Below are positions 1 to 55,123 of a DNA stretch of 55,123 nt, in pieces. Position 1 is the first letter of the stretch. Each line of letters starts with the position of its first letter. The notes under the pieces are model-generated. The model was not told where the DNA came from and searched no databases. It saw only the letters and a list, made by a program, of their open reading frames with translations. Both the position numbers and the translations under genes were made by a program. Location of the stretch: assembly GCA_039803205.1 (NCBI GenBank), contig JBDRYB010000011.1:1-55123 (forward strand). Direction: 5' to 3'. Source of the stretch: a candidate division WOR-3 bacterium. Its GTDB lineage: Bacteria; Hydrothermota; Hydrothermia; JBDRYB01.

Positions 1-127
1 CTCGTCAGGGCATTCCCTTCGGCAAGGCGCAAAGCGCCTTGTGCCCTGACGAGCCTCTAGGAGTTTATAATTTAATCCCTCAGGTTGGAGAGTGGCCCCT
101 AAGGTGCCCGGAAATCCGGACAGATCT

Positions 128-154
128 GCCGGCCCAGGAGGCCGGCCTCGTTTT
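128..154. terminator. GC-rich hairpin just past the porB stop; candidate terminator
   Basis: gccggcc-cagga-ggccggc (128-146) followed by tcgtttt on the + strand. Confidence 0.45.
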
Positions 155-168
155 CGGACGGAAACGGC

Positions 169-1140
169 TTATTCTTCCTTCGCTATCCCTTCGGTCTTAG
201 GCGCGGCCTCTGGTCTGGGTCTTGAGGCCAGGAACTCAAGCCGTTCCCACTCCCGGCGTATGTCCTCCTTGAAGTCCTCAAGAAGCTTCGGGTCCTTGAG
301 GATGTGCCTGAAGCGGGTCTGAGCCTTGAGGAACTCCTCTACGGGTTTGAATTCCTTGGGCCTCACCGTTATCCTGAAATAACCGTTCTCAACCTCGTAT
401 AATGGCCAGAACCCAGTCTCAACAGCGAGCTGGGATATTTCTATTGTCTTCTCCTCAGGGAATCCCCAGCCGGGCGGGCACGCTGAAAGCACATTGAGGA
501 AGGCCGGGCCCTCCGTCAAAAGACCTTTCTCCGCCTTACGAGCCAGGTCAAGCCAGTGAGAGGGTGAGGCCTGAGCCGCATAAGGTATATCATGGGCCGC
601 AACTATCTCGGTGAGGGGTTTCCTGCGCTGCTGTTTGCCCGGGATAACCGTTCCAGCTGGGGATGTGGTGGTTGACCCGTGGCGAGGGGTTGCACCCGAA
701 CGCTGGATCCCAGTGTTCATGTATGCGCCGTTGTCATAGCAAACATAGAGGAAATCATGGCCGCGCTCAAGCGCGCCCGATAGCGCTTGAAGCCCGATAT
801 CGTAAGTCCCACCATCTCCGGAGAAGACCACGAACCTTATCTTTTTATCCTTTGGTATCTTCCCCTTGCGAACCAAGGCTTTGTAAGCGGCCTCTATTCC
901 GGATATTGTAGCGCCCGTGTTGTCAAAGGCGCTGTGGAACCATGTAACGGGCCAGGCGTTGTATGGGTATATGGAAGTCACTACCTCCATACATCCCGTT
1001 GCATTCACAACGACTATGGGGTCCTCCGTTACCGAGAGGACTATCCTTATGATTGAAGGGAAAGCGCAACCAGCGCAAGCCCTGTGGCCCGGGGCCAGCT
1101 CCCTGGCTTGCCTCGCGAGTTTTCTTATGCTTATGGCCAT
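169..1140 (-). CDS. porB: Pyruvate/2-oxoacid:ferredoxin oxidoreductase beta subunit (TPP-binding)
   Basis: GHRACAGC, ATGCMEV, GDGG..DIG and YDNGAYMNTGIQRS motifs; last gene of a por operon. Confidence 0.95.
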   Translation of the reverse strand: MAISIRKLARQARELAPGHRACAGCAFPSIIRIVLSVTEDPIVVVNATGCMEVVTSIYPYNAWPVTWFHSAFDNTGATISGIEAAYKALVRKGKIPKDKKIRFVVFSGDGGTYDIGLQALSGALERGHDFLYVCYDNGAYMNTGIQRSGATPRHGSTTTSPAGTVIPGKQQRRKPLTEIVAAHDIPYAAQASPSHWLDLARKAEKGLLTEGPAFLNVLSACPPGWGFPEEKTIEISQLAVETGFWPLYEVENGYFRITVRPKEFKPVEEFLKAQTRFRHILKDPKLLEDFKEDIRREWERLEFLASRPRPEAAPKTEGIAKEE

Positions 1141-1141
1141 C

Positions 1142-2323
1142 TCAGTCCTCCTTCAGTCCAGCGTAGTTCATGATCTCGGGTATCTCCTTCTTGCCAGCGG
1201 CCATATCCAGGAGGTCGTTGTAGACCCTCATGAAGTCCTCCGGGAAGATGTCCCTGCCGCCGAAGCCATAATAGTAAGACCTGAGGATGGGATGCTTATC
1301 GTGGTGGTAAAGCGCGCCTGCTATCTCCGAGAACATCGGCCCTCCGTGGTTCTTGAAGGAGTCCGCTCTCTCCATGATAGCGACGATCTTGTATTTTCCG
1401 AGGGCCTTCCTGAGGCGCTCAACCGGGAGTGGCCTCGGGACTCTGAGCTTTATGACCGCGACGCGCTTGCCCTCCTCGGCCATGAAGTCAACGGTCTCCT
1501 TTGCTGTTCCTGCCGCAGAACCTATTATGAGGACCGCGACCTCAGCATCGTGTGGGTCGTAGATCTCCATCCAGTCATACTCCCTTCCGAAGCGCTCCCC
1601 AAACTCCCTGTATGCCTGATCTATGAATCTAGGCGCTTCCATCATTCCCTCCGCGAGCTTGCGCCTGTGTTCCATATAGCTGTCCGGAAGGGAGAGGTGG
1701 CCGGCCATTATGGGATGATCCGTATCCAGAAGGTTATAGAGGGGTTTTCTCTCCCCAAGGTATTTCGCTATCTCGGCCTTGTCCAGGACATCAACAGGCT
1801 CAAGGGTATGCGAGAGTATGAAACCATCCTCGCAGACGAAAGCTGGTAAGTTTGAGAGCTCAGCGGCCCTCGTGGCTATGAAGATGTGATCGTAGAATTC
1901 TTGGACGCTCTCCCCGTAAAACTGAAGCCAGCCGGAGTCGCGGGAGCCCATTGTATCAGAGTGGTCGCCGTGGATGTTTAGCGGCGAGTTCAGGGCTCTG
2001 GATGCTATGACCGTGACTATGGGCAATCTCATGGACGAGGCTATGTATAACACCTCGTGCATCAGGGCGAGGCCTTGCGCGGCTGTCGCTGTCATAACCC
2101 TTGCTCCGCAAGCAGATGCGCCAATGCAAGCGCTCATCGCGGAGTGCTCCGATTCAACCGGGACGAACTCGGTCTGGCACTCGCCATTATTGACATAATC
2201 CGAGAAACGCTCAACAACCTGGGTTGATGGGGTTATGGGATAAGCCGCAACCACATCCGGATTTATCTGCATCATCGCGTATGCGGCGGCCTCGTTTCCG
2301 GTCATGGGTATCCTTGGCATCAC
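1142..2323 (-). CDS. porA: Pyruvate/2-oxoacid:ferredoxin oxidoreductase alpha subunit
   Basis: MTGNEAAA, AAYPITPST, ESEHSA and YGFGGRD motifs. Confidence 0.95.
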   Translation of the reverse strand: MMPRIPMTGNEAAAYAMMQINPDVVAAYPITPSTQVVERFSDYVNNGECQTEFVPVESEHSAMSACIGASACGARVMTATAAQGLALMHEVLYIASSMRLPIVTVIASRALNSPLNIHGDHSDTMGSRDSGWLQFYGESVQEFYDHIFIATRAAELSNLPAFVCEDGFILSHTLEPVDVLDKAEIAKYLGERKPLYNLLDTDHPIMAGHLSLPDSYMEHRRKLAEGMMEAPRFIDQAYREFGERFGREYDWMEIYDPHDAEVAVLIIGSAAGTAKETVDFMAEEGKRVAVIKLRVPRPLPVERLRKALGKYKIVAIMERADSFKNHGGPMFSEIAGALYHHDKHPILRSYYYGFGGRDIFPEDFMRVYNDLLDMAAGKKEIPEIMNYAGLKED

Positions 2324-2601
2324 TTCACCTCCTGAACTATGTCTATGGCCTTACATTTATCCGGGCACACCTCAGCGCATATGCCACAACCTTTGCAGTA
2401 GTCGTAGTCTATTCCGACCATCTTGTCTTCCTTCACGAGGATAGAGGAATCCGGACAATATAGCCAACAGAGAAGGCAGTGGTTGCACTTATCCTCGTGC
2501 CATACGGGCCTTCTGGTCCTCCAATTCCCCGTCTTTATTGCCCTGGATGTGCATGGTTCAGGGATAAAGGGCGCGGGTTCAAGCTCTTTCCAGCTCTTCA
2601 T
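2320..2601 (-). CDS. porD: Oxidoreductase delta subunit (2x[4Fe-4S])
   Basis: KTGNWRT..P followed by CxxCxxCxxxCP and YCKGCGICAEVCP. Confidence 0.93.
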   Translation of the reverse strand: MKSWKELEPAPFIPEPCTSRAIKTGNWRTRRPVWHEDKCNHCLLCWLYCPDSSILVKEDKMVGIDYDYCKGCGICAEVCPDKCKAIDIVQEVK

Positions 2602-3176
2602 ATCTCCTTCACCTCCTCGTATGCCCTTCTGAGAGCGGCAAGGTTCTCGTTCACGGTCTTCTCTCCCTTCAGTCTGAACCTAGCCGCGATTGCCTCCTCA
2701 AGGGCTTTCAGGGGCAGTAGATCCCCGAGAACCCTGGATACCGCGCCAACAATAGGGGTGTTTGGGATGTTCCTGCCGAATGAAGCGAGCGCTATTCCCG
2801 ATGCGTCAACCGAAAATAGCCTTCGGCCATCAATCTTTATCCTCTTTCTGAGCTCCTCACCCGGCAAAACGGAATTAACCAGGATGATGCCGTCCGGCAC
2901 GAGTCCTTCCAGGACATCTGGAGAATCAACGAAGCCTGAGTCAATGACCACGACCATGTCCGGTTCAGTGATGCCTGAGCGGACGCGTATGGTCTTGTCG
3001 GAAATGCGGTTGTAGGCCCTGACAGGCGCGCCCCGGCGCTCAGGCCCAAACTCAGGGATGGCTTGGACGAACTTGCCCTCCCTTACAAGGGCATCGGCCA
3101 CGAGAAGGGCAGCTGTGACGGTCCCCATGCCTCCGCGGCCGTGCCATCTTATCTCGTATAGTCCTTTGACCTTCAA
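2598..3176 (-). CDS. porC: Oxidoreductase gamma subunit; start moved to TTG at 3176
   Basis: EIRWHGRGGMG and FGPERRGAPV motifs; GAGGAGG Shine-Dalgarno upstream of the TTG. Confidence 0.93.
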   Translation of the reverse strand: MKVKGLYEIRWHGRGGMGTVTAALLVADALVREGKFVQAIPEFGPERRGAPVRAYNRISDKTIRVRSGITEPDMVVVIDSGFVDSPDVLEGLVPDGIILVNSVLPGEELRKRIKIDGRRLFSVDASGIALASFGRNIPNTPIVGAVSRVLGDLLPLKALEEAIAARFRLKGEKTVNENLAALRRAYEEVKEI

Positions 3177-3281
3177 GGCAGTTGCCTCCTCAAGAAGAAA
3201 GATCATATTATATGGCCAGAGCCCCATGAGAAACAAGCAAAATGGCAAAGAGGCCCGGATTTGCTTTATAATATTCCCCTC

Positions 3282-3354
3282 GCGGGAGTAACTCAGCTGG
3301 TAGAGTTCCAGCCTTCCAAGCTGGGTGTCGCGGGTTCAAATCCCGTCTCCCGCT
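3282..3354 (+). tRNA. tRNA-Gly(UCC), CCA not encoded
   Basis: Acceptor gcgggag/ctcccgc, anticodon arm ccagc-ct TCC aa-gctgg, T-loop ttcaaat; TATAAT upstream. Confidence 0.95.
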
Positions 3355-3357
3355 TTT

Positions 3358-3429
3358 TGCGGGGTCGTCTAATTGGCAGGACGGCAGACTCTGGATCTGC
3401 TAGTTGGGGTTCGAGTCCCTGCCCCGCAG
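3358..3429 (+). tRNA. tRNA-Gln(CUG), CCA not encoded
   Basis: Acceptor tgcgggg/ccccgca, anticodon arm gcaga-ct CTG ga-tctgc, T-loop ttcgagt. Confidence 0.95.
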
Positions 3430-3510
3430 TTCAGCTCCTTATCCGGCAATCGTTGGGGTTCGAGTCTCAGAATTTGGCTCTATTCCCCAGTCTTCCTTGG
3501 GAGTTATTAC

Positions 3511-5352
3511 CTACCTCGTCACCACAAGCTTCTGGGTCCTGGAAACCTCTCCCTCCTCAAGCCTCAGGAAATATGCGCCCGGCTCAGGCTCCCACGCAAC
3601 GGATTTGATCCCTTGGCTCCTGCCGGAGAAGAGGGTTGCGACGAGCCTACCCGTCGCGTCGTATGCCTTTAGGCTAGCGCTAGCCTTCCCGGAGAGCACA
3701 AACTCTACTTTGACCTTGCCCCTCACTGGGTTCTGGAAGGGTAGGAGAGCCGTGTTCGTTATGGCTTCGCACGGGTCCTCGCAGATATCGGCTCCTGCAC
3801 CGGCTATCATGTTGAAGCTGGATGTGTTATTGTAGCTTCCAGCGCTTATGCTAAGGAAGAAGGGAACCCTGTGGCCGAGCGGGCACGAAGCGTTCAGGGT
3901 AACCTGGTAGCTGGCGTTTGATGTTCCGGTTCCCTCGGAAGGCATGTCCGGATAAGAAGAGGCATTTTGGGTTATGGTTACATAGGGATCTGGGGATGAA
4001 AGGGTCGCTGATACGCCGGAAGCGGTTTGCCCGCCTGAGTTGATCAGGGTTATGGTGAACGAACTGGGCCCGTATGGAAGGCTGTCGCCTATGGAATTGG
4101 AGTAATATGTCAGTATGGGTTGATTCGGAAGGGAGGTGGAGCCGTTTATGAACCACCACCAGGATGAGTTTTTCGCCCAGCATAGGTTCCTCCACTCTGA
4201 GGACGGGGAGCTAGTTGGCGCATATATGGCTATGCCATGACTCCCAGAAACCGAACCCCAGCTGTCATCGTTGTCATACCAGAAAGAGCCTATAAGCGCG
4301 GTGTCGTTATATACAGACCCGTCTCCCTGAATATCAACCACAGCCTGGGCCGCGGCCCTCAGGTTAGCGGGGAGGGAGGGGGTCTTCGCTATGCTATCGG
4401 CAAAATCATATAGGTCCATCAGGTCAGAATCCGAGTAGCGCTGAGCGTTTTGGTAGCAAGCGTTTATCTGCGCCTGGTTCTTTCCTCCGGCCTTTATGAG
4501 CTCCCGCGAGAACCTATCAACCGCCAGATAATACCTGGTGAACCAGGGCCCCTGATCGACCGCTGAGTGGGTGATGTTTGACGAACCATCATACTGGGTT
4601 CCGCCTGGCTTGTAGCTTTCAACATATATGCTCGCGAAGTTGTGGCCGAGCTCCTGGGGCGAGGCGTTTGGGTGATCGTTCAGCCACTGCATCAGCGTCT
4701 CATATGGATACCCGTCCCACGGCTCTGTCTCCTCCGAGTGAACCGAGACATCGGTGAAATCCTTTACCTCGTATTCAACCTCAAGAAGCCCCATCAGACA
4801 AGCGTCGTAGGACAAAATGCTCAGATTCCTGTCCAGTATTCCAAATATTGAATCCGCGAGATACCTGAGCTCTCCCCCCGCGACAGAGATGTAATCGTTG
4901 TCCGTGTCGTCATAGGAAACCCCCTTGTCCGGGCCCCTCTTGTCCCAGCCTGATCCGTGGTTCCAGATTATGATCCAGTAGCAGTCCGTTTGGGAGAGAA
5001 GCCGCACGGTGTCCAGGAACCATATCACATTGTCCGGGTCCCCCATGTTCAGCTCTCCGCAGTCCTTGATGAGCTGGGAGTTTATCGTTGTCATATTAGC
5101 GTCAGGGAGAATCCTATAAAGCCTGGTTCCTTCCCAGTTTCCGTTTGAGTTGTCGTAGCCCGGAGTCCTATCAAACAGCACATAGACATTATACTTGGTG
5201 GTGTCTATCTCGCTCTCCATCTCGTTTATGTCGTCTATGCCGGCCTCCTCAAGGTTGTTGTCCCCGTTGAGGAAAACGCATACGGTCCACTTCTTTCCCT
5301 GGGCAAATGAGAGGCCCAAGAAAACAGCTATTCCTGCAATAACTCTAAACAT
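3511..5352 (-). CDS. Secreted clostripain-family (C11) cysteine peptidase with Ig-like domain and T9SS-like C-terminal domain
   Basis: Signal peptide; KKWT..F..DNNLE, LNMGDP, catalytic NHGSGW and DACLMG; C-terminal NPV...YDATGRLV...GAYFLRL...KLVVTR. Confidence 0.85.
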   Translation of the reverse strand: MFRVIAGIAVFLGLSFAQGKKWTVCVFLNGDNNLEEAGIDDINEMESEIDTTKYNVYVLFDRTPGYDNSNGNWEGTRLYRILPDANMTTINSQLIKDCGELNMGDPDNVIWFLDTVRLLSQTDCYWIIIWNHGSGWDKRGPDKGVSYDDTDNDYISVAGGELRYLADSIFGILDRNLSILSYDACLMGLLEVEYEVKDFTDVSVHSEETEPWDGYPYETLMQWLNDHPNASPQELGHNFASIYVESYKPGGTQYDGSSNITHSAVDQGPWFTRYYLAVDRFSRELIKAGGKNQAQINACYQNAQRYSDSDLMDLYDFADSIAKTPSLPANLRAAAQAVVDIQGDGSVYNDTALIGSFWYDNDDSWGSVSGSHGIAIYAPTSSPSSEWRNLCWAKNSSWWWFINGSTSLPNQPILTYYSNSIGDSLPYGPSSFTITLINSGGQTASGVSATLSSPDPYVTITQNASSYPDMPSEGTGTSNASYQVTLNASCPLGHRVPFFLSISAGSYNNTSSFNMIAGAGADICEDPCEAITNTALLPFQNPVRGKVKVEFVLSGKASASLKAYDATGRLVATLFSGRSQGIKSVAWEPEPGAYFLRLEEGEVSRTQKLVVTR

Positions 5353-5460
5353 GCATGCCTCCTAAGAAGCAAATTATAAGGCCCAGGCCAGGGAGCTTCA
5401 AGGAGTGATGCGCCGCGCCTTTGTGCTTTAAAATATGGCCAAACCTGGAGGTTCGCCAAG

Positions 5461-5712
5461 ATGAGATTGCAGAAATGGTTTAGGGATAACGCGCTGGGGA
5501 TACTCTCCCAGGTGGTAGTCGCAGGCTTGGTCGTTTGGGCCACTATAAGCACCCTTTTCTGGATCGGTGAGCGCTCGGCCCGTCAGAACCTTGAGGATCA
5601 GATACGCAGGGGCTCTTTCCCCGCGTCCGGCAGAAACCTTTACGCCCGGGCCCAGTATGGCTCAGGTTCATCCCTTAAGGACATAAAGGGCGCGATGAAG
5701 ATTAAACCATGA
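5461..5712 (+). CDS. Small single-TM hypothetical protein
   Basis: GGAGG upstream, one hydrophobic segment, ATGA overlap with der. Confidence 0.5.
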   Translation: MRLQKWFRDNALGILSQVVVAGLVVWATISTLFWIGERSARQNLEDQIRRGSFPASGRNLYARAQYGSGSSLKDIKGAMKIKP

Positions 5713-6968
5713 AGCTTCCCCTCGTCGTTATCGTGGGCCGGGTCAACACGGGGAAAAGCACGCTTTTCAATAGGATCCTCGGAAAGCCGCTTGCCATAAC
5801 TGACGAGAGGCCCGGCGTCACCAGGGACGCCATCAAGAAGCCAGCCCAACACAACGGCGCTGGTTTTCTCATTGCGGATACGGGGGGGTTCATGGGTGAG
5901 GAAAACCCCAAGCTCTGGCCAGAGATAAAAAGGCGCATAGAGTCAATTGTAAAAGAGGCTGATGTGGTCGTTTTCCTCACGGACGCGAAGGATGGGCTTC
6001 TGCCCCTTGACCGGGAGATAGCCGCCTGGCTCAGGAAAACCGCCAGGGTCGTTCTTCTCGCCGCGAACAAGTGCGATTCCCGAAGATCTGCCCCTGAGGA
6101 GTTCTACGCGCTGGGTTTTGAGGTTTTCCCGATATCAGCCATAACTGGCTTGGGTGTTGATGAGCTCCTTGACCGTATAGCGGGAATAATCGGCCGTGTC
6201 CCCCCGTTGCCGCAGAGGACGGACCTCATAAGGATAAGCATAATAGGGAAGCCAAATGTCGGAAAGAGCTCGCTTTTGAACGCGCTAGTGGGCAGGGATG
6301 AGGCAGTTGTCTCAGAGTCACCTGGGACAACGAGAGACCCAGTTGAGGCCGTTGCCGGAGACCTCCTTGTGCTTGACACCGCTGGCATAAAAAGGAGATT
6401 CGCGGACGATCTTGAGTATTATTCATATCTAAGATCGCTGAGGAGCCTCCGCTACTCCGAGATATGCCTCGTGGTTCTGGATTCCTCCCAGCCAATAACC
6501 GCCATAGACAAGAAGATAGCCAGTCTCGCTGTTAAGGAGGGCCGGGGTGTTATCCTCTGTATCAACAAGATTGATTTGATCCCAAAGGGGCGGAGGGCAA
6601 AGCTTCTTGAGGAGATAAGGGGGTTCATGGGCTTCCTCTATTGGGCGCCAGCGATCCCCATATCAGCCCTTACTTGTGAGGGAATGGACGAGATACCCAT
6701 CAGCGTCAGGGGCATTCACCGAGAGTTCCACAAGCAGGTTGGCCAGGAAGCCCTTTATGAGCTTTTGGTTGAGGCAACGGGAAAGCTCTCCCCAGGAACC
6801 ATGCTCTTCTCCTTAAAACAGCTCAGGAGCGCGCCCCCGGTCTTTCTCCTCAGAGCAGATATGAAGCCGAGGGCAGAATATCTCTCTTTCCTTGAGAGGG
6901 AGATTAGGGCGAGGTTTGGGTTCTCGGGGGTTCCGATAAGGATAGAGGTTTCAATCCCCCGCGGCTGA
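5709..6968 (+). CDS. der: Ribosome biogenesis GTPase Der (EngA)
   Basis: Two G domains (GRVNTGKS/DTGG/NKCD and GKPNVGKS/DTAG/NKID) plus KH-like tail FGFSGVPI. Confidence 0.93.
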   Translation: MKLPLVVIVGRVNTGKSTLFNRILGKPLAITDERPGVTRDAIKKPAQHNGAGFLIADTGGFMGEENPKLWPEIKRRIESIVKEADVVVFLTDAKDGLLPLDREIAAWLRKTARVVLLAANKCDSRRSAPEEFYALGFEVFPISAITGLGVDELLDRIAGIIGRVPPLPQRTDLIRISIIGKPNVGKSSLLNALVGRDEAVVSESPGTTRDPVEAVAGDLLVLDTAGIKRRFADDLEYYSYLRSLRSLRYSEICLVVLDSSQPITAIDKKIASLAVKEGRGVILCINKIDLIPKGRRAKLLEEIRGFMGFLYWAPAIPISALTCEGMDEIPISVRGIHREFHKQVGQEALYELLVEATGKLSPGTMLFSLKQLRSAPPVFLLRADMKPRAEYLSFLEREIRARFGFSGVPIRIEVSIPRG

Positions 6969-6977
6969 GCGCGATAC

Positions 6978-7007
6978 TTGGCACAGCGCTGAGCCATGCT
7001 TTATAAT
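6978..7007 (+). promoter_or_regulatory. Sigma70-type promoter of rplT-pheS-pheT
   Basis: TTGGCA-18 nt-TATAAT, then AGGAGG before the rplT ATG. Confidence 0.55.
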
Positions 7008-7032
7008 TTAGCCCCCCAAAAAGGAGGATATT

Positions 7033-7386
7033 ATGCGCGTGAAGACCGGATACACGCGGAGACGCAGGCACAAGAAAATCTTGCGCGAGACCAGGGGCTA
7101 CTACGGAGACAAGTCCCGGCGCTGGCGCAGGGCTCACGAGGCATGGATGCGCTCAGGCGCTTTTGCCTATGCCCATAGGAAGGATAAGAAGGGGGACTTT
7201 CGCCGTCTCTGGATAGCGAGAATAAACGCGGCCACAAGGCCTTTTGGTCTCAGTTATTCACGGTTCATGTGCGGGCTTTCCCGCGCGGGGGTGAACCTGA
7301 ACAGGAAGATCCTCGCTGACCTTGCTGTTCGGGAACCAGAGGCCATAGCCGAGCTCGCTAGGGTGGCCAAAGAGGCCCTGGGCTAG
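7033..7386 (+). CDS. rplT: 50S ribosomal protein L20
   Basis: MRVKTG...FRRLWIARINAA...SYSRF...LNRKILADLA. Confidence 0.97.
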   Translation: MRVKTGYTRRRRHKKILRETRGYYGDKSRRWRRAHEAWMRSGAFAYAHRKDKKGDFRRLWIARINAATRPFGLSYSRFMCGLSRAGVNLNRKILADLAVREPEAIAELARVAKEALG

Positions 7387-7388
7387 AC

Positions 7389-8351
7389 ATGAATCCGGAC
7401 GATGTTCTCCGCTCCTTCCGGGAGGAACTGAGCCGCGTCTCCTCTCCCAGAGATCTAGAGGGACTCAGGATCAGATACCTCGGCAAAAAAGGGATTATGA
7501 GGCAGCTTCTTGAAGGCCTCAAAAACGCCCCTCCCCAGGAAAGAAAAGAGCTGGGCCGAGCAATAAACGAGGCGAAATCCTCTATAGAGAAGGAAATAGA
7601 GGAGGCCCTTTCCCGGATAAAAGAGAGGCAAAGGCAGGTTGATCTCACCCTTCCCGGAAGGGAACTACAAAGGGGAAACATACACCCTCTGAGGCGCGTT
7701 TACGATGAACTCGTGGGGATATTCGTGGGAATGGGATTCTCTGTTGAGACAGGGCCGGAAATAGAGTGGGATTGGTATAACTTTGAGGCCCTGAACATCC
7801 CAAAACTGCATCCTGCCCGGGATCTTCAGGACACCATGTATATAACGGATAATATGGTGATGAGGACCCACACCTCCCCCGTTCAGATAAGAGCAATGCA
7901 GAAAATAGGCAGGCCCCCTATAAGGATAATCGCTCCCGGGAAGGTCTATCGCCGGGACCCGTTTGATGCCTCTCACTCCCCATGCTTCAACCAGATGGAG
8001 GGCCTGGCGATTGATGTGGATGTCAGCTTCGCTGGGCTCAAGAGCGATCTCACCGCGTTCGCGAGGGCGGTTTTCGGCCCGGAGACCCAGGTTGATTTCA
8101 TCCCCTCGTATTATCCTTTCACGGAGCCATCCGCGGACATGGTCGTCAAGTGGAAGGGCAGGTGGATGGAGATACTCGGCTCCGGAATGGTTCATCCCCA
8201 GGTTCTGAGAAACGGGGGAATAGATCCGGAGCTTTACACTGGCTACGCGTTTGGTTTCGGGGTTGACAGGATAGCCATGATCAAATACGGCATAGATGAC
8301 ATAAGGCTGTTCTTTGAGAACGATAGGGCTTTTCTGGAGCAGATAAGATGA
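7389..8351 (+). CDS. pheS: Phenylalanine-tRNA ligase alpha subunit
   Basis: NFEALN.P..HPARD.QDT, RTHTSPVQ, YPFTEPS, GMVHP, FGFGVDR. Confidence 0.97.
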   Translation: MNPDDVLRSFREELSRVSSPRDLEGLRIRYLGKKGIMRQLLEGLKNAPPQERKELGRAINEAKSSIEKEIEEALSRIKERQRQVDLTLPGRELQRGNIHPLRRVYDELVGIFVGMGFSVETGPEIEWDWYNFEALNIPKLHPARDLQDTMYITDNMVMRTHTSPVQIRAMQKIGRPPIRIIAPGKVYRRDPFDASHSPCFNQMEGLAIDVDVSFAGLKSDLTAFARAVFGPETQVDFIPSYYPFTEPSADMVVKWKGRWMEILGSGMVHPQVLRNGGIDPELYTGYAFGFGVDRIAMIKYGIDDIRLFFENDRAFLEQIR

Positions 8352-10708
8352 GGGTGCTCTACAAGATGATCCGCGAGTTCCTCCCGTCCTTGCCCGGTCC
8401 GGAGGAGCTTCGCCATATATTCCCGCGCGTGGGGCTTGAGGTAGAGGGATACCGAGACCTCTCTGAGGGGCTTCGGGGGAAGTTGATAGCGGGAATCGTC
8501 AAGAAGATTGAAAGGGACAGCAGGCTCAACCTAATGGAGGTATTCGTTGGGGATGGGATAATAAACGCCATAACAACGAGCCCGGTTGAGTCCGGCGAGA
8601 CCGTTATCCTGGCTCTGCCGGGGGCGACTCTGCCCTCCGGAATGACAATAGAAAAAAGGGTAATAAGGGGTCATCCATCAGAGGCAATGGCGATATCCGA
8701 GGAGGAGGTTGGGCTTGCCGAATCATCCTCCACCATCCTCAGGCTTCCTGAGGGTATATTGAGACCCGGCGACGACCCCATAGCCTATCTGTGTTTGGAT
8801 GACTGGCTCTTTGATCTTTACATATTCCCGAACCGAGGAGACCTCATGGGCGCTTGGGGGGTAGCGTGCGAGCTGGCCCCTATTGTTGGCGAAAGACCTC
8901 GCATCCCCGATCCCGAGGTTTCTGAGGACCCTTCAATTGAGGCTTATCCTGTTGAGCTCGCTGATCCCGAATCGTGCCCGAGGTATGTGGCGAGGGTCAT
9001 CAGATCCACCTCGGTCACCCGTTCTCCAGCCTGGCTCAGACACCGGCTCGCCCTGCTCGGCCAAAGGCCCATAAACAACATCGTTGATGCGTCAAACTAT
9101 GTGCTCTTCTGGCTCGGCCATCCAACACACACATTTGATCTGTCTGAGCTCTCCGGCAGGATAGTTGTCAGGAGGGCGCAGGACGGAGAGACCATGGCTA
9201 TGCTTGACGAGACAAAGAGGTCATTTGATGCGGAGATGCTCCTTATTGCTGATGAGAAAAGGGGTCTCGCTCTTGCAGGCGTAATGGGCGGAGAGGGTTC
9301 AGGGGTCTCTGATGCCACTGAGGATGTGCTCATTGAATCCGCTTATTTCAACCCGCAGAGGATAGCCTATGCCTCAAGAAAGACCGGCATGATAACCGAG
9401 TCCTCAAGGCGGTTTGAGCGAGGGGCAGACCCCTTGATGGCTCCGATTGCATCCCGTTGGGTTGCCCGGCTCATCCAGGAGACAGGCGGGGGAAGGATAG
9501 GCCCTGAGAACGACGCTCGGGCCAGGGATTTTTCCAGGAAAGGCCTAACCGTTTCCCTTGCTTGGTTAAAGAGGTTTTCCGGCGCGGATATTCCATTAGA
9601 GGAGACAATAAGGATAACAGATGCTCTTGACCTAAACCCTGTGGTGGAGGGGGATTCCCTCAGGCTTGAGATCCCGCCAAGACGTCATGACCTCAGCATA
9701 AAGGAGGACATAGCAGAAGAGATAATCCGGTTCTGGGGCTACGAAAGGCTTCCGGATGATGCACCCACCATAAGCAGAACGAGGGGGTTCAGCGGCCAGA
9801 GCCACCTTGATGGGCTTGCCCTAGCGCTTTCGGGCTCAGGGCTTTACGAGGCAAGAACCCTCGGATTGCACGGCCCTCGGGAGCTGTCCCTTTGGGGCTT
9901 CGATCCTGAGCGTTGGGTTAGGATATCAAACCCAATAGGGGAGGACTTTTCCGTAGCGAGGCCATCCCTCTTGCCCGGCCTGGTCCGTTCCCTCGCTTTG
10001 AACCTGAACAGAGGGAGGGGGGGCCTCATGCTCTTTGAGATAGGCGGGGTGTTTTCCTGGCGAGGGGATAATGAGCTCCCTGATGAGGCCCAACTGCTCG
10101 GGATAGTTGGAGGAGGGGAGTTCCCCAGGACCCCGTTTTCCGCTGAGGAAGAGATAGGCCCCGCACATCTGAAGGGCGTTCTGGACCTCGTTTTTGCCTT
10201 TCTGGGAAGGGAATACTCTATGGCAAGGGCCCAGAGGCCATATCTGGTTCCCGGAACCGCGTGGGAGATAATTCACGACCGAGAGACGCTCGGAGTCGCT
10301 GGGCTTCTCAGGGAAGAGATAGCCTCTTTTTATGAGATCAAACACGATATCTGGCTCGCTGAGCTCTCGGTCCCTGAGCCGACCGAAAGCCTGTATCGTC
10401 CAATACCCCGTTTTCCTCCTGTAAAGAGGGACATAGCTTTTATCGCTGATGAGGACATACCATTCCAGGAGGTTTTCTCTGCGGTTCGGGATGCCGCGAG
10501 GTGCGAGGTTCCTGTGGTAGTGAGGCCCATTGATGTCTACAGGGGTCAGAACATACCCGAGGGAAAGGTCTCGTATGCCTTCTCGCTTGCTTATTACCAT
10601 CCTGAGAGGACCCTAACAGACCAGGAGGTTGATGTTTGGTTTTCCTCCCTGATGAAAAAACTCAGCGAGGAGGGTTATCATATAAGGGAGAAGCGCCATG
10701 CTGGGTGA
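8348..10708 (+). CDS. pheT: Phenylalanine-tRNA ligase beta subunit
   Basis: PNRGD, INNIVD..NYV, RFERG.D, EEI.R..GY and FDX-ACB RFP.V.RDIA motifs. Confidence 0.95.
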   Translation: MRVLYKMIREFLPSLPGPEELRHIFPRVGLEVEGYRDLSEGLRGKLIAGIVKKIERDSRLNLMEVFVGDGIINAITTSPVESGETVILALPGATLPSGMTIEKRVIRGHPSEAMAISEEEVGLAESSSTILRLPEGILRPGDDPIAYLCLDDWLFDLYIFPNRGDLMGAWGVACELAPIVGERPRIPDPEVSEDPSIEAYPVELADPESCPRYVARVIRSTSVTRSPAWLRHRLALLGQRPINNIVDASNYVLFWLGHPTHTFDLSELSGRIVVRRAQDGETMAMLDETKRSFDAEMLLIADEKRGLALAGVMGGEGSGVSDATEDVLIESAYFNPQRIAYASRKTGMITESSRRFERGADPLMAPIASRWVARLIQETGGGRIGPENDARARDFSRKGLTVSLAWLKRFSGADIPLEETIRITDALDLNPVVEGDSLRLEIPPRRHDLSIKEDIAEEIIRFWGYERLPDDAPTISRTRGFSGQSHLDGLALALSGSGLYEARTLGLHGPRELSLWGFDPERWVRISNPIGEDFSVARPSLLPGLVRSLALNLNRGRGGLMLFEIGGVFSWRGDNELPDEAQLLGIVGGGEFPRTPFSAEEEIGPAHLKGVLDLVFAFLGREYSMARAQRPYLVPGTAWEIIHDRETLGVAGLLREEIASFYEIKHDIWLAELSVPEPTESLYRPIPRFPPVKRDIAFIADEDIPFQEVFSAVRDAARCEVPVVVRPIDVYRGQNIPEGKVSYAFSLAYYHPERTLTDQEVDVWFSSLMKKLSEEGYHIREKRHAG

Positions 10709-10898
10709 GGAGATACCCGATATTTCAGGCCAGGTTCAGGAGATAGTGGAGAAGTATCACGCGAGGGGAGAGGAGCTCCGGCGCCTGAGGCGCCGCATAG
10801 GGGAGATGGAGCGAGGCCTAGCGGAGATAGAACGCAGGCTCGCGAGGCTCCTTGAGCGGATTGAAAAGGAGGCGAAAGGTGAAGAAATTGAGCATTAA
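10698..10898 (+). CDS. Short coiled-coil protein (ZapB-like position)
   Basis: Heptad-rich 66 aa lying between pheT and zapA. Confidence 0.5.
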   Translation: MLGEEIPDISGQVQEIVEKYHARGEELRRLRRRIGEMERGLAEIERRLARLLERIEKEAKGEEIEH

Positions 10899-11154
10899 TG
10901 TGATGGGAAAGGCCCACTCCTTTCTGGTTGATGACGAGGACGCGCCAACCGCGCAGGAGGCCTTATCCCTCATGGAAAGGGTCATAGGAGAGGTGGAATC
11001 CGATCCCAAGAGGCCATCCCAGCCAGAAGCGGTTTGCATAATCGCTTGTTTCAGGCTCGCGGCTGAGCTCCTGCGGGCAAGGGCGGAGATAAAGCGCACC
11101 GAGAGCATACTCAAGGGCTTTAGGGCCTTGGAGGAACGCCATGGAGATATTTGA
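10879..11154 (+). CDS. zapA: Cell division protein ZapA-like; GTG start at 10879
   Basis: Beta-hairpin ISINVMGK-type start, helical C-terminus with IIACFRLAAEL, pheT-zapA-rny synteny, AGGAGG upstream. Confidence 0.6.
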   Translation: MKKLSINVMGKAHSFLVDDEDAPTAQEALSLMERVIGEVESDPKRPSQPEAVCIIACFRLAAELLRARAEIKRTESILKGFRALEERHGDI

Positions 11155-12373
11155 GAAGCGCGAGGATGCCCCTCTGGCTCTGAGGGTTACCCCGAAAACC
11201 CTTGATGAGGTTGTGGGTCAGGATCACATCCTGGGGAAAGGCAAACCGCTGAGAAGGCTCATAGAAACCGGAAACCTCAGGGCCGCTATATTCTTTGGCC
11301 CACCAGGAACCGGAAAGACATCCGTGGCCAGGATAATTGCTCATCGTTTCGGTTCAAGGGTCTTTCATGTGAACGCATCAGAGCTCAAGCCAAAGGACCT
11401 CGTTGCCGCTCTTGAGTCAGCGGAAAGTTTCTTCCAGTCAACCGGTTCCCGTGCCCTTGTTTTCGTTGACGAGATACACAGATTTGACAGGAGGAGCCAG
11501 GAGGTCCTTTTATCAAGGCTTGAAAGGGGCGGCCTGGTTTTCATAGGTTCAACGGTCCACAACCCTGGCTTTGCTTTGTCCAAGGCCATTCTATCCAGGG
11601 TTTTGCTCTTTGAGTTCCGGGAACTGAAACGAGAGGATGTGCTTCTCGGCCTAAAGAGGGCAGTGGAGAAGGAGAGGATCCGGATCTCAGACGAGGTGCT
11701 TGACATGATAGCCAGGGCATCCGAAGGGGATCTGAGGAGGGCCCTTAACTATCTTGAAGCCTCGACAATAGAGGGCAGGGTTGATGAATCAGACGCCAGG
11801 GAGGTTTTAAGGGGAGCGTATCTGAGGTTTGACAAGACAGGGGACGAACGCTATGACATGATGAGCGCTCTAATAAAGAGCATAAGGGGCTCTGACCCTG
11901 ACGCGTCCGCATACTGGTTCATGAGGCTCCTGGATGCAGGAGAGGACCCGCTTTACATAGCCAGAAGGCTTCAGGTCCACGCGGCAGAGGATGTTGGCCT
12001 GGCTGATCCGAGGGCTATCCTTGTGGCGGATGCGGCCGCTTCTGCCTTTGAGCGCGTCGGTAGGCCAGAGGGGGACATAATCCTGATGGAGGCTGTTTTG
12101 TTTCTAGCGACAAGGCCAAAGTCAAACACGGTCGTGAGGACAATGTGGGCGGTGAGGTCAGCCATAGCCGAAGGGAAGGTATATCCAGTGCCCCAGCACC
12201 TCATGGATAGCCACTATGCCTTGGCGAAAAAGCTCGGTAGGGGAAAGGGTTATAAGTATCCTTATGTTGATAAAGGGCCGCAGACATATCTTCCCCCAGA
12301 GCTCATCGGAACGAGGTTTTTTGAGCCAGCGGATTCAGGGGAAGAGAGAAAACTGAAAGGAGATCAAGCATGA
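11141..12373 (+). CDS. rarA: Replication-associated recombination protein A (MgsA/RarA)
   Basis: PLA.R..P..L.EVVGQ, GPPGTGKT, DEIHRF, SALIKSIRGSDPDA, GKGYKYP. Confidence 0.95.
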   Translation: MEIFEKREDAPLALRVTPKTLDEVVGQDHILGKGKPLRRLIETGNLRAAIFFGPPGTGKTSVARIIAHRFGSRVFHVNASELKPKDLVAALESAESFFQSTGSRALVFVDEIHRFDRRSQEVLLSRLERGGLVFIGSTVHNPGFALSKAILSRVLLFEFRELKREDVLLGLKRAVEKERIRISDEVLDMIARASEGDLRRALNYLEASTIEGRVDESDAREVLRGAYLRFDKTGDERYDMMSALIKSIRGSDPDASAYWFMRLLDAGEDPLYIARRLQVHAAEDVGLADPRAILVADAAASAFERVGRPEGDIILMEAVLFLATRPKSNTVVRTMWAVRSAIAEGKVYPVPQHLMDSHYALAKKLGRGKGYKYPYVDKGPQTYLPPELIGTRFFEPADSGEERKLKGDQA

Positions 12374-13926
12374 ACTATCTTCTAGCCATCATAACTGGAT
12401 TAGTCTGCCTCCTTCTGGGGGCTTTTTTCGCTTTTTTGTGGGCCTCGGTAGGAATCAAGCGCAGAATAGCTGAGGCCAAGACCCAAGCCGAGAAAGCGCT
12501 CTCTGAGGCAAAGGAGGAAGCCAGGAGGATAGTGGAGAGGGCAGAGAAGGAGGCCGCGGAACGCTGGGAGCGTGAACGCAGGGAGTTTGAGCGCCAGACC
12601 AGGGCTGAGCGGAGGGAGCTGGAGCTTGAGCGAAAACAGCTGAGCGAGGCCAGGATTGAAATAGAGAAGCTCAAGGATTCACTGAACAGCAGGGAACGCT
12701 ATCTCAGAGATTTACAGAAGAACCTGAAACAGAAGGAAAAGGCCCTTTCCGCGCGAGAACAGCGGATAGAGGAAAGGAACAGGGATGTGATAAAGAGGCT
12801 TGAGCAGGTCGCGAGGATGACGAGGGATGAGGCGAGGGAGGAGCTGATGAAGAGCATAGAGAGCCAGGTTAGATACGAGGCCGCTCAGATGGCATACAGG
12901 ATAAAAGAGGAAGCGAGGCTAAAGGCGGAGAGGGAGGCTAAGGAGATAATAGCCTCAGCCATACAGCGCTGTGCCGCTTCCCATGCCGCAGAGACAACGG
13001 TCACGGTTGTCCCCCTCCCCTCTGATGATATAAAGGGGAGGATAATAGGGCGCGAGGGAAGAAACATCAGGGCCTTTGAGGCCGCAACCGGGGTTGAGGT
13101 GATAATTGATGATACCCCTGAGGCCGCTACCTTGTCCTCTTTTGACCCAGTGAGGCGCGAGATAGCGAGGATAACCCTCGAGGCCCTAATAAAGGATGGG
13201 CGCATACACCCCGCTCGGATAGAGGAGATCGTTGAAAAAGCCAAGAGCGAGTTTGAGGGCTATGTCCGCGAGATAGGCCAGAACATCCTCCTTGAGCTTG
13301 GGATTTCGGACATGAATCCGGACCTAGTTGCCATAGTTGGCAAGATGAAATTCAGGTCTTCATACGGCCAGAACCTCCTCCAGCACTCAATTGAGGTAGC
13401 GCGGCTCGCAGGGCTCATGGCCTCGGAGCTCGGGCTTGATGCGGAAAAGGCCAGAAGAGCAGGGCTTCTTCACGATATAGGCAAAACCTCTGAGATGGAA
13501 GGCCCACACGCTCCCCTGGGCGCGCAGATGGCGAAGCGCCTTGGCGAGGATGATCTTATAGTGAACGCGATAGCCGCGCATCACGAAGACGAAAGCCCAG
13601 CGAGCCCCATAGCTGTTCTGGTCGCCGCGGCGGACGCCATATCAGGAGCCAGACCTGGCGCTCGGAGGGAGACCCTTGAGGCTTACATAAAACGCATAGA
13701 GCGCCTAGAGGAGATAGCTGCCGCTCATCCGGGGGTTGAGGCTTCCTATGCCATGCAGGCTGGACGAGAGCTGAGGGTCATCGTTGAGGCTGAGAGCGTC
13801 TCGGACGCTGAGGCCATGGAGCTCGCTAGGTCAATAGCTCAGGAGGTTGAGGCGTCCATGGAGTATCCAGGGCAGATAAAGGTGGTCGTTATAAGGGAGA
13901 CGAGGGCGATTGAATACGCCAGATGA
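12370..13926 (+). CDS. rny: Ribonuclease Y
   Basis: N-terminal TM and coiled coil; KGRIIGREGRNIR (KH domain); LHDIGK (HD domain); YPGQIKV. Confidence 0.97.
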   Translation: MNYLLAIITGLVCLLLGAFFAFLWASVGIKRRIAEAKTQAEKALSEAKEEARRIVERAEKEAAERWERERREFERQTRAERRELELERKQLSEARIEIEKLKDSLNSRERYLRDLQKNLKQKEKALSAREQRIEERNRDVIKRLEQVARMTRDEAREELMKSIESQVRYEAAQMAYRIKEEARLKAEREAKEIIASAIQRCAASHAAETTVTVVPLPSDDIKGRIIGREGRNIRAFEAATGVEVIIDDTPEAATLSSFDPVRREIARITLEALIKDGRIHPARIEEIVEKAKSEFEGYVREIGQNILLELGISDMNPDLVAIVGKMKFRSSYGQNLLQHSIEVARLAGLMASELGLDAEKARRAGLLHDIGKTSEMEGPHAPLGAQMAKRLGEDDLIVNAIAAHHEDESPASPIAVLVAAADAISGARPGARRETLEAYIKRIERLEEIAAAHPGVEASYAMQAGRELRVIVEAESVSDAEAMELARSIAQEVEASMEYPGQIKVVVIRETRAIEYAR

Positions 13927-15083
13927 AGATCGTTTACGCGAGCTACAACCCCTTTACCCCTGAGGTCCGTGTGGGCGCGCATTACTACTCATCCTTAATG
14001 GCATCCGAGGGGCACAGTGTCCTTTATCTAGCGGATCCGGATTTCATATTTCATCACCTGGACAAGCGCGAGCATGTCCGTGAGGGTTGCAGGGAGTGGT
14101 ATAGGATCAAGAGGATGGGCGCGGTCCGTCTCCCAGAAGGCCCCGTGCAGTATCTTCCCAGCTCTCTCATCCCCACTCTCCGAAGGTTCTGGCCATTTAA
14201 CACCCCCCGGGCCGCGCTTGCCGCGGCAAGGGTCACCTGGCCCTCTGTAAAAGGCGTGGCAAGGAAGCTTGGGTTTTCGGAACCGGATCTCTTCTGGATA
14301 GAGAATGTCAGATACCTCTATCTGAGAGAAAAGCTGGGAGCCCCAATGCTCGTCCAGCGCGTCCATGATATGACCCTGGCCTCGCCAGTTGAGAAAACCA
14401 TAAGGGATCTCTTCGTTGAGAGCCTCAGGAAAAGCTCTGTTGTTTTTTGCATGAGCAAGTCCCTTATGGATGACTATATCGTGGAGCTCTGCCGCGATCC
14501 CCACAAGGTTCACTACCTCCCGAACGGGGTCTCTGAGAAGTGGTTCTCCGTGCCGAAGAATCTACCCGAGCCACCGGATCTTTCCCCTATCCCGAAACCA
14601 AGGGTCATAATGGTTGGAGTCTATGAGTTCTGGGTTGATTATCAGAAGCTCTGGCAAGTAGCCAGGGCGCTTCCGGATGTGAGCTTCATCATGGTTGGCC
14701 CTCTCCAGGTAATCCTGCCAGCGGACAAGCCGGAGAACATTCATTTCCTGGGCAAGAGGCCGCACGAGATCATACCAGCATACCTGAGAAATTCGGATGT
14801 CGGCCTGTCCATCTTTGCTAGAACACCGTTCACCGAGTATGTTAATCTCATAAAGCTCTATGAATACCTGGCCATGGGCCTTCCAGCGGTCTCCACCGCT
14901 CACCGCGAGCTCTCGCTCATTGATGCTCCCTGGCGTCTGGCCGATTCCCCTGAGGATTTCGTCAGGGCTATCAGGGAGAGCCTTGAGGTTAACGAGGATG
15001 ATAGAAAGTGCTATGTTGATTTTGCCCGGGCCAATACCTGGGAAAGGAGGTTTGATACGGTCAAGGAGGTTTTAGGGCTTTGA
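13923..15083 (+). CDS. Glycosyltransferase, family 4
   Basis: YLPNGV, IHFLGKRP, IKLYEYLAMGLPAVST, NTWERR. Confidence 0.85.
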   Translation: MKIVYASYNPFTPEVRVGAHYYSSLMASEGHSVLYLADPDFIFHHLDKREHVREGCREWYRIKRMGAVRLPEGPVQYLPSSLIPTLRRFWPFNTPRAALAAARVTWPSVKGVARKLGFSEPDLFWIENVRYLYLREKLGAPMLVQRVHDMTLASPVEKTIRDLFVESLRKSSVVFCMSKSLMDDYIVELCRDPHKVHYLPNGVSEKWFSVPKNLPEPPDLSPIPKPRVIMVGVYEFWVDYQKLWQVARALPDVSFIMVGPLQVILPADKPENIHFLGKRPHEIIPAYLRNSDVGLSIFARTPFTEYVNLIKLYEYLAMGLPAVSTAHRELSLIDAPWRLADSPEDFVRAIRESLEVNEDDRKCYVDFARANTWERRFDTVKEVLGL

Positions 15084-16192
15084 GGGTCTTGGTGAATGCT
15101 ACCCTTGCCGGCTCCAAAAGCAGCGGCCTAGGCCATTATGTGCTTTCCTTGCTGAGGGAGCTGAGAGAATTTCCCGTTGATATAATAGTTCTAGCGACTC
15201 ACCCTGAGCTGTTTTCCGGGGAATTTGAAACGATTCATGTGAAAGGGCCTCTCGGGCCAGAGCACGGCGGAAAGAGCAACAGGCTCAGGTATATGTGGAT
15301 ACAGACCAGCCTAAGAGCCCTTCTGAGAAGGCTTCGGCCTGAGGCCCTTTTGATGCCAACCCACGAGGTTCTTATCTGCCCTCCGGTTCCGCAGGTCGTG
15401 ATCATCCACGACATAATCCCCTTCATCTTCCAGAAGGATCACAGGTTCCTCGGAAAGTATTTCAGGTTCGTTTTGCCCTATGCTCTGAAGACATCAGCGA
15501 TCAGGATAATAACCGACTCAGAATCTACGAGAAATGACCTCCTGAGATACTATGGCATCCGAGGAAGCAAGGTGGTCACGATCCACGCGGGGCCTGGCCT
15601 TAACCTCGGTTTTAACGATCTGGATCAGGAGATTCCAGAACATTTCGTATTGTATGTGGGCAGGATAGCCCCATACAAGAACCTCTCGGGGCTTTTGGAT
15701 GCCCTTTCGGTCCTCAGGGATTCTTTTCCCCTTCACCTGGTCATAGCAGGGGCTGGCTCGCCGGATAACCAGCGATTCATACCAGAGCTCTTGGAAAGGG
15801 CCAGGAGGCTTGGTTTGAGCGAGAGGATAAGCTTCCTGAGCTATGTGCCTGATTCCCAGATGGGAACGCTTTACAAGAGGGCCTCCCTCCTGGTTCTACC
15901 CTCGTTTTACGAGGGATTCGGTTTTCCTCCCCTTGAGGCAATGCGGTGCGGCGCTCCGGTCGCGGTATCCAGGATACCAGCTCTGGTGGAGACGGTCGGA
16001 ACCGCAGGGCTCTTCTTTGATCCCGCTGATCCGAATGACATCGCTAGGGCCATACGAATGGTTCTTACGGACAGCTCGCTCAGGGAGAACTTGATAAGGG
16101 AAGGCTTTCGTAGGTCATCGGATTTCTCTTGGAAGAAGACAGCCGAGAGGATTTACGGGGTTCTGCAGGAGGTTGCCGGAGGAAGCGCTTGA
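15080..16192 (+). CDS. Glycosyltransferase, family 4 (MtfB/WbpY-like)
   Basis: IHDI, YVGRIAPYKN, PSFYEGFGFPPLEAM, FSWKKTA. Confidence 0.9.
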   Translation: MRVLVNATLAGSKSSGLGHYVLSLLRELREFPVDIIVLATHPELFSGEFETIHVKGPLGPEHGGKSNRLRYMWIQTSLRALLRRLRPEALLMPTHEVLICPPVPQVVIIHDIIPFIFQKDHRFLGKYFRFVLPYALKTSAIRIITDSESTRNDLLRYYGIRGSKVVTIHAGPGLNLGFNDLDQEIPEHFVLYVGRIAPYKNLSGLLDALSVLRDSFPLHLVIAGAGSPDNQRFIPELLERARRLGLSERISFLSYVPDSQMGTLYKRASLLVLPSFYEGFGFPPLEAMRCGAPVAVSRIPALVETVGTAGLFFDPADPNDIARAIRMVLTDSSLRENLIREGFRRSSDFSWKKTAERIYGVLQEVAGGSA

Positions 16193-17292
16193 GGGTCTTC
16201 GTCAACGCCACCATAGTTGACAGGGAGCCATATGGGCTCGGCCACTACGCTCTTCAGCTGATCCATCACCTGAGGAGTGCGGCCGATTTGGTCGTGGCCA
16301 CATCCGTCCCGGAGCACTTTTCCGGGGTGGAGGTAGTTGAGGTTCCAGCCTGGGTAAGGTCAAGCGAAACAAGGTTCAAGGGCAAGCCCAGATACATATA
16401 TCTCAATACCCTCCTGAGGGGACTGATAAAGAGGCTCAGACCACAGGTAATTCTCTCTCCCAATCACGAGGTCATGTTTCGCCCGCCTGTGCCGCAGGTT
16501 GTAATTATTCACGATCTCATAGCGTATTTCTATCCGGACCTCATCCCCGGCCAAGGCTTTTACTACAGGAAGGTTTTGCCCGGTCTTTTACGCGGCCACG
16601 CTCGCAGGATAATAACCGTATCCGAGTCAACCAGAGAGGACCTCATAAAGGAGTATGGTATTCCGGGGGAGATGGTCATAGCGGTTCATTCTGGCGCGGG
16701 CGTAGAGCCGGGTTTTGATGAGCCGGGTTTCCCTCTTCCGGAGAGATACATCCTTTATGTGGGGAGTTTCCTGCCATACAAGAATCTCAGGGCTTTGCTG
16801 GAAGCCTTTGGCATCTTGGAGCATGAGGATCTTCATCTGGTCATCGCTGGCCCCACCGCGGGCAAGAACCGAAAGCTCTCGCGCGAGCTTCTCGCCCAGG
16901 TTCTCGCCAAAGGGCTTTCTGAAAGGGTTGCTTTTGTTGGCTATGTTCCTTCATCCCAGCTGGGAACCCTCTACAGGAACGCGGAGCTTCTCGTCCTACC
17001 CTCCCTCTACGAGGGATTCGGTTTTCCCCCGCTGGAGGCTATGTCCTGCGGCACTCCTGTGGCTGTGTCTCGGATACCCGCGCTGGTTGAGACAGTAGGT
17101 GATGCTGGGTTATACTTTGATCCCCGGTCTCCGGAGGACATGGCTAAGGCTATTGGAAGGCTTTTGAGCGACCGGCAACTGCGCGAGGAGATGGTTATGA
17201 AAGGCAAGGAGAGAGTTAAGTTTTTCTCCTGGGAGAGGACAGCGGCACGCGTTTACGAGGCCCTTTGCGAGGCAGTGAGAGGCCGCTCATGA
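16189..17292 (+). CDS. Glycosyltransferase, family 4, paralog of the preceding gene; TTG start at 16189
   Basis: IHDL, YVGSFLPYKN, PSLYEGFGFPPLEAM; TTGA overlap with the upstream stop. Confidence 0.9.
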   Translation: MRVFVNATIVDREPYGLGHYALQLIHHLRSAADLVVATSVPEHFSGVEVVEVPAWVRSSETRFKGKPRYIYLNTLLRGLIKRLRPQVILSPNHEVMFRPPVPQVVIIHDLIAYFYPDLIPGQGFYYRKVLPGLLRGHARRIITVSESTREDLIKEYGIPGEMVIAVHSGAGVEPGFDEPGFPLPERYILYVGSFLPYKNLRALLEAFGILEHEDLHLVIAGPTAGKNRKLSRELLAQVLAKGLSERVAFVGYVPSSQLGTLYRNAELLVLPSLYEGFGFPPLEAMSCGTPVAVSRIPALVETVGDAGLYFDPRSPEDMAKAIGRLLSDRQLREEMVMKGKERVKFFSWERTAARVYEALCEAVRGRS

Positions 17293-18422
17293 GGACAGCC
17301 CTAGTTCATGACTGGCTCATTGATTTCAGGGGCGCTGAGAGGGTGGTTGAGCAGATAGTCCAGATACCAGAACTGGGCATCAAAAAGCTGTATACCCTGC
17401 TTTTTTCAAGGAACGAGTTTCTTGACTCGCCCATAGGCAACCTGGAGGTGGAGGAATCCGTGTTGGTAAAATTCCCCCTCTCCAAGAGGTTTTACAGACA
17501 ATACATAATTCTCCTCCCTTTCTCAGCGGAGCAATTTGACCTTTCTGAATACGATATGGTCATCTCCTCAAGCCACTCCGTTGCAAAGGGTGTCATAACC
17601 AGGTCAGATCAACTTCATGTTTCATATTGCCACACCCCGATGCGCTATGTCTGGGATTTGTATCACCTATACCTCCGTCAGATGGGGCTGACCAAGGGTA
17701 TAAAGGGCAACATAGTGAGGCTGATATTCCACTATGTTCGGATGTGGGATTACCTGGCTTCAAGGAGGGTTGACATCTTTGTGGCCAACAGCAATTACAT
17801 TGCGAGGCGCATAAAGAAACACTATGGCCGCGAGGCCACCGTGATTTATCCTCCTGTGAATACCGATAGGTTCATGCCATCATCCAGACGGGAGGATTAT
17901 TTCATCACCGTATCGCATCTGGTTCCTTACAAGAGGATTGACCTCATAGTGAGGGCTTTCAACAAGATCAACCTGCCCCTTTTGGTCATAGGCGATGGTC
18001 CAGACATGCGGGCCATCAAGTCCATCGCGGGCCAGAATATTGAGCTCCTCGGGAGGCTTTCGGACCAGGAGGTCTCCGAATACATGTCAAAAGCAAGAGC
18101 ATTTGTTTACGCGGCAGAGGAGGATTTCGGTATCGTTCCGGTTGAGGCGCAGTCCGCCGGCGTTCCTGTTATTGCTTTTGGGAAAGGAGGGGTCGGGGAG
18201 AGCATTCTGGATGGGGAAACCGGCGTCTTGTTCCAAGAACAGAATGTCGCGTCCCTCATAGGCGCTATTCAGCGCTTCCTTAAATACGAGGATAGATTTG
18301 ATCCAGCCCTTATAAGACAAAATGCACTGCGGTTCTCCGCGGAGCGTTTCCGCAAAGAGTTCAGGGATTTCGTTCTCTCAAAGTATGAAGAATTCAAGGC
18401 TGGAAAGAGCGTAAGAATGTAG
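17289..18422 (+). CDS. Glycosyltransferase, family 4 (WbaZ-like)
   Basis: ALVHDWL...GAERV, YCHTPMRY.WD, EEDFGIVPVEAQ. Confidence 0.9.
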   Translation: MRTALVHDWLIDFRGAERVVEQIVQIPELGIKKLYTLLFSRNEFLDSPIGNLEVEESVLVKFPLSKRFYRQYIILLPFSAEQFDLSEYDMVISSSHSVAKGVITRSDQLHVSYCHTPMRYVWDLYHLYLRQMGLTKGIKGNIVRLIFHYVRMWDYLASRRVDIFVANSNYIARRIKKHYGREATVIYPPVNTDRFMPSSRREDYFITVSHLVPYKRIDLIVRAFNKINLPLLVIGDGPDMRAIKSIAGQNIELLGRLSDQEVSEYMSKARAFVYAAEEDFGIVPVEAQSAGVPVIAFGKGGVGESILDGETGVLFQEQNVASLIGAIQRFLKYEDRFDPALIRQNALRFSAERFRKEFRDFVLSKYEEFKAGKSVRM

Positions 18423-18436
18423 ACCGGGGTATTTCA

Positions 18437-19426
18437 TTAGCGTTCTCCTGTTTTCAGATAATTCAGCAATCTCTTCATGTCCTCGGGCAGGGGCGCTTCA
18501 AACTCCATACTGTAGTTCTTGGCGGGATGGGTGATTATCAGCCTCGCCGCGTGAAGGGCTTGTCGGCCCATTATTTCCAGGCATGCCGCCACATGCTTCC
18601 GCTCCTCAGGGGGCACAACCCTGAATATCTTCCTGGTGTCGCGCCCGGAATACACGGGGTCCCCTATAACTGGGTGGCCATAGTGCTCCATGTGAACCCT
18701 TATCTGATGCGTCCTGCCTGTCAGGAGCTCAAGCTCCATGAAGGATGCCACGCGCCCGAACTCCTCCTGAACCCTGAAAAGGGTTATCGCTGGTTTTGAA
18801 TGAAACGGGGTTACAGCCATCCTCTTTCGGTCTATGGTGTGGCGACCTATTGGCGCGTTTATCTCGCCTTCTTTGATCGGCAGGCGGCCCCAGACCAGAG
18901 CGAGGTAGATCCTTCTCGCCTCCTTCATCGCTATCTGCCTGGCAAGGCTCCTTACTCCTCGCTGGCTCTTTGCCACGACCAGGAGCCCTGAGGTGTCCTT
19001 ATCCAACCTGTGGACAACCCCTGGCCTCGTTCTGTCCCCTGTATCCGGGAGCTCCTCCAGTTTTCCCAGAAGCGCGTTCACTATTGTTCCTGTGGTGTTT
19101 CCCCTCGCGGGATGAACAACCACTCCCGGTGGCTTGTTCAGAACGATGAGGTCATCATCCTCATAGAGTATCGGAAGGTCATCCCTGGTCTCGGGCAGGA
19201 GCTCAAACGGCTCCGGCAGTTCATATGCGGCCTCTATCTCGTCCCCTGCCTTTACCTTGTACCCCGGCTTTTTTACGATCAGACCATTGATCTTCACGCA
19301 TCCGGCTTTTATCAGGTTCTCTATCTGGGAGCGCGAGAGCCCCATCCCTGACCTGAACATGTATAGATCTAGCCTAAGGCCCTTTTGCTTCTCTGCCACA
19401 GTGCGCCTGAACTCCCTCTGAGCCAC
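18437..19426 (-). CDS. rluD: RluA/RluD-family pseudouridine synthase; likely start GTG at 19426
   Basis: S4 domain RLDLY..SRSQI, NKPPG.VVHP, catalytic HRLDKDTSG, TGRTHQIRVH. Confidence 0.9.
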   Translation of the reverse strand: MAQREFRRTVAEKQKGLRLDLYMFRSGMGLSRSQIENLIKAGCVKINGLIVKKPGYKVKAGDEIEAAYELPEPFELLPETRDDLPILYEDDDLIVLNKPPGVVVHPARGNTTGTIVNALLGKLEELPDTGDRTRPGVVHRLDKDTSGLLVVAKSQRGVRSLARQIAMKEARRIYLALVWGRLPIKEGEINAPIGRHTIDRKRMAVTPFHSKPAITLFRVQEEFGRVASFMELELLTGRTHQIRVHMEHYGHPVIGDPVYSGRDTRKIFRVVPPEERKHVAACLEIMGRQALHAARLIITHPAKNYSMEFEAPLPEDMKRLLNYLKTGER

Positions 19427-19501
19427 TCTGAAATTATAAACCACCGAGGAGCGCTTCGGTGAACAGTGCAACGACCCGCGCCCATCCGTTATAATTTCGC
19501 T
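19427..19501. promoter_or_regulatory. Back-to-back -10 boxes for the divergent leaderless genes rluD and V-ATPase A
   Basis: TATAAT-ttcaga-GTG on - (box 19433-19438); TATAAT-ttcgct-ATG on + (box 19490-19495). Confidence 0.6.
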
Positions 19502-21286
19502 ATGCCTGAGATAGCGAGAATAGCTGGTTCCCTCGTGGTTGGCGATGGCCTCAGAGGGGTCCAGATGAACGAGATAGTAAGAGTTGGAAAAGAAAGGCTG
19601 GTTGGAGAGGTAATAAGGCTCTCCGGGGACACCGGCTTCATTCAGGTCTACGAGGATACATCCGGACTCTTCGTGGGAGAACCAATAGTGCGCACTGGAC
19701 AGGCGCTCTCGGTTGAGCTCGGGCCTGGGCTTCTGACAACCGCGTATGATGGCGTTCAACGCCCTCTTGAGCTCATAAAGGAGAAGGCAGGGGACTGGGT
19801 TACCAGGGGAATTGATGTTCCTGCGCTGGACCCAGGTAGGGAGTGGGATTTCGTCCCCACCGTTAGAGAGGGCGATATGGTTGAGCTGGGGGATGTCCTC
19901 GGAGAGGTCCAGGAGACCAGGAGCATAGTCCATAGGGTCATGGTTCCTCCATCCCTCAGGGGGAGGTTTCACCTGACCCAGGCTGACATGGATGAGAAGT
20001 TCCGCGTCATAATGATCGCGGAGGGGAAGCACAAGATCCACGACACAATAGCGGTTCTCAAGGATGACGAGGGCCGAGAATATGAGGTCCAGATGGCGCA
20101 CAGGTGGCCCGTCAGAATACCGAGGCCGTTTGAGAAAAAGCTCTTGCCAGAGGTTCCTCTCATAACCGGTCAGCGCGTTCTTGATTTCTTCTTCCCTATC
20201 GCCCTGGGAGGGAACGCGGCGATACCCGGAGGGTTTGGAACAGGAAAGACGGTCACTGAACAAACCCTGGCGAAGTTCGCGCATGTTGATATAGTAATAT
20301 ACATAGGCTGCGGCGAGCGCGGCAACGAGATGACAGAGGTCCTCGCGGAGTTCCCCGAGCTTGAGGACCCGACCAGGCCCGGCGCGCCCCTCATGGACAG
20401 GACAATACTGGTTGTCAACACATCAAACATGCCCGTAGCCGCGCGCGAGGCCTCCATTTACACTGGTATAACGATGGCCGAGTATTACAGGGACATGGGG
20501 TATGATGTCCTCCTTTTGGCGGATTCAACATCTCGTTGGGCAGAGGCCCTCCGAGAGATGAGCTCCCGGCTTGAGGAAATGCCCGGAGAAGAGGGCTATC
20601 CAACATACCTTTCATCAAAGCTGGCGGCTTTCTACGAGAGGACAGGAAGGGTTTATCCCCTCGGAGGAAGGGATCAGATAGGCTCCGTGACCGCTGTCGG
20701 CGCGGTCTCGCCACAGGGAGGGGATTTCTCCGAGCCAGTAACCCAGAGCACCCTCCGTGTCGTGGGCGCTTTTTGGGCCTTGGACTCTGACCTCGCCAGG
20801 CGCAGGCACTACCCAGCGATAAACTGGCTCACCTCATATACCCTTTACTACGGCCTGGTTAAGAAGTGGTTCCACGAGAATGTTGACGAAGCTTGGACTG
20901 AGATGAGAAACTGGGCATCCGAGATGCTCCAGCGAGACGCTGAGCTCACGGAGATAGTTCAACTCGTTGGCCCGGACGCGCTTGAGGACGCGGAGCGGGT
21001 TCTCCTTGAAACGGGCGCTCTCATAAGGGAGGCTTTCCTCCAGCAGAACGCTTTTCACGAGGTAGATGGCTCATCATCCCTTCAGAAGGACCTGATGATC
21101 CTGCGCGTGATAAGGTTTTTCAGCGAGCTGGCCATGGACGCGGTGAAGGCTGGACGCTTTCACGCTGAGGACCTTCACGCCCTTCCGGAGATAGAGGAGA
21201 TAGAGAGGCTAAAGGAGCTCCGGGACGAAGAGGTTAAGGCCAAAATAGAAGAGATAATGGCTTCTCTCAAGGAGAAGCTGGGTTGA
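19502..21286 (+). CDS. atpA: V/A-type ATP synthase catalytic subunit A; ATG start at 19502
   Basis: [16 protein letters not shown] Walker [30 protein letters not shown]. Confidence 0.95.
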
Positions 21287-21368
21287 GCCCTTTTCGGACT
21301 GAATACTCCCCAACTTTATACCCGCTGAAACTGCTGAACTATATCAAAACCGTGGGATCCGGGTAGAC

Positions 21369-23105
21369 ATGGCCCTTCTGACCTTACTGCTGGCCGGCAT
21401 AAATGATGTCTCCCTGGTCCGCGTTCACGGCGCGACGGTTTTCTCCGAGAGGGAGATACTCGAGGCGAGCAATCTCAAGAAGGGAAAACCCTACAGGAAG
21501 GCCGCTGTTCTTGGCGCGGAGATAAGGATAAAGGGACTCTACGAGTCAAAGGGATACTTCACGGCGATCGTAACCGACAGCATCGCCCTGACGGACAAGG
21601 GGGTGGAGATACACCTCTTCATAAACGAGGGGCCGAGGGCAAGGCTTGTTGACATGATTCCGGAGGGCATGGAGGCCATAGACAGCCTTTCCCTTATAAG
21701 AATTCTCATGAAGAATGTCCCAGGAGAGCTTCCGGTCCCCTACGATGAGGCAATAATAGCCAAGGTGGAGCAATCCCTTTACTCGCTTTATCAGAACTCT
21801 GGATTCCCTCTGGTTGAGATAGTCTCTGAGACGAGAGAAGTGGCGCCAAACCTCATCTCGGTCAGGATAAGGATACACGAGGGGCCAAGGGTGAGGATAA
21901 GGGAAGTAGTGATCCAGGGCAACGAGGGGGTCAAAAAGAGCATAATAGAGAGGGAAATAGCGATAAGGCCAGGAGAGCTCTACAACCTTGAGAGGATAGC
22001 TGAGTCCCAGCGCAGGATATACGCGACGGGGCTGTTCTCATCCGTTGGATATTTCCTGGATTCCATCGGGCCAGCCGATACCATGACGGTTCTCTACTTC
22101 ACTGTTGAGGAGACGAGCCCAAGGTATCTTGACATCGGCGGAGGATACCACACTCCGGAGGAATTGCAGGCAAAAGCTGGCCTCGGCCACCTCAACCTCT
22201 GGGGCATGGGACAGAGGGCAGAGGTCTCTGGGGAGGCATCATGGAACTTTCTCTGGTTCATTCAGGACACTATCCCCGAGTTTCCAAGGCGCAAGCTGAA
22301 GCTCAGCTACTCAGAACCATATTTCCTGGGTTTCAGGCTTGATGCGATCGCTACTGGAGCATATTCATACGATGTGGACCTTGAATACGAGGACTTTACA
22401 TTCTCTTTCCTGACCCGGAAATACATAGGTAAGTTCTGGAGCATCTCACCAGGGCTCAGATGGTCATACTCCAAGAGCATATCGGACAAACCGGTCATCA
22501 TGCCGAGGCTAACCGTCAACGCATTCATCCAGGAGGTGATGCTTGACGCGAGGGACAACATATTTGACCCGACCAGGGGTTCATACGGGAGGCTCAGATT
22601 GGAGGAGACGGGGTGGATCCTCAGGGGAGATGCAGACCTGATAAAGGGTTTCGTCTCCTTCGCGACATATTCAAGGCTCACAAAAGGGGGCTATTTCCTT
22701 GCTTCCAGGGTTTCTCTGGGATACATAGAACCATATGGGCGAACAAGCGTTGTCCCCCCGGCTGAGCGCTTTACCCTTGGCGGAGACGGAACCGTCCGGG
22801 GATACACCAGGTATTCCATAGGTGTTTACGATCCGCGTTTGATAAGGTCCGGCACAGTCCTCCTTAACATGAACTTTGAGCTCAGAAAGCACCTCACTCC
22901 GACATGGGGGTTCGCGCTCTTCGCTGACGCTGGCGGGCTGTGGAAAAGCCTAAGCTCTGTTGATTTGAATAGGATGGGTATTTCGGCAGGCCTTGGTCTT
23001 AGGTATTACCTGCCAATAGGGCCAATAAGGCTTGACTGGGCTAGACCAATAGTAAATTACTCTGGCTGGGGAATAGTCCACCTGGGCCTGGGCCACATGT
23101 TCTAG
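21369..23105 (+). CDS. Omp85-family outer membrane protein (BamA/TamA-like)
   Basis: About three POTRA repeats, GGDGTVRGY lid motif, GPIRLD, C-terminal Phe. Confidence 0.85.
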   Translation: MALLTLLLAGINDVSLVRVHGATVFSEREILEASNLKKGKPYRKAAVLGAEIRIKGLYESKGYFTAIVTDSIALTDKGVEIHLFINEGPRARLVDMIPEGMEAIDSLSLIRILMKNVPGELPVPYDEAIIAKVEQSLYSLYQNSGFPLVEIVSETREVAPNLISVRIRIHEGPRVRIREVVIQGNEGVKKSIIEREIAIRPGELYNLERIAESQRRIYATGLFSSVGYFLDSIGPADTMTVLYFTVEETSPRYLDIGGGYHTPEELQAKAGLGHLNLWGMGQRAEVSGEASWNFLWFIQDTIPEFPRRKLKLSYSEPYFLGFRLDAIATGAYSYDVDLEYEDFTFSFLTRKYIGKFWSISPGLRWSYSKSISDKPVIMPRLTVNAFIQEVMLDARDNIFDPTRGSYGRLRLEETGWILRGDADLIKGFVSFATYSRLTKGGYFLASRVSLGYIEPYGRTSVVPPAERFTLGGDGTVRGYTRYSIGVYDPRLIRSGTVLLNMNFELRKHLTPTWGFALFADAGGLWKSLSSVDLNRMGISAGLGLRYYLPIGPIRLDWARPIVNYSGWGIVHLGLGHMF

Positions 23106-24670
23106 GAGACTTCTCCGAAAACCCTCTTTCTCAGGCGCTCGTAGTATTGCCTGTATTCTTCAATGTAGCGGTCATACGGGAATTCGGGAAGGAGCTCGCC
23201 ACTCGCTAGCTCACGAGCCCGTGCAAGGTATTCCTCTTTTTCGGCGGGCTCGCGGGTCGCGTCTGCAAGCCTCATTAGGTTTTCAATCTCTTCCACATCA
23301 GTCCAAACCTCTTCAAGCTGGTAAAAATCCCCCTTTTTCGTGAGGAGTTCCCGCCTACCCAGGTGTTCCCTAACGAGTTTGATCGCGGTGTAAAGGAGGC
23401 TTCTTGACTTCTCGTTATACTTCCGCCTGGGCCAAAGGAGATAAAAGAGGTGATCCAGGGGTATCCTGTGCCTCGGAGAAAGCAGAAGGTAAACGAGGGC
23501 GCGAATGGCTTGGTTGTTGTGCCAAGCCCTCAAGGTTATCTCCTTTCCATCCACGAATACCCTTGTTTTACCTATGAGATAGGCCTTTATCCCACTCCAT
23601 TCTTCTTTTTTGGCGCTCTGGGTTATGAGGGGCTCTATCTGTTGGAAAAACTCCCCCAGGAATGGGTCTTGCTTGAAACCCGGATGAAGAGGGGCCAAAG
23701 GGGAAAGAAACTTCAGAACGAGCGGAAAAATAGGACTGTCTGAGCGCCAAGCCAGAAATGCGGATGTTAACCCAGCAAGAAAAGCCTCTATGGGCTGATA
23801 TGCGCGGTAGTAGTTCTTTGCGGCTTCAAAGAGGCGCACAGCGGCTTCGTTTTCATCTTCTAGCTGAAGGGCCCTTATTTCGTCGGCCGCTGCTTGTTCT
23901 CCCCAGCTTCCTCCTTTTGCCAAGGATAAACACCTTTTTACGATGTCCTTACTGGGAGGCTTAAGGCCAGAAAACCTTGAGAGGTTTATTGCCTTAGCGC
24001 AAGGGAAAACCGAATAAGCCGCGCCGAAATCCAGAAAGCCACGAATTGATTCCAGGTAGCTGTTCATAGCCTCTTCGCAATTTCCCAGTATCCTTTCTGC
24101 CAGACCCTTTATCTCTATAACCCCCATTTTGAACGACTTTCTTTCGGGAGATCCTAGAAGTGAAATTAGGGTTCTAATCGCTTGCTCGGGATTCCCCCGA
24201 ATTATATCCGTAATCCCCAGGAGATACTGGATATCAGTGCTCCCGTGGTTGAGAGACTTCTGAAGGTTACGCCGAAGGGCCTCGTATTCAGCCCTGAAGA
24301 GCTTGTTGTAAAGAAGGACTACCCTCGCGCGAGACACCATATTAGGGTCTCGGATAGTCTCACCGAGCTCAAGGAACCGAAGAAAGCAATTTTCCGATCT
24401 TTCCATATCTCCCGTCATCCTGTAGGCCATACCCATATCCTCTAGCAGGAACGCGGCTAATTGGGGCTTATTCCAAAGTCTCTGTAAAAGTTTCACCCCC
24501 TTCCTGACGATCTCTGCGGATTTGGCCTTGTGGACCGCTACAGAGACCTTCAGAACCTCGGCGGCCAGAGGATCCTTTTCCCTTAATGTTCTTATATAAC
24601 TTACAACCTCACCGATTTTGCCCTCCGCGAGCAGACCTCGGCCGAATTTAATCCTGTCAAGAGTGTCCAT
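23102..24670 (-). CDS. TPR-repeat protein with C-terminal winged-helix/BTAD-like (SARP-type) region; putative regulator
   Basis: Helical TPR-like N-terminus; C-terminal G..RVFVDGK....W.N..A..ALVYLL...LWP...WTD...GELLPE. Confidence 0.7.
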   Translation of the reverse strand: MDTLDRIKFGRGLLAEGKIGEVVSYIRTLREKDPLAAEVLKVSVAVHKAKSAEIVRKGVKLLQRLWNKPQLAAFLLEDMGMAYRMTGDMERSENCFLRFLELGETIRDPNMVSRARVVLLYNKLFRAEYEALRRNLQKSLNHGSTDIQYLLGITDIIRGNPEQAIRTLISLLGSPERKSFKMGVIEIKGLAERILGNCEEAMNSYLESIRGFLDFGAAYSVFPCAKAINLSRFSGLKPPSKDIVKRCLSLAKGGSWGEQAAADEIRALQLEDENEAAVRLFEAAKNYYRAYQPIEAFLAGLTSAFLAWRSDSPIFPLVLKFLSPLAPLHPGFKQDPFLGEFFQQIEPLITQSAKKEEWSGIKAYLIGKTRVFVDGKEITLRAWHNNQAIRALVYLLLSPRHRIPLDHLFYLLWPRRKYNEKSRSLLYTAIKLVREHLGRRELLTKKGDFYQLEEVWTDVEEIENLMRLADATREPAEKEEYLARARELASGELLPEFPYDRYIEEYRQYYERLRKRVFGEVS

Positions 24671-24797
24671 CTGAATAGTATAAGGCTTTTAGTGGCTCAA
24701 CTCCAAGTTCTGTAAGGCCTATCGCCATTATCCTTCAGATTTCCTTCAGAACTTTCCGTATATTATAGGCCCTAAGCTTAGGAAAGGAGAATCTGAC

Positions 24798-26321
24798 ATG
24801 ATGGGATTTATGACTGCAATAAGTGTAGCCCAGGTTCTCGGAACCTGGCCCATGTGGGGAGGCGAGCCTACCCACAAGTCTGTCCATCTCATGAGGGGCG
24901 CTATAACGACCCCAACGATAAAGTGGCGCTTCGCGACGGGCGATGCTATTGAGTGGCAGTTCTCCGCAATAGCTGATGTTGACGCAGATGGCCAGATGGA
25001 GGTTGTCATAGGCAGTCTCGACAACAAGGTCTATTGCCTCCGTGGCTCAGATGGAACCCAGAAGTGGGTATTCACGACAGGAGGCGATGTGTATTCCTCC
25101 CCAGCGTTAGCTGATGTTGACGGAGATGGCGAGATGGAGGTTGTCATAGGCAGTTATGACTCCAAGGTCTATTGCCTCCGTGGTTCAGACGGAACACAGA
25201 AATGGTCATTCACCACGACGGGAGGTGGTATCCCCTCTTCCCCAGCGTTAGCTGATGTTGACGGAGATGGCGGGATGGAGGTTGTCATAGGCAGTTATGA
25301 CTCCAAGGTCTATTGTCTGAGAGGCTCAGATGGAACTCAGAAGTGGGCGTTCGCGCCGGGGGGTTACGTGCATTCCTCCCCTGCGTTGGCTGATGTGGAT
25401 GCTGATGGCCAGATGGAGGTTGTCGTTGGTTGTTGGGACCGCAAGGTCTATTGTCTCAGAGGCTCAGATGGAACACAGAAGTGGACCTTTACGACAGGAG
25501 GCCTAGTGCTTTCCTCTCCTGCAATAGCTGATGTGGACGCCGATGGCCAAATGGAGGTGGTCATAGGCAGTAATGACTATAAGGTCTATTGCCTGAGGGG
25601 TTCAAACGGAACCCAGAAGTGGGCGTTCGTCACGGGAGGTACCCTGGAGTCTTCTGCTGCAATAGCTGATGTTGACGCAGATGGCGGGATGGAGGTTGTC
25701 ATAGGCAGTCTCGACAACAAGGTCTATTGCCTCCGTGGCTCAGATGGAACCCAGAAGTGGGCATTCACAACTAGCTCCTATGTTCACCTCCCCGGCGCTC
25801 TCGCTGATGTAGATGGAGATGGAAAGCTTGAGTATCTGGTTTCTCAGGATATTCCTGGCATCTTTCTTTATTGTCTGAATGCCGAGGATGGAAGCGTGGC
25901 CTGGCAGATAGTCCTTGCTAGAGATGTCCACTCCCCGTTTGCAGGAGACATAGACGGCGATGGGTGCATAGAAATAATAACGGGAACCCATGATCCAGAC
26001 GCTCAGGGCTACAGGGTTTTTGCTATTGATGACCCAGCTGGCGCCTCTAGTTGCGGCGCCCTCTACGAGGAGGTCGAGGAAGGGCTTGGAAAAGGCATCG
26101 ATTTCAGGGCCTCCGGCAAGGGGGTATGCCTCTTCATGCCCAGGTCAGAGCAGGTCTCCCTCTCGCTCTACGATGCCTCGGGCAAGCTTGTTCAGAGACT
26201 ATATGATGGCCTCCTAAGCCAGGGCGGCCACACATTCATCCCGAAAACGGAAGCGAGGGGCGTCTATCTCGCTGTTCTCAGGTATCAGGGAGGAACGAAG
26301 ACCCTGAAGATAGTCAGGTAA
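24798..26321 (+). CDS. Secreted FG-GAP/PQQ-like repeat beta-propeller with T9SS-like C-terminal domain
   Basis: WPMWGG...H start motif, repeated ADVDxDGxMEVVIG...DGTQKW, C-terminal YDASGKLV...GVYL...KIVR. Confidence 0.85.
   Translation: MMGFMTAISVAQVLGTWPMWGGEPTHKSVHLMRGAITTPTIKWRFATGDAIEWQFSAIADVDADGQMEVVIGSLDNKVYCLRGSDGTQKWVFTTGGDVYSSPALADVDGDGEMEVVIGSYDSKVYCLRGSDGTQKWSFTTTGGGIPSSPALADVDGDGGMEVVIGSYDSKVYCLRGSDGTQKWAFAPGGYVHSSPALADVDADGQMEVVVGCWDRKVYCLRGSDGTQKWTFTTGGLVLSSPAIADVDADGQMEVVIGSNDYKVYCLRGSNGTQKWAFVTGGTLESSAAIADVDADGGMEVVIGSLDNKVYCLRGSDGTQKWAFTTSSYVHLPGALADVDGDGKLEYLVSQDIPGIFLYCLNAEDGSVAWQIVLARDVHSPFAGDIDGDGCIEIITGTHDPDAQGYRVFAIDDPAGASSCGALYEEVEEGLGKGIDFRASGKGVCLFMPRSEQVSLSLYDASGKLVQRLYDGLLSQGGHTFIPKTEARGVYLAVLRYQGGTKTLKIVR
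24966..25796 (+). repeat. Six intragenic tandem repeats of 138 bp (one of 141 bp)
   Basis: Units start at 24966, 25104, 25245, 25383, 25521 and 25659; a diverged seventh starts at 25797. Confidence 0.95.
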
Positions 26322-26326
26322 TTCTC

Positions 26327-26375
26327 AACCCCGGCCGGGCAAAAATAAACTGCACCTCCCGTTCCGGCCGGGGTT
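26327..26375. terminator. Inverted repeat between convergent genes
   Basis: aaccccggccgg ... ccggccggggtt, a 12-bp stem. Confidence 0.55.
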
Positions 26376-26376
26376 T

Positions 26377-27234
26377 CTACTTTTTTCTCCTGAGTCTGAA
26401 AATCCTCCCGCCCTCGCCATCAAGGACATACAGCGCGCCATCGGGCCCAGGCTTGACATCTATGGGCCTTCCGAGGTCAAGAGGGATGTCCCTGAAAACA
26501 TACCTGCCCTTCTTCTTGAGGAGCTTTATCAGCCGAGGCCTCGTTTCTTCCTTCCTGAGGAACGGGTCCCCGAAGCAGGCTATATACAGGGTGTCGTTCC
26601 AGAAACAGAGGCCGCGGGGGTAATCCCCGGGTTCAAGGTGAACCGAGAGCCAATCGCCCTTTGGGTCAACCCGATAGACGCCGTCAAGGGTCTGATAGTA
26701 ATCAGGGGGATAACAACCGGGATCAGTAACCCAGAGGGTGTCCCCCTGGAAAGCCAGTCCCCACGGGTCGTGAAAGCCACGGGAGAAGACCTCAAGTCCG
26801 GTTCCGTCGCGTCTGAACCTGATGATAGCTCCCGAGAGCGAGTGAGAAGAGGAAAAGCAATCCTCCTCGCCCTGGCCAAAGTAGATCATTCCCCCCGGGC
26901 CGAGCGTGAGCCCGTTGTTTGAGCATGAGCCGAACGAAGGGAGGCCCGTAATGAGATCGGTAAGCTTTCCCTCAGCAAAGACGCTTACCCTTCCCCTGTG
27001 CGAAATGAAGAGGCTGTCCCCTATGGGCAGGATGCCGTTCACCGGGGGTTTCAGGCCCCTGATCACGAGCCGAGGGGTATCGTTTCTTAGCGCCCATATC
27101 CTTCCATCCTGTTCCGCAACATAAAGGACAGAACCGGAGAAAGCAAAAGCCGTTGGTTTTGTGAAACGAACGGCCAGGGTTTCAATCTCAAGATCTTGTC
27201 CTACCTGGAACAGCATGAATGGAACAGCCAGCAT
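26377..27234 (-). CDS. Glucose/sorbosone dehydrogenase-like beta-propeller protein
   Basis: LYVAEQ.GRI, GPGGMIYFGQG, GFHDPWGLAF, RPIDV..GPDGALYV. Confidence 0.7.
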   Translation of the reverse strand: MLAVPFMLFQVGQDLEIETLAVRFTKPTAFAFSGSVLYVAEQDGRIWALRNDTPRLVIRGLKPPVNGILPIGDSLFISHRGRVSVFAEGKLTDLITGLPSFGSCSNNGLTLGPGGMIYFGQGEEDCFSSSHSLSGAIIRFRRDGTGLEVFSRGFHDPWGLAFQGDTLWVTDPGCYPPDYYQTLDGVYRVDPKGDWLSVHLEPGDYPRGLCFWNDTLYIACFGDPFLRKEETRPRLIKLLKKKGRYVFRDIPLDLGRPIDVKPGPDGALYVLDGEGGRIFRLRRKK

Positions 27235-27237
27235 CGC

Positions 27238-27837
27238 CTATATGACGGACAGAAGGTGCCCTAGCTTGCGCTTCTTTGCGGCGAGATAATCCCTGTTGTA
27301 TTCGTTCGGCTCAACCTCAAGGGGAACCCTCTCAACGATCTCTATGCCCATCCCCGCGAGGTCAATTATCTTATCGGGATTGTTGGTGAGAAGCCTTATT
27401 CTGCATACGCCCAGGTCAGCGAGTATCCTTCCGGCAACATCGTATGTCCTCAAGTCAGCCGCAAAACCGAGCTGATGATTCGCTTCAACCGTGTCCACTC
27501 CGCGATCCTGGAGCGCATAAGCCTTTATCTTGTTCGCCAGGCCTATTCCTCGTCCTTCCTGCATGAGATATATGAGGATTCCGCTTTCCTCTTTGCCTAT
27601 CATCCTGAGGGCCTTGTCCAACTGCAAGCCGCAATCGCACCTCAGAGAACCAAGTGTATCGCCCGTGAGACACTGGGAATGAACACGGACGAGAGGGGCT
27701 CCTGTATTGGGATTGCCCCTGAGAAGGACGAGGTGATCCTTGAACTTGTCTCCGTCAAGGGTTTCCCTGTATATCATTATAATAAATTCTCCGTATTCGC
27801 TAGGAAATTGAGCCTCAGCTACCTTGTGAACTCTCAT
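27238..27837 (-). CDS. ribA: GTP cyclohydrolase II
   Basis: VRVHSQCLTGD..GSLRCDCG, QEGRGIGL.NK, LLTNNP.K, KLGH. Confidence 0.95.
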   Translation of the reverse strand: MRVHKVAEAQFPSEYGEFIIMIYRETLDGDKFKDHLVLLRGNPNTGAPLVRVHSQCLTGDTLGSLRCDCGLQLDKALRMIGKEESGILIYLMQEGRGIGLANKIKAYALQDRGVDTVEANHQLGFAADLRTYDVAGRILADLGVCRIRLLTNNPDKIIDLAGMGIEIVERVPLEVEPNEYNRDYLAAKKRKLGHLLSVI

Positions 27838-28119
27838 GGGGTTTCATAATTATAAAACCAGGCCACCCTTGATTTCAACCTGCTTTGGGGTTTTGGGATC
27901 TCACGCTCCCAGTGGAGCATCCTCGCCTAACCTATTCCATCTTCACTCTTGGGGTCCATAGGGCGCTATCTTAGCTCTAAAAGCCCATGAGCCACCCTAT
28001 AGGTTGTTCTCCTTGATACCCTGTTCATATATGTTAATCTAGGACCTCTTCGGCGATCGCATTTTTGGAGCTGAGCGAATAGTTGAATTAGCTCACTTTC
28101 TGGGGTTATCCTTATCATA

Positions 28120-30423
28120 TTGAACCAGGGCATAAGTCTGGGTAGGATAGGGCAAGCCTTCCTGAGGAGGCGTTGGATATTCCTGACCGCTGTTGCCGTG
28201 GGCCTTCTGGGGAGCCTCCTTTGGCTTTTCAGACAGAAAGCGGTAACCGTCTATACTGCCACCTCAAGGCTGGTCAGCTCCGAAAAGGCCGAGGAAAGCG
28301 CTGAGGACATCATACCTGGCTATCTGTATCCCTCATCAGCCAGGGGCCAGGAATCCCGGATGGGGAGGGTAGCCGCGGACATCATGAGCCTGGATTTCCT
28401 CGCGGAAGTCGCCAGGAGAACTGGCATTCTTTATGTTGTGACTGAGAGAAATAATCCCAACCTGATAATAGAAGAGCTCGTCCTCTCTGATACGGCCGCA
28501 AGGGGCAAATACAGGATAAGCGTAGAATCCAGAAACGCATTCGTTGTTGAGGGGCCAAACGGGACTAAGAAGGGAACACTGGGCGAGAATTTCAGCGATG
28601 GACTTATATCCTTAAGGCTAGCGCGGGCAGATCTTCAGGATGGCGATTTCGTGGAGTTCCAGCTGGTTTCGCCTCAGGAAATTGCTTATTACATTCAGTC
28701 CTCTATTAGCATAGACATATCAAGATTGAGCGAGAGCGCGGCCGGGATCCGTCTTCCTACCTCAGCTGGATTCAGCGAGCCTCTTGTCATGTCAATAACC
28801 CTCACCTGGAATGACCCCGGCTCAGCCACCATTTTGGTCAACGGCATAGCCCAGTGCGCCATAGAGGAAAATCTCAAGAGAAAGAGGGCGCAGTTTGAGC
28901 AGAGCAAGGAATTCATAAATGAGCAGATGGAGAGATACAGCGCGGAGCTCGCGAGGATAGCTGATGAAATGAGGAGCTTCAGGGAGCGAGAGGGCATAGT
29001 TGACATATCGGCGGAGGAGGCAAAGGTTGCGGAGCGCCTAGCCCAGAAGGACGATGAGCTTGCGGCCATAGAGACGGAGGAGCGCCAGCTCAGAAACATA
29101 ATGAGCTGGATAAAGGGCTCAGACAGCATTCCGGGCTACGCGGAGTTTCTCATAGCTGACCCAACCATAAGCAATCTTTTTGGAACCGCGAGAGCGACAA
29201 GCCTCGAGCTGGCAAACGCGAGCCAGGTCCTTGGCGAGAATCACCCGGATGTGAAGGCCCTCAGGGTGAGGCTCGCAAACCTCAAATCCGAATTATCAAC
29301 GGCCATATCCGCCAGGCAGAAGGCTTTGTCAATCCAGAAAACAGCGCTCATGGGGGAGCTGGAGAAAGAAAAGGCGAGCCTCAGCGAGATAATGGAGAAG
29401 GAGCTTCAATACCTCCAGCTTGAACGGCAGAAGGAGGCCGCCGAGGACATATACACCCTTCTAGCCCAGAGATACGAGGAGATAAGGATAAATGAAGCGA
29501 GCGTCACATCCGATGTGACAATACTTGAGGAAGCCCCAAGGGCATCTGCCATCACAACAAAGCCTCGTGTCGTCAGGATTCCTCTCCTCGGCCTATTAAT
29601 TGGGCTTCTGGCTGGGACAGCCTTGGTTCTGGTAATGGAATACCTGGACACCACAGTCAGGGAGGATACCGAGGGTCCGTGGGGAGAGGAGAGGGGGAGG
29701 CTTAGGTATATAGCGACAGTCCCAAAGGTTGAGATGGCAGGGCCAGAACCGGTTGCACTGAGAGACCCCATGTTCATGGAGGTCTTCAGAATAGCCGCGC
29801 TGAACATAGGGCTTTTTGGTCCCCTCAAGAAGAACAAAACCCTCTGCGTGACGAGCCCTAGCGAAGGAGAGGGCAAGACAACTGTGGCGCTGAACCTCGC
29901 GGCAAGCCTTGCCGCATCTGGCGAACGAGTTCTGCTGGTGGATGCTGATGCGAACAAGAGGAGCCTCACGATGGCAATGGGCCTTGAGGACAAAAAGGGA
30001 TTCTTTGAGATCCTGGTGAACGGTTCGCCGCCAGAGAATGTCATAGTTGAGGGCCCGCTCCCCAATCTGTTCATTATGCCCATAGGAAGACAAACCTTTG
30101 ACCCGATGGCTGCCTTGTCCACGGAGGTCTTCCGTTCCTTCCTTGAGAGGGTAAAAAGATCCTTTGATCTCGTGATATTTGACACCCCTCCAGCCCTTCT
30201 TCTGGCCCTCGCAGGCCTTCTCGCGCCCCAGGTTGACAGCACAGTCCTTGTGGCAAAGATACACGCAACGAGCACTCGGAATCTGGTGAAGGCCATTGAG
30301 ATCCTGATCAATGCCGGCGCTGGTGTAGCTGGCATAATACTCAACATGGCGAAGGTGCACCGGGCCTCCTATTATTACGGAAAGAGAAGACCATGGTGGA
30401 AGAGGCTCTTAAGACGAGAATAG
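28120..30423 (+). CDS. Wzc-like polysaccharide co-polymerase/tyrosine autokinase
   Basis: Two TM segments around a coiled-coil periplasmic region; SPSEGEGKTT, LLVDAD, FDTPP; short C-terminal YYY cluster. Confidence 0.85.
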   Translation: MNQGISLGRIGQAFLRRRWIFLTAVAVGLLGSLLWLFRQKAVTVYTATSRLVSSEKAEESAEDIIPGYLYPSSARGQESRMGRVAADIMSLDFLAEVARRTGILYVVTERNNPNLIIEELVLSDTAARGKYRISVESRNAFVVEGPNGTKKGTLGENFSDGLISLRLARADLQDGDFVEFQLVSPQEIAYYIQSSISIDISRLSESAAGIRLPTSAGFSEPLVMSITLTWNDPGSATILVNGIAQCAIEENLKRKRAQFEQSKEFINEQMERYSAELARIADEMRSFREREGIVDISAEEAKVAERLAQKDDELAAIETEERQLRNIMSWIKGSDSIPGYAEFLIADPTISNLFGTARATSLELANASQVLGENHPDVKALRVRLANLKSELSTAISARQKALSIQKTALMGELEKEKASLSEIMEKELQYLQLERQKEAAEDIYTLLAQRYEEIRINEASVTSDVTILEEAPRASAITTKPRVVRIPLLGLLIGLLAGTALVLVMEYLDTTVREDTEGPWGEERGRLRYIATVPKVEMAGPEPVALRDPMFMEVFRIAALNIGLFGPLKKNKTLCVTSPSEGEGKTTVALNLAASLAASGERVLLVDADANKRSLTMAMGLEDKKGFFEILVNGSPPENVIVEGPLPNLFIMPIGRQTFDPMAALSTEVFRSFLERVKRSFDLVIFDTPPALLLALAGLLAPQVDSTVLVAKIHATSTRNLVKAIEILINAGAGVAGIILNMAKVHRASYYYGKRRPWWKRLLRRE

Positions 30424-31455
30424 ATGAGGGCTGAGAGGTATATAAGGAAGGTGATAGAATCTGATGGCCCCATCCCCTTCTCTAGGTTCATGGATATCGC
30501 TCTTTATCATCCTGAATTCGGCTATTACTCAACCGGCAAACCCTTTGCTGGAAGGGGGGATTTCTACACAGGGCCCTCCCTGCACCCTTTGTTCGGATGG
30601 ACAATAGCCAGATTTCTGATTTCTATGGGGGCCTTTGGCCCTATCCTTGAAATAGGGCCTGGCAAGGGGTTCCTCGCTTCGGACATCCTTGATTACATCT
30701 CATCAAGGGAGCCTGGGCTCTACAACGGGATCAGATACCTAATAATTGAGAGAAGCCCTGCCTTCCGCGAGAAGACAAAAGATCTTCTCGCCCCTCACGC
30801 TGAGAGGGTTGAGTGGCTGGAACGCCTCCCGGACGCATTTTCTGGCATCATTCTCGCGAACGAGCTCCTTGACGCATTTGGTTTTGACAGGTTCATCAAG
30901 GGAAGCGATGGGTGGGAGATGCTGATGGTGGGTCCGGGTGAGCCGTTCTCGTGGGTAAGGGGCCCCGCGAGAGGGGATGCCATGAGATTCCTGCCTGAGA
31001 AAGCGCCGCCGGGATTCATATACGACCTCTCCGTTGAGGGGCTCGGTTTTCTTTCGGATTGCGCGAAAAGCCTCCAGAAGGGCTGTCTGCTCGTTGTTGA
31101 TTACGGCTACCCGAGGGATGTCATTTTGTCCTCCTATCCGAACGGAACCCTCACATGCTACTACAAGCACACGGTTTCGGATGATCCGTTCGTCCGGGTC
31201 GGAGAGCAGGATATAACATATTTCCTTGACTGGGACCTGGTCAGGCAGGTCGCGAGGGGGTGCGGGCTCGTTGAGAAGGCATTCATGAGTCAGGCCGAAT
31301 TCCTGATGTCCGCTGGGATCCACGATCTCCTCTCTGAGATGGAGGCCGCTCATTCCCCAGCGGAAATAATGAAGGCCCGGCTTGCGGCAAAGAACCTCCT
31401 CTTGACCTTTAAAAACCACAGGGTCTTGGTTTGGGAGAAGCAGGTTAGAGAATGA
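30424..31455 (+). CDS. SAM-dependent methyltransferase, MidA/NDUFAF7 family
   Basis: FM..ALYHP..GYY, GDFYT, EIGPGKG, ANELLDA, DYG, GEQDIT. Confidence 0.9.
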   Translation: MRAERYIRKVIESDGPIPFSRFMDIALYHPEFGYYSTGKPFAGRGDFYTGPSLHPLFGWTIARFLISMGAFGPILEIGPGKGFLASDILDYISSREPGLYNGIRYLIIERSPAFREKTKDLLAPHAERVEWLERLPDAFSGIILANELLDAFGFDRFIKGSDGWEMLMVGPGEPFSWVRGPARGDAMRFLPEKAPPGFIYDLSVEGLGFLSDCAKSLQKGCLLVVDYGYPRDVILSSYPNGTLTCYYKHTVSDDPFVRVGEQDITYFLDWDLVRQVARGCGLVEKAFMSQAEFLMSAGIHDLLSEMEAAHSPAEIMKARLAAKNLLLTFKNHRVLVWEKQVRE

Positions 31456-31492
31456 CCGGTAATTGCTCGGAGCAGCTGCCCTGCTATATCCT

Positions 31493-32260
31493 ATGCGGGT
31501 GAGGATAGGTATTGTTCAGCACAATGTCGTGAGGCCGAGGGAGCGGGGACTGAGACGCGTAGTTCAACTCGCCAATTGCCTTGATGGTCCTGACCTCGTT
31601 CTCCTGCCCGAGCTTTTCGCATCCGGTTATGGTTTTTCCGACATAAAAGCAGAAGCAAAAGCGGGAGAGAGCGAGGTCATTCCCCTTTTGTCCGACATGG
31701 CAAAGGGCCTTTCAGCTTGGATCGGTGGGACACTCATCCTTGAGAAGGACGGCAAATATTACAACACCTTCGTAATCCTCGATAGACAGGGCAACCTCGT
31801 TCACACACAAGCCAAAACCCACCTTTTCAGGCCCCTGAATGAACATGAGATATTCTCGCCTGGTGGCGAGATCAGGGCTTTTGATACCGAGTTCGGAACC
31901 GCCGGCGCGCTCATATGCTACGAGCTGAGGTTCCCTGAGCTAGCGAGGAAATTGGCCAAGGAGGGAGCAAGGATTATCCTCGTTTCAGCTGAGTGGCCCC
32001 TCGCTAGGGCTTCTGCCTGGCAAACATTGTGCAGAGCAAGGGCCATGGAGAACCAGGTTCTCCTGGTCGCCTGTAACCGATGGGGAGGGGATAAGGTGTT
32101 TTTCGGGGGGCGCTCAGGGATATACGATCCATATGGGGAACCCCTGGTTGAGATGTGCGATGGCGAAGGGGTCGTTTGGGCAGATGTTGATCTCTCCCAA
32201 ATAGATGAAGCCAGGGCAAAGCTTCCCGTTTGGGATGACAGAAGGGAGGAGCTGTATTGA
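31493..32260 (+). CDS. Carbon-nitrogen hydrolase (nitrilase family)
   Basis: LPELF, K.HLF and ICYELRFPE triad motifs, RAMENQ; ATG at 31493. Confidence 0.9.
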   Translation: MRVRIGIVQHNVVRPRERGLRRVVQLANCLDGPDLVLLPELFASGYGFSDIKAEAKAGESEVIPLLSDMAKGLSAWIGGTLILEKDGKYYNTFVILDRQGNLVHTQAKTHLFRPLNEHEIFSPGGEIRAFDTEFGTAGALICYELRFPELARKLAKEGARIILVSAEWPLARASAWQTLCRARAMENQVLLVACNRWGGDKVFFGGRSGIYDPYGEPLVEMCDGEGVVWADVDLSQIDEARAKLPVWDDRREELY

Positions 32261-32979
32261 GCTGGATTGACCGGGACGAGCCCATATCCATTCTTCTGCC
32301 TGTGCTGGACCCAGCCCTTGCCCTGCCAGCGGCCGTGACGATTGCCAGAAATTTCCCCAAGCACAGGATCTTCTCCTCTGAGGAAGCCAGGGCCTACATC
32401 AGCCTTTACCTTACCAGCCAAGATGACCTCTCCCCAAAGATAGCCTTTGACCTCTCTCTGCCTCCTGAGACCCGTCCGATGCCCCGAGGCACGGCCGTTG
32501 GCGTTACCGCTAATTCGCTGAATGTTTCTTTCAATGTGCTCCTCAGAGTGAGATCGGATGACCCTCTGAGGGCCAGGGAGGGCTTTCTCTCGTGCCTTGG
32601 GCTTTCCCCCTCTGAGACAGATTGGCTTATCCCCCAGGCCTTAACGAGGGCTGAAAGGCACCTTGAACGCACAGGTTATTACAAGGGCAGACTAAGGGTA
32701 TTTTTTGATTCAAAGGATAGCAAGCTGGAGCTGGCAATCCGCGAGATCTACGGGACCGATGTCATGTTCATAAGGCCCGGCGAGACCCCTCCTGACGAAA
32801 CCCTGATGCTTCTCACCCTCTCCGACCTTTACATGGGCGCCGGATCAGTGCTCACGGGATTCGCGTTTCTTTTCGGGAAGAAGTGCATTCTAACCAGCGC
32901 ACAGAGGGTCCCTGAGGGCCTTGATGCAAGGCCAATAGGAAACCTAAAGAGGACTTTGACCAGGATGGGATTTCTATGA
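32257..32979 (+). CDS. Hypothetical protein
   Basis: Overlaps both neighbours in an operon; no confident motif. Confidence 0.6.
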   Translation: MSWIDRDEPISILLPVLDPALALPAAVTIARNFPKHRIFSSEEARAYISLYLTSQDDLSPKIAFDLSLPPETRPMPRGTAVGVTANSLNVSFNVLLRVRSDDPLRAREGFLSCLGLSPSETDWLIPQALTRAERHLERTGYYKGRLRVFFDSKDSKLELAIREIYGTDVMFIRPGETPPDETLMLLTLSDLYMGAGSVLTGFAFLFGKKCILTSAQRVPEGLDARPIGNLKRTLTRMGFL

Positions 32980-34163
32980 ACAGGGCCCTGCCCTTTGGAC
33001 TCGCTTTCCTCGCGATCATAACAGCGGCCACCATAGCCATAACCCAGCCAGCTATAGCCCGGGCCCAGAAAGAGGTTAGGACAACCTCCATGCTCTTGGC
33101 AAAGCTCATGAGCAGTCTATTTCTCTCAGTCATATCAGAGGAAGAGATAGCCCAAGTGATGAAGGAGGTCATAGCAGGGGTTGATTTCCCCATGATGATA
33201 ACAGATCAAGAGGGAAACCCGAGGGCATGGAAACAGGTCGGTGTTGACCCGGAGAGGTTCACGCCCGAAGAGCTCGCTGAGCCTGAGAAGCTTGTGGGGA
33301 ATAGGGATTACGAGAGATTACTCTCAGCCAGGGACAGGCTCCGGAACCAGAACGAGCCCTTTCCCATATCGGCGCCAGGAGCAGTCCTGGGCTATGTGTA
33401 TTTTGGACAACCAGCGAGCCTCTCATACCTTCGGCTCCTGCAGTTCATATTACCTCTCCTCGGATTTTTGACATTTATCGGGCTTCTCTGGGCCGCCAGG
33501 TCTGTCTACTCGTATCAGTCAGCGGCCTTCTGGGCTTCTTTCGCGAAGGGCCTGGCCCATCAAATGGGAACCCCCGTATCCTCCATGATGGGCTGGCTTG
33601 AGCTCCTGAAAAGGCAAGGACCAGCTGACGAAACCGTGGCCAGAGGCCTTGAGTCCGACCTTGAGAGGGTGAGATCCATCCTTAGGAGGTTTTCAAAGAT
33701 AGGCGGCCCCCCACAGCTGCAGCCCGTTCCCCTTCCTAAGATAGCTGAGGGAGCAATAGCAGAGGCCAGGTCCCGCTTCCTTAAGGACATGGATGTTGAT
33801 CTTGTGGTTCAAGGGGATTGTCAAGTGAGCGGTGACCCAGAGCTTTTATCCTGGGTTCTTGAGATATTCCTTAAGAACGCGTGGGAAGCGAGGAGAGCCG
33901 AAGGGGCTCGTGCGGTAATAAGGCTCCGGGAAGAGGGCCGGGATTGCGTTCTTGAGATAGAGGACAACGGCAAGGGCATTCCAAAAGACAAGCACCGCCT
34001 TCTTTTCAGGCGCTCATACAGCACAAAAGAGCGCGGCTGGGGGGTTGGGCTTCTCCTGGCAAAAAGGATAATTAGGGACATTCACAAGGGCGAGGTGAGG
34101 CTCCTCGTGAGCGTCCCGGGAGAGAGAACGGTTTTTGCGATCAGGCTCAGAAGGGTGCTGTAG
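32976..34163 (+). CDS. Membrane sensor histidine kinase
   Basis: Two TM segments; H-box LAHQMGTP, N-box KNA, DNGKGI, GWGVGL. Confidence 0.9.
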   Translation: MNRALPFGLAFLAIITAATIAITQPAIARAQKEVRTTSMLLAKLMSSLFLSVISEEEIAQVMKEVIAGVDFPMMITDQEGNPRAWKQVGVDPERFTPEELAEPEKLVGNRDYERLLSARDRLRNQNEPFPISAPGAVLGYVYFGQPASLSYLRLLQFILPLLGFLTFIGLLWAARSVYSYQSAAFWASFAKGLAHQMGTPVSSMMGWLELLKRQGPADETVARGLESDLERVRSILRRFSKIGGPPQLQPVPLPKIAEGAIAEARSRFLKDMDVDLVVQGDCQVSGDPELLSWVLEIFLKNAWEARRAEGARAVIRLREEGRDCVLEIEDNGKGIPKDKHRLLFRRSYSTKERGWGVGLLLAKRIIRDIHKGEVRLLVSVPGERTVFAIRLRRVL

Positions 34164-34242
34164 TCCGGAGAAGAATGCTTGATCCGGCCCATGGCCGGGT
34201 ATTAAAATTTGTCCCGAACCTTAACGAAAGGAGGTTTTAAGC

Positions 34243-36120
34243 ATGAAGAGATTGCTCGCAGGCGCCATGGTCTTGACAGCGGTGGCATTTGCCGCGCAGA
34301 CCGGAGGCACCACAGGAAGCGGAAGGGATATTGGCACCCTCTCAACGGGCGGACCAGATGCCTATGGATACACATGGATAGACAGCAGGGAGCCCGGAGG
34401 CCCCGCCTACAACTGGAAGGATATATCAGGCATAGGGACTCAGCTGACTGGCCTCGGGGACGACGGCTATGTTGGACCGTTATCCCTGGGGTTTGATTTC
34501 CCATACTACTGGTATACCACGAACAAGGTTTGGCTCCAGTTCAACGGCGCTCTGAGCATGTCAACTCCAACAGGGATGTATCACCCGGGCCAGACAGCAT
34601 ACATCCCGAACCCCCTCCCGCCGAACGATATAGTGGTATTCATGGGGGCTGACCTGGACTTCACCATAGGGGGCAAGGCTTACTTCTGGACGAACGGTTC
34701 TGACACAGCCATAATTCAGGTTGACAGCGTCCCAGAGTGGAACGATCCGTCCTCCTATCACAGCGCGCAGGTCATACTCTACCTGGACCCATCTGATCCG
34801 GATAACGGACACATTCTCGTTCAGTATGGCCCCCAGAACGGCGACTTTGACAACGGCGGCCAGGGCGTTCACTCCGCTATCGGCATAGAGAACATCGCTG
34901 GGAATGTCGGGCTTCAGTTCCTCATGAACAACAACCCGCCTAGTAACATGCCCTTTGATGGCCTGGCTGTTCTTTATGTCCGTCCTGACACCACAAACTA
35001 TCAGATCACGGATGTTGGGCTTGAGGCTCTTTGGAACGGATACAACCTCGGGTTCTACCTCTACAAGCCTGATGGCTCAGCTACTCCGAGGCTCTGGGCG
35101 AAGAATGTCGGAAACCAGCCCATATCAACCTTCCAGGCCCTAATAACCATAAAGAACTTTGCTGGCACGACGGTATACGCGGACACGGTTGTCGGGCCTC
35201 CCCTGAACCCGGGCGAGGTTGTGATGATCACCTTTGACCCGTTTGACCTCTCGGCGAGGCCAACGGGCACATATCGCCTCACGGGCGAGCTCAAGATGAC
35301 AGGGGACATGTATGCCGGCAACAACAAGATAGAGGACACGGAGTTCCGCATAGTTGATAACTCAACAACCTATCTCGGATGGGACAACGATAACGCTCAG
35401 AGCTACTCATGGTGGATAGGCGGCGCGAACGGCGATGCCGGATGGGGCGCGAGGTTCCCCCTTCCGTGCGACATGAGGGTTGACTCTGTGGTAGCGTTCG
35501 TCGGCTGTGCAAAAACAGGAAATGGTCAGGTCAAGGTCGCGCTCCTGGCGGATGACGGCTCTGGCATCCTGCCCAGGGACACCATAGTCATATCAAATCT
35601 CTTAAATGTTGCTGGCGGAGGCGTGATCTCCACAGCTAAGGTCGTGGTCAACCAGACCTTCCCCATGGGAACGATCCTATACGGCGGCTTCTTCCAGTAT
35701 ACGGACTCAACCGGCGCCGCGCTTGAGGATCAGGGCCCCTTCTCCCGGAACGCTCTTGAATACACCGGAACATGGGCTCCCTACAGGGAACGCGATGCCT
35801 ATGACGAATACATAAGGCTCTACGGCGCGCTCCTCGGGGTTGAGGAGTCCGGGAAGCCCAGTGCGTTCCTTCTCAAGAGCGCTGGCCCTGTTCCCACGAG
35901 GGGCAAGGCCTTCTTCTCGTTCGTGGTTCCGGAGAGGGGAGATGTCAGCATCTCCATTTACAACGCCCTTGGCCAGAAGATTGCGGGAAGGACCGAGACC
36001 TTTGAGGCTGGCGCTGGAACAATGGCCTTTGACCTCTCATCCTTCTCCGATGGCGTTTATATCTACAGGCTGGGCTACGGAAGCACGGATCTCACGGGCA
36101 AGCTGCTCATAACCAGATAG
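34243..36120 (+). CDS. Secreted protein with T9SS-like C-terminal domain
   Basis: Signal peptide; GGPDAYGYTWIDS...YNW.DI motif; C-terminal IYNALGQKI...GVYIYRL...KLLITR. Confidence 0.8.
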   Translation: MKRLLAGAMVLTAVAFAAQTGGTTGSGRDIGTLSTGGPDAYGYTWIDSREPGGPAYNWKDISGIGTQLTGLGDDGYVGPLSLGFDFPYYWYTTNKVWLQFNGALSMSTPTGMYHPGQTAYIPNPLPPNDIVVFMGADLDFTIGGKAYFWTNGSDTAIIQVDSVPEWNDPSSYHSAQVILYLDPSDPDNGHILVQYGPQNGDFDNGGQGVHSAIGIENIAGNVGLQFLMNNNPPSNMPFDGLAVLYVRPDTTNYQITDVGLEALWNGYNLGFYLYKPDGSATPRLWAKNVGNQPISTFQALITIKNFAGTTVYADTVVGPPLNPGEVVMITFDPFDLSARPTGTYRLTGELKMTGDMYAGNNKIEDTEFRIVDNSTTYLGWDNDNAQSYSWWIGGANGDAGWGARFPLPCDMRVDSVVAFVGCAKTGNGQVKVALLADDGSGILPRDTIVISNLLNVAGGGVISTAKVVVNQTFPMGTILYGGFFQYTDSTGAALEDQGPFSRNALEYTGTWAPYRERDAYDEYIRLYGALLGVEESGKPSAFLLKSAGPVPTRGKAFFSFVVPERGDVSISIYNALGQKIAGRTETFEAGAGTMAFDLSSFSDGVYIYRLGYGSTDLTGKLLITR

Positions 36121-36141
36121 TTTCTCCAGAGAAAAAGCAGG

Positions 36142-36166
36142 GCCCCCGGCGAGCCGGGGGCTTTTT
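36142..36166 (+). terminator. Rho-independent terminator
   Basis: gcccccggc-ga-gccgggggc followed by ttttt. Confidence 0.8.
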
Positions 36167-36270
36167 ACGCTTTCAAAATTTGCAGAAGCGGCGGAATTTT
36201 GGGTTTCGGCCCGTGAGCATATAATACCCAATCCATGAACCAGGAACGGAGAACGATTTATAATCTAGGG

Positions 36271-36924
36271 GTGCGAGTGGTTCACCTGGAATCGGCCGAA
36301 TCTACCCAGGACGAGTGCTTCAGGCTCCTAGAGGAATATCCGGAGGTTGCTGTGAGGGCGGATGTCCAGACCAGGGGAAGGGGGAGGCACGGAGCCATAT
36401 GGTATTCCCCGCCAGGAGGATTGTGGCTCTCTGTTGGGATGAGGGAGGCTGACCCTTTTGCCTGCGCGGTCGCTGGGCCGATAGCCGCTATTAATGCTGT
36501 AAGCCCTTATCTACCCATTGCCCCCTTGATACGCCCGCCGAACGATGTAATCTGCTCGGGAAGGAAGCTGGCCGGCATACTGGTTGAGAGGAGATCCAGA
36601 GGGGTTGTCACGGGCTTTGGCGTGAACCTCTATCAGGAAACATTTCCACCTGACTTGAACGCTGTTTCCCTGAGGCAGATGGGCGCGCGCGGATTCAGCC
36701 TTGAGGGCATAGCTGAGGCGCTGGTCTCCGGCTTTAAGGAGCTGCTGGGCATACCGATCGCTGATATGATCGCGGAGTATAACGAGCGTCTTCTCGGCCT
36801 CGGGAGGGTCGTGAGGGTCGGCGCGGTGGAGGGAATCTTTCGCGGCCTCAGCGAGAAAGGTTTCACGGTCGGAGAGAGCATCGTAGATCCCGGTAGGTTC
36901 ACCGGCTTGGAGATAATAGAATGA
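36271..36924 (+). CDS. birA: Biotin-protein ligase, no N-terminal HTH; likely GTG start at 36271
   Basis: STQD, QTRGRGR.G..W.SP.GGL, PND....RKLAGIL.E, GFGVN. Confidence 0.85.
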   Translation: MRVVHLESAESTQDECFRLLEEYPEVAVRADVQTRGRGRHGAIWYSPPGGLWLSVGMREADPFACAVAGPIAAINAVSPYLPIAPLIRPPNDVICSGRKLAGILVERRSRGVVTGFGVNLYQETFPPDLNAVSLRQMGARGFSLEGIAEALVSGFKELLGIPIADMIAEYNERLLGLGRVVRVGAVEGIFRGLSEKGFTVGESIVDPGRFTGLEIIE

Positions 36925-37661
36925 GGGTTCTCGTCGTTGATGTTGGAAATTCAAGGATAAAGGCCGGGCTTTTCGTTGAGTTCTACCTGCCAGAGGTTAG
37001 GGTTATAGAAAACTTGGACGAGCTCTCTGGATGGGCAGATGAGGCTGATGCCATCGCCATATCCTCTGTCGTGCCGCAGATCACCAAAAACCTTGAGGAA
37101 ACCCTCCCTTCAGCGCTCATCTTGAAGGAGGATAACTCCGGCATCCGGATATTCTACAGGGAACCAGCCAGGCTGGGTTCTGACAGGATAGCGAACGCTC
37201 TATATGTCAGGCATTTTCTCGGCCAAAGGACCATACTCGCTGATGTTGGAACAGCGGTCACGGTTGATTCTATTGGGGAGGACGGGACATTCTACGGAGG
37301 GGTGATATTCCCCGGGCCGGGTTTGGCACTTGGTTCTCTGGGGGCGAGGACGAGCGCCTTGCCCAGGATAGACCTTACAGATGAGCCCGTGGGGCCCCTT
37401 GGCAGGGATACGGAGGCAGGAATGCGTTCCGGGGTTCTTTGGTCAGTTGCTTTCGCGATTGAGGGTTTCGCGAGGGCTCAGGCTAATTTTCTGGGCTGGG
37501 AGAGATATAGGCTTCTCTTAACAGGGGGTTTGGGAAAACTCATAAGGCCCATGTTGAAGGCGAGGTGCTCGGTGGAAACCCATGCGACCCTCCTCGGCCT
37601 CGGCGCCTGGGCTCAGGAGCTCGCGCGAAAAGGTGAACTTCCTCATAGGGATAGTTCATAA
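36921..37661 (+). CDS. coaX: Type III pantothenate kinase
   Basis: VDVGNS, LGSDR, DVGTAVT.D, GGVIFPG, TGG. Confidence 0.9.
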   Translation: MRVLVVDVGNSRIKAGLFVEFYLPEVRVIENLDELSGWADEADAIAISSVVPQITKNLEETLPSALILKEDNSGIRIFYREPARLGSDRIANALYVRHFLGQRTILADVGTAVTVDSIGEDGTFYGGVIFPGPGLALGSLGARTSALPRIDLTDEPVGPLGRDTEAGMRSGVLWSVAFAIEGFARAQANFLGWERYRLLLTGGLGKLIRPMLKARCSVETHATLLGLGAWAQELARKGELPHRDSS

Positions 37662-37668
37662 TTTCAGG

Positions 37669-38358
37669 GTGGAACTTCCCATATGTGAAGAGATCCCTGG
37701 CGGCGGCCGGCTTGAGCTTCACGAGATGATGGGCGATGACCTGGCCCCCGCGAGGATAGCGAGGATATCATACCTTTCCGAGGGAGGAGATGATGAACGA
37801 GACGCGGCCCTCCTCGCCAGGCTGATAAGGCTCGGCCACACATCTGTTTTTGAGCACCAGGTCTTCAGGTTTCTCCTTGATGGTGTTCCCATGTATATCG
37901 GCGAGCAGATCCTGAGACACAGGATAGCGTCATACACCAAGAGGAGCTTCAGATACACATCCCCCGATGAACGCCTCCCCGATGATCTCAACCAGGAGTT
38001 CCACATTCCTCCGGAGTTCCTCGGCATCAAGGAGTGGAAGGGGCACGGGGACCCGAAGGCGCTGAGATCAAAAATAGAGGAGCACATAAAACGCTCGGTT
38101 GATCTTTACCAAGAGCTGGTGAAAGCAGGGCTCAGAAAGGAGGCGGCTAGGTGCGTCTTGCCAGCGGGGACGAGGACGAGCTTCTGGTGGACGATAAACA
38201 TGCGCTCAGCCATGAACTTCCTATCGCTGAGGCTGAGGCCGGACGCCCAGTGGGAGATAAGGGAAGTAGCGAGGGCCATGGCCAGGATATTCATGAAGGT
38301 TGTGCCACTAACCATTTCGGAGTTTCTAAGGCATTATGACCTGGAGAGATACTTGTAG
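37669..38358 (+). CDS. thyX: FAD-dependent thymidylate synthase; likely GTG start at 37669
   Basis: GH.SVFEH, RHRIAS....S.RY, AR.VLP, AQWEIR. Confidence 0.92.
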   Translation: MELPICEEIPGGGRLELHEMMGDDLAPARIARISYLSEGGDDERDAALLARLIRLGHTSVFEHQVFRFLLDGVPMYIGEQILRHRIASYTKRSFRYTSPDERLPDDLNQEFHIPPEFLGIKEWKGHGDPKALRSKIEEHIKRSVDLYQELVKAGLRKEAARCVLPAGTRTSFWWTINMRSAMNFLSLRLRPDAQWEIREVARAMARIFMKVVPLTISEFLRHYDLERYL

Positions 38359-38361
38359 AAG

Positions 38362-39335
38362 TTAGCCCTTCTGTTCCTTCAGAAACTCATAAGCGGATTG
38401 CGCGGCCAGGGCACCATCGCCTACGGCGGTGGATACCTGCCTCAGTGGTTTTGCCCTCACATCGCCCGCGGCAAAGAGGCCCGGCGTCCTCGTTCGCATA
38501 TGGGCATCGGTTATTATGAATCCGTTCTCGTCCGCTTCAACCAACTCCAAGAAAGGCTGTGAGTTGGGCACGAGGCCAACATAAACGAATATCCCGTCCA
38601 GGGCTATCTCCTTGTTCTCGTGCGTTTCTCGGTTCTCTAGGACGATGGCCCTGACCCTGTTCTCACCCTTTATCTCAACCGGAACATACGGGGTCAGGAA
38701 TTCAACATTTCCCAGGTTTCTGACCTCGTTCACGAGGTAATTCTGGGCCCTGAACTCGGCTCTCCTGTGGATGAGATAAACCTTTCCAGCCAAGGATGAA
38801 AGGTATCTGGCCTCTGAGAGGGCGGAATCCCCTCCGCCTATGACCGCGACTGTTTTTTCCCTGAACAGCATCCCGTCGCAGACAGCGCAGTATGAAACGC
38901 CACGGCCTATGAACTCATCCTCGCCTGGTATGCCGAGCCTTTTGGGTTCTGCGCCTGTGGATGCTATTACTGCCCTTGCGACGAGCTCTGCTCCTGATTC
39001 AGCAGAGAGCCTAAAAAGATCCCCCTCGCGCTTCACGGAGGCAATTCCATCCTGGATTATCTCCGCGCCGAAACGCCTTGCCTGCGCTTCCATCAGTTCC
39101 CCAAGCCTCGCTCCGGATATCCCCTCCGGAAACCCCGGATAGTTCTCAACCAGATCAGCGGTCGCTATCTGGCCGCCTGGGGCTAGCCTTTCGGCAACGA
39201 GGGTCTTTAATCCGAATCTGGCGCCATAGATAGCACCTGTGAGGCCTGCGGGCCCAGCGCCAGCTATCACGAGATCATACTCTGAGGATGACCGGCCCTT
39301 TGGGGACGAGAAGCGAAGTTCTATCGGAGTCAAAC

Positions 39336-39339
<4 letters not shown>
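38362..39339 (-). CDS. trxB: Thioredoxin reductase
   Basis: [33 protein letters not shown]. Confidence 0.95.
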
Positions 39340-41791
<2,452 letters not shown>

Positions 41792-41792
<1 letters not shown>

Positions 41793-42448
41793 TACCCACC
41801 TCCTAGATATGCGGAGAGGAACCTTATCCTCGCATCAGCCTCTACAGCCGAAGGGGTTTTCTCATACCTCTGTTTTATCTCCCTATAGAGGCCTAAGGCC
41901 TCCCCTGGGTTACCGGAGATCTCCATGCACATCGCTCTCCGGTATGTGTAGAATGCCTTGTATGTCTCGTATGGCGTCTTTTCAGCGGCTTGGCTGAGTA
42001 GCCTTTCGGCCTCCTCGTAGCGTTCCTGGTTCATTCTGATGGATGCCATACCAGAAAGAGCGCATGCCTCTGTGAAAGGATCTCCGGGCTTGGATGCAAG
42101 GAACCTGGACCAGAACTCTTCTGCCTTCACTATGTCACCAGTGGAAAAGTAGTGATAGCCGAGATAATAGAGTGCCTTTTTCCCCCAGCGGGTGTTCGGA
42201 AAACGCTGATAAAGGTCAAGAAGGGCGGGAATTGCCCGCGTGGTATCCCCCATGCTCATCAGATAAACAGCCTGCACATATTCCCACTGACCCTTTGGTT
42301 TTCCAGCCCTTCCTCTCTGGGTGTAAGCCAGAAAGGCAACCCCGACAACCACGGCCGCGAACCCCCAAAGCAGGTTGCTTCTGTTGCGACCAACCCAGGC
42401 TCGGATGGCCTGAGCTTTCTCGCCGGAGAACATCTCCTTAATCTTCAT
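41792..42448 (-). CDS. Membrane-anchored TPR protein (YfgM-like)
   Basis: One TM segment followed by TPR helices. Confidence 0.7.
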
Positions 42449-42519
42449 CGCTTTCCCTCAGGCTTATATTATAACCCAGAACCCGCGTAAATCGCAAGTG
42501 CTTGAGAGAGTTATCAAAT

Positions 42520-43171
42520 CTGGCCTTTACCCATTTCCTCACCTCTTGAAGATTTCATCAGGGTTATCCGTGCCTCACATGATAGCTCGCCAGAGCTTCT
42601 CTTTATCCACTCGTAATCGGCTCCTCATCCACGCTCACTGATACCGTGAGCCACATGAGGCCTCTGGTTATGACCTTCTTGCCAGGCCTGTGGTTCTTGA
42701 GCCCACTCCATGCTCCCAGTTTCGCTATGAGAAGGATCACCTTGTTATCAGCCTCAGCTCCCAGGGAGTAGATGTATCCTCCTGTGAGGGCCGTGATGGA
42801 TGAGAGAGACTGTATGCTTTGCCAAGAGCGAACCTGGAAGCTATCTGAACCCAGGCACTCCTTCATGAACTTGAAGTAATCCTCAACTGCCCACCTCATA
42901 GAGTATATCTCGTATACCCTCATGGCCTCATCAGCATCCCTTAACGAGGTTCAGAACCTTGTAGAAGCGCCTCCTGCACCTCCTAGGGGAAAAAGAGGCC
43001 AGGGCCATGACCGAGAGCTTACCGCATTGGATTACCCCTGAGACAGCATCCCTCACCATTGCATAACGCCTGCCATGTCCCAAGACTTCCATCAGTGGTG
43101 AAAGATATTCAAGGAGTCCTTCCATAGGAGACAGATTATGAGGATCAGGGAAAGTTTTGGGTAAGGGTCAG
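42520..43171 (-). mobile_element. Internally deleted IS4-family (Tn5/IS50-like) insertion sequence
   Basis: Terminal inverted repeats ctggcctttaccca (42520-42533) and tgggtaagggtcag (43158-43171) match 12/14 and enclose transposase fragments. Confidence 0.75.
42603..43125 (-). pseudogene. IS4-family transposase remnant; N- and C-terminal pieces remain, central core missing
   Basis: YxxRWxVExYFK (YREK) motif and a Tn5-dimerisation-like IAKLG...RPGKKVITRGL segment; split into two frames. Confidence 0.8.
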
Positions 43172-45421
43172 TTCCGGGTGCCTCGCCCCCGCGACGAGGG
43201 CCTGGCCCAGACAAAGCCCCCCATCGTTCGGCGGAACGCGTTGATGCCAGTAAACCCGGATCCCCTTGGCCTCTTCAACCAAAAAGCCCAAAAGGAGCCT
43301 GTTTTGCCAGCACCCTCCTGAGACAAAAACCCTGTCATGGCCGAGAATTTTGGTAACTTCAAGCCCTGCCCTGATCAGGGTCATGTGGAATCTCATCGCA
43401 ATCGCGGTCTTGCTTTTGCCCTTCACGAGGTCCTGGACTACCTCGCGAATCATGGGCCGCCAATCGATCTCGAGCAAATCGCCCTCTCTGGTTATCTCGT
43501 ATTCGTAATTTCTCCGAGACCCCCGGCTGCAGAACTCTAACTCCATAGCGGCTTGGCTCTCAAACGAGACCTTCTGCCTTATGCCGAGGATCGACGCGAC
43601 GCCATCAAAGAGCCTGCCAACAGCGGAGGTCAGGGGAGAACGGAAGCCGGTCTCGTGCATTCTTATGAGAACCTCTAGCTCCTTTGAGCTAAAATGTTCA
43701 ACCGGGGGGAGATTCAGGTCAAAGGCGGCCTCGCCAAAGGTTTCAAGCAAAAGGGAAAGCCCACACCGCGCGGGCTCTCTTACCGCGGCCTCTCCGCCGA
43801 GCAACCTGAAGGGCCTGAAACGGGCGAGCCTCTGGTAATCCTTCCAATCCCCAAATATGAATTCCCCTCCCCAAACCGTGCCGTCAGTCCCCCAACCCGT
43901 TCCGTCCCAGCAGAAACCCAAAACCGGCTCATCAACATCGTGCTCTCCAGCAACGGAGGCAAGGTGCGCGTGGTGGTGCTGAACCCGGATAAGGGGAAGG
44001 CCCATCTCCTCCCCGAATCTCGTTGACGGATAATCCGGATGCATATCAACCGCGACAACCTCTGGCTCAAATTCCCAGAGCCTCATCATGTCATAAACCG
44101 TTTCGCGGAAAGCCGAGAGGGCCTCAGGGGTATCAAGGTCGCCGATGTGCTGTGATATGAAGACATTCCTGCCTAGAGAGATGGCAATCGTGTTCTTGTG
44201 ATGGCCGCCCAGGGCGAGGACCCTCGGGAGATCGCGCCTAACCATTATTGGGAGGGGCGCGAATCCCCTTGCCCTCCTTATGAGAACTCGGGTCTTGTTG
44301 AAGAGAAACATGACGGAATCGTCAACCCTCCTGGCTATTGGCCTGTCGTGAAGAACAAAAGCGTCTGCGATATCACCGAGCTTCTCTAGGGCCTCGTCGT
44401 TATTCGTGGCCATGGGCTCATCTGAGAGATTGCCGCTCGTTGCCACGCATGGGAACTGAGCTGATGTCATAAGGATGTGGTGCAGAGGGGTATAGGGCAG
44501 GAAACAGCCGAGATAAGGGTTCCCGGGAGCGACCTCAGGGGCAATATCCGAGTCAGGACGCTCCCGAAGGAGAACTATTGGGGCCTCAGGGGAAAGGAGC
44601 GCGCTCTGCTCCTCACGACTCACAAAGCACCTCTTCTTGATCTCCTCTAGTGAAGGAAACATCACGGCAAGAGGCTTCTCATACCTGCGCTTTCTCTCCC
44701 TCAGGGTTCTAACGGCTTCACGGTTCCTCGCGTCGCAGAACAAATGAAAACCACCGAGGCCCTTTATTGCCAATATCTTTCCCTGGCCGAGCAGATATGC
44801 GGCAACAATGAGGGCATCTCCGTCCCTGATCACGATAGGATCGTGGTCAAGGACCATCCAGGCCGAGGGCCCGCACCTCGGGCAAGCGTTCGGCTGGGCG
44901 TGGTATCGCCTGTCCTCGGGGTCCTCGTATTCTGCCCGACAAAGGGGACACATCCTGAAGCCCTTCATGGTTGTGTTCGGCCTGTCATACGGGAGGGATT
45001 CTATTATTGAAAACCGCGGGCCGCAATTCGTGCAATTCGTGAACGGATAAAGGTATCTCCGGCTTGAAGGGACAAAGGTGTCAACGAGGCACTCCTCGCA
45101 AACCGCTATATCAGGGAGAACCAGGACGGTCGGCCTCGCGGATTTCACGCTTTCCCTTATCTCAAAGCCGTCGTAGCCGACCGGATCGTGCCAGGAGAAC
45201 TCAAGGGACTGGATCCTGGCCGCTGGAGGGGGATCACTCTGTATCCTTCTCAGGAAACGAGAAAGGGCCTCCTCGGCGCCCTCAGCCTCAACGAAAACTC
45301 CCTCCTCTGAGTTCAGAACCCAGCCGGATATCCCAAGATCGCGAGCTAATCTTGCGATGAAGGGCCTCATTCCAACGCCCTGAACAGCGCCGCGGATGAC
45401 GATCTTCAATAATCTGCGCAA
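43145..45421 (-). CDS. hypF: Hydrogenase maturation carbamoyltransferase HypF
   Basis: Acylphosphatase G.VQGVG.RP, zinc fingers CTNCGPR and HAQPNACP.CGP, QHHHAH, PPNDGG. Confidence 0.95.
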   Translation of the reverse strand: MRRLLKIVIRGAVQGVGMRPFIARLARDLGISGWVLNSEEGVFVEAEGAEEALSRFLRRIQSDPPPAARIQSLEFSWHDPVGYDGFEIRESVKSARPTVLVLPDIAVCEECLVDTFVPSSRRYLYPFTNCTNCGPRFSIIESLPYDRPNTTMKGFRMCPLCRAEYEDPEDRRYHAQPNACPRCGPSAWMVLDHDPIVIRDGDALIVAAYLLGQGKILAIKGLGGFHLFCDARNREAVRTLRERKRRYEKPLAVMFPSLEEIKKRCFVSREEQSALLSPEAPIVLLRERPDSDIAPEVAPGNPYLGCFLPYTPLHHILMTSAQFPCVATSGNLSDEPMATNNDEALEKLGDIADAFVLHDRPIARRVDDSVMFLFNKTRVLIRRARGFAPLPIMVRRDLPRVLALGGHHKNTIAISLGRNVFISQHIGDLDTPEALSAFRETVYDMMRLWEFEPEVVAVDMHPDYPSTRFGEEMGLPLIRVQHHHAHLASVAGEHDVDEPVLGFCWDGTGWGTDGTVWGGEFIFGDWKDYQRLARFRPFRLLGGEAAVREPARCGLSLLLETFGEAAFDLNLPPVEHFSSKELEVLIRMHETGFRSPLTSAVGRLFDGVASILGIRQKVSFESQAAMELEFCSRGSRRNYEYEITREGDLLEIDWRPMIREVVQDLVKGKSKTAIAMRFHMTLIRAGLEVTKILGHDRVFVSGGCWQNRLLLGFLVEEAKGIRVYWHQRVPPNDGGLCLGQALVAGARHPELTLTQNFP

Positions 45422-45423
45422 GT

Positions 45424-46317
45424 CTACAAGGTCCTATCTCTTCTTTTGGGTATCATCTCAAAAATACCCCTTTTTATGTGGATGTTCATGGGTTTTGGAA
45501 CCGCGCCGAACGACTCCTTGAAAGCGGCTTGGCCCTTGTCTCCTGGGGTTGTTGAGCCAAGGCTGAACTCCGTGATGCCCATATCCCTGGCGGATTCCAC
45601 CGAGCGCATGATCAGCGCGCTCATGGGCCTAAGGCCGGCGAATTCCCTATCAAACCCGTGCAGGTATGAGACGGCGCGCTGATTGTGAAAGAAATTCAGG
45701 ATGAAAGCGACCGCTCTCCCCTCGTGCCTGGCGATGAAACCGAGGATGTGGCCGGACATCTCCGTGAACAAGGCCTCCATTGCCCTAAGCCCGAACCTTA
45801 GTCCACCCTTGATAGCCTTTACTTTGCAGTAGAGACCATATATCTCCTCCGAAAAGCCCGATATCCTCTCAAGCGAAAGCCCCCTTCTCTCGGCTTGCCT
45901 CGTGGCTTTGATCTGGGAACGGGATGGGCTGAAGCGAGCGGTATCAATCAGGTGAACTGGGACCCTAATGAGGCTCCAGGGGGAAGTAAGAACCCCCTCC
46001 GGATCGCATATTCTTACCCTCCAGTAGTCTGAGAGGGGTTTGTGCCAATCGCGCGGGGCCGGAGAACCCAGGGGGCCGCCGGGCGCGTCAAATGGCACAG
46101 AATACCCCGCACGCACGAACAGAAATCTCCTCTCAACTATGGGCATGATACCCGATGGATAGCCTCCTTCATGCCAAACCAAGAACCTTATTTTGGAGCC
46201 AGGCAGGATGGTCCGGACGAACCTGAGCCAGGATAGGGTGTGGAATGGTGTAGCAGAAGGAAGCTCAAGAAATCTCAGGTAAACGGGGGATCCCTCTTCG
46301 TATCCGATGAACTCCAA
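45424..46317 (-). CDS. GNAT/FemAB-like acyltransferase
   Basis: TPFH...W, RQAERRG, FSLG......G...FKESFGA. Confidence 0.7.
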   Translation of the reverse strand: MEFIGYEEGSPVYLRFLELPSATPFHTLSWLRFVRTILPGSKIRFLVWHEGGYPSGIMPIVERRFLFVRAGYSVPFDAPGGPLGSPAPRDWHKPLSDYWRVRICDPEGVLTSPWSLIRVPVHLIDTARFSPSRSQIKATRQAERRGLSLERISGFSEEIYGLYCKVKAIKGGLRFGLRAMEALFTEMSGHILGFIARHEGRAVAFILNFFHNQRAVSYLHGFDREFAGLRPMSALIMRSVESARDMGITEFSLGSTTPGDKGQAAFKESFGAVPKPMNIHIKRGIFEMIPKRRDRTL

Positions 46318-46328
46318 GTCAGTGATCC

Positions 46329-46952
46329 TTAGAATGCCCTCGTGAAGCCGAATCTCGCACCGCCCTCAGGGAGGATCCTGATATGAAAACCCGTGCCCTC
46401 AAGGGGGGTTCCGGAAAACCACTGGGCGTATACGAAGGCCTCAAGCCCAGAAAACAGGTGATTCGCGAGCACAATCCCTAGCATGGTTCCGGAGAGGCTG
46501 AATGCGTTCCGGGAAGCAGACCTGAGGCGCATGAACTCCTTCTTGGCTTCCTCGCTCGGCCACGCCCATTTTTCGGTGAGCTTTACGGAATCAACATATG
46601 CGGCCTGCTCCTCTGGATCGTCGGGAAAGAGCTCTCTGGCTTTTGCCCAAAGCCCCTCTAGGTAGTCGTCGTAGTTCATGTATTCCTCCATGGCAGACCA
46701 GTATTCCTCACCCCAATCTGGGCGCGCGCCCGTCTTTTCGTATGCCCATATGACCGATTGCTCAGCGAGGCGGTCCCCTTTTATCCTGAAACCGAGGGCC
46801 CCAGCCCAGGAGCCAGCTTCGGTCCCGAGGAACACCCAACCCGGCACGGTTTGGCCTAGTGAGAACTGGCCCCAGCCGGGCAAAACCAGAGACCTGAGGC
46901 CAGCTCTGACCGAGGGCGAAAGGCCAGCCACCAAAGCGAAAAAGAGCATCAT
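46329..46952 (-). CDS. Hypothetical exported/membrane protein (SLVLPGWGQ motif)
   Basis: Signal-like N-terminus, SLVLPGWGQ, C-terminal Phe; TAAAAT 6 nt before ATG 46952. Confidence 0.65.
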   Translation of the reverse strand: MMLFFALVAGLSPSVRAGLRSLVLPGWGQFSLGQTVPGWVFLGTEAGSWAGALGFRIKGDRLAEQSVIWAYEKTGARPDWGEEYWSAMEEYMNYDDYLEGLWAKARELFPDDPEEQAAYVDSVKLTEKWAWPSEEAKKEFMRLRSASRNAFSLSGTMLGIVLANHLFSGLEAFVYAQWFSGTPLEGTGFHIRILPEGGARFGFTRAF

Positions 46953-47005
46953 GCACATATTTTAAACCCTGCTGGCAGGACATTTCCAGCTTTATAATTT
47001 AACCC

Positions 47006-47548
47006 TTGAGAAGGTTCTGTCTTTTGGTGCTTTGCCTTTGCTGTGACTGGTTTGGCCTCAGAGAACCCAAACCACCTGCCGGGCCCCCATACTGGGAACA
47101 GCCAACAACCCCCGATGCAGTGCTGTTTAACCTTCAAAACTCCCTGAATTTCCAGCTTCCTGATAACTATGTTTCGTGCCTGAACGAGTTTTTCTTATTC
47201 GCGCCCGATCCATCCTTACAGGGCTCCCAATATGAAAACTGGAACAAGAGGACTGAGGACACGATAATAAGAAACATGATGGCGCAGCTGGACCTCGGCC
47301 AGCCAACCCCAATAAACGCATCATTCACGGTGATTGACGAGTGGGAGGATGGTCCATCATCATATTATTACAACATCTCGTATGACATAACAGTTTATCT
47401 CTCTGGCGGGAACATATACCGGGCAAAGGGAACCAGCAAGCTCAACCTCGTGAAAAACCCGGACACGAGGCTCTGGGACATCCTCACTTGGGAGGACTTC
47501 AAGACAGACTCTGTTTCCTGGGCAGAACTAAAGGTAATCTTCAGATGA
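47006..47548 (+). CDS. Hypothetical lipoprotein
   Basis: Short hydrophobic leader with Cys residues; P.TP..VL.N motif; ATGA overlap with the next gene. Confidence 0.65.
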   Translation: MRRFCLLVLCLCCDWFGLREPKPPAGPPYWEQPTTPDAVLFNLQNSLNFQLPDNYVSCLNEFFLFAPDPSLQGSQYENWNKRTEDTIIRNMMAQLDLGQPTPINASFTVIDEWEDGPSSYYYNISYDITVYLSGGNIYRAKGTSKLNLVKNPDTRLWDILTWEDFKTDSVSWAELKVIFR

Positions 47549-48159
47549 TAACAGGCATCCTCACCATGAGCGCGGAACTGCTCGCAGGGGCAGGGCCTTC
47601 AGCCCCGGCGGGGAGGATGATCTACCAGAGCTGCTACGGCGAGATAGACTACGGATACACCGCTTGGTTCAATTTCTTCTTTCAATTGTCATACCTGAAG
47701 GGATTCCCAATCGGACTTGAACCCTATTTCAGGATAAGCCACACGGATCACAACCAGCGCTTCTCTGAGACAACATACATGGGTATGCCAATAGGCTCAA
47801 AGATAAACGAGTCCGTCGTCTCATACGAGCTCGGGGCATCGCGCGGGGTTTTCAACTGGTCAAAGATATATTTAGTGGCCGGCGCGGCCATCACTGGGAA
47901 CTTCGGCCACCTTGAATGGGAGTCTTATGGCTCTGAGGCCGCACTCAAGGATACGGTTATAAACCGTGCGACCCCTGGGCTACTTGGGCTTGCGAGGCTT
48001 GAGTTCAGGGAGAACCGGAGGGAATATCTGAGCGACAGGACCGTAACCCTGGTAATAGGCTCATCGGGGCGTGTGAACTACATGTGGCTGAGCCAAGATG
48101 ACTGGCCATTCCAGAAATGGTTCGCAACTTTGGATATCTATGTAGGGGTGAGGTGGTGA
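47545..48159 (+). CDS. Hypothetical small outer-membrane beta-barrel protein
   Basis: Amphipathic beta-strand pattern; C-terminal YVGVRW resembles a beta-signal. Confidence 0.55.
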   Translation: MITGILTMSAELLAGAGPSAPAGRMIYQSCYGEIDYGYTAWFNFFFQLSYLKGFPIGLEPYFRISHTDHNQRFSETTYMGMPIGSKINESVVSYELGASRGVFNWSKIYLVAGAAITGNFGHLEWESYGSEAALKDTVINRATPGLLGLARLEFRENRREYLSDRTVTLVIGSSGRVNYMWLSQDDWPFQKWFATLDIYVGVRW

Positions 48160-48206
48160 GTCAGGAGGCAAGGGTGCGAAACCCCAGAAACAAGATGAGA
48201 TAAAAA

Positions 48207-48290
48207 CGGAGGGTGAGGGATTTGAACCCCCATGGGCTTTCGCCCGGCTGATTTCAAATCAGCTGCCTTACCTGGTTAGGCTAACCCTCC
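48207..48290 (-). tRNA. tRNA-Ser(UGA), CCA not encoded
   Basis: Minus strand: acceptor ggagggt/accctcc plus G, anticodon arm gctga-tt TGA aa-tcagc, long variable arm gggc-gaaa-gccc, T-loop ttcaaat. Confidence 0.95.
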
Positions 48291-49310
48291 GGCGAGGATT
48301 TTCTGTTTTTCGCTTTTCTTGAACTGACCATAATTCCCTTGTCCCGAACCCTCTCTGTGTGGTCCTGAGCCCAGGAGCTCCGCAAGGGTCCGAAGGTCAA
48401 CCCCATCCATAACCTTCCAGCTCGCGTATGTGTGTCTGAGATCGTGAAAGCGAAAGTCGCGGATTCCTGCTTCACGGCAAGCCTTTCTGAAAGCTTTCTC
48501 GGGATAGCGCATCCTCAGAGCCATATTATCATCCCCGCGTGGTAACTGGATCAACAGCTTCCTGAGATCATCGTGCAGGGGGATGAGCCGCGCTGAACCT
48601 GTCTTGCTCTCTCTGACTCGTATTATCCCCCTCTCCAGGTCCACATCTTCCCATCTGAGCGCCCTTATCTCCCCTATTCTCATTCCAGTGTATAGAGCTA
48701 TTGCCACGAAAGCAAAAAGCCAGAGATTATTCCGGCAGGCATTTAAGAGAGCTTGAGCCTCATCAGGACTGAGGTAGCGAATTCTGCCGGCAGGTTCTCT
48801 GAGAGGACGAATACCCTTAAGGGGACTGGCTTCCAGGATTCCCCATTCCACTGCCCTGTTAAAGACCGAACGGATAAAGGCATAATATCGGTTGACCGTG
48901 GAGGGCGAGTGCGAAAGCGCGAGGCACTGAAGGGTTTCAAGCACCCTTTCTGTTCTCAGTTGGGAGAGGGGCAAATCACCCAGGGCCTCAAGAAAGAAAG
49001 CCGCGTAGAATACTTCAGAACGCAAATAGGATTTTGAATGCGCGGTTTTTGCCCACTCCAAATACCGAGCAAATAGCTCTGAAAGGGTTATTATTGCCCC
49101 GGCCCTCTTCTCAGGCATGACCCCAAGCCTCGCGAGGTGCTTCTCGTGCCTGAGCTTGTTGAGAAAAGCCTCCGCGTCGGCCCTCTCAGGGAACTGTCTC
49201 CTAACCCTCCGGCCCCAGGCATCATAAGCATCAACCTGGTAGGATATGGCCCCGCTCTCAAGGGTTATCCTGCGAATCCTGCCGCGGCCACGGGGCATAG
49301 TAAGGCTCAT
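48276..49310 (-). pseudogene. Tyrosine integrase lacking the box II His and the catalytic Tyr (start ATG 49310 or 49298)
   Basis: TGMRIGE, SKTG and HDLRH are present; the sequence diverges right after LAELLG. Confidence 0.8.
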
Positions 49311-49467
49311 ATTATAATGCCTGCGGGACAACTGGAGAATACACGCGGATAATTCGCATGGCGCCTCGTTTTCCGAACTTGCGCGCGCAAGATTATCAAT
49401 CGTAGTGGGGGTTTGAGGGCAAAATTTTGAGGTGGGGAGCCCCATACAAAATACTTTGCGCCTCAGA

Positions 49468-49867
49468 ATGAAGTTCCTAACACCCGGCCCAGGTTGCCGA
49501 AGAGCTCCAGTGCTCCTTGGACCATGTCTATGACCTAATAAGGGCCGGGGTTATTCCTGCCAGGGACATATCCAGGCCAGGAGCAAGGAGAAGGACCTAC
49601 AGGATACCAGCCAGCGCGCTTGAATCCTTACCCCTATTTAATCCTCCAGGAACCAGGGGCCTCAGGGAGCCTCCTCCGAGCTGGAGATACGGGGGCATGG
49701 CCGAGTTCAACAGGATAGTCGCGGAGATAAAGGCCGAGGCCCGGAAAGCCCGGAGGGAGAGGTTTTCGGGCCGGGGGGATATTAAGATACCCCATGGGGG
49801 CAAAAAGGCGCGTCCTGAGCAAATCCCGACCCCGGCTCGCACTATTACCGGAGGGGAGGAGCTATGA
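49468..49867 (+). pseudogene. Excisionase-like HTH gene, copy 1, +1 frameshift at the C run 49488-49490
   Basis: MKFLTPG then, after removing one C, QVAEELQCSLDHVYDLIRAG.IPA...YRIP; 400 nt, 399 once corrected. Confidence 0.75.
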
Positions 49868-51138
49868 GCGTATCCGCGCGAGACAATCGCAAAAGCGATC
49901 CCCTCTGGGCACGAGGGTTCACCAGGCTCTTTGACATCATAATTGAGAACACGGCCCGGCTCGGCCTCACTTCCCACCAAATAAGGATGATCCTGGTTCT
50001 CAACCTTCTGGCCTTCCGGGGCCAGCGCACCACATACCGCAAGATAGGTGAACTCACGGGAACAACCCCGGACGGGGCCAGGAAAATGGTCAAGAAAATG
50101 GCGGGCCTGGGCTGGATCAGGGTGGATAACGCGGACCCCAAGGACAGGATAAGCCTCAAGCCATACGAGGAGCGCGCGGTCGCATTAGCTAACCAGGTAG
50201 GCCCCAGGCGTCAAAAGGAACCCGAAAATTACGATGTAGAGTTTGTCTGGACAGCCGGGACCCTCCACTTCACCAGGCTCCCGGCCCTTCTCTTTGAGCA
50301 CCCGGATATTGCCCTGAGCGCCACCGAATTGCACTTAATATTGGTTATCTCATACTTCACTTATGGGTTTGCCACGAGGATACGCTTTGGCCAAATAATT
50401 CACACGAGCATAGCGGAGATAGCCGAGCTCATGGGTGTTCGGCCCAGGAGCGTGTCCAGAATCCTGAGGCGCCTGGAGGCCAGGGGATATTTGATCAGAA
50501 CAACCCAGCCGGGCCAGGCCCTCAGCTTTGACCTTTCTCCCCTGTTTGACCGCCTCCGTGAGACAGAAAGGGCGCTCTCGGAGGTTCAAGATATTGCAAG
50601 CCAATACAACCTGGAAATTCTCAGGGAGCTATTGCCCCAGACCCAGTTTGCCGAGGTGCCAGAAGAGGTTATCACGAGCCTGATAAAGCAGTATGGCGCT
50701 GGGCGCGTGGCTATGGTTGTGGACATCCTTAGCCTCCAATACAGGAACAGGAGGATACTGAACCCAGCCCGGCTCCTCAAGAGCATGCTGGCAAGGGGCA
50801 TAGAGCCGGACGAGGGGTTTATACCCTGGCCCATAAGGGAGGCCCAGAGGAGGCAAGCGGAACAGGAAGAGGCCCGGAGAAAGCAAATAGAGGCCTTGCG
50901 CCGAGAACTGGAAGAATACGCTAAAAACGCTTGGAGAAACGCTTCCCCCGTGGAACGAGAACCATATATTTGTGAGGCGCAGGAATTCATCCAGTCTACG
51001 GGGTTAAACATTCCCCTGGAAAACCTGGCAATATCCCTTTACACCGAGGCCATAGCCTTTGACCGATTATGCAACGAGAGGGGAACGCCGCCGGAACGGA
51101 GGGAGAAACTGCGGAAACTCCTGTTTGGAGGAGCATGA
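49864..51138 (+). CDS. Putative replication initiator with two DnaD-N-like winged-helix domains
   Basis: Duplicated W..G..FTRL...L motif, each followed by an HTH (YRKIGELTG; IAEIAELMGV..RSVSRILRRLEARGYL); helical C-domain with NPARLL. Confidence 0.65.
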   Translation: MSVSARDNRKSDPLWARGFTRLFDIIIENTARLGLTSHQIRMILVLNLLAFRGQRTTYRKIGELTGTTPDGARKMVKKMAGLGWIRVDNADPKDRISLKPYEERAVALANQVGPRRQKEPENYDVEFVWTAGTLHFTRLPALLFEHPDIALSATELHLILVISYFTYGFATRIRFGQIIHTSIAEIAELMGVRPRSVSRILRRLEARGYLIRTTQPGQALSFDLSPLFDRLRETERALSEVQDIASQYNLEILRELLPQTQFAEVPEEVITSLIKQYGAGRVAMVVDILSLQYRNRRILNPARLLKSMLARGIEPDEGFIPWPIREAQRRQAEQEEARRKQIEALRRELEEYAKNAWRNASPVEREPYICEAQEFIQSTGLNIPLENLAISLYTEAIAFDRLCNERGTPPERREKLRKLLFGGA

Positions 51139-51317
51139 GAGGGAAAAAGCCCGCCAAAGGGGCATTATTTACCATTCATGTCATTAGGCCCGATTGTTCT
51201 CCCAGAGAGATTTTGTGCCCCAGCGGTTCAAGTATCATTATCACAGGGCCCTATCCCCATGAACCCATAATCGGGTGGAGAACCGCGCGGCGTGGCCAGA
51301 GGGGAGCGCTGAGCTGA
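51135..51317 (+). CDS. Small hypothetical protein (60 aa)
   Basis: GGAGGAG upstream; ATGA overlap with the Rep-like gene. Confidence 0.45.
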   Translation: MRGKKPAKGALFTIHVIRPDCSPREILCPSGSSIIITGPYPHEPIIGWRTARRGQRGALS

Positions 51318-51477
51318 CCTACAGAACCACCTGCCCTTTAGCACTCCGCTTATTCCTCCACAGGACCAAAGGGGGATATACCTTTCCCTCCTCAGGATTG
51401 ACCCCTCAATTTATATCATAAAACAATAACTCCCCCACCAACCCCACAGCAACCCCAAACTGGGTTTCTACCCCCCA

Positions 51478-51539
51478 CCCCTGACAAAAATTCCGGCCAC
51501 CCCTGACAAAAAGTCCGGCCCCCCCTGACAAAAATTCCG
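51478..51539 (+). repeat. Three iteron-like direct repeats with a 22-bp period
   Basis: cccctgacaaaaa(t/g)tccg with ctgac at 51481, 51503 and 51525. Confidence 0.85.
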
Positions 51540-51636
51540 TGGTCAAAAAACAAAACCCTCACCAGACAAGGCGCGCGGCCATTACCTAGAGACATATAAA
51601 GAGAGAAAAACAGGTCGTTGTTCCCTCTGTAAAAAC

Positions 51637-51700
51637 GCCGCAAAAAGCCCATGAAAAGTTGGGCAAAAGCCGCAAAAAGCCCGTGAAAAGCCGCAAAAAA
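51637..51700 (+). repeat. Second repeat cluster gccgcaaaaagccc(a/g)tgaaaag x2 plus a partial third
   Basis: Copies start at 51637, 51669 and 51690. Confidence 0.75.
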
Positions 51701-51812
51701 CCAATTGCGGGCCCGGAAATGATCAAACGGTTCAGGTAATTCAGTCGTGGCGCGGTTTTCGGGGCGAAATTTGGTCGCACGGAACCATATACGAGATACT
51801 TTGCACCTCGCT

Positions 51813-51950
51813 ATGAAGTTCCTAACACCCGGCCAGGCCGCCGAGGAGCTCCAGTGCTCCTTTGACCATGTCTATGACCTAATCAGGGCCGGGGTTATTC
51901 CTGCCAGGGATATAGAGAAGGACATACAGGATACCAGCTAGCGCGCTTGA
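51813..51950 (+). pseudogene. Excisionase-like HTH gene, copy 2, 17-nt deletion causing a frameshift
   Basis: Near-identical to 49468-49623 but lacks tccaggccaggagcaag; stop at 51941. Confidence 0.75.
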
Positions 51951-52264
51951 GGCCTTCCCAAATAACAGGGGAATAAATTAGCATGGTCCAGAGCCGTATG
52001 CGCGGGTTCCCGGTCCCTGCCGGGGCTGGCTGATTCCGGCTTTCGCTCACAGATTGTCTTTTATACGGTGCTCGGAAATCATTATGTCCTCTCCCTGTCT
52101 CGCATAAACACAGGGCCTTTTGCCACACGAGGCCCTTCCTACGGCCCAAGTTTGGCCATTTTCGGCCGTCAAGCGAGTGCTAAGTCCTTACCGGATAAGA
52201 ACTACAGAATAGCTGTCTCTGAATCCCTCATAAAACAAGCGTTTCCGCGACTTGACACCCATAG

Positions 52265-52293
52265 TTGCAATAGGTTCACCCCCCTCTTATAAT
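52265..52293 (+). promoter_or_regulatory. Sigma70-type promoter of the downstream secreted-protein cluster
   Basis: TTGCAA-17 nt-TATAAT; GGAGG before ATG 52326. Confidence 0.6.
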
Positions 52294-52325
52294 GCTCAGG
52301 CTGAGCAAGCTGGAGGCTTAAAAAT

Positions 52326-54144
52326 ATGTTTTGGCTGATGCTCATAGGAGCCTACGAGGTGGTCCTGCCGGAGGGCGGGGAGGAGGTGGTTGATCTCGTA
52401 ATTGAGAACCAAACGGACACCCTGCTCAAGGAGCCTTGGATATTCGTGTTCTCAAAGCCTGATTGGCTCTCGGTTAGTCCGGACAGCGTGATAACCCATA
52501 ACCTTGCCAAGGGGGAGAAGGTTGAGCTTCGGCTAAAGCTCAGAAGCAAACCCTCTTGGTTCCTGGGCCTCCGCGAGGGCGAGCTAAGACTCAGGTTCCT
52601 GGTCAGGAACGGAGAGGTGGCCCCGGACTTCGCCGAATTCAAGGTTAAGGAAGAACCCTATGAGGTTGCTTCTCTGGTTCCCTGGTTGTTGGCGAGGGAA
52701 TACACCTTCACGCATACCTTGACTGAGCACTACGATTATTATCCGATAATATTTTTGCATGGGATGAACGCGACTGCAAAAAGCTGGCTCCAGCCTAAAT
52801 GGCAGGACCAGTTTGATGATAGCACAGCCTTAGAAAAGTTAATAGATTCGCACTATCAATATTACGAGGCCGGTGAGCCCCTTTTGCTCTACCCAGGTGA
52901 TGAACCGAGTATTATTAATCGAATTCAGGCGGGAGAAATTTATGTAAAAAGAGCTATTTATAGCTGTGGATATTATTTTAAGTCTTATACACCGGGCGGG
53001 AGAAATTTATGTAAAAAGAGCTATTTATAGCTGTGGATATTATTTTAAGTCTTATACACCGGGAGACAACGAGATACAGGGGGTAATTGGATCCAATGGA
53101 GTTTATTGGCCCAGTAATCAATATTCCTGTGTAGAGTACAGGGATAACCAAAGACACGGTGAGTATGCTCAGCGGATTGTTTCATTAATAAATGCTATCT
53201 GTGAAGCTACATATTCAGATAAAGTTAATGTAGTAGCCCACAGTATGGGTGGATATGTTCTGAGGGCCGCAATCAAATATTACAATTGTGATAAGCTGAA
53301 TCGGATCCTAATGCTTGCGACACCGAATAACGGGTGTCATTATAGCACTTACCAAGAAATTCTGACTTATCTATTCATAATTCCTGATTGGATGGATGCA
53401 GGGGAGGCAGCGGAACTCGGCATAGGAGAACCATACCCAGTAGCTTTTTGGGTTGGGTCAGGGGGTTGTGAGGGGGATGTTGAAGAAGGTATGCCCTGGT
53501 ATGATTTATTGAATCAGGGGGGTTGGCCAAAGTATGAAGAAAAGTATTCTGTAATAGCTGGAGATTTAGGAAGACTTGTGATTGCTGGCATTCCAGTTGG
53601 ACCTGCTGATGGAGTAGTAGATGTATGGTGGGTTCATTGGGGTCCAGCTAGATTTAATGTTACACATCGTTCTTCTCATAGTTCAGATCCGGAAGGTCCA
53701 TTCAGTTATAAACGAGTCGGCGAACTATCTTTGATTGCTAGCGAATTTAGTACTGAGTATATAAAGACTTGGATAATAGATGGGAAAGAAGATAGGACCG
53801 GGGAACCTGAGATAAGGGAGGATCAAGTAATTCTTCCACAAGTATGGCATGTCTATCAAGAAGATCTAAAATTGAGAGTAACAGGGGGAACAATAGATGA
53901 ATTTCTAAGTATTCAAATAGTATTAGAAAAATATGGTACAGCGTGGGCATATAGTGGTATTGACGCTTATTGGGGAGTATCTTATCGGGATGGGAAGGAG
54001 GTAAGTCCAGGTAGTTACGAATTTGTTGTTGCCAAAAGAGGTTCCTTTCAAACAAATACTCCATTTACCTATAATGTTCATGTGGTGTTTTACAGTCTCA
54101 ATAACCGTAAGGAGATTATAAAATCTATGACCGTAGCACCTTAG
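52326..54144 (+). pseudogene. Secreted alpha/beta-hydrolase (lipase-like) with a novel N-terminal domain, frameshifted by a 67-bp duplication (583 aa if one copy is removed)
   Basis: PIIFLHGM, nucleophile VVAHSMGG, LATPNNG, ADGVV and SH motifs spread over ORFs 52326-53030 and 52966-54144. Confidence 0.8.
52930..53063 (+). repeat. Exact 67-bp tandem duplication
   Basis: cgggagaaatttatg...tatacaccggg at 52930 and again at 52997. Confidence 0.95.
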
Positions 54145-54155
54145 GAGGTAAAAAT

Positions 54156-54746
54156 ATGCTTACTGTTTTACTCATAAGTTTCACACAAATTGGAGGAGGT
54201 GTAGAGGGCTCATTGTTTGTCATTTCAGGTTCAGGTAGTGCTTTCCTGACTTCAAAATTCTCCCAGACCCCCTCAAAGTATTTCCAGATAGACGCTGGAT
54301 ATACCAGACATTATACGGCGAGTGCTTTTGTGCCGGGTTCTGATTACTCAGCACAGGGAGGTATGTTCAAAATTACCCATCACTGGCAACAACTTGGTTC
54401 CTGGTGTGGTTGTGTTTTTAGTGGCAGGCGGGGATTTTACATTGGATTTGAGTCCGCGGTGCTCTATGGAGGTCGAGCCGGCTTAGATGAAAAAAACGAA
54501 TACCTGCTGTTGGCAGGAAATGCTGGTATCACAGCACCCTTGTGCGTGCGTCATTGGATCTCTGATACCCTACAAACGGTGGATATAAAGGATTTTGGGG
54601 AGTTTTTTCTTGAGATCAGCGTCGGGAATGTTGACGAGCATTTCACGCTCACCTCTATCGGTTTGGGTTTTAACCTCTGGCTTTTCAAATGGGGCTCAGA
54701 ACTCCCTAACCAAGACCAAGAAAAACACAAGGAGGATCAGCAATGA
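54156..54746 (+). CDS. AT-rich exported hypothetical protein (immunity or beta-barrel partner candidate)
   Basis: AGGAGG upstream, hydrophobic leader, beta-strand-rich sequence; starts 11 nt after the lipase stop. Confidence 0.7.
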   Translation: MLTVLLISFTQIGGGVEGSLFVISGSGSAFLTSKFSQTPSKYFQIDAGYTRHYTASAFVPGSDYSAQGGMFKITHHWQQLGSWCGCVFSGRRGFYIGFESAVLYGGRAGLDEKNEYLLLAGNAGITAPLCVRHWISDTLQTVDIKDFGEFFLEISVGNVDEHFTLTSIGLGFNLWLFKWGSELPNQDQEKHKEDQQ

Positions 54747-55123
54747 GAAGGTTTTCCGTGCTTCTCGTTCTAGCTGGCGGCCTGTGGGCCAACGGCCAGC
54801 ATGTGGTCTATATGTGCCCAGGCGAGGAGGTGACGATAAACCTTATCCTTGAGAACCCTAAAAGCATCGGCGATCCTTACCCCGGAGACATGAAGGATGT
54901 TTACCTTCAATTCTGGCGAAAGGATGGAGATTGGCTCATCGGCGGTGAGGAAGACATCTGGGTAGGAACCATACCTAATGGTGGAAGCAGTGACCCCATT
55001 CAGATCGTTATCAGCTCGGACATCAATGAACCATACGAGCCAGGAAAGCAGGCCTGGTTGTATTACCGGGTCATGATCAGCAATGGGGAGGTTGTTCCGA
55101 GATGGGTCGCTTTCCAGGTCCTT
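54743..55123 (+). CDS. Secreted protein truncated by the window edge and absent from the ORF track; N-terminal domain resembles that of the 52326 protein
   Basis: AAGGAGG then ATG 54743; 127 open codons, MRRFSVLLVLAGGLWANGQHVVYMCPGEEVTINLILEN...DWL...LYYRVMISNGEVVPRWVAFQVL. Confidence 0.8.
   Translation, partial: MRRFSVLLVLAGGLWANGQHVVYMCPGEEVTINLILENPKSIGDPYPGDMKDVYLQFWRKDGDWLIGGEEDIWVGTIPNGGSSDPIQIVISSDINEPYEPGKQAWLYYRVMISNGEVVPRWVAFQVL

Follow-up and report, generated by a model that had tools for sequence, protein, structure and literature searches.

The window (the whole of contig C11, 55123 nt, from a WOR-3 bacterium) ends in three tightly coupled genes, here named A, C and D. From comparative sequence analysis we consider it probable, at about 0.58, that they represent a polymorphic lipase toxin linked to the T9SS (type IX secretion system) with barrel immunity, split here into a lipase (A) and a carrier (D). 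In this reading A, a protein of lipase fold, would be aimed at envelope lipids of rival cells, the predicted barrel C would protect the producer cell, and the T9SS-tagged D would carry or display A, which lacks a tail of its own and may hitch-hike on D for export. Lipolytic activity, toxicity and barrel–lipase binding are what we infer for these proteins.

Organization of the locus

The ORFs at 52326, 54156 and 54743 agreed with the original prediction, as did the lipase-type domain with its AHSMG motif in A. The features are as follows (positions in the window).

48206-48291: tRNA-Ser
48276..49445, minus strand: tyrosine integrase adjoining tRNA-Ser (PF00589, E 3.9e-27)
49517-49867, plus strand: excisionase-like (xis-like) HTH gene, labelled from its sequence pattern
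49864-51138, plus strand: Rep-like winged-HTH gene
52088..52388, plus strand: repeated promoter region and first 21 codons of A (blastn: contig C31 99%, C13 87% and 90%, C20 83%)
52265..52293, plus strand: promoter-like site TTGCAA-17-TATAAT, retained in 4/5 repeat copies
52326..53030, plus strand: A, 5' piece (ORF), covering the N-domain, the conserved linker and the first part of the lipase domain with PIIFLHG
52326..52658, plus strand: short hydrophobic leader and ~100-aa NEW3/CARDB-like Ig domain of A, 96% identical to the C13 paralogue
52928..53063, plus strand: exact 67-bp tandem duplication, which frameshifts A
52966..54144, plus strand: A, 3' piece, with the remaining alpha/beta-hydrolase (Pfam Lipase_2, E 1.4e-7) and a hypervariable beta-rich C-terminal domain
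53236-53250, plus strand: AHSMG of A, with the nucleophile Ser of the Ser, Asp, His triad
about 53779-54141, plus strand: hypervariable beta-rich C-terminal domain of A
54156..54746, plus strand: C, predicted 8-stranded outer-membrane beta-barrel (structure matches), candidate immunity protein
54743..55123, plus strand: D, 5' end, with signal peptide and N-domain; the rest of the protein is on contig C25

The lipase domain and the small gene C were AT-rich as described, with GC contents of 0.415 and 0.459 against 0.534 for the genome; the N-domain had 0.555 and the C-terminal domain of A 0.378. Tight coupling behind one promoter had also been proposed. The coupling was borne out by the 11-nt gap between A and C and the ATGA overlap of C and D, whereas the promoter site was weak by count alone (six TTGCAA-17-TATAAT-type sites in a scan, 4.9 expected). 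The promoter reading is better supported by the recurrence of the promoter–leader stretch at four other sites in the genome, every one ahead of a start codon; in three of these copies a different exported gene directly follows the leader. The read–contig depth at this repeat was 175-220, compared with 34 nearby (run X1).

The locus had further been placed beside a tRNA-linked integrative element. Next to the locus are the integrase gene, the xis-like gene, the Rep-like gene and the tRNA-Ser. Membership of the locus in such an element did not find support: a search for an att duplicate of the tRNA-Ser found none, so the locus is described as beside the element and not inside it. The xis-like region has a 78% copy at 51741-51959, and xis-like genes were also present upstream of A at two further loci (L011 and L012).

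Gene A encodes a predicted lipase of variable sequence

Both pieces of A belong to one gene, which is broken by the exact 67-bp tandem duplication. Unitigs of the public runs X1 and X2, the best of which may be the source sample, break exactly at the duplication borders (52957 and 53034), so the duplication is probably in the reads; an assembly error is less likely, and an unduplicated allele may be present in the population. An intact paralogue of A lies on contig C13 at 42617-44395, and its structure model matched Bacillus subtilis lipase A with Z 18.3 (range 18.3-18.8) and an rmsd of 2.8 over 170 aligned residues. BlEst2 and PhaZ7 were further fold neighbours, and the triad residues Ser284, Asp418 and His441 were invariant in 9/9 sequences. 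As modelled, A is an alpha/beta-hydrolase of family I.4-like lipase fold with a Ser-Asp-His triad. A match to Tle3 was sub-threshold (E 0.009).

Among 11 A proteins the median identity was 77% for the N-domain, 79% for the linker, 41% for the lipase and 24% for the C-terminal domain. The drop begins at the first lipase strand and the GC content falls at the same point; within the genus, a conserved part is thus joined to a variable enzymatic tip (77-79% versus 41% and 24%). The lipase is not at the C-terminus, as a further domain comes after it, and no C-terminal sorting domain was found on the window piece of A or on the intact C13 paralogue.

The shared N-terminal domain is by its profile a NEW3/CARDB-type module

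The idea that the 52326 and 54743 proteins begin with a common domain was confirmed. BLASTP aligned the two N-domains of the window at E=2e-4 (9/25 identities), and profiles of eight A-type and six D-type N-domains matched over 98 columns with an HH probability of 97.6% (E 3.5e-12). Moreover, natural chimeras occur (P0009/L015 and L016), in which the RNGEV motif marks the junction between a D-type N-domain and an A lipase.

This domain had been put forward as a new export or anchoring domain, a proposal that the matches of its profile do not favour. The profile gave 204 matches at E<=1e-3, the remote ones in NEW3/CARDB repeat proteins, and 20/20 long remote-match proteins that were scanned contained NEW3, CARDB or a related Ig-type family, in agreement with the Atlas features. 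Searched directly against Pfam, the N-domain had nothing over the cut-off (best PG_0320-like_C, E 5e-4). It was all-beta in the structure model at a pLDDT of about 50, and the fold-match lists were filled by the lipase. Judged from these profile matches, the N-domain is an Ig module of the type of NEW3 (NPCBM_assoc, PF10633) and CARDB (PF07705). It differs from them in being single and N-terminal in WOR-3 and in carrying a lineage-specific RNGEVxP motif.

The N-domain was present in 4/272 genomes of the phylum and the lipase family in 37/272. A widespread trafficking domain is ruled out by the former count. Because the N-domain is a NEW3/CARDB-type module found in those four genomes only, it is not the export signal of the system, which would be the T9SS type A domain on D. 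The search for homologues with the N-domain, expected to turn up varied fused parts, returned the lipase in 9/9 and FN3 domains or propellers on the D-type proteins, and no range of enzymes; a scan of genome contigs gave one weak unrelated locus.

Gene D encodes a putative T9SS carrier

D continues on contig C25 with 1247 further residues, joined through a 14-bp in-frame overlap of the ends of C11 and C25, and the same junction occurs in the relatives P0010 and P0019. The downstream part contains FN3 domains, BNR-like repeats (propeller) and a T9SS type A tail (PF18962, E 1.2e-8). Given the signal peptide and the type A tail, and with the contigs joined from the overlap and the relatives, D is by its sequence a T9SS type A substrate. 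SprA and PorV were both over the cut-off in this genome, with 64 CTD matches. The FN3/propeller part has relatives only in the genus (2/272), so that the survey of tips on this carrier covers the genus. D is carrier-like, with no toxin tip and no downstream partner. A toxin-tipped effector is ruled out by the T9SS tail; the gene that comes next encodes a restriction-modification protein and runs in the opposite direction.

Gene C encodes a predicted outer-membrane barrel

A barrel gene follows A in 8/8 loci that reach past the A stop codon, and one of them (L015) is a tandem array A1-C1-A2-C2-D'. The C family is hypervariable, with 19-30% identity among nine members; C itself has about 190 aa, a signal peptide and amphipathic strands. 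Pfam gave no match on C, including none to PorP_SprF (PF11751), and Foldseek with the C model found nothing at E<=0.001. The barrel matches came from VIA-align, in which C aligned with the OprF barrel (Z 10.2, rmsd 3.3, 130 aligned) and, further down, with OmpW and AlkL (Z 8.7 and 6.9); structure matches in the Atlas were to OMP_b-brl (TM 0.60-0.68). From these matches C is predicted to be an 8-stranded outer-membrane barrel of the OmpA/OprF type; confidence in the C model itself is modest, with a pLDDT of 55.

Complex prediction with the 3' lipase piece of the window and C scored 0.00 with an uncertain fold of the partner, which speaks neither for nor against binding. Within the genus, the identities of lipases and C proteins were not significantly correlated (rho 0.23, p 0.32, 21 pairs, several alignments having failed).

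Lipase–barrel arrays across the phylum

In the 37/272 genomes with the lipase family, the usual arrangement is a lipase as the N-terminal tip of a T9SS protein and a barrel gene upstream. Six weak matches (E>1e-12) and two further stand-alone lipases (G240 and G241) were set aside. Other stand-alone family members, 350 aa long and from one genus, also lie next to a barrel-like gene, which is in the opposite orientation. A barrel profile built from the lipase neighbours recovered 17/20 of them on leave-one-out, and among 183 ORFs all of its 28 matches were inside arrays. This profile matched within 700 bp upstream of 29/46 lipase matches; two of the others were at contig starts and 15 were without a barrel match. 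Lipases were the only enzymes seen directly behind the barrels, bar one peptidase-like T9SS protein (G106:C10). The phylum barrel profile had no matches among PDB sequences.

The C family showed no detectable homology with these upstream barrels (HH probability 0.7 and 1.8; no match in G000 or G002) and lies on the opposite side of the lipase, downstream; the two are therefore connected through the lipase family they have in common and through the layout.

The arrays contain full genes together with displaced cassettes, for example barrel-151-aa stub-barrel-155-aa stub-barrel-1982 aa in G052 and barrel-782-barrel-408+322-barrel-883+ in G054. Stub::barrel fusions ahead of the full gene were seen four times in G103 and once in G106. 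Barrel and lipase travel together as one cassette, whose place in the array differs between genomes, as judged from the barrel and lipase values of the pairs G054a/G052c (0.88 and 0.77), G054c/G052b (0.86 and 0.95) and G103b/G106b (0.79 and 0.84). Over 24 cassettes barrels and lipases co-travelled (Mantel r 0.48, p 2e-4), a statistic that ignores kinship. Barrels were present in 28/272 genomes, 11/28 of which had no lipase match; 23/66 barrel matches had neither lipase nor barrel behind them, and one genome (G103) had up to 10. The barrels remain intact beside lipase stubs of 100-155 aa, and barrel pairs had dN/dS values of 0.15-0.45, which indicates purifying selection. Together with the steep divergence after the N-terminal part of A and the partner found behind A in all eight loci, these orphan arrays sustain the earlier view of a lipase with an adjacent hypervariable partner.

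PorP/SprF barrels are larger than ~190 aa, and type A and FlgD-type T9SS tails use PorV. The barrel might be a dedicated shuttle or surface anchor of the PorP/SprF kind, binding the variable C-terminal domain or tip of its lipase. Adjacent and co-varying cognate barrels are known for type B T9SS substrates (PMC12618676); A itself is tail-less, its C-terminal domain is hypervariable (24%), and 1/20 phylum barrels weakly matched PorP_SprF (E 0.004). Nevertheless we regard a shuttle as unlikely, as the phylum lipases have type A or FlgD-type tails, PorV is present, and C matches 8-stranded barrels. Intact barrels also persist behind stubs and as orphans, under purifying selection, and a shuttle is useless without cargo whereas a shield is not, which favours immunity.

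The arrays bear likewise on a nutritional role, in which a surface lipase or polyester hydrolase would free fatty acids for import by the barrel, as with OmpW/AlkL, and diversity would reflect substrates or phage pressure on the barrel. The fold neighbours of A and C are compatible with this, and surface enzymes commonly carry FN3, BNR and Ig domains. Yet it leaves unexplained why barrels of 20% identity each keep to a particular lipase tip, one to one, when they move, as well as the stub arrays, low GC, patchy distribution and nearby mobile genes, and we consider it improbable.

Finally, the pair could serve kin recognition, the barrel being what the lipase-tipped surface protein recognises, or a variant of that receptor which it does not target, as OmpR/OmpS are for BSAP-1. 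Cognate co-variation and barrel collections would also fit recognition, and the gene next to that of BSAP-1 encodes a resistant orthologue of the barrel that BSAP-1 targets (PMC4999547). BSAP resistance, however, replaces one essential gene, whereas here unrelated-looking barrels accumulate and most genomes have none. In addition, the catalytic triad is kept (nucleophile Ser 14/17 and Cys 3/17; Asp 17/17). A receptor role thus seems quite unlikely.

Proposed system and its significance

Returning to a toxin with barrel immunity, the usual layout would be reversed in most WOR-3 genomes on account of the C-terminal position of the T9SS signal: the lipase tip is N-terminal and the cognate barrel gene upstream, where displaced cassettes with intact barrels and truncated lipases would pile up. 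In the present genus the lipase would have been split from its carrier, with both halves starting with the NEW3-like Ig domain and the barrel between them. Cassettes may be exchanged by recombination in conserved DNA, namely the N-domain/linker, the 5' end of D and the promoter–leader stretch. The wider claim, of a phylum-wide mirror-image polymorphic toxin system whose barrels form a new class of surface immunity hoarded as orphans, with tail-less A hitch-hiking via the shared Ig domain, is a tentative one that the comparisons make possible.

As in polymorphic toxin systems, a conserved trafficking part is joined to a variable enzymatic tip, there is a cognate hypervariable adjacent partner, and there are orphan cassettes and orphan partner genes; several unrelated tip folds were not found, and in the phylum the carrier bears its tip at the N-terminus instead of the C-terminus. 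Several points speak against this reading: every tip is a lipase, A is missing a T9SS tail, C has no homology with the upstream barrels, lipase identity does not predict C identity within the genus, the stand-alone lipases also have a barrel-like neighbour, and the intact orphan barrels could mean an independent function.

If true, the system would mean that the T9SS serves interbacterial warfare in bacteria other than Bacteroidota, show that polymorphic toxin arrays can be back-to-front when the export signal is C-terminal, add small outer-membrane barrels to the immunity proteins, and explain an orphan barrel family without Pfam assignment. A title and abstract search of the openly accessible literature found nothing on a lipase–barrel system, nor one-to-one lipase–barrel pairing in swappable cassettes.

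Comparison with known systems

T6SS Tle lipases have a GxSxG-type elbow, and their Tli immunity proteins are periplasmic or lipoproteins. The A–C pair resembles them in its alpha/beta-hydrolase with such an elbow, its extracytoplasmic partner and its tandem partner paralogues. A T6SS effector does not fit A, given its hydrophobic, Sec-type leader and the lack of a VipB match in the 96%-complete genome.

The orphan arrays of CDI, Rhs and MafB consist of a full-length gene with displaced cassettes of a tip fragment and an intact partner, at low GC. WOR-3 arrays share this, together with signs of exchange in conserved DNA, but are mirrored, having an N-terminal tip, upstream partner and orphans, a C-terminal trafficking signal, and a barrel in place of a small soluble protein. 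Orphan toxin–immunity arrays are defined generally in PMC12419801 (section 29); the immunity proteins given in its section 30 are lipoproteins and TM proteins, with no beta-barrel named there.

Type B CTD substrates with PorP/SprF likewise link a secreted protein genetically to its own outer-membrane barrel (PMC12618676), whereas WOR-3 has type A tails, smaller barrels and barrels kept without cargo. The identity of C as such a shuttle found no support, given the absence of a PF11751 match and the type A or FlgD-type tails of the neighbours.

A similar layout is that of the TANFOR toxins of Bacteroidota, tail-less putative toxins beside T9SS substrates for which T9SS export has been proposed (PMC7073777). 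Like the A locus, these have a signal peptide, a conserved N-domain, a variable downstream partner gene and T9SS substrates as neighbours. They differ in that their tips are C-terminal and span many folds, for the most part nucleases, and that their immunity proteins have been tested, whereas the WOR-3 tips are of one lipase family and mostly N-terminal, the partner is a predicted barrel and the N-domain belongs to a common type of Ig module.

Organization of the lipase genes

The genes concerned lie at the end of the window, where the N-domain is a beta-rich domain of about 100 residues opening both A and D:

52326: gene A, lipase gene (leader, N-domain, linker, lipase A-like hydrolase, beta-rich C-terminal domain)
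54156-54746: gene C, small gene, predicted 8-stranded outer-membrane barrel
from 54743: gene D, opening with an N-domain

The window is the entire contig C11. In A, 67 bp within 52928-53063 are duplicated exactly in tandem, which puts the gene into two frames. Unitigs from two public sequencing runs, the best of which may be the source sample, broke exactly at the repeat borders, which fits the duplication being in the reads. An intact paralogue of 592 aa on contig C13 was 96% identical to A in the N-domain and 39% in the lipase region. Comparison of the A hydrolase with the lipase A fold gave a Z of 18.3 and an rmsd of 2.8 (170 aligned), and the catalytic triad was invariant (9/9). Median identity among 11 A proteins was 77% for the N-domain, 79% for the linker, 41% for the lipase and 24% for the C-terminal domain.

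C starts 11 nt after A and belongs to a family of nine members with 19-30% identity; D overlaps the stop of C. Via a 14-bp in-frame overlap D extends onto contig C25, giving 1247 residues with FN3 and BNR-like repeats and a T9SS type A domain at the end. The same type of junction was present in relatives; read depth indicated that the D 5' end is present at least twice, in one case attached to a different C, and C25 could continue any of these copies. The genome contains SprA and PorV matches and 64 matches to the T9SS C-terminal sorting domain, with no match to VipB, and a domain search of A found no T9SS tail. Within this genus, export of A would require D or another route, a proposed precedent being the tail-less TANFOR toxins beside T9SS substrates (PMC7073777).

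Several neighbourhood features were also recorded. Past D and a restriction-modification gene there is a tRNA-Arg(TCT) (G000:C25:19040-19115). Its 3' 39 bp are duplicated at C2:116506-116544, not far from a copy, at 96%, of the window integrase 3' end (C2:114356-114518); tRNA-Arg rather than tRNA-Ser may be the gene to which the element is linked. Left of tRNA-Ser, window 47006-48159 holds two small exported genes (lipoprotein-like and barrel-like) with no Pfam matches. An abundant repeat just 5' of the C13 A promoter (G000:C13:41975-42327), also found at many contig breaks and ends, is probably an insertion-sequence end. Most of the 30 kb of G000:C23 is of low GC (about 0.42) with phage-like structural genes.

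The N-domain is a lineage-specific Ig module

The original prediction suggested that A and D may share a new export or anchoring domain. The sharing was borne out: pairwise similarity was weak (E 2e-4), but A-type and D-type profiles matched at 97.6% (E 3.5e-12, 98 columns), and natural chimeras join a D-type N-domain to an A lipase. No Pfam family exceeded its cut-off for the N-domain directly, and its model was all-beta with a pLDDT of about 50. A profile from nine N-domains gave 204 matches at E<=1e-3 among 1.84 billion representatives, those outside the direct family being multi-repeat proteins; NEW3, CARDB or related Ig-type repeats were present in the 20 long ones scanned, and Atlas features for the N-domain pointed the same way. 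The domain is a lineage-specific Ig module, found in only 4 of 272 phylum genomes, which argues against its being the system's export signal. It is likely a recombination handle.

Variation of the locus within the genus

A barrel gene followed A in all eight loci reaching past the A stop (window, C13, G002, L011, L012, L015 twice and L016), and two further C genes stood behind an insertion sequence with A lost or a remnant (L013, L016). Across 21 pairs, C identity did not follow lipase identity, although the pair with the closest lipases (64%) also had the closest C proteins (41%). D was repeatedly cut off shortly past an FN3 domain (C13, L013, L015, L017), followed by a new promoter and then either A or a 21-codon A leader with another exported gene, a propeller lipoprotein or barrel-like protein.

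The A promoter and a 21-24-codon A leader were seen directly 5' of unrelated exported genes at G000:C13:47217-47413, C31:2634-2334, C20:28068-28167, L013:267 and L015:~5650. These encode Ycf48-like or TolB-like propeller lipoproteins and one barrel-like protein, several beginning MK[KR]ER.KR; they may represent further protective genes, a second tier acquired behind this promoter.

Lipases and barrels across the phylum

Of the 272 genomes, 37 had a match to the lipase profile, only a weak one in five of them. Elsewhere in the phylum than this genus, the lipase usually begins straight after the signal peptide, as an N-terminal tip on carriers of about 800-2700 aa ending in T9SS or FlgD-type tails. 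Among 17 full lipases the nucleophile was Ser in 14 and Cys in three, Asp was kept in 17/17 and His aligned in 15. Family members with Cys at the position of the catalytic Ser (AHCMG) were noted at L062:7790, L076:2-2707 and L049:1477.

In 66 loci with 46 lipase matches, a profile built from lipase neighbours found a barrel within 700 bp upstream of 29; two lay at a contig start and 15 had no match. Six of these 15 had an upstream gene with a barrel-like end, three (one genus) a different GNVGIGT-repeat gene, five were stand-alone 350-aa lipases and one was a fragment. The profile recovered 17/20 in leave-one-out analysis, and its 28 matches among 183 ORFs all fell inside arrays. From strand pattern and two weak Pfam matches the upstream proteins are predicted barrels; homology of C to them was not detectable. 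N-domain-FN3 genes in G021 and G004 have barrel-like and lipoprotein neighbours, tying the components found in this genus to the wider phylum system.

At L063, L029 and L030 (G232, G238, G236), the GNVGIGT-repeat gene, coiled-coil-ended, replaces the barrel 5' of the lipase-T9SS gene; similar genes occur beside Bacteroidota Rhs loci. The stand-alone lipases (L045-L049) show constant synteny, with a divergent neighbour gene having a beta-barrel-like end. A Cys-Cys or CxC motif (GCC, CGC, SCC) recurs in many members of the two barrel families (alignments A4, A8). At L062:1777-6998 (G224), 5' of a barrel-lipase pair, lie two genes that share the same C-terminal end; one of them has M10 peptidase, FN3 and CBM domains.

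Arrays and orphan barrels

Arrays from three of the genomes read as follows, stubs being truncated lipase genes:

G052: barrel, 151-aa stub, barrel, 155-aa stub, barrel, 1982-aa gene
G054: barrel, 782 aa, barrel, 408+322 aa, barrel, 883+ aa; both upstream copies stop at the same carrier point
G103: four stub-barrel fusions, then a full gene

Barrel and lipase travel as a pair (Mantel r 0.48, p 2e-4, 24 cassettes, without kinship correction), and a pair found full-length in one genome lay displaced in another. The 66 barrel matches preceded a lipase (29), another barrel (7), the locus end (7) or neither (23, one with a short lipase stub). No lipase match was found in 11 of 28 barrel-bearing genomes, and dN/dS was 0.15-0.45 in five barrel pairs.

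The best reading, to which we give a probability of roughly 0.58, is a T9SS-linked polymorphic lipase toxin with barrel immunity. A single crossover in conserved carrier DNA would capture a new cassette, and the previous one would remain upstream with its barrel whole and its lipase cut short, as the arrays show. Once delivered to the cell surface, a lipase would encounter its target at the outer membrane, and barrel loops could block it there. The barrel might instead be a shuttle or anchor for the lipase; this seems unlikely, since barrels kept without lipases better fit a shield. Slightly less probable is a receptor or kin-recognition system, for which BSAP (PMC4999547) offers a comparison, and a nutrient module appears a little more doubtful still.

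Comparison with known systems

In the open papers covered, no description of this lipase-barrel system was found. CDI and Rhs loci contain orphan modules; the WOR-3 arrays are their mirror image, as expected with a C-terminal trafficking signal. On the toxin-immunity reading, the system would function as polymorphic toxin systems do, yet it lacks two features of the textbook definition (PMC12419801, section 29), a tip at the C-terminus and a variety of tip folds. We therefore withhold assignment to TANFOR, Tle or PorP/SprF and regard it as a variant of a polymorphic toxin system.
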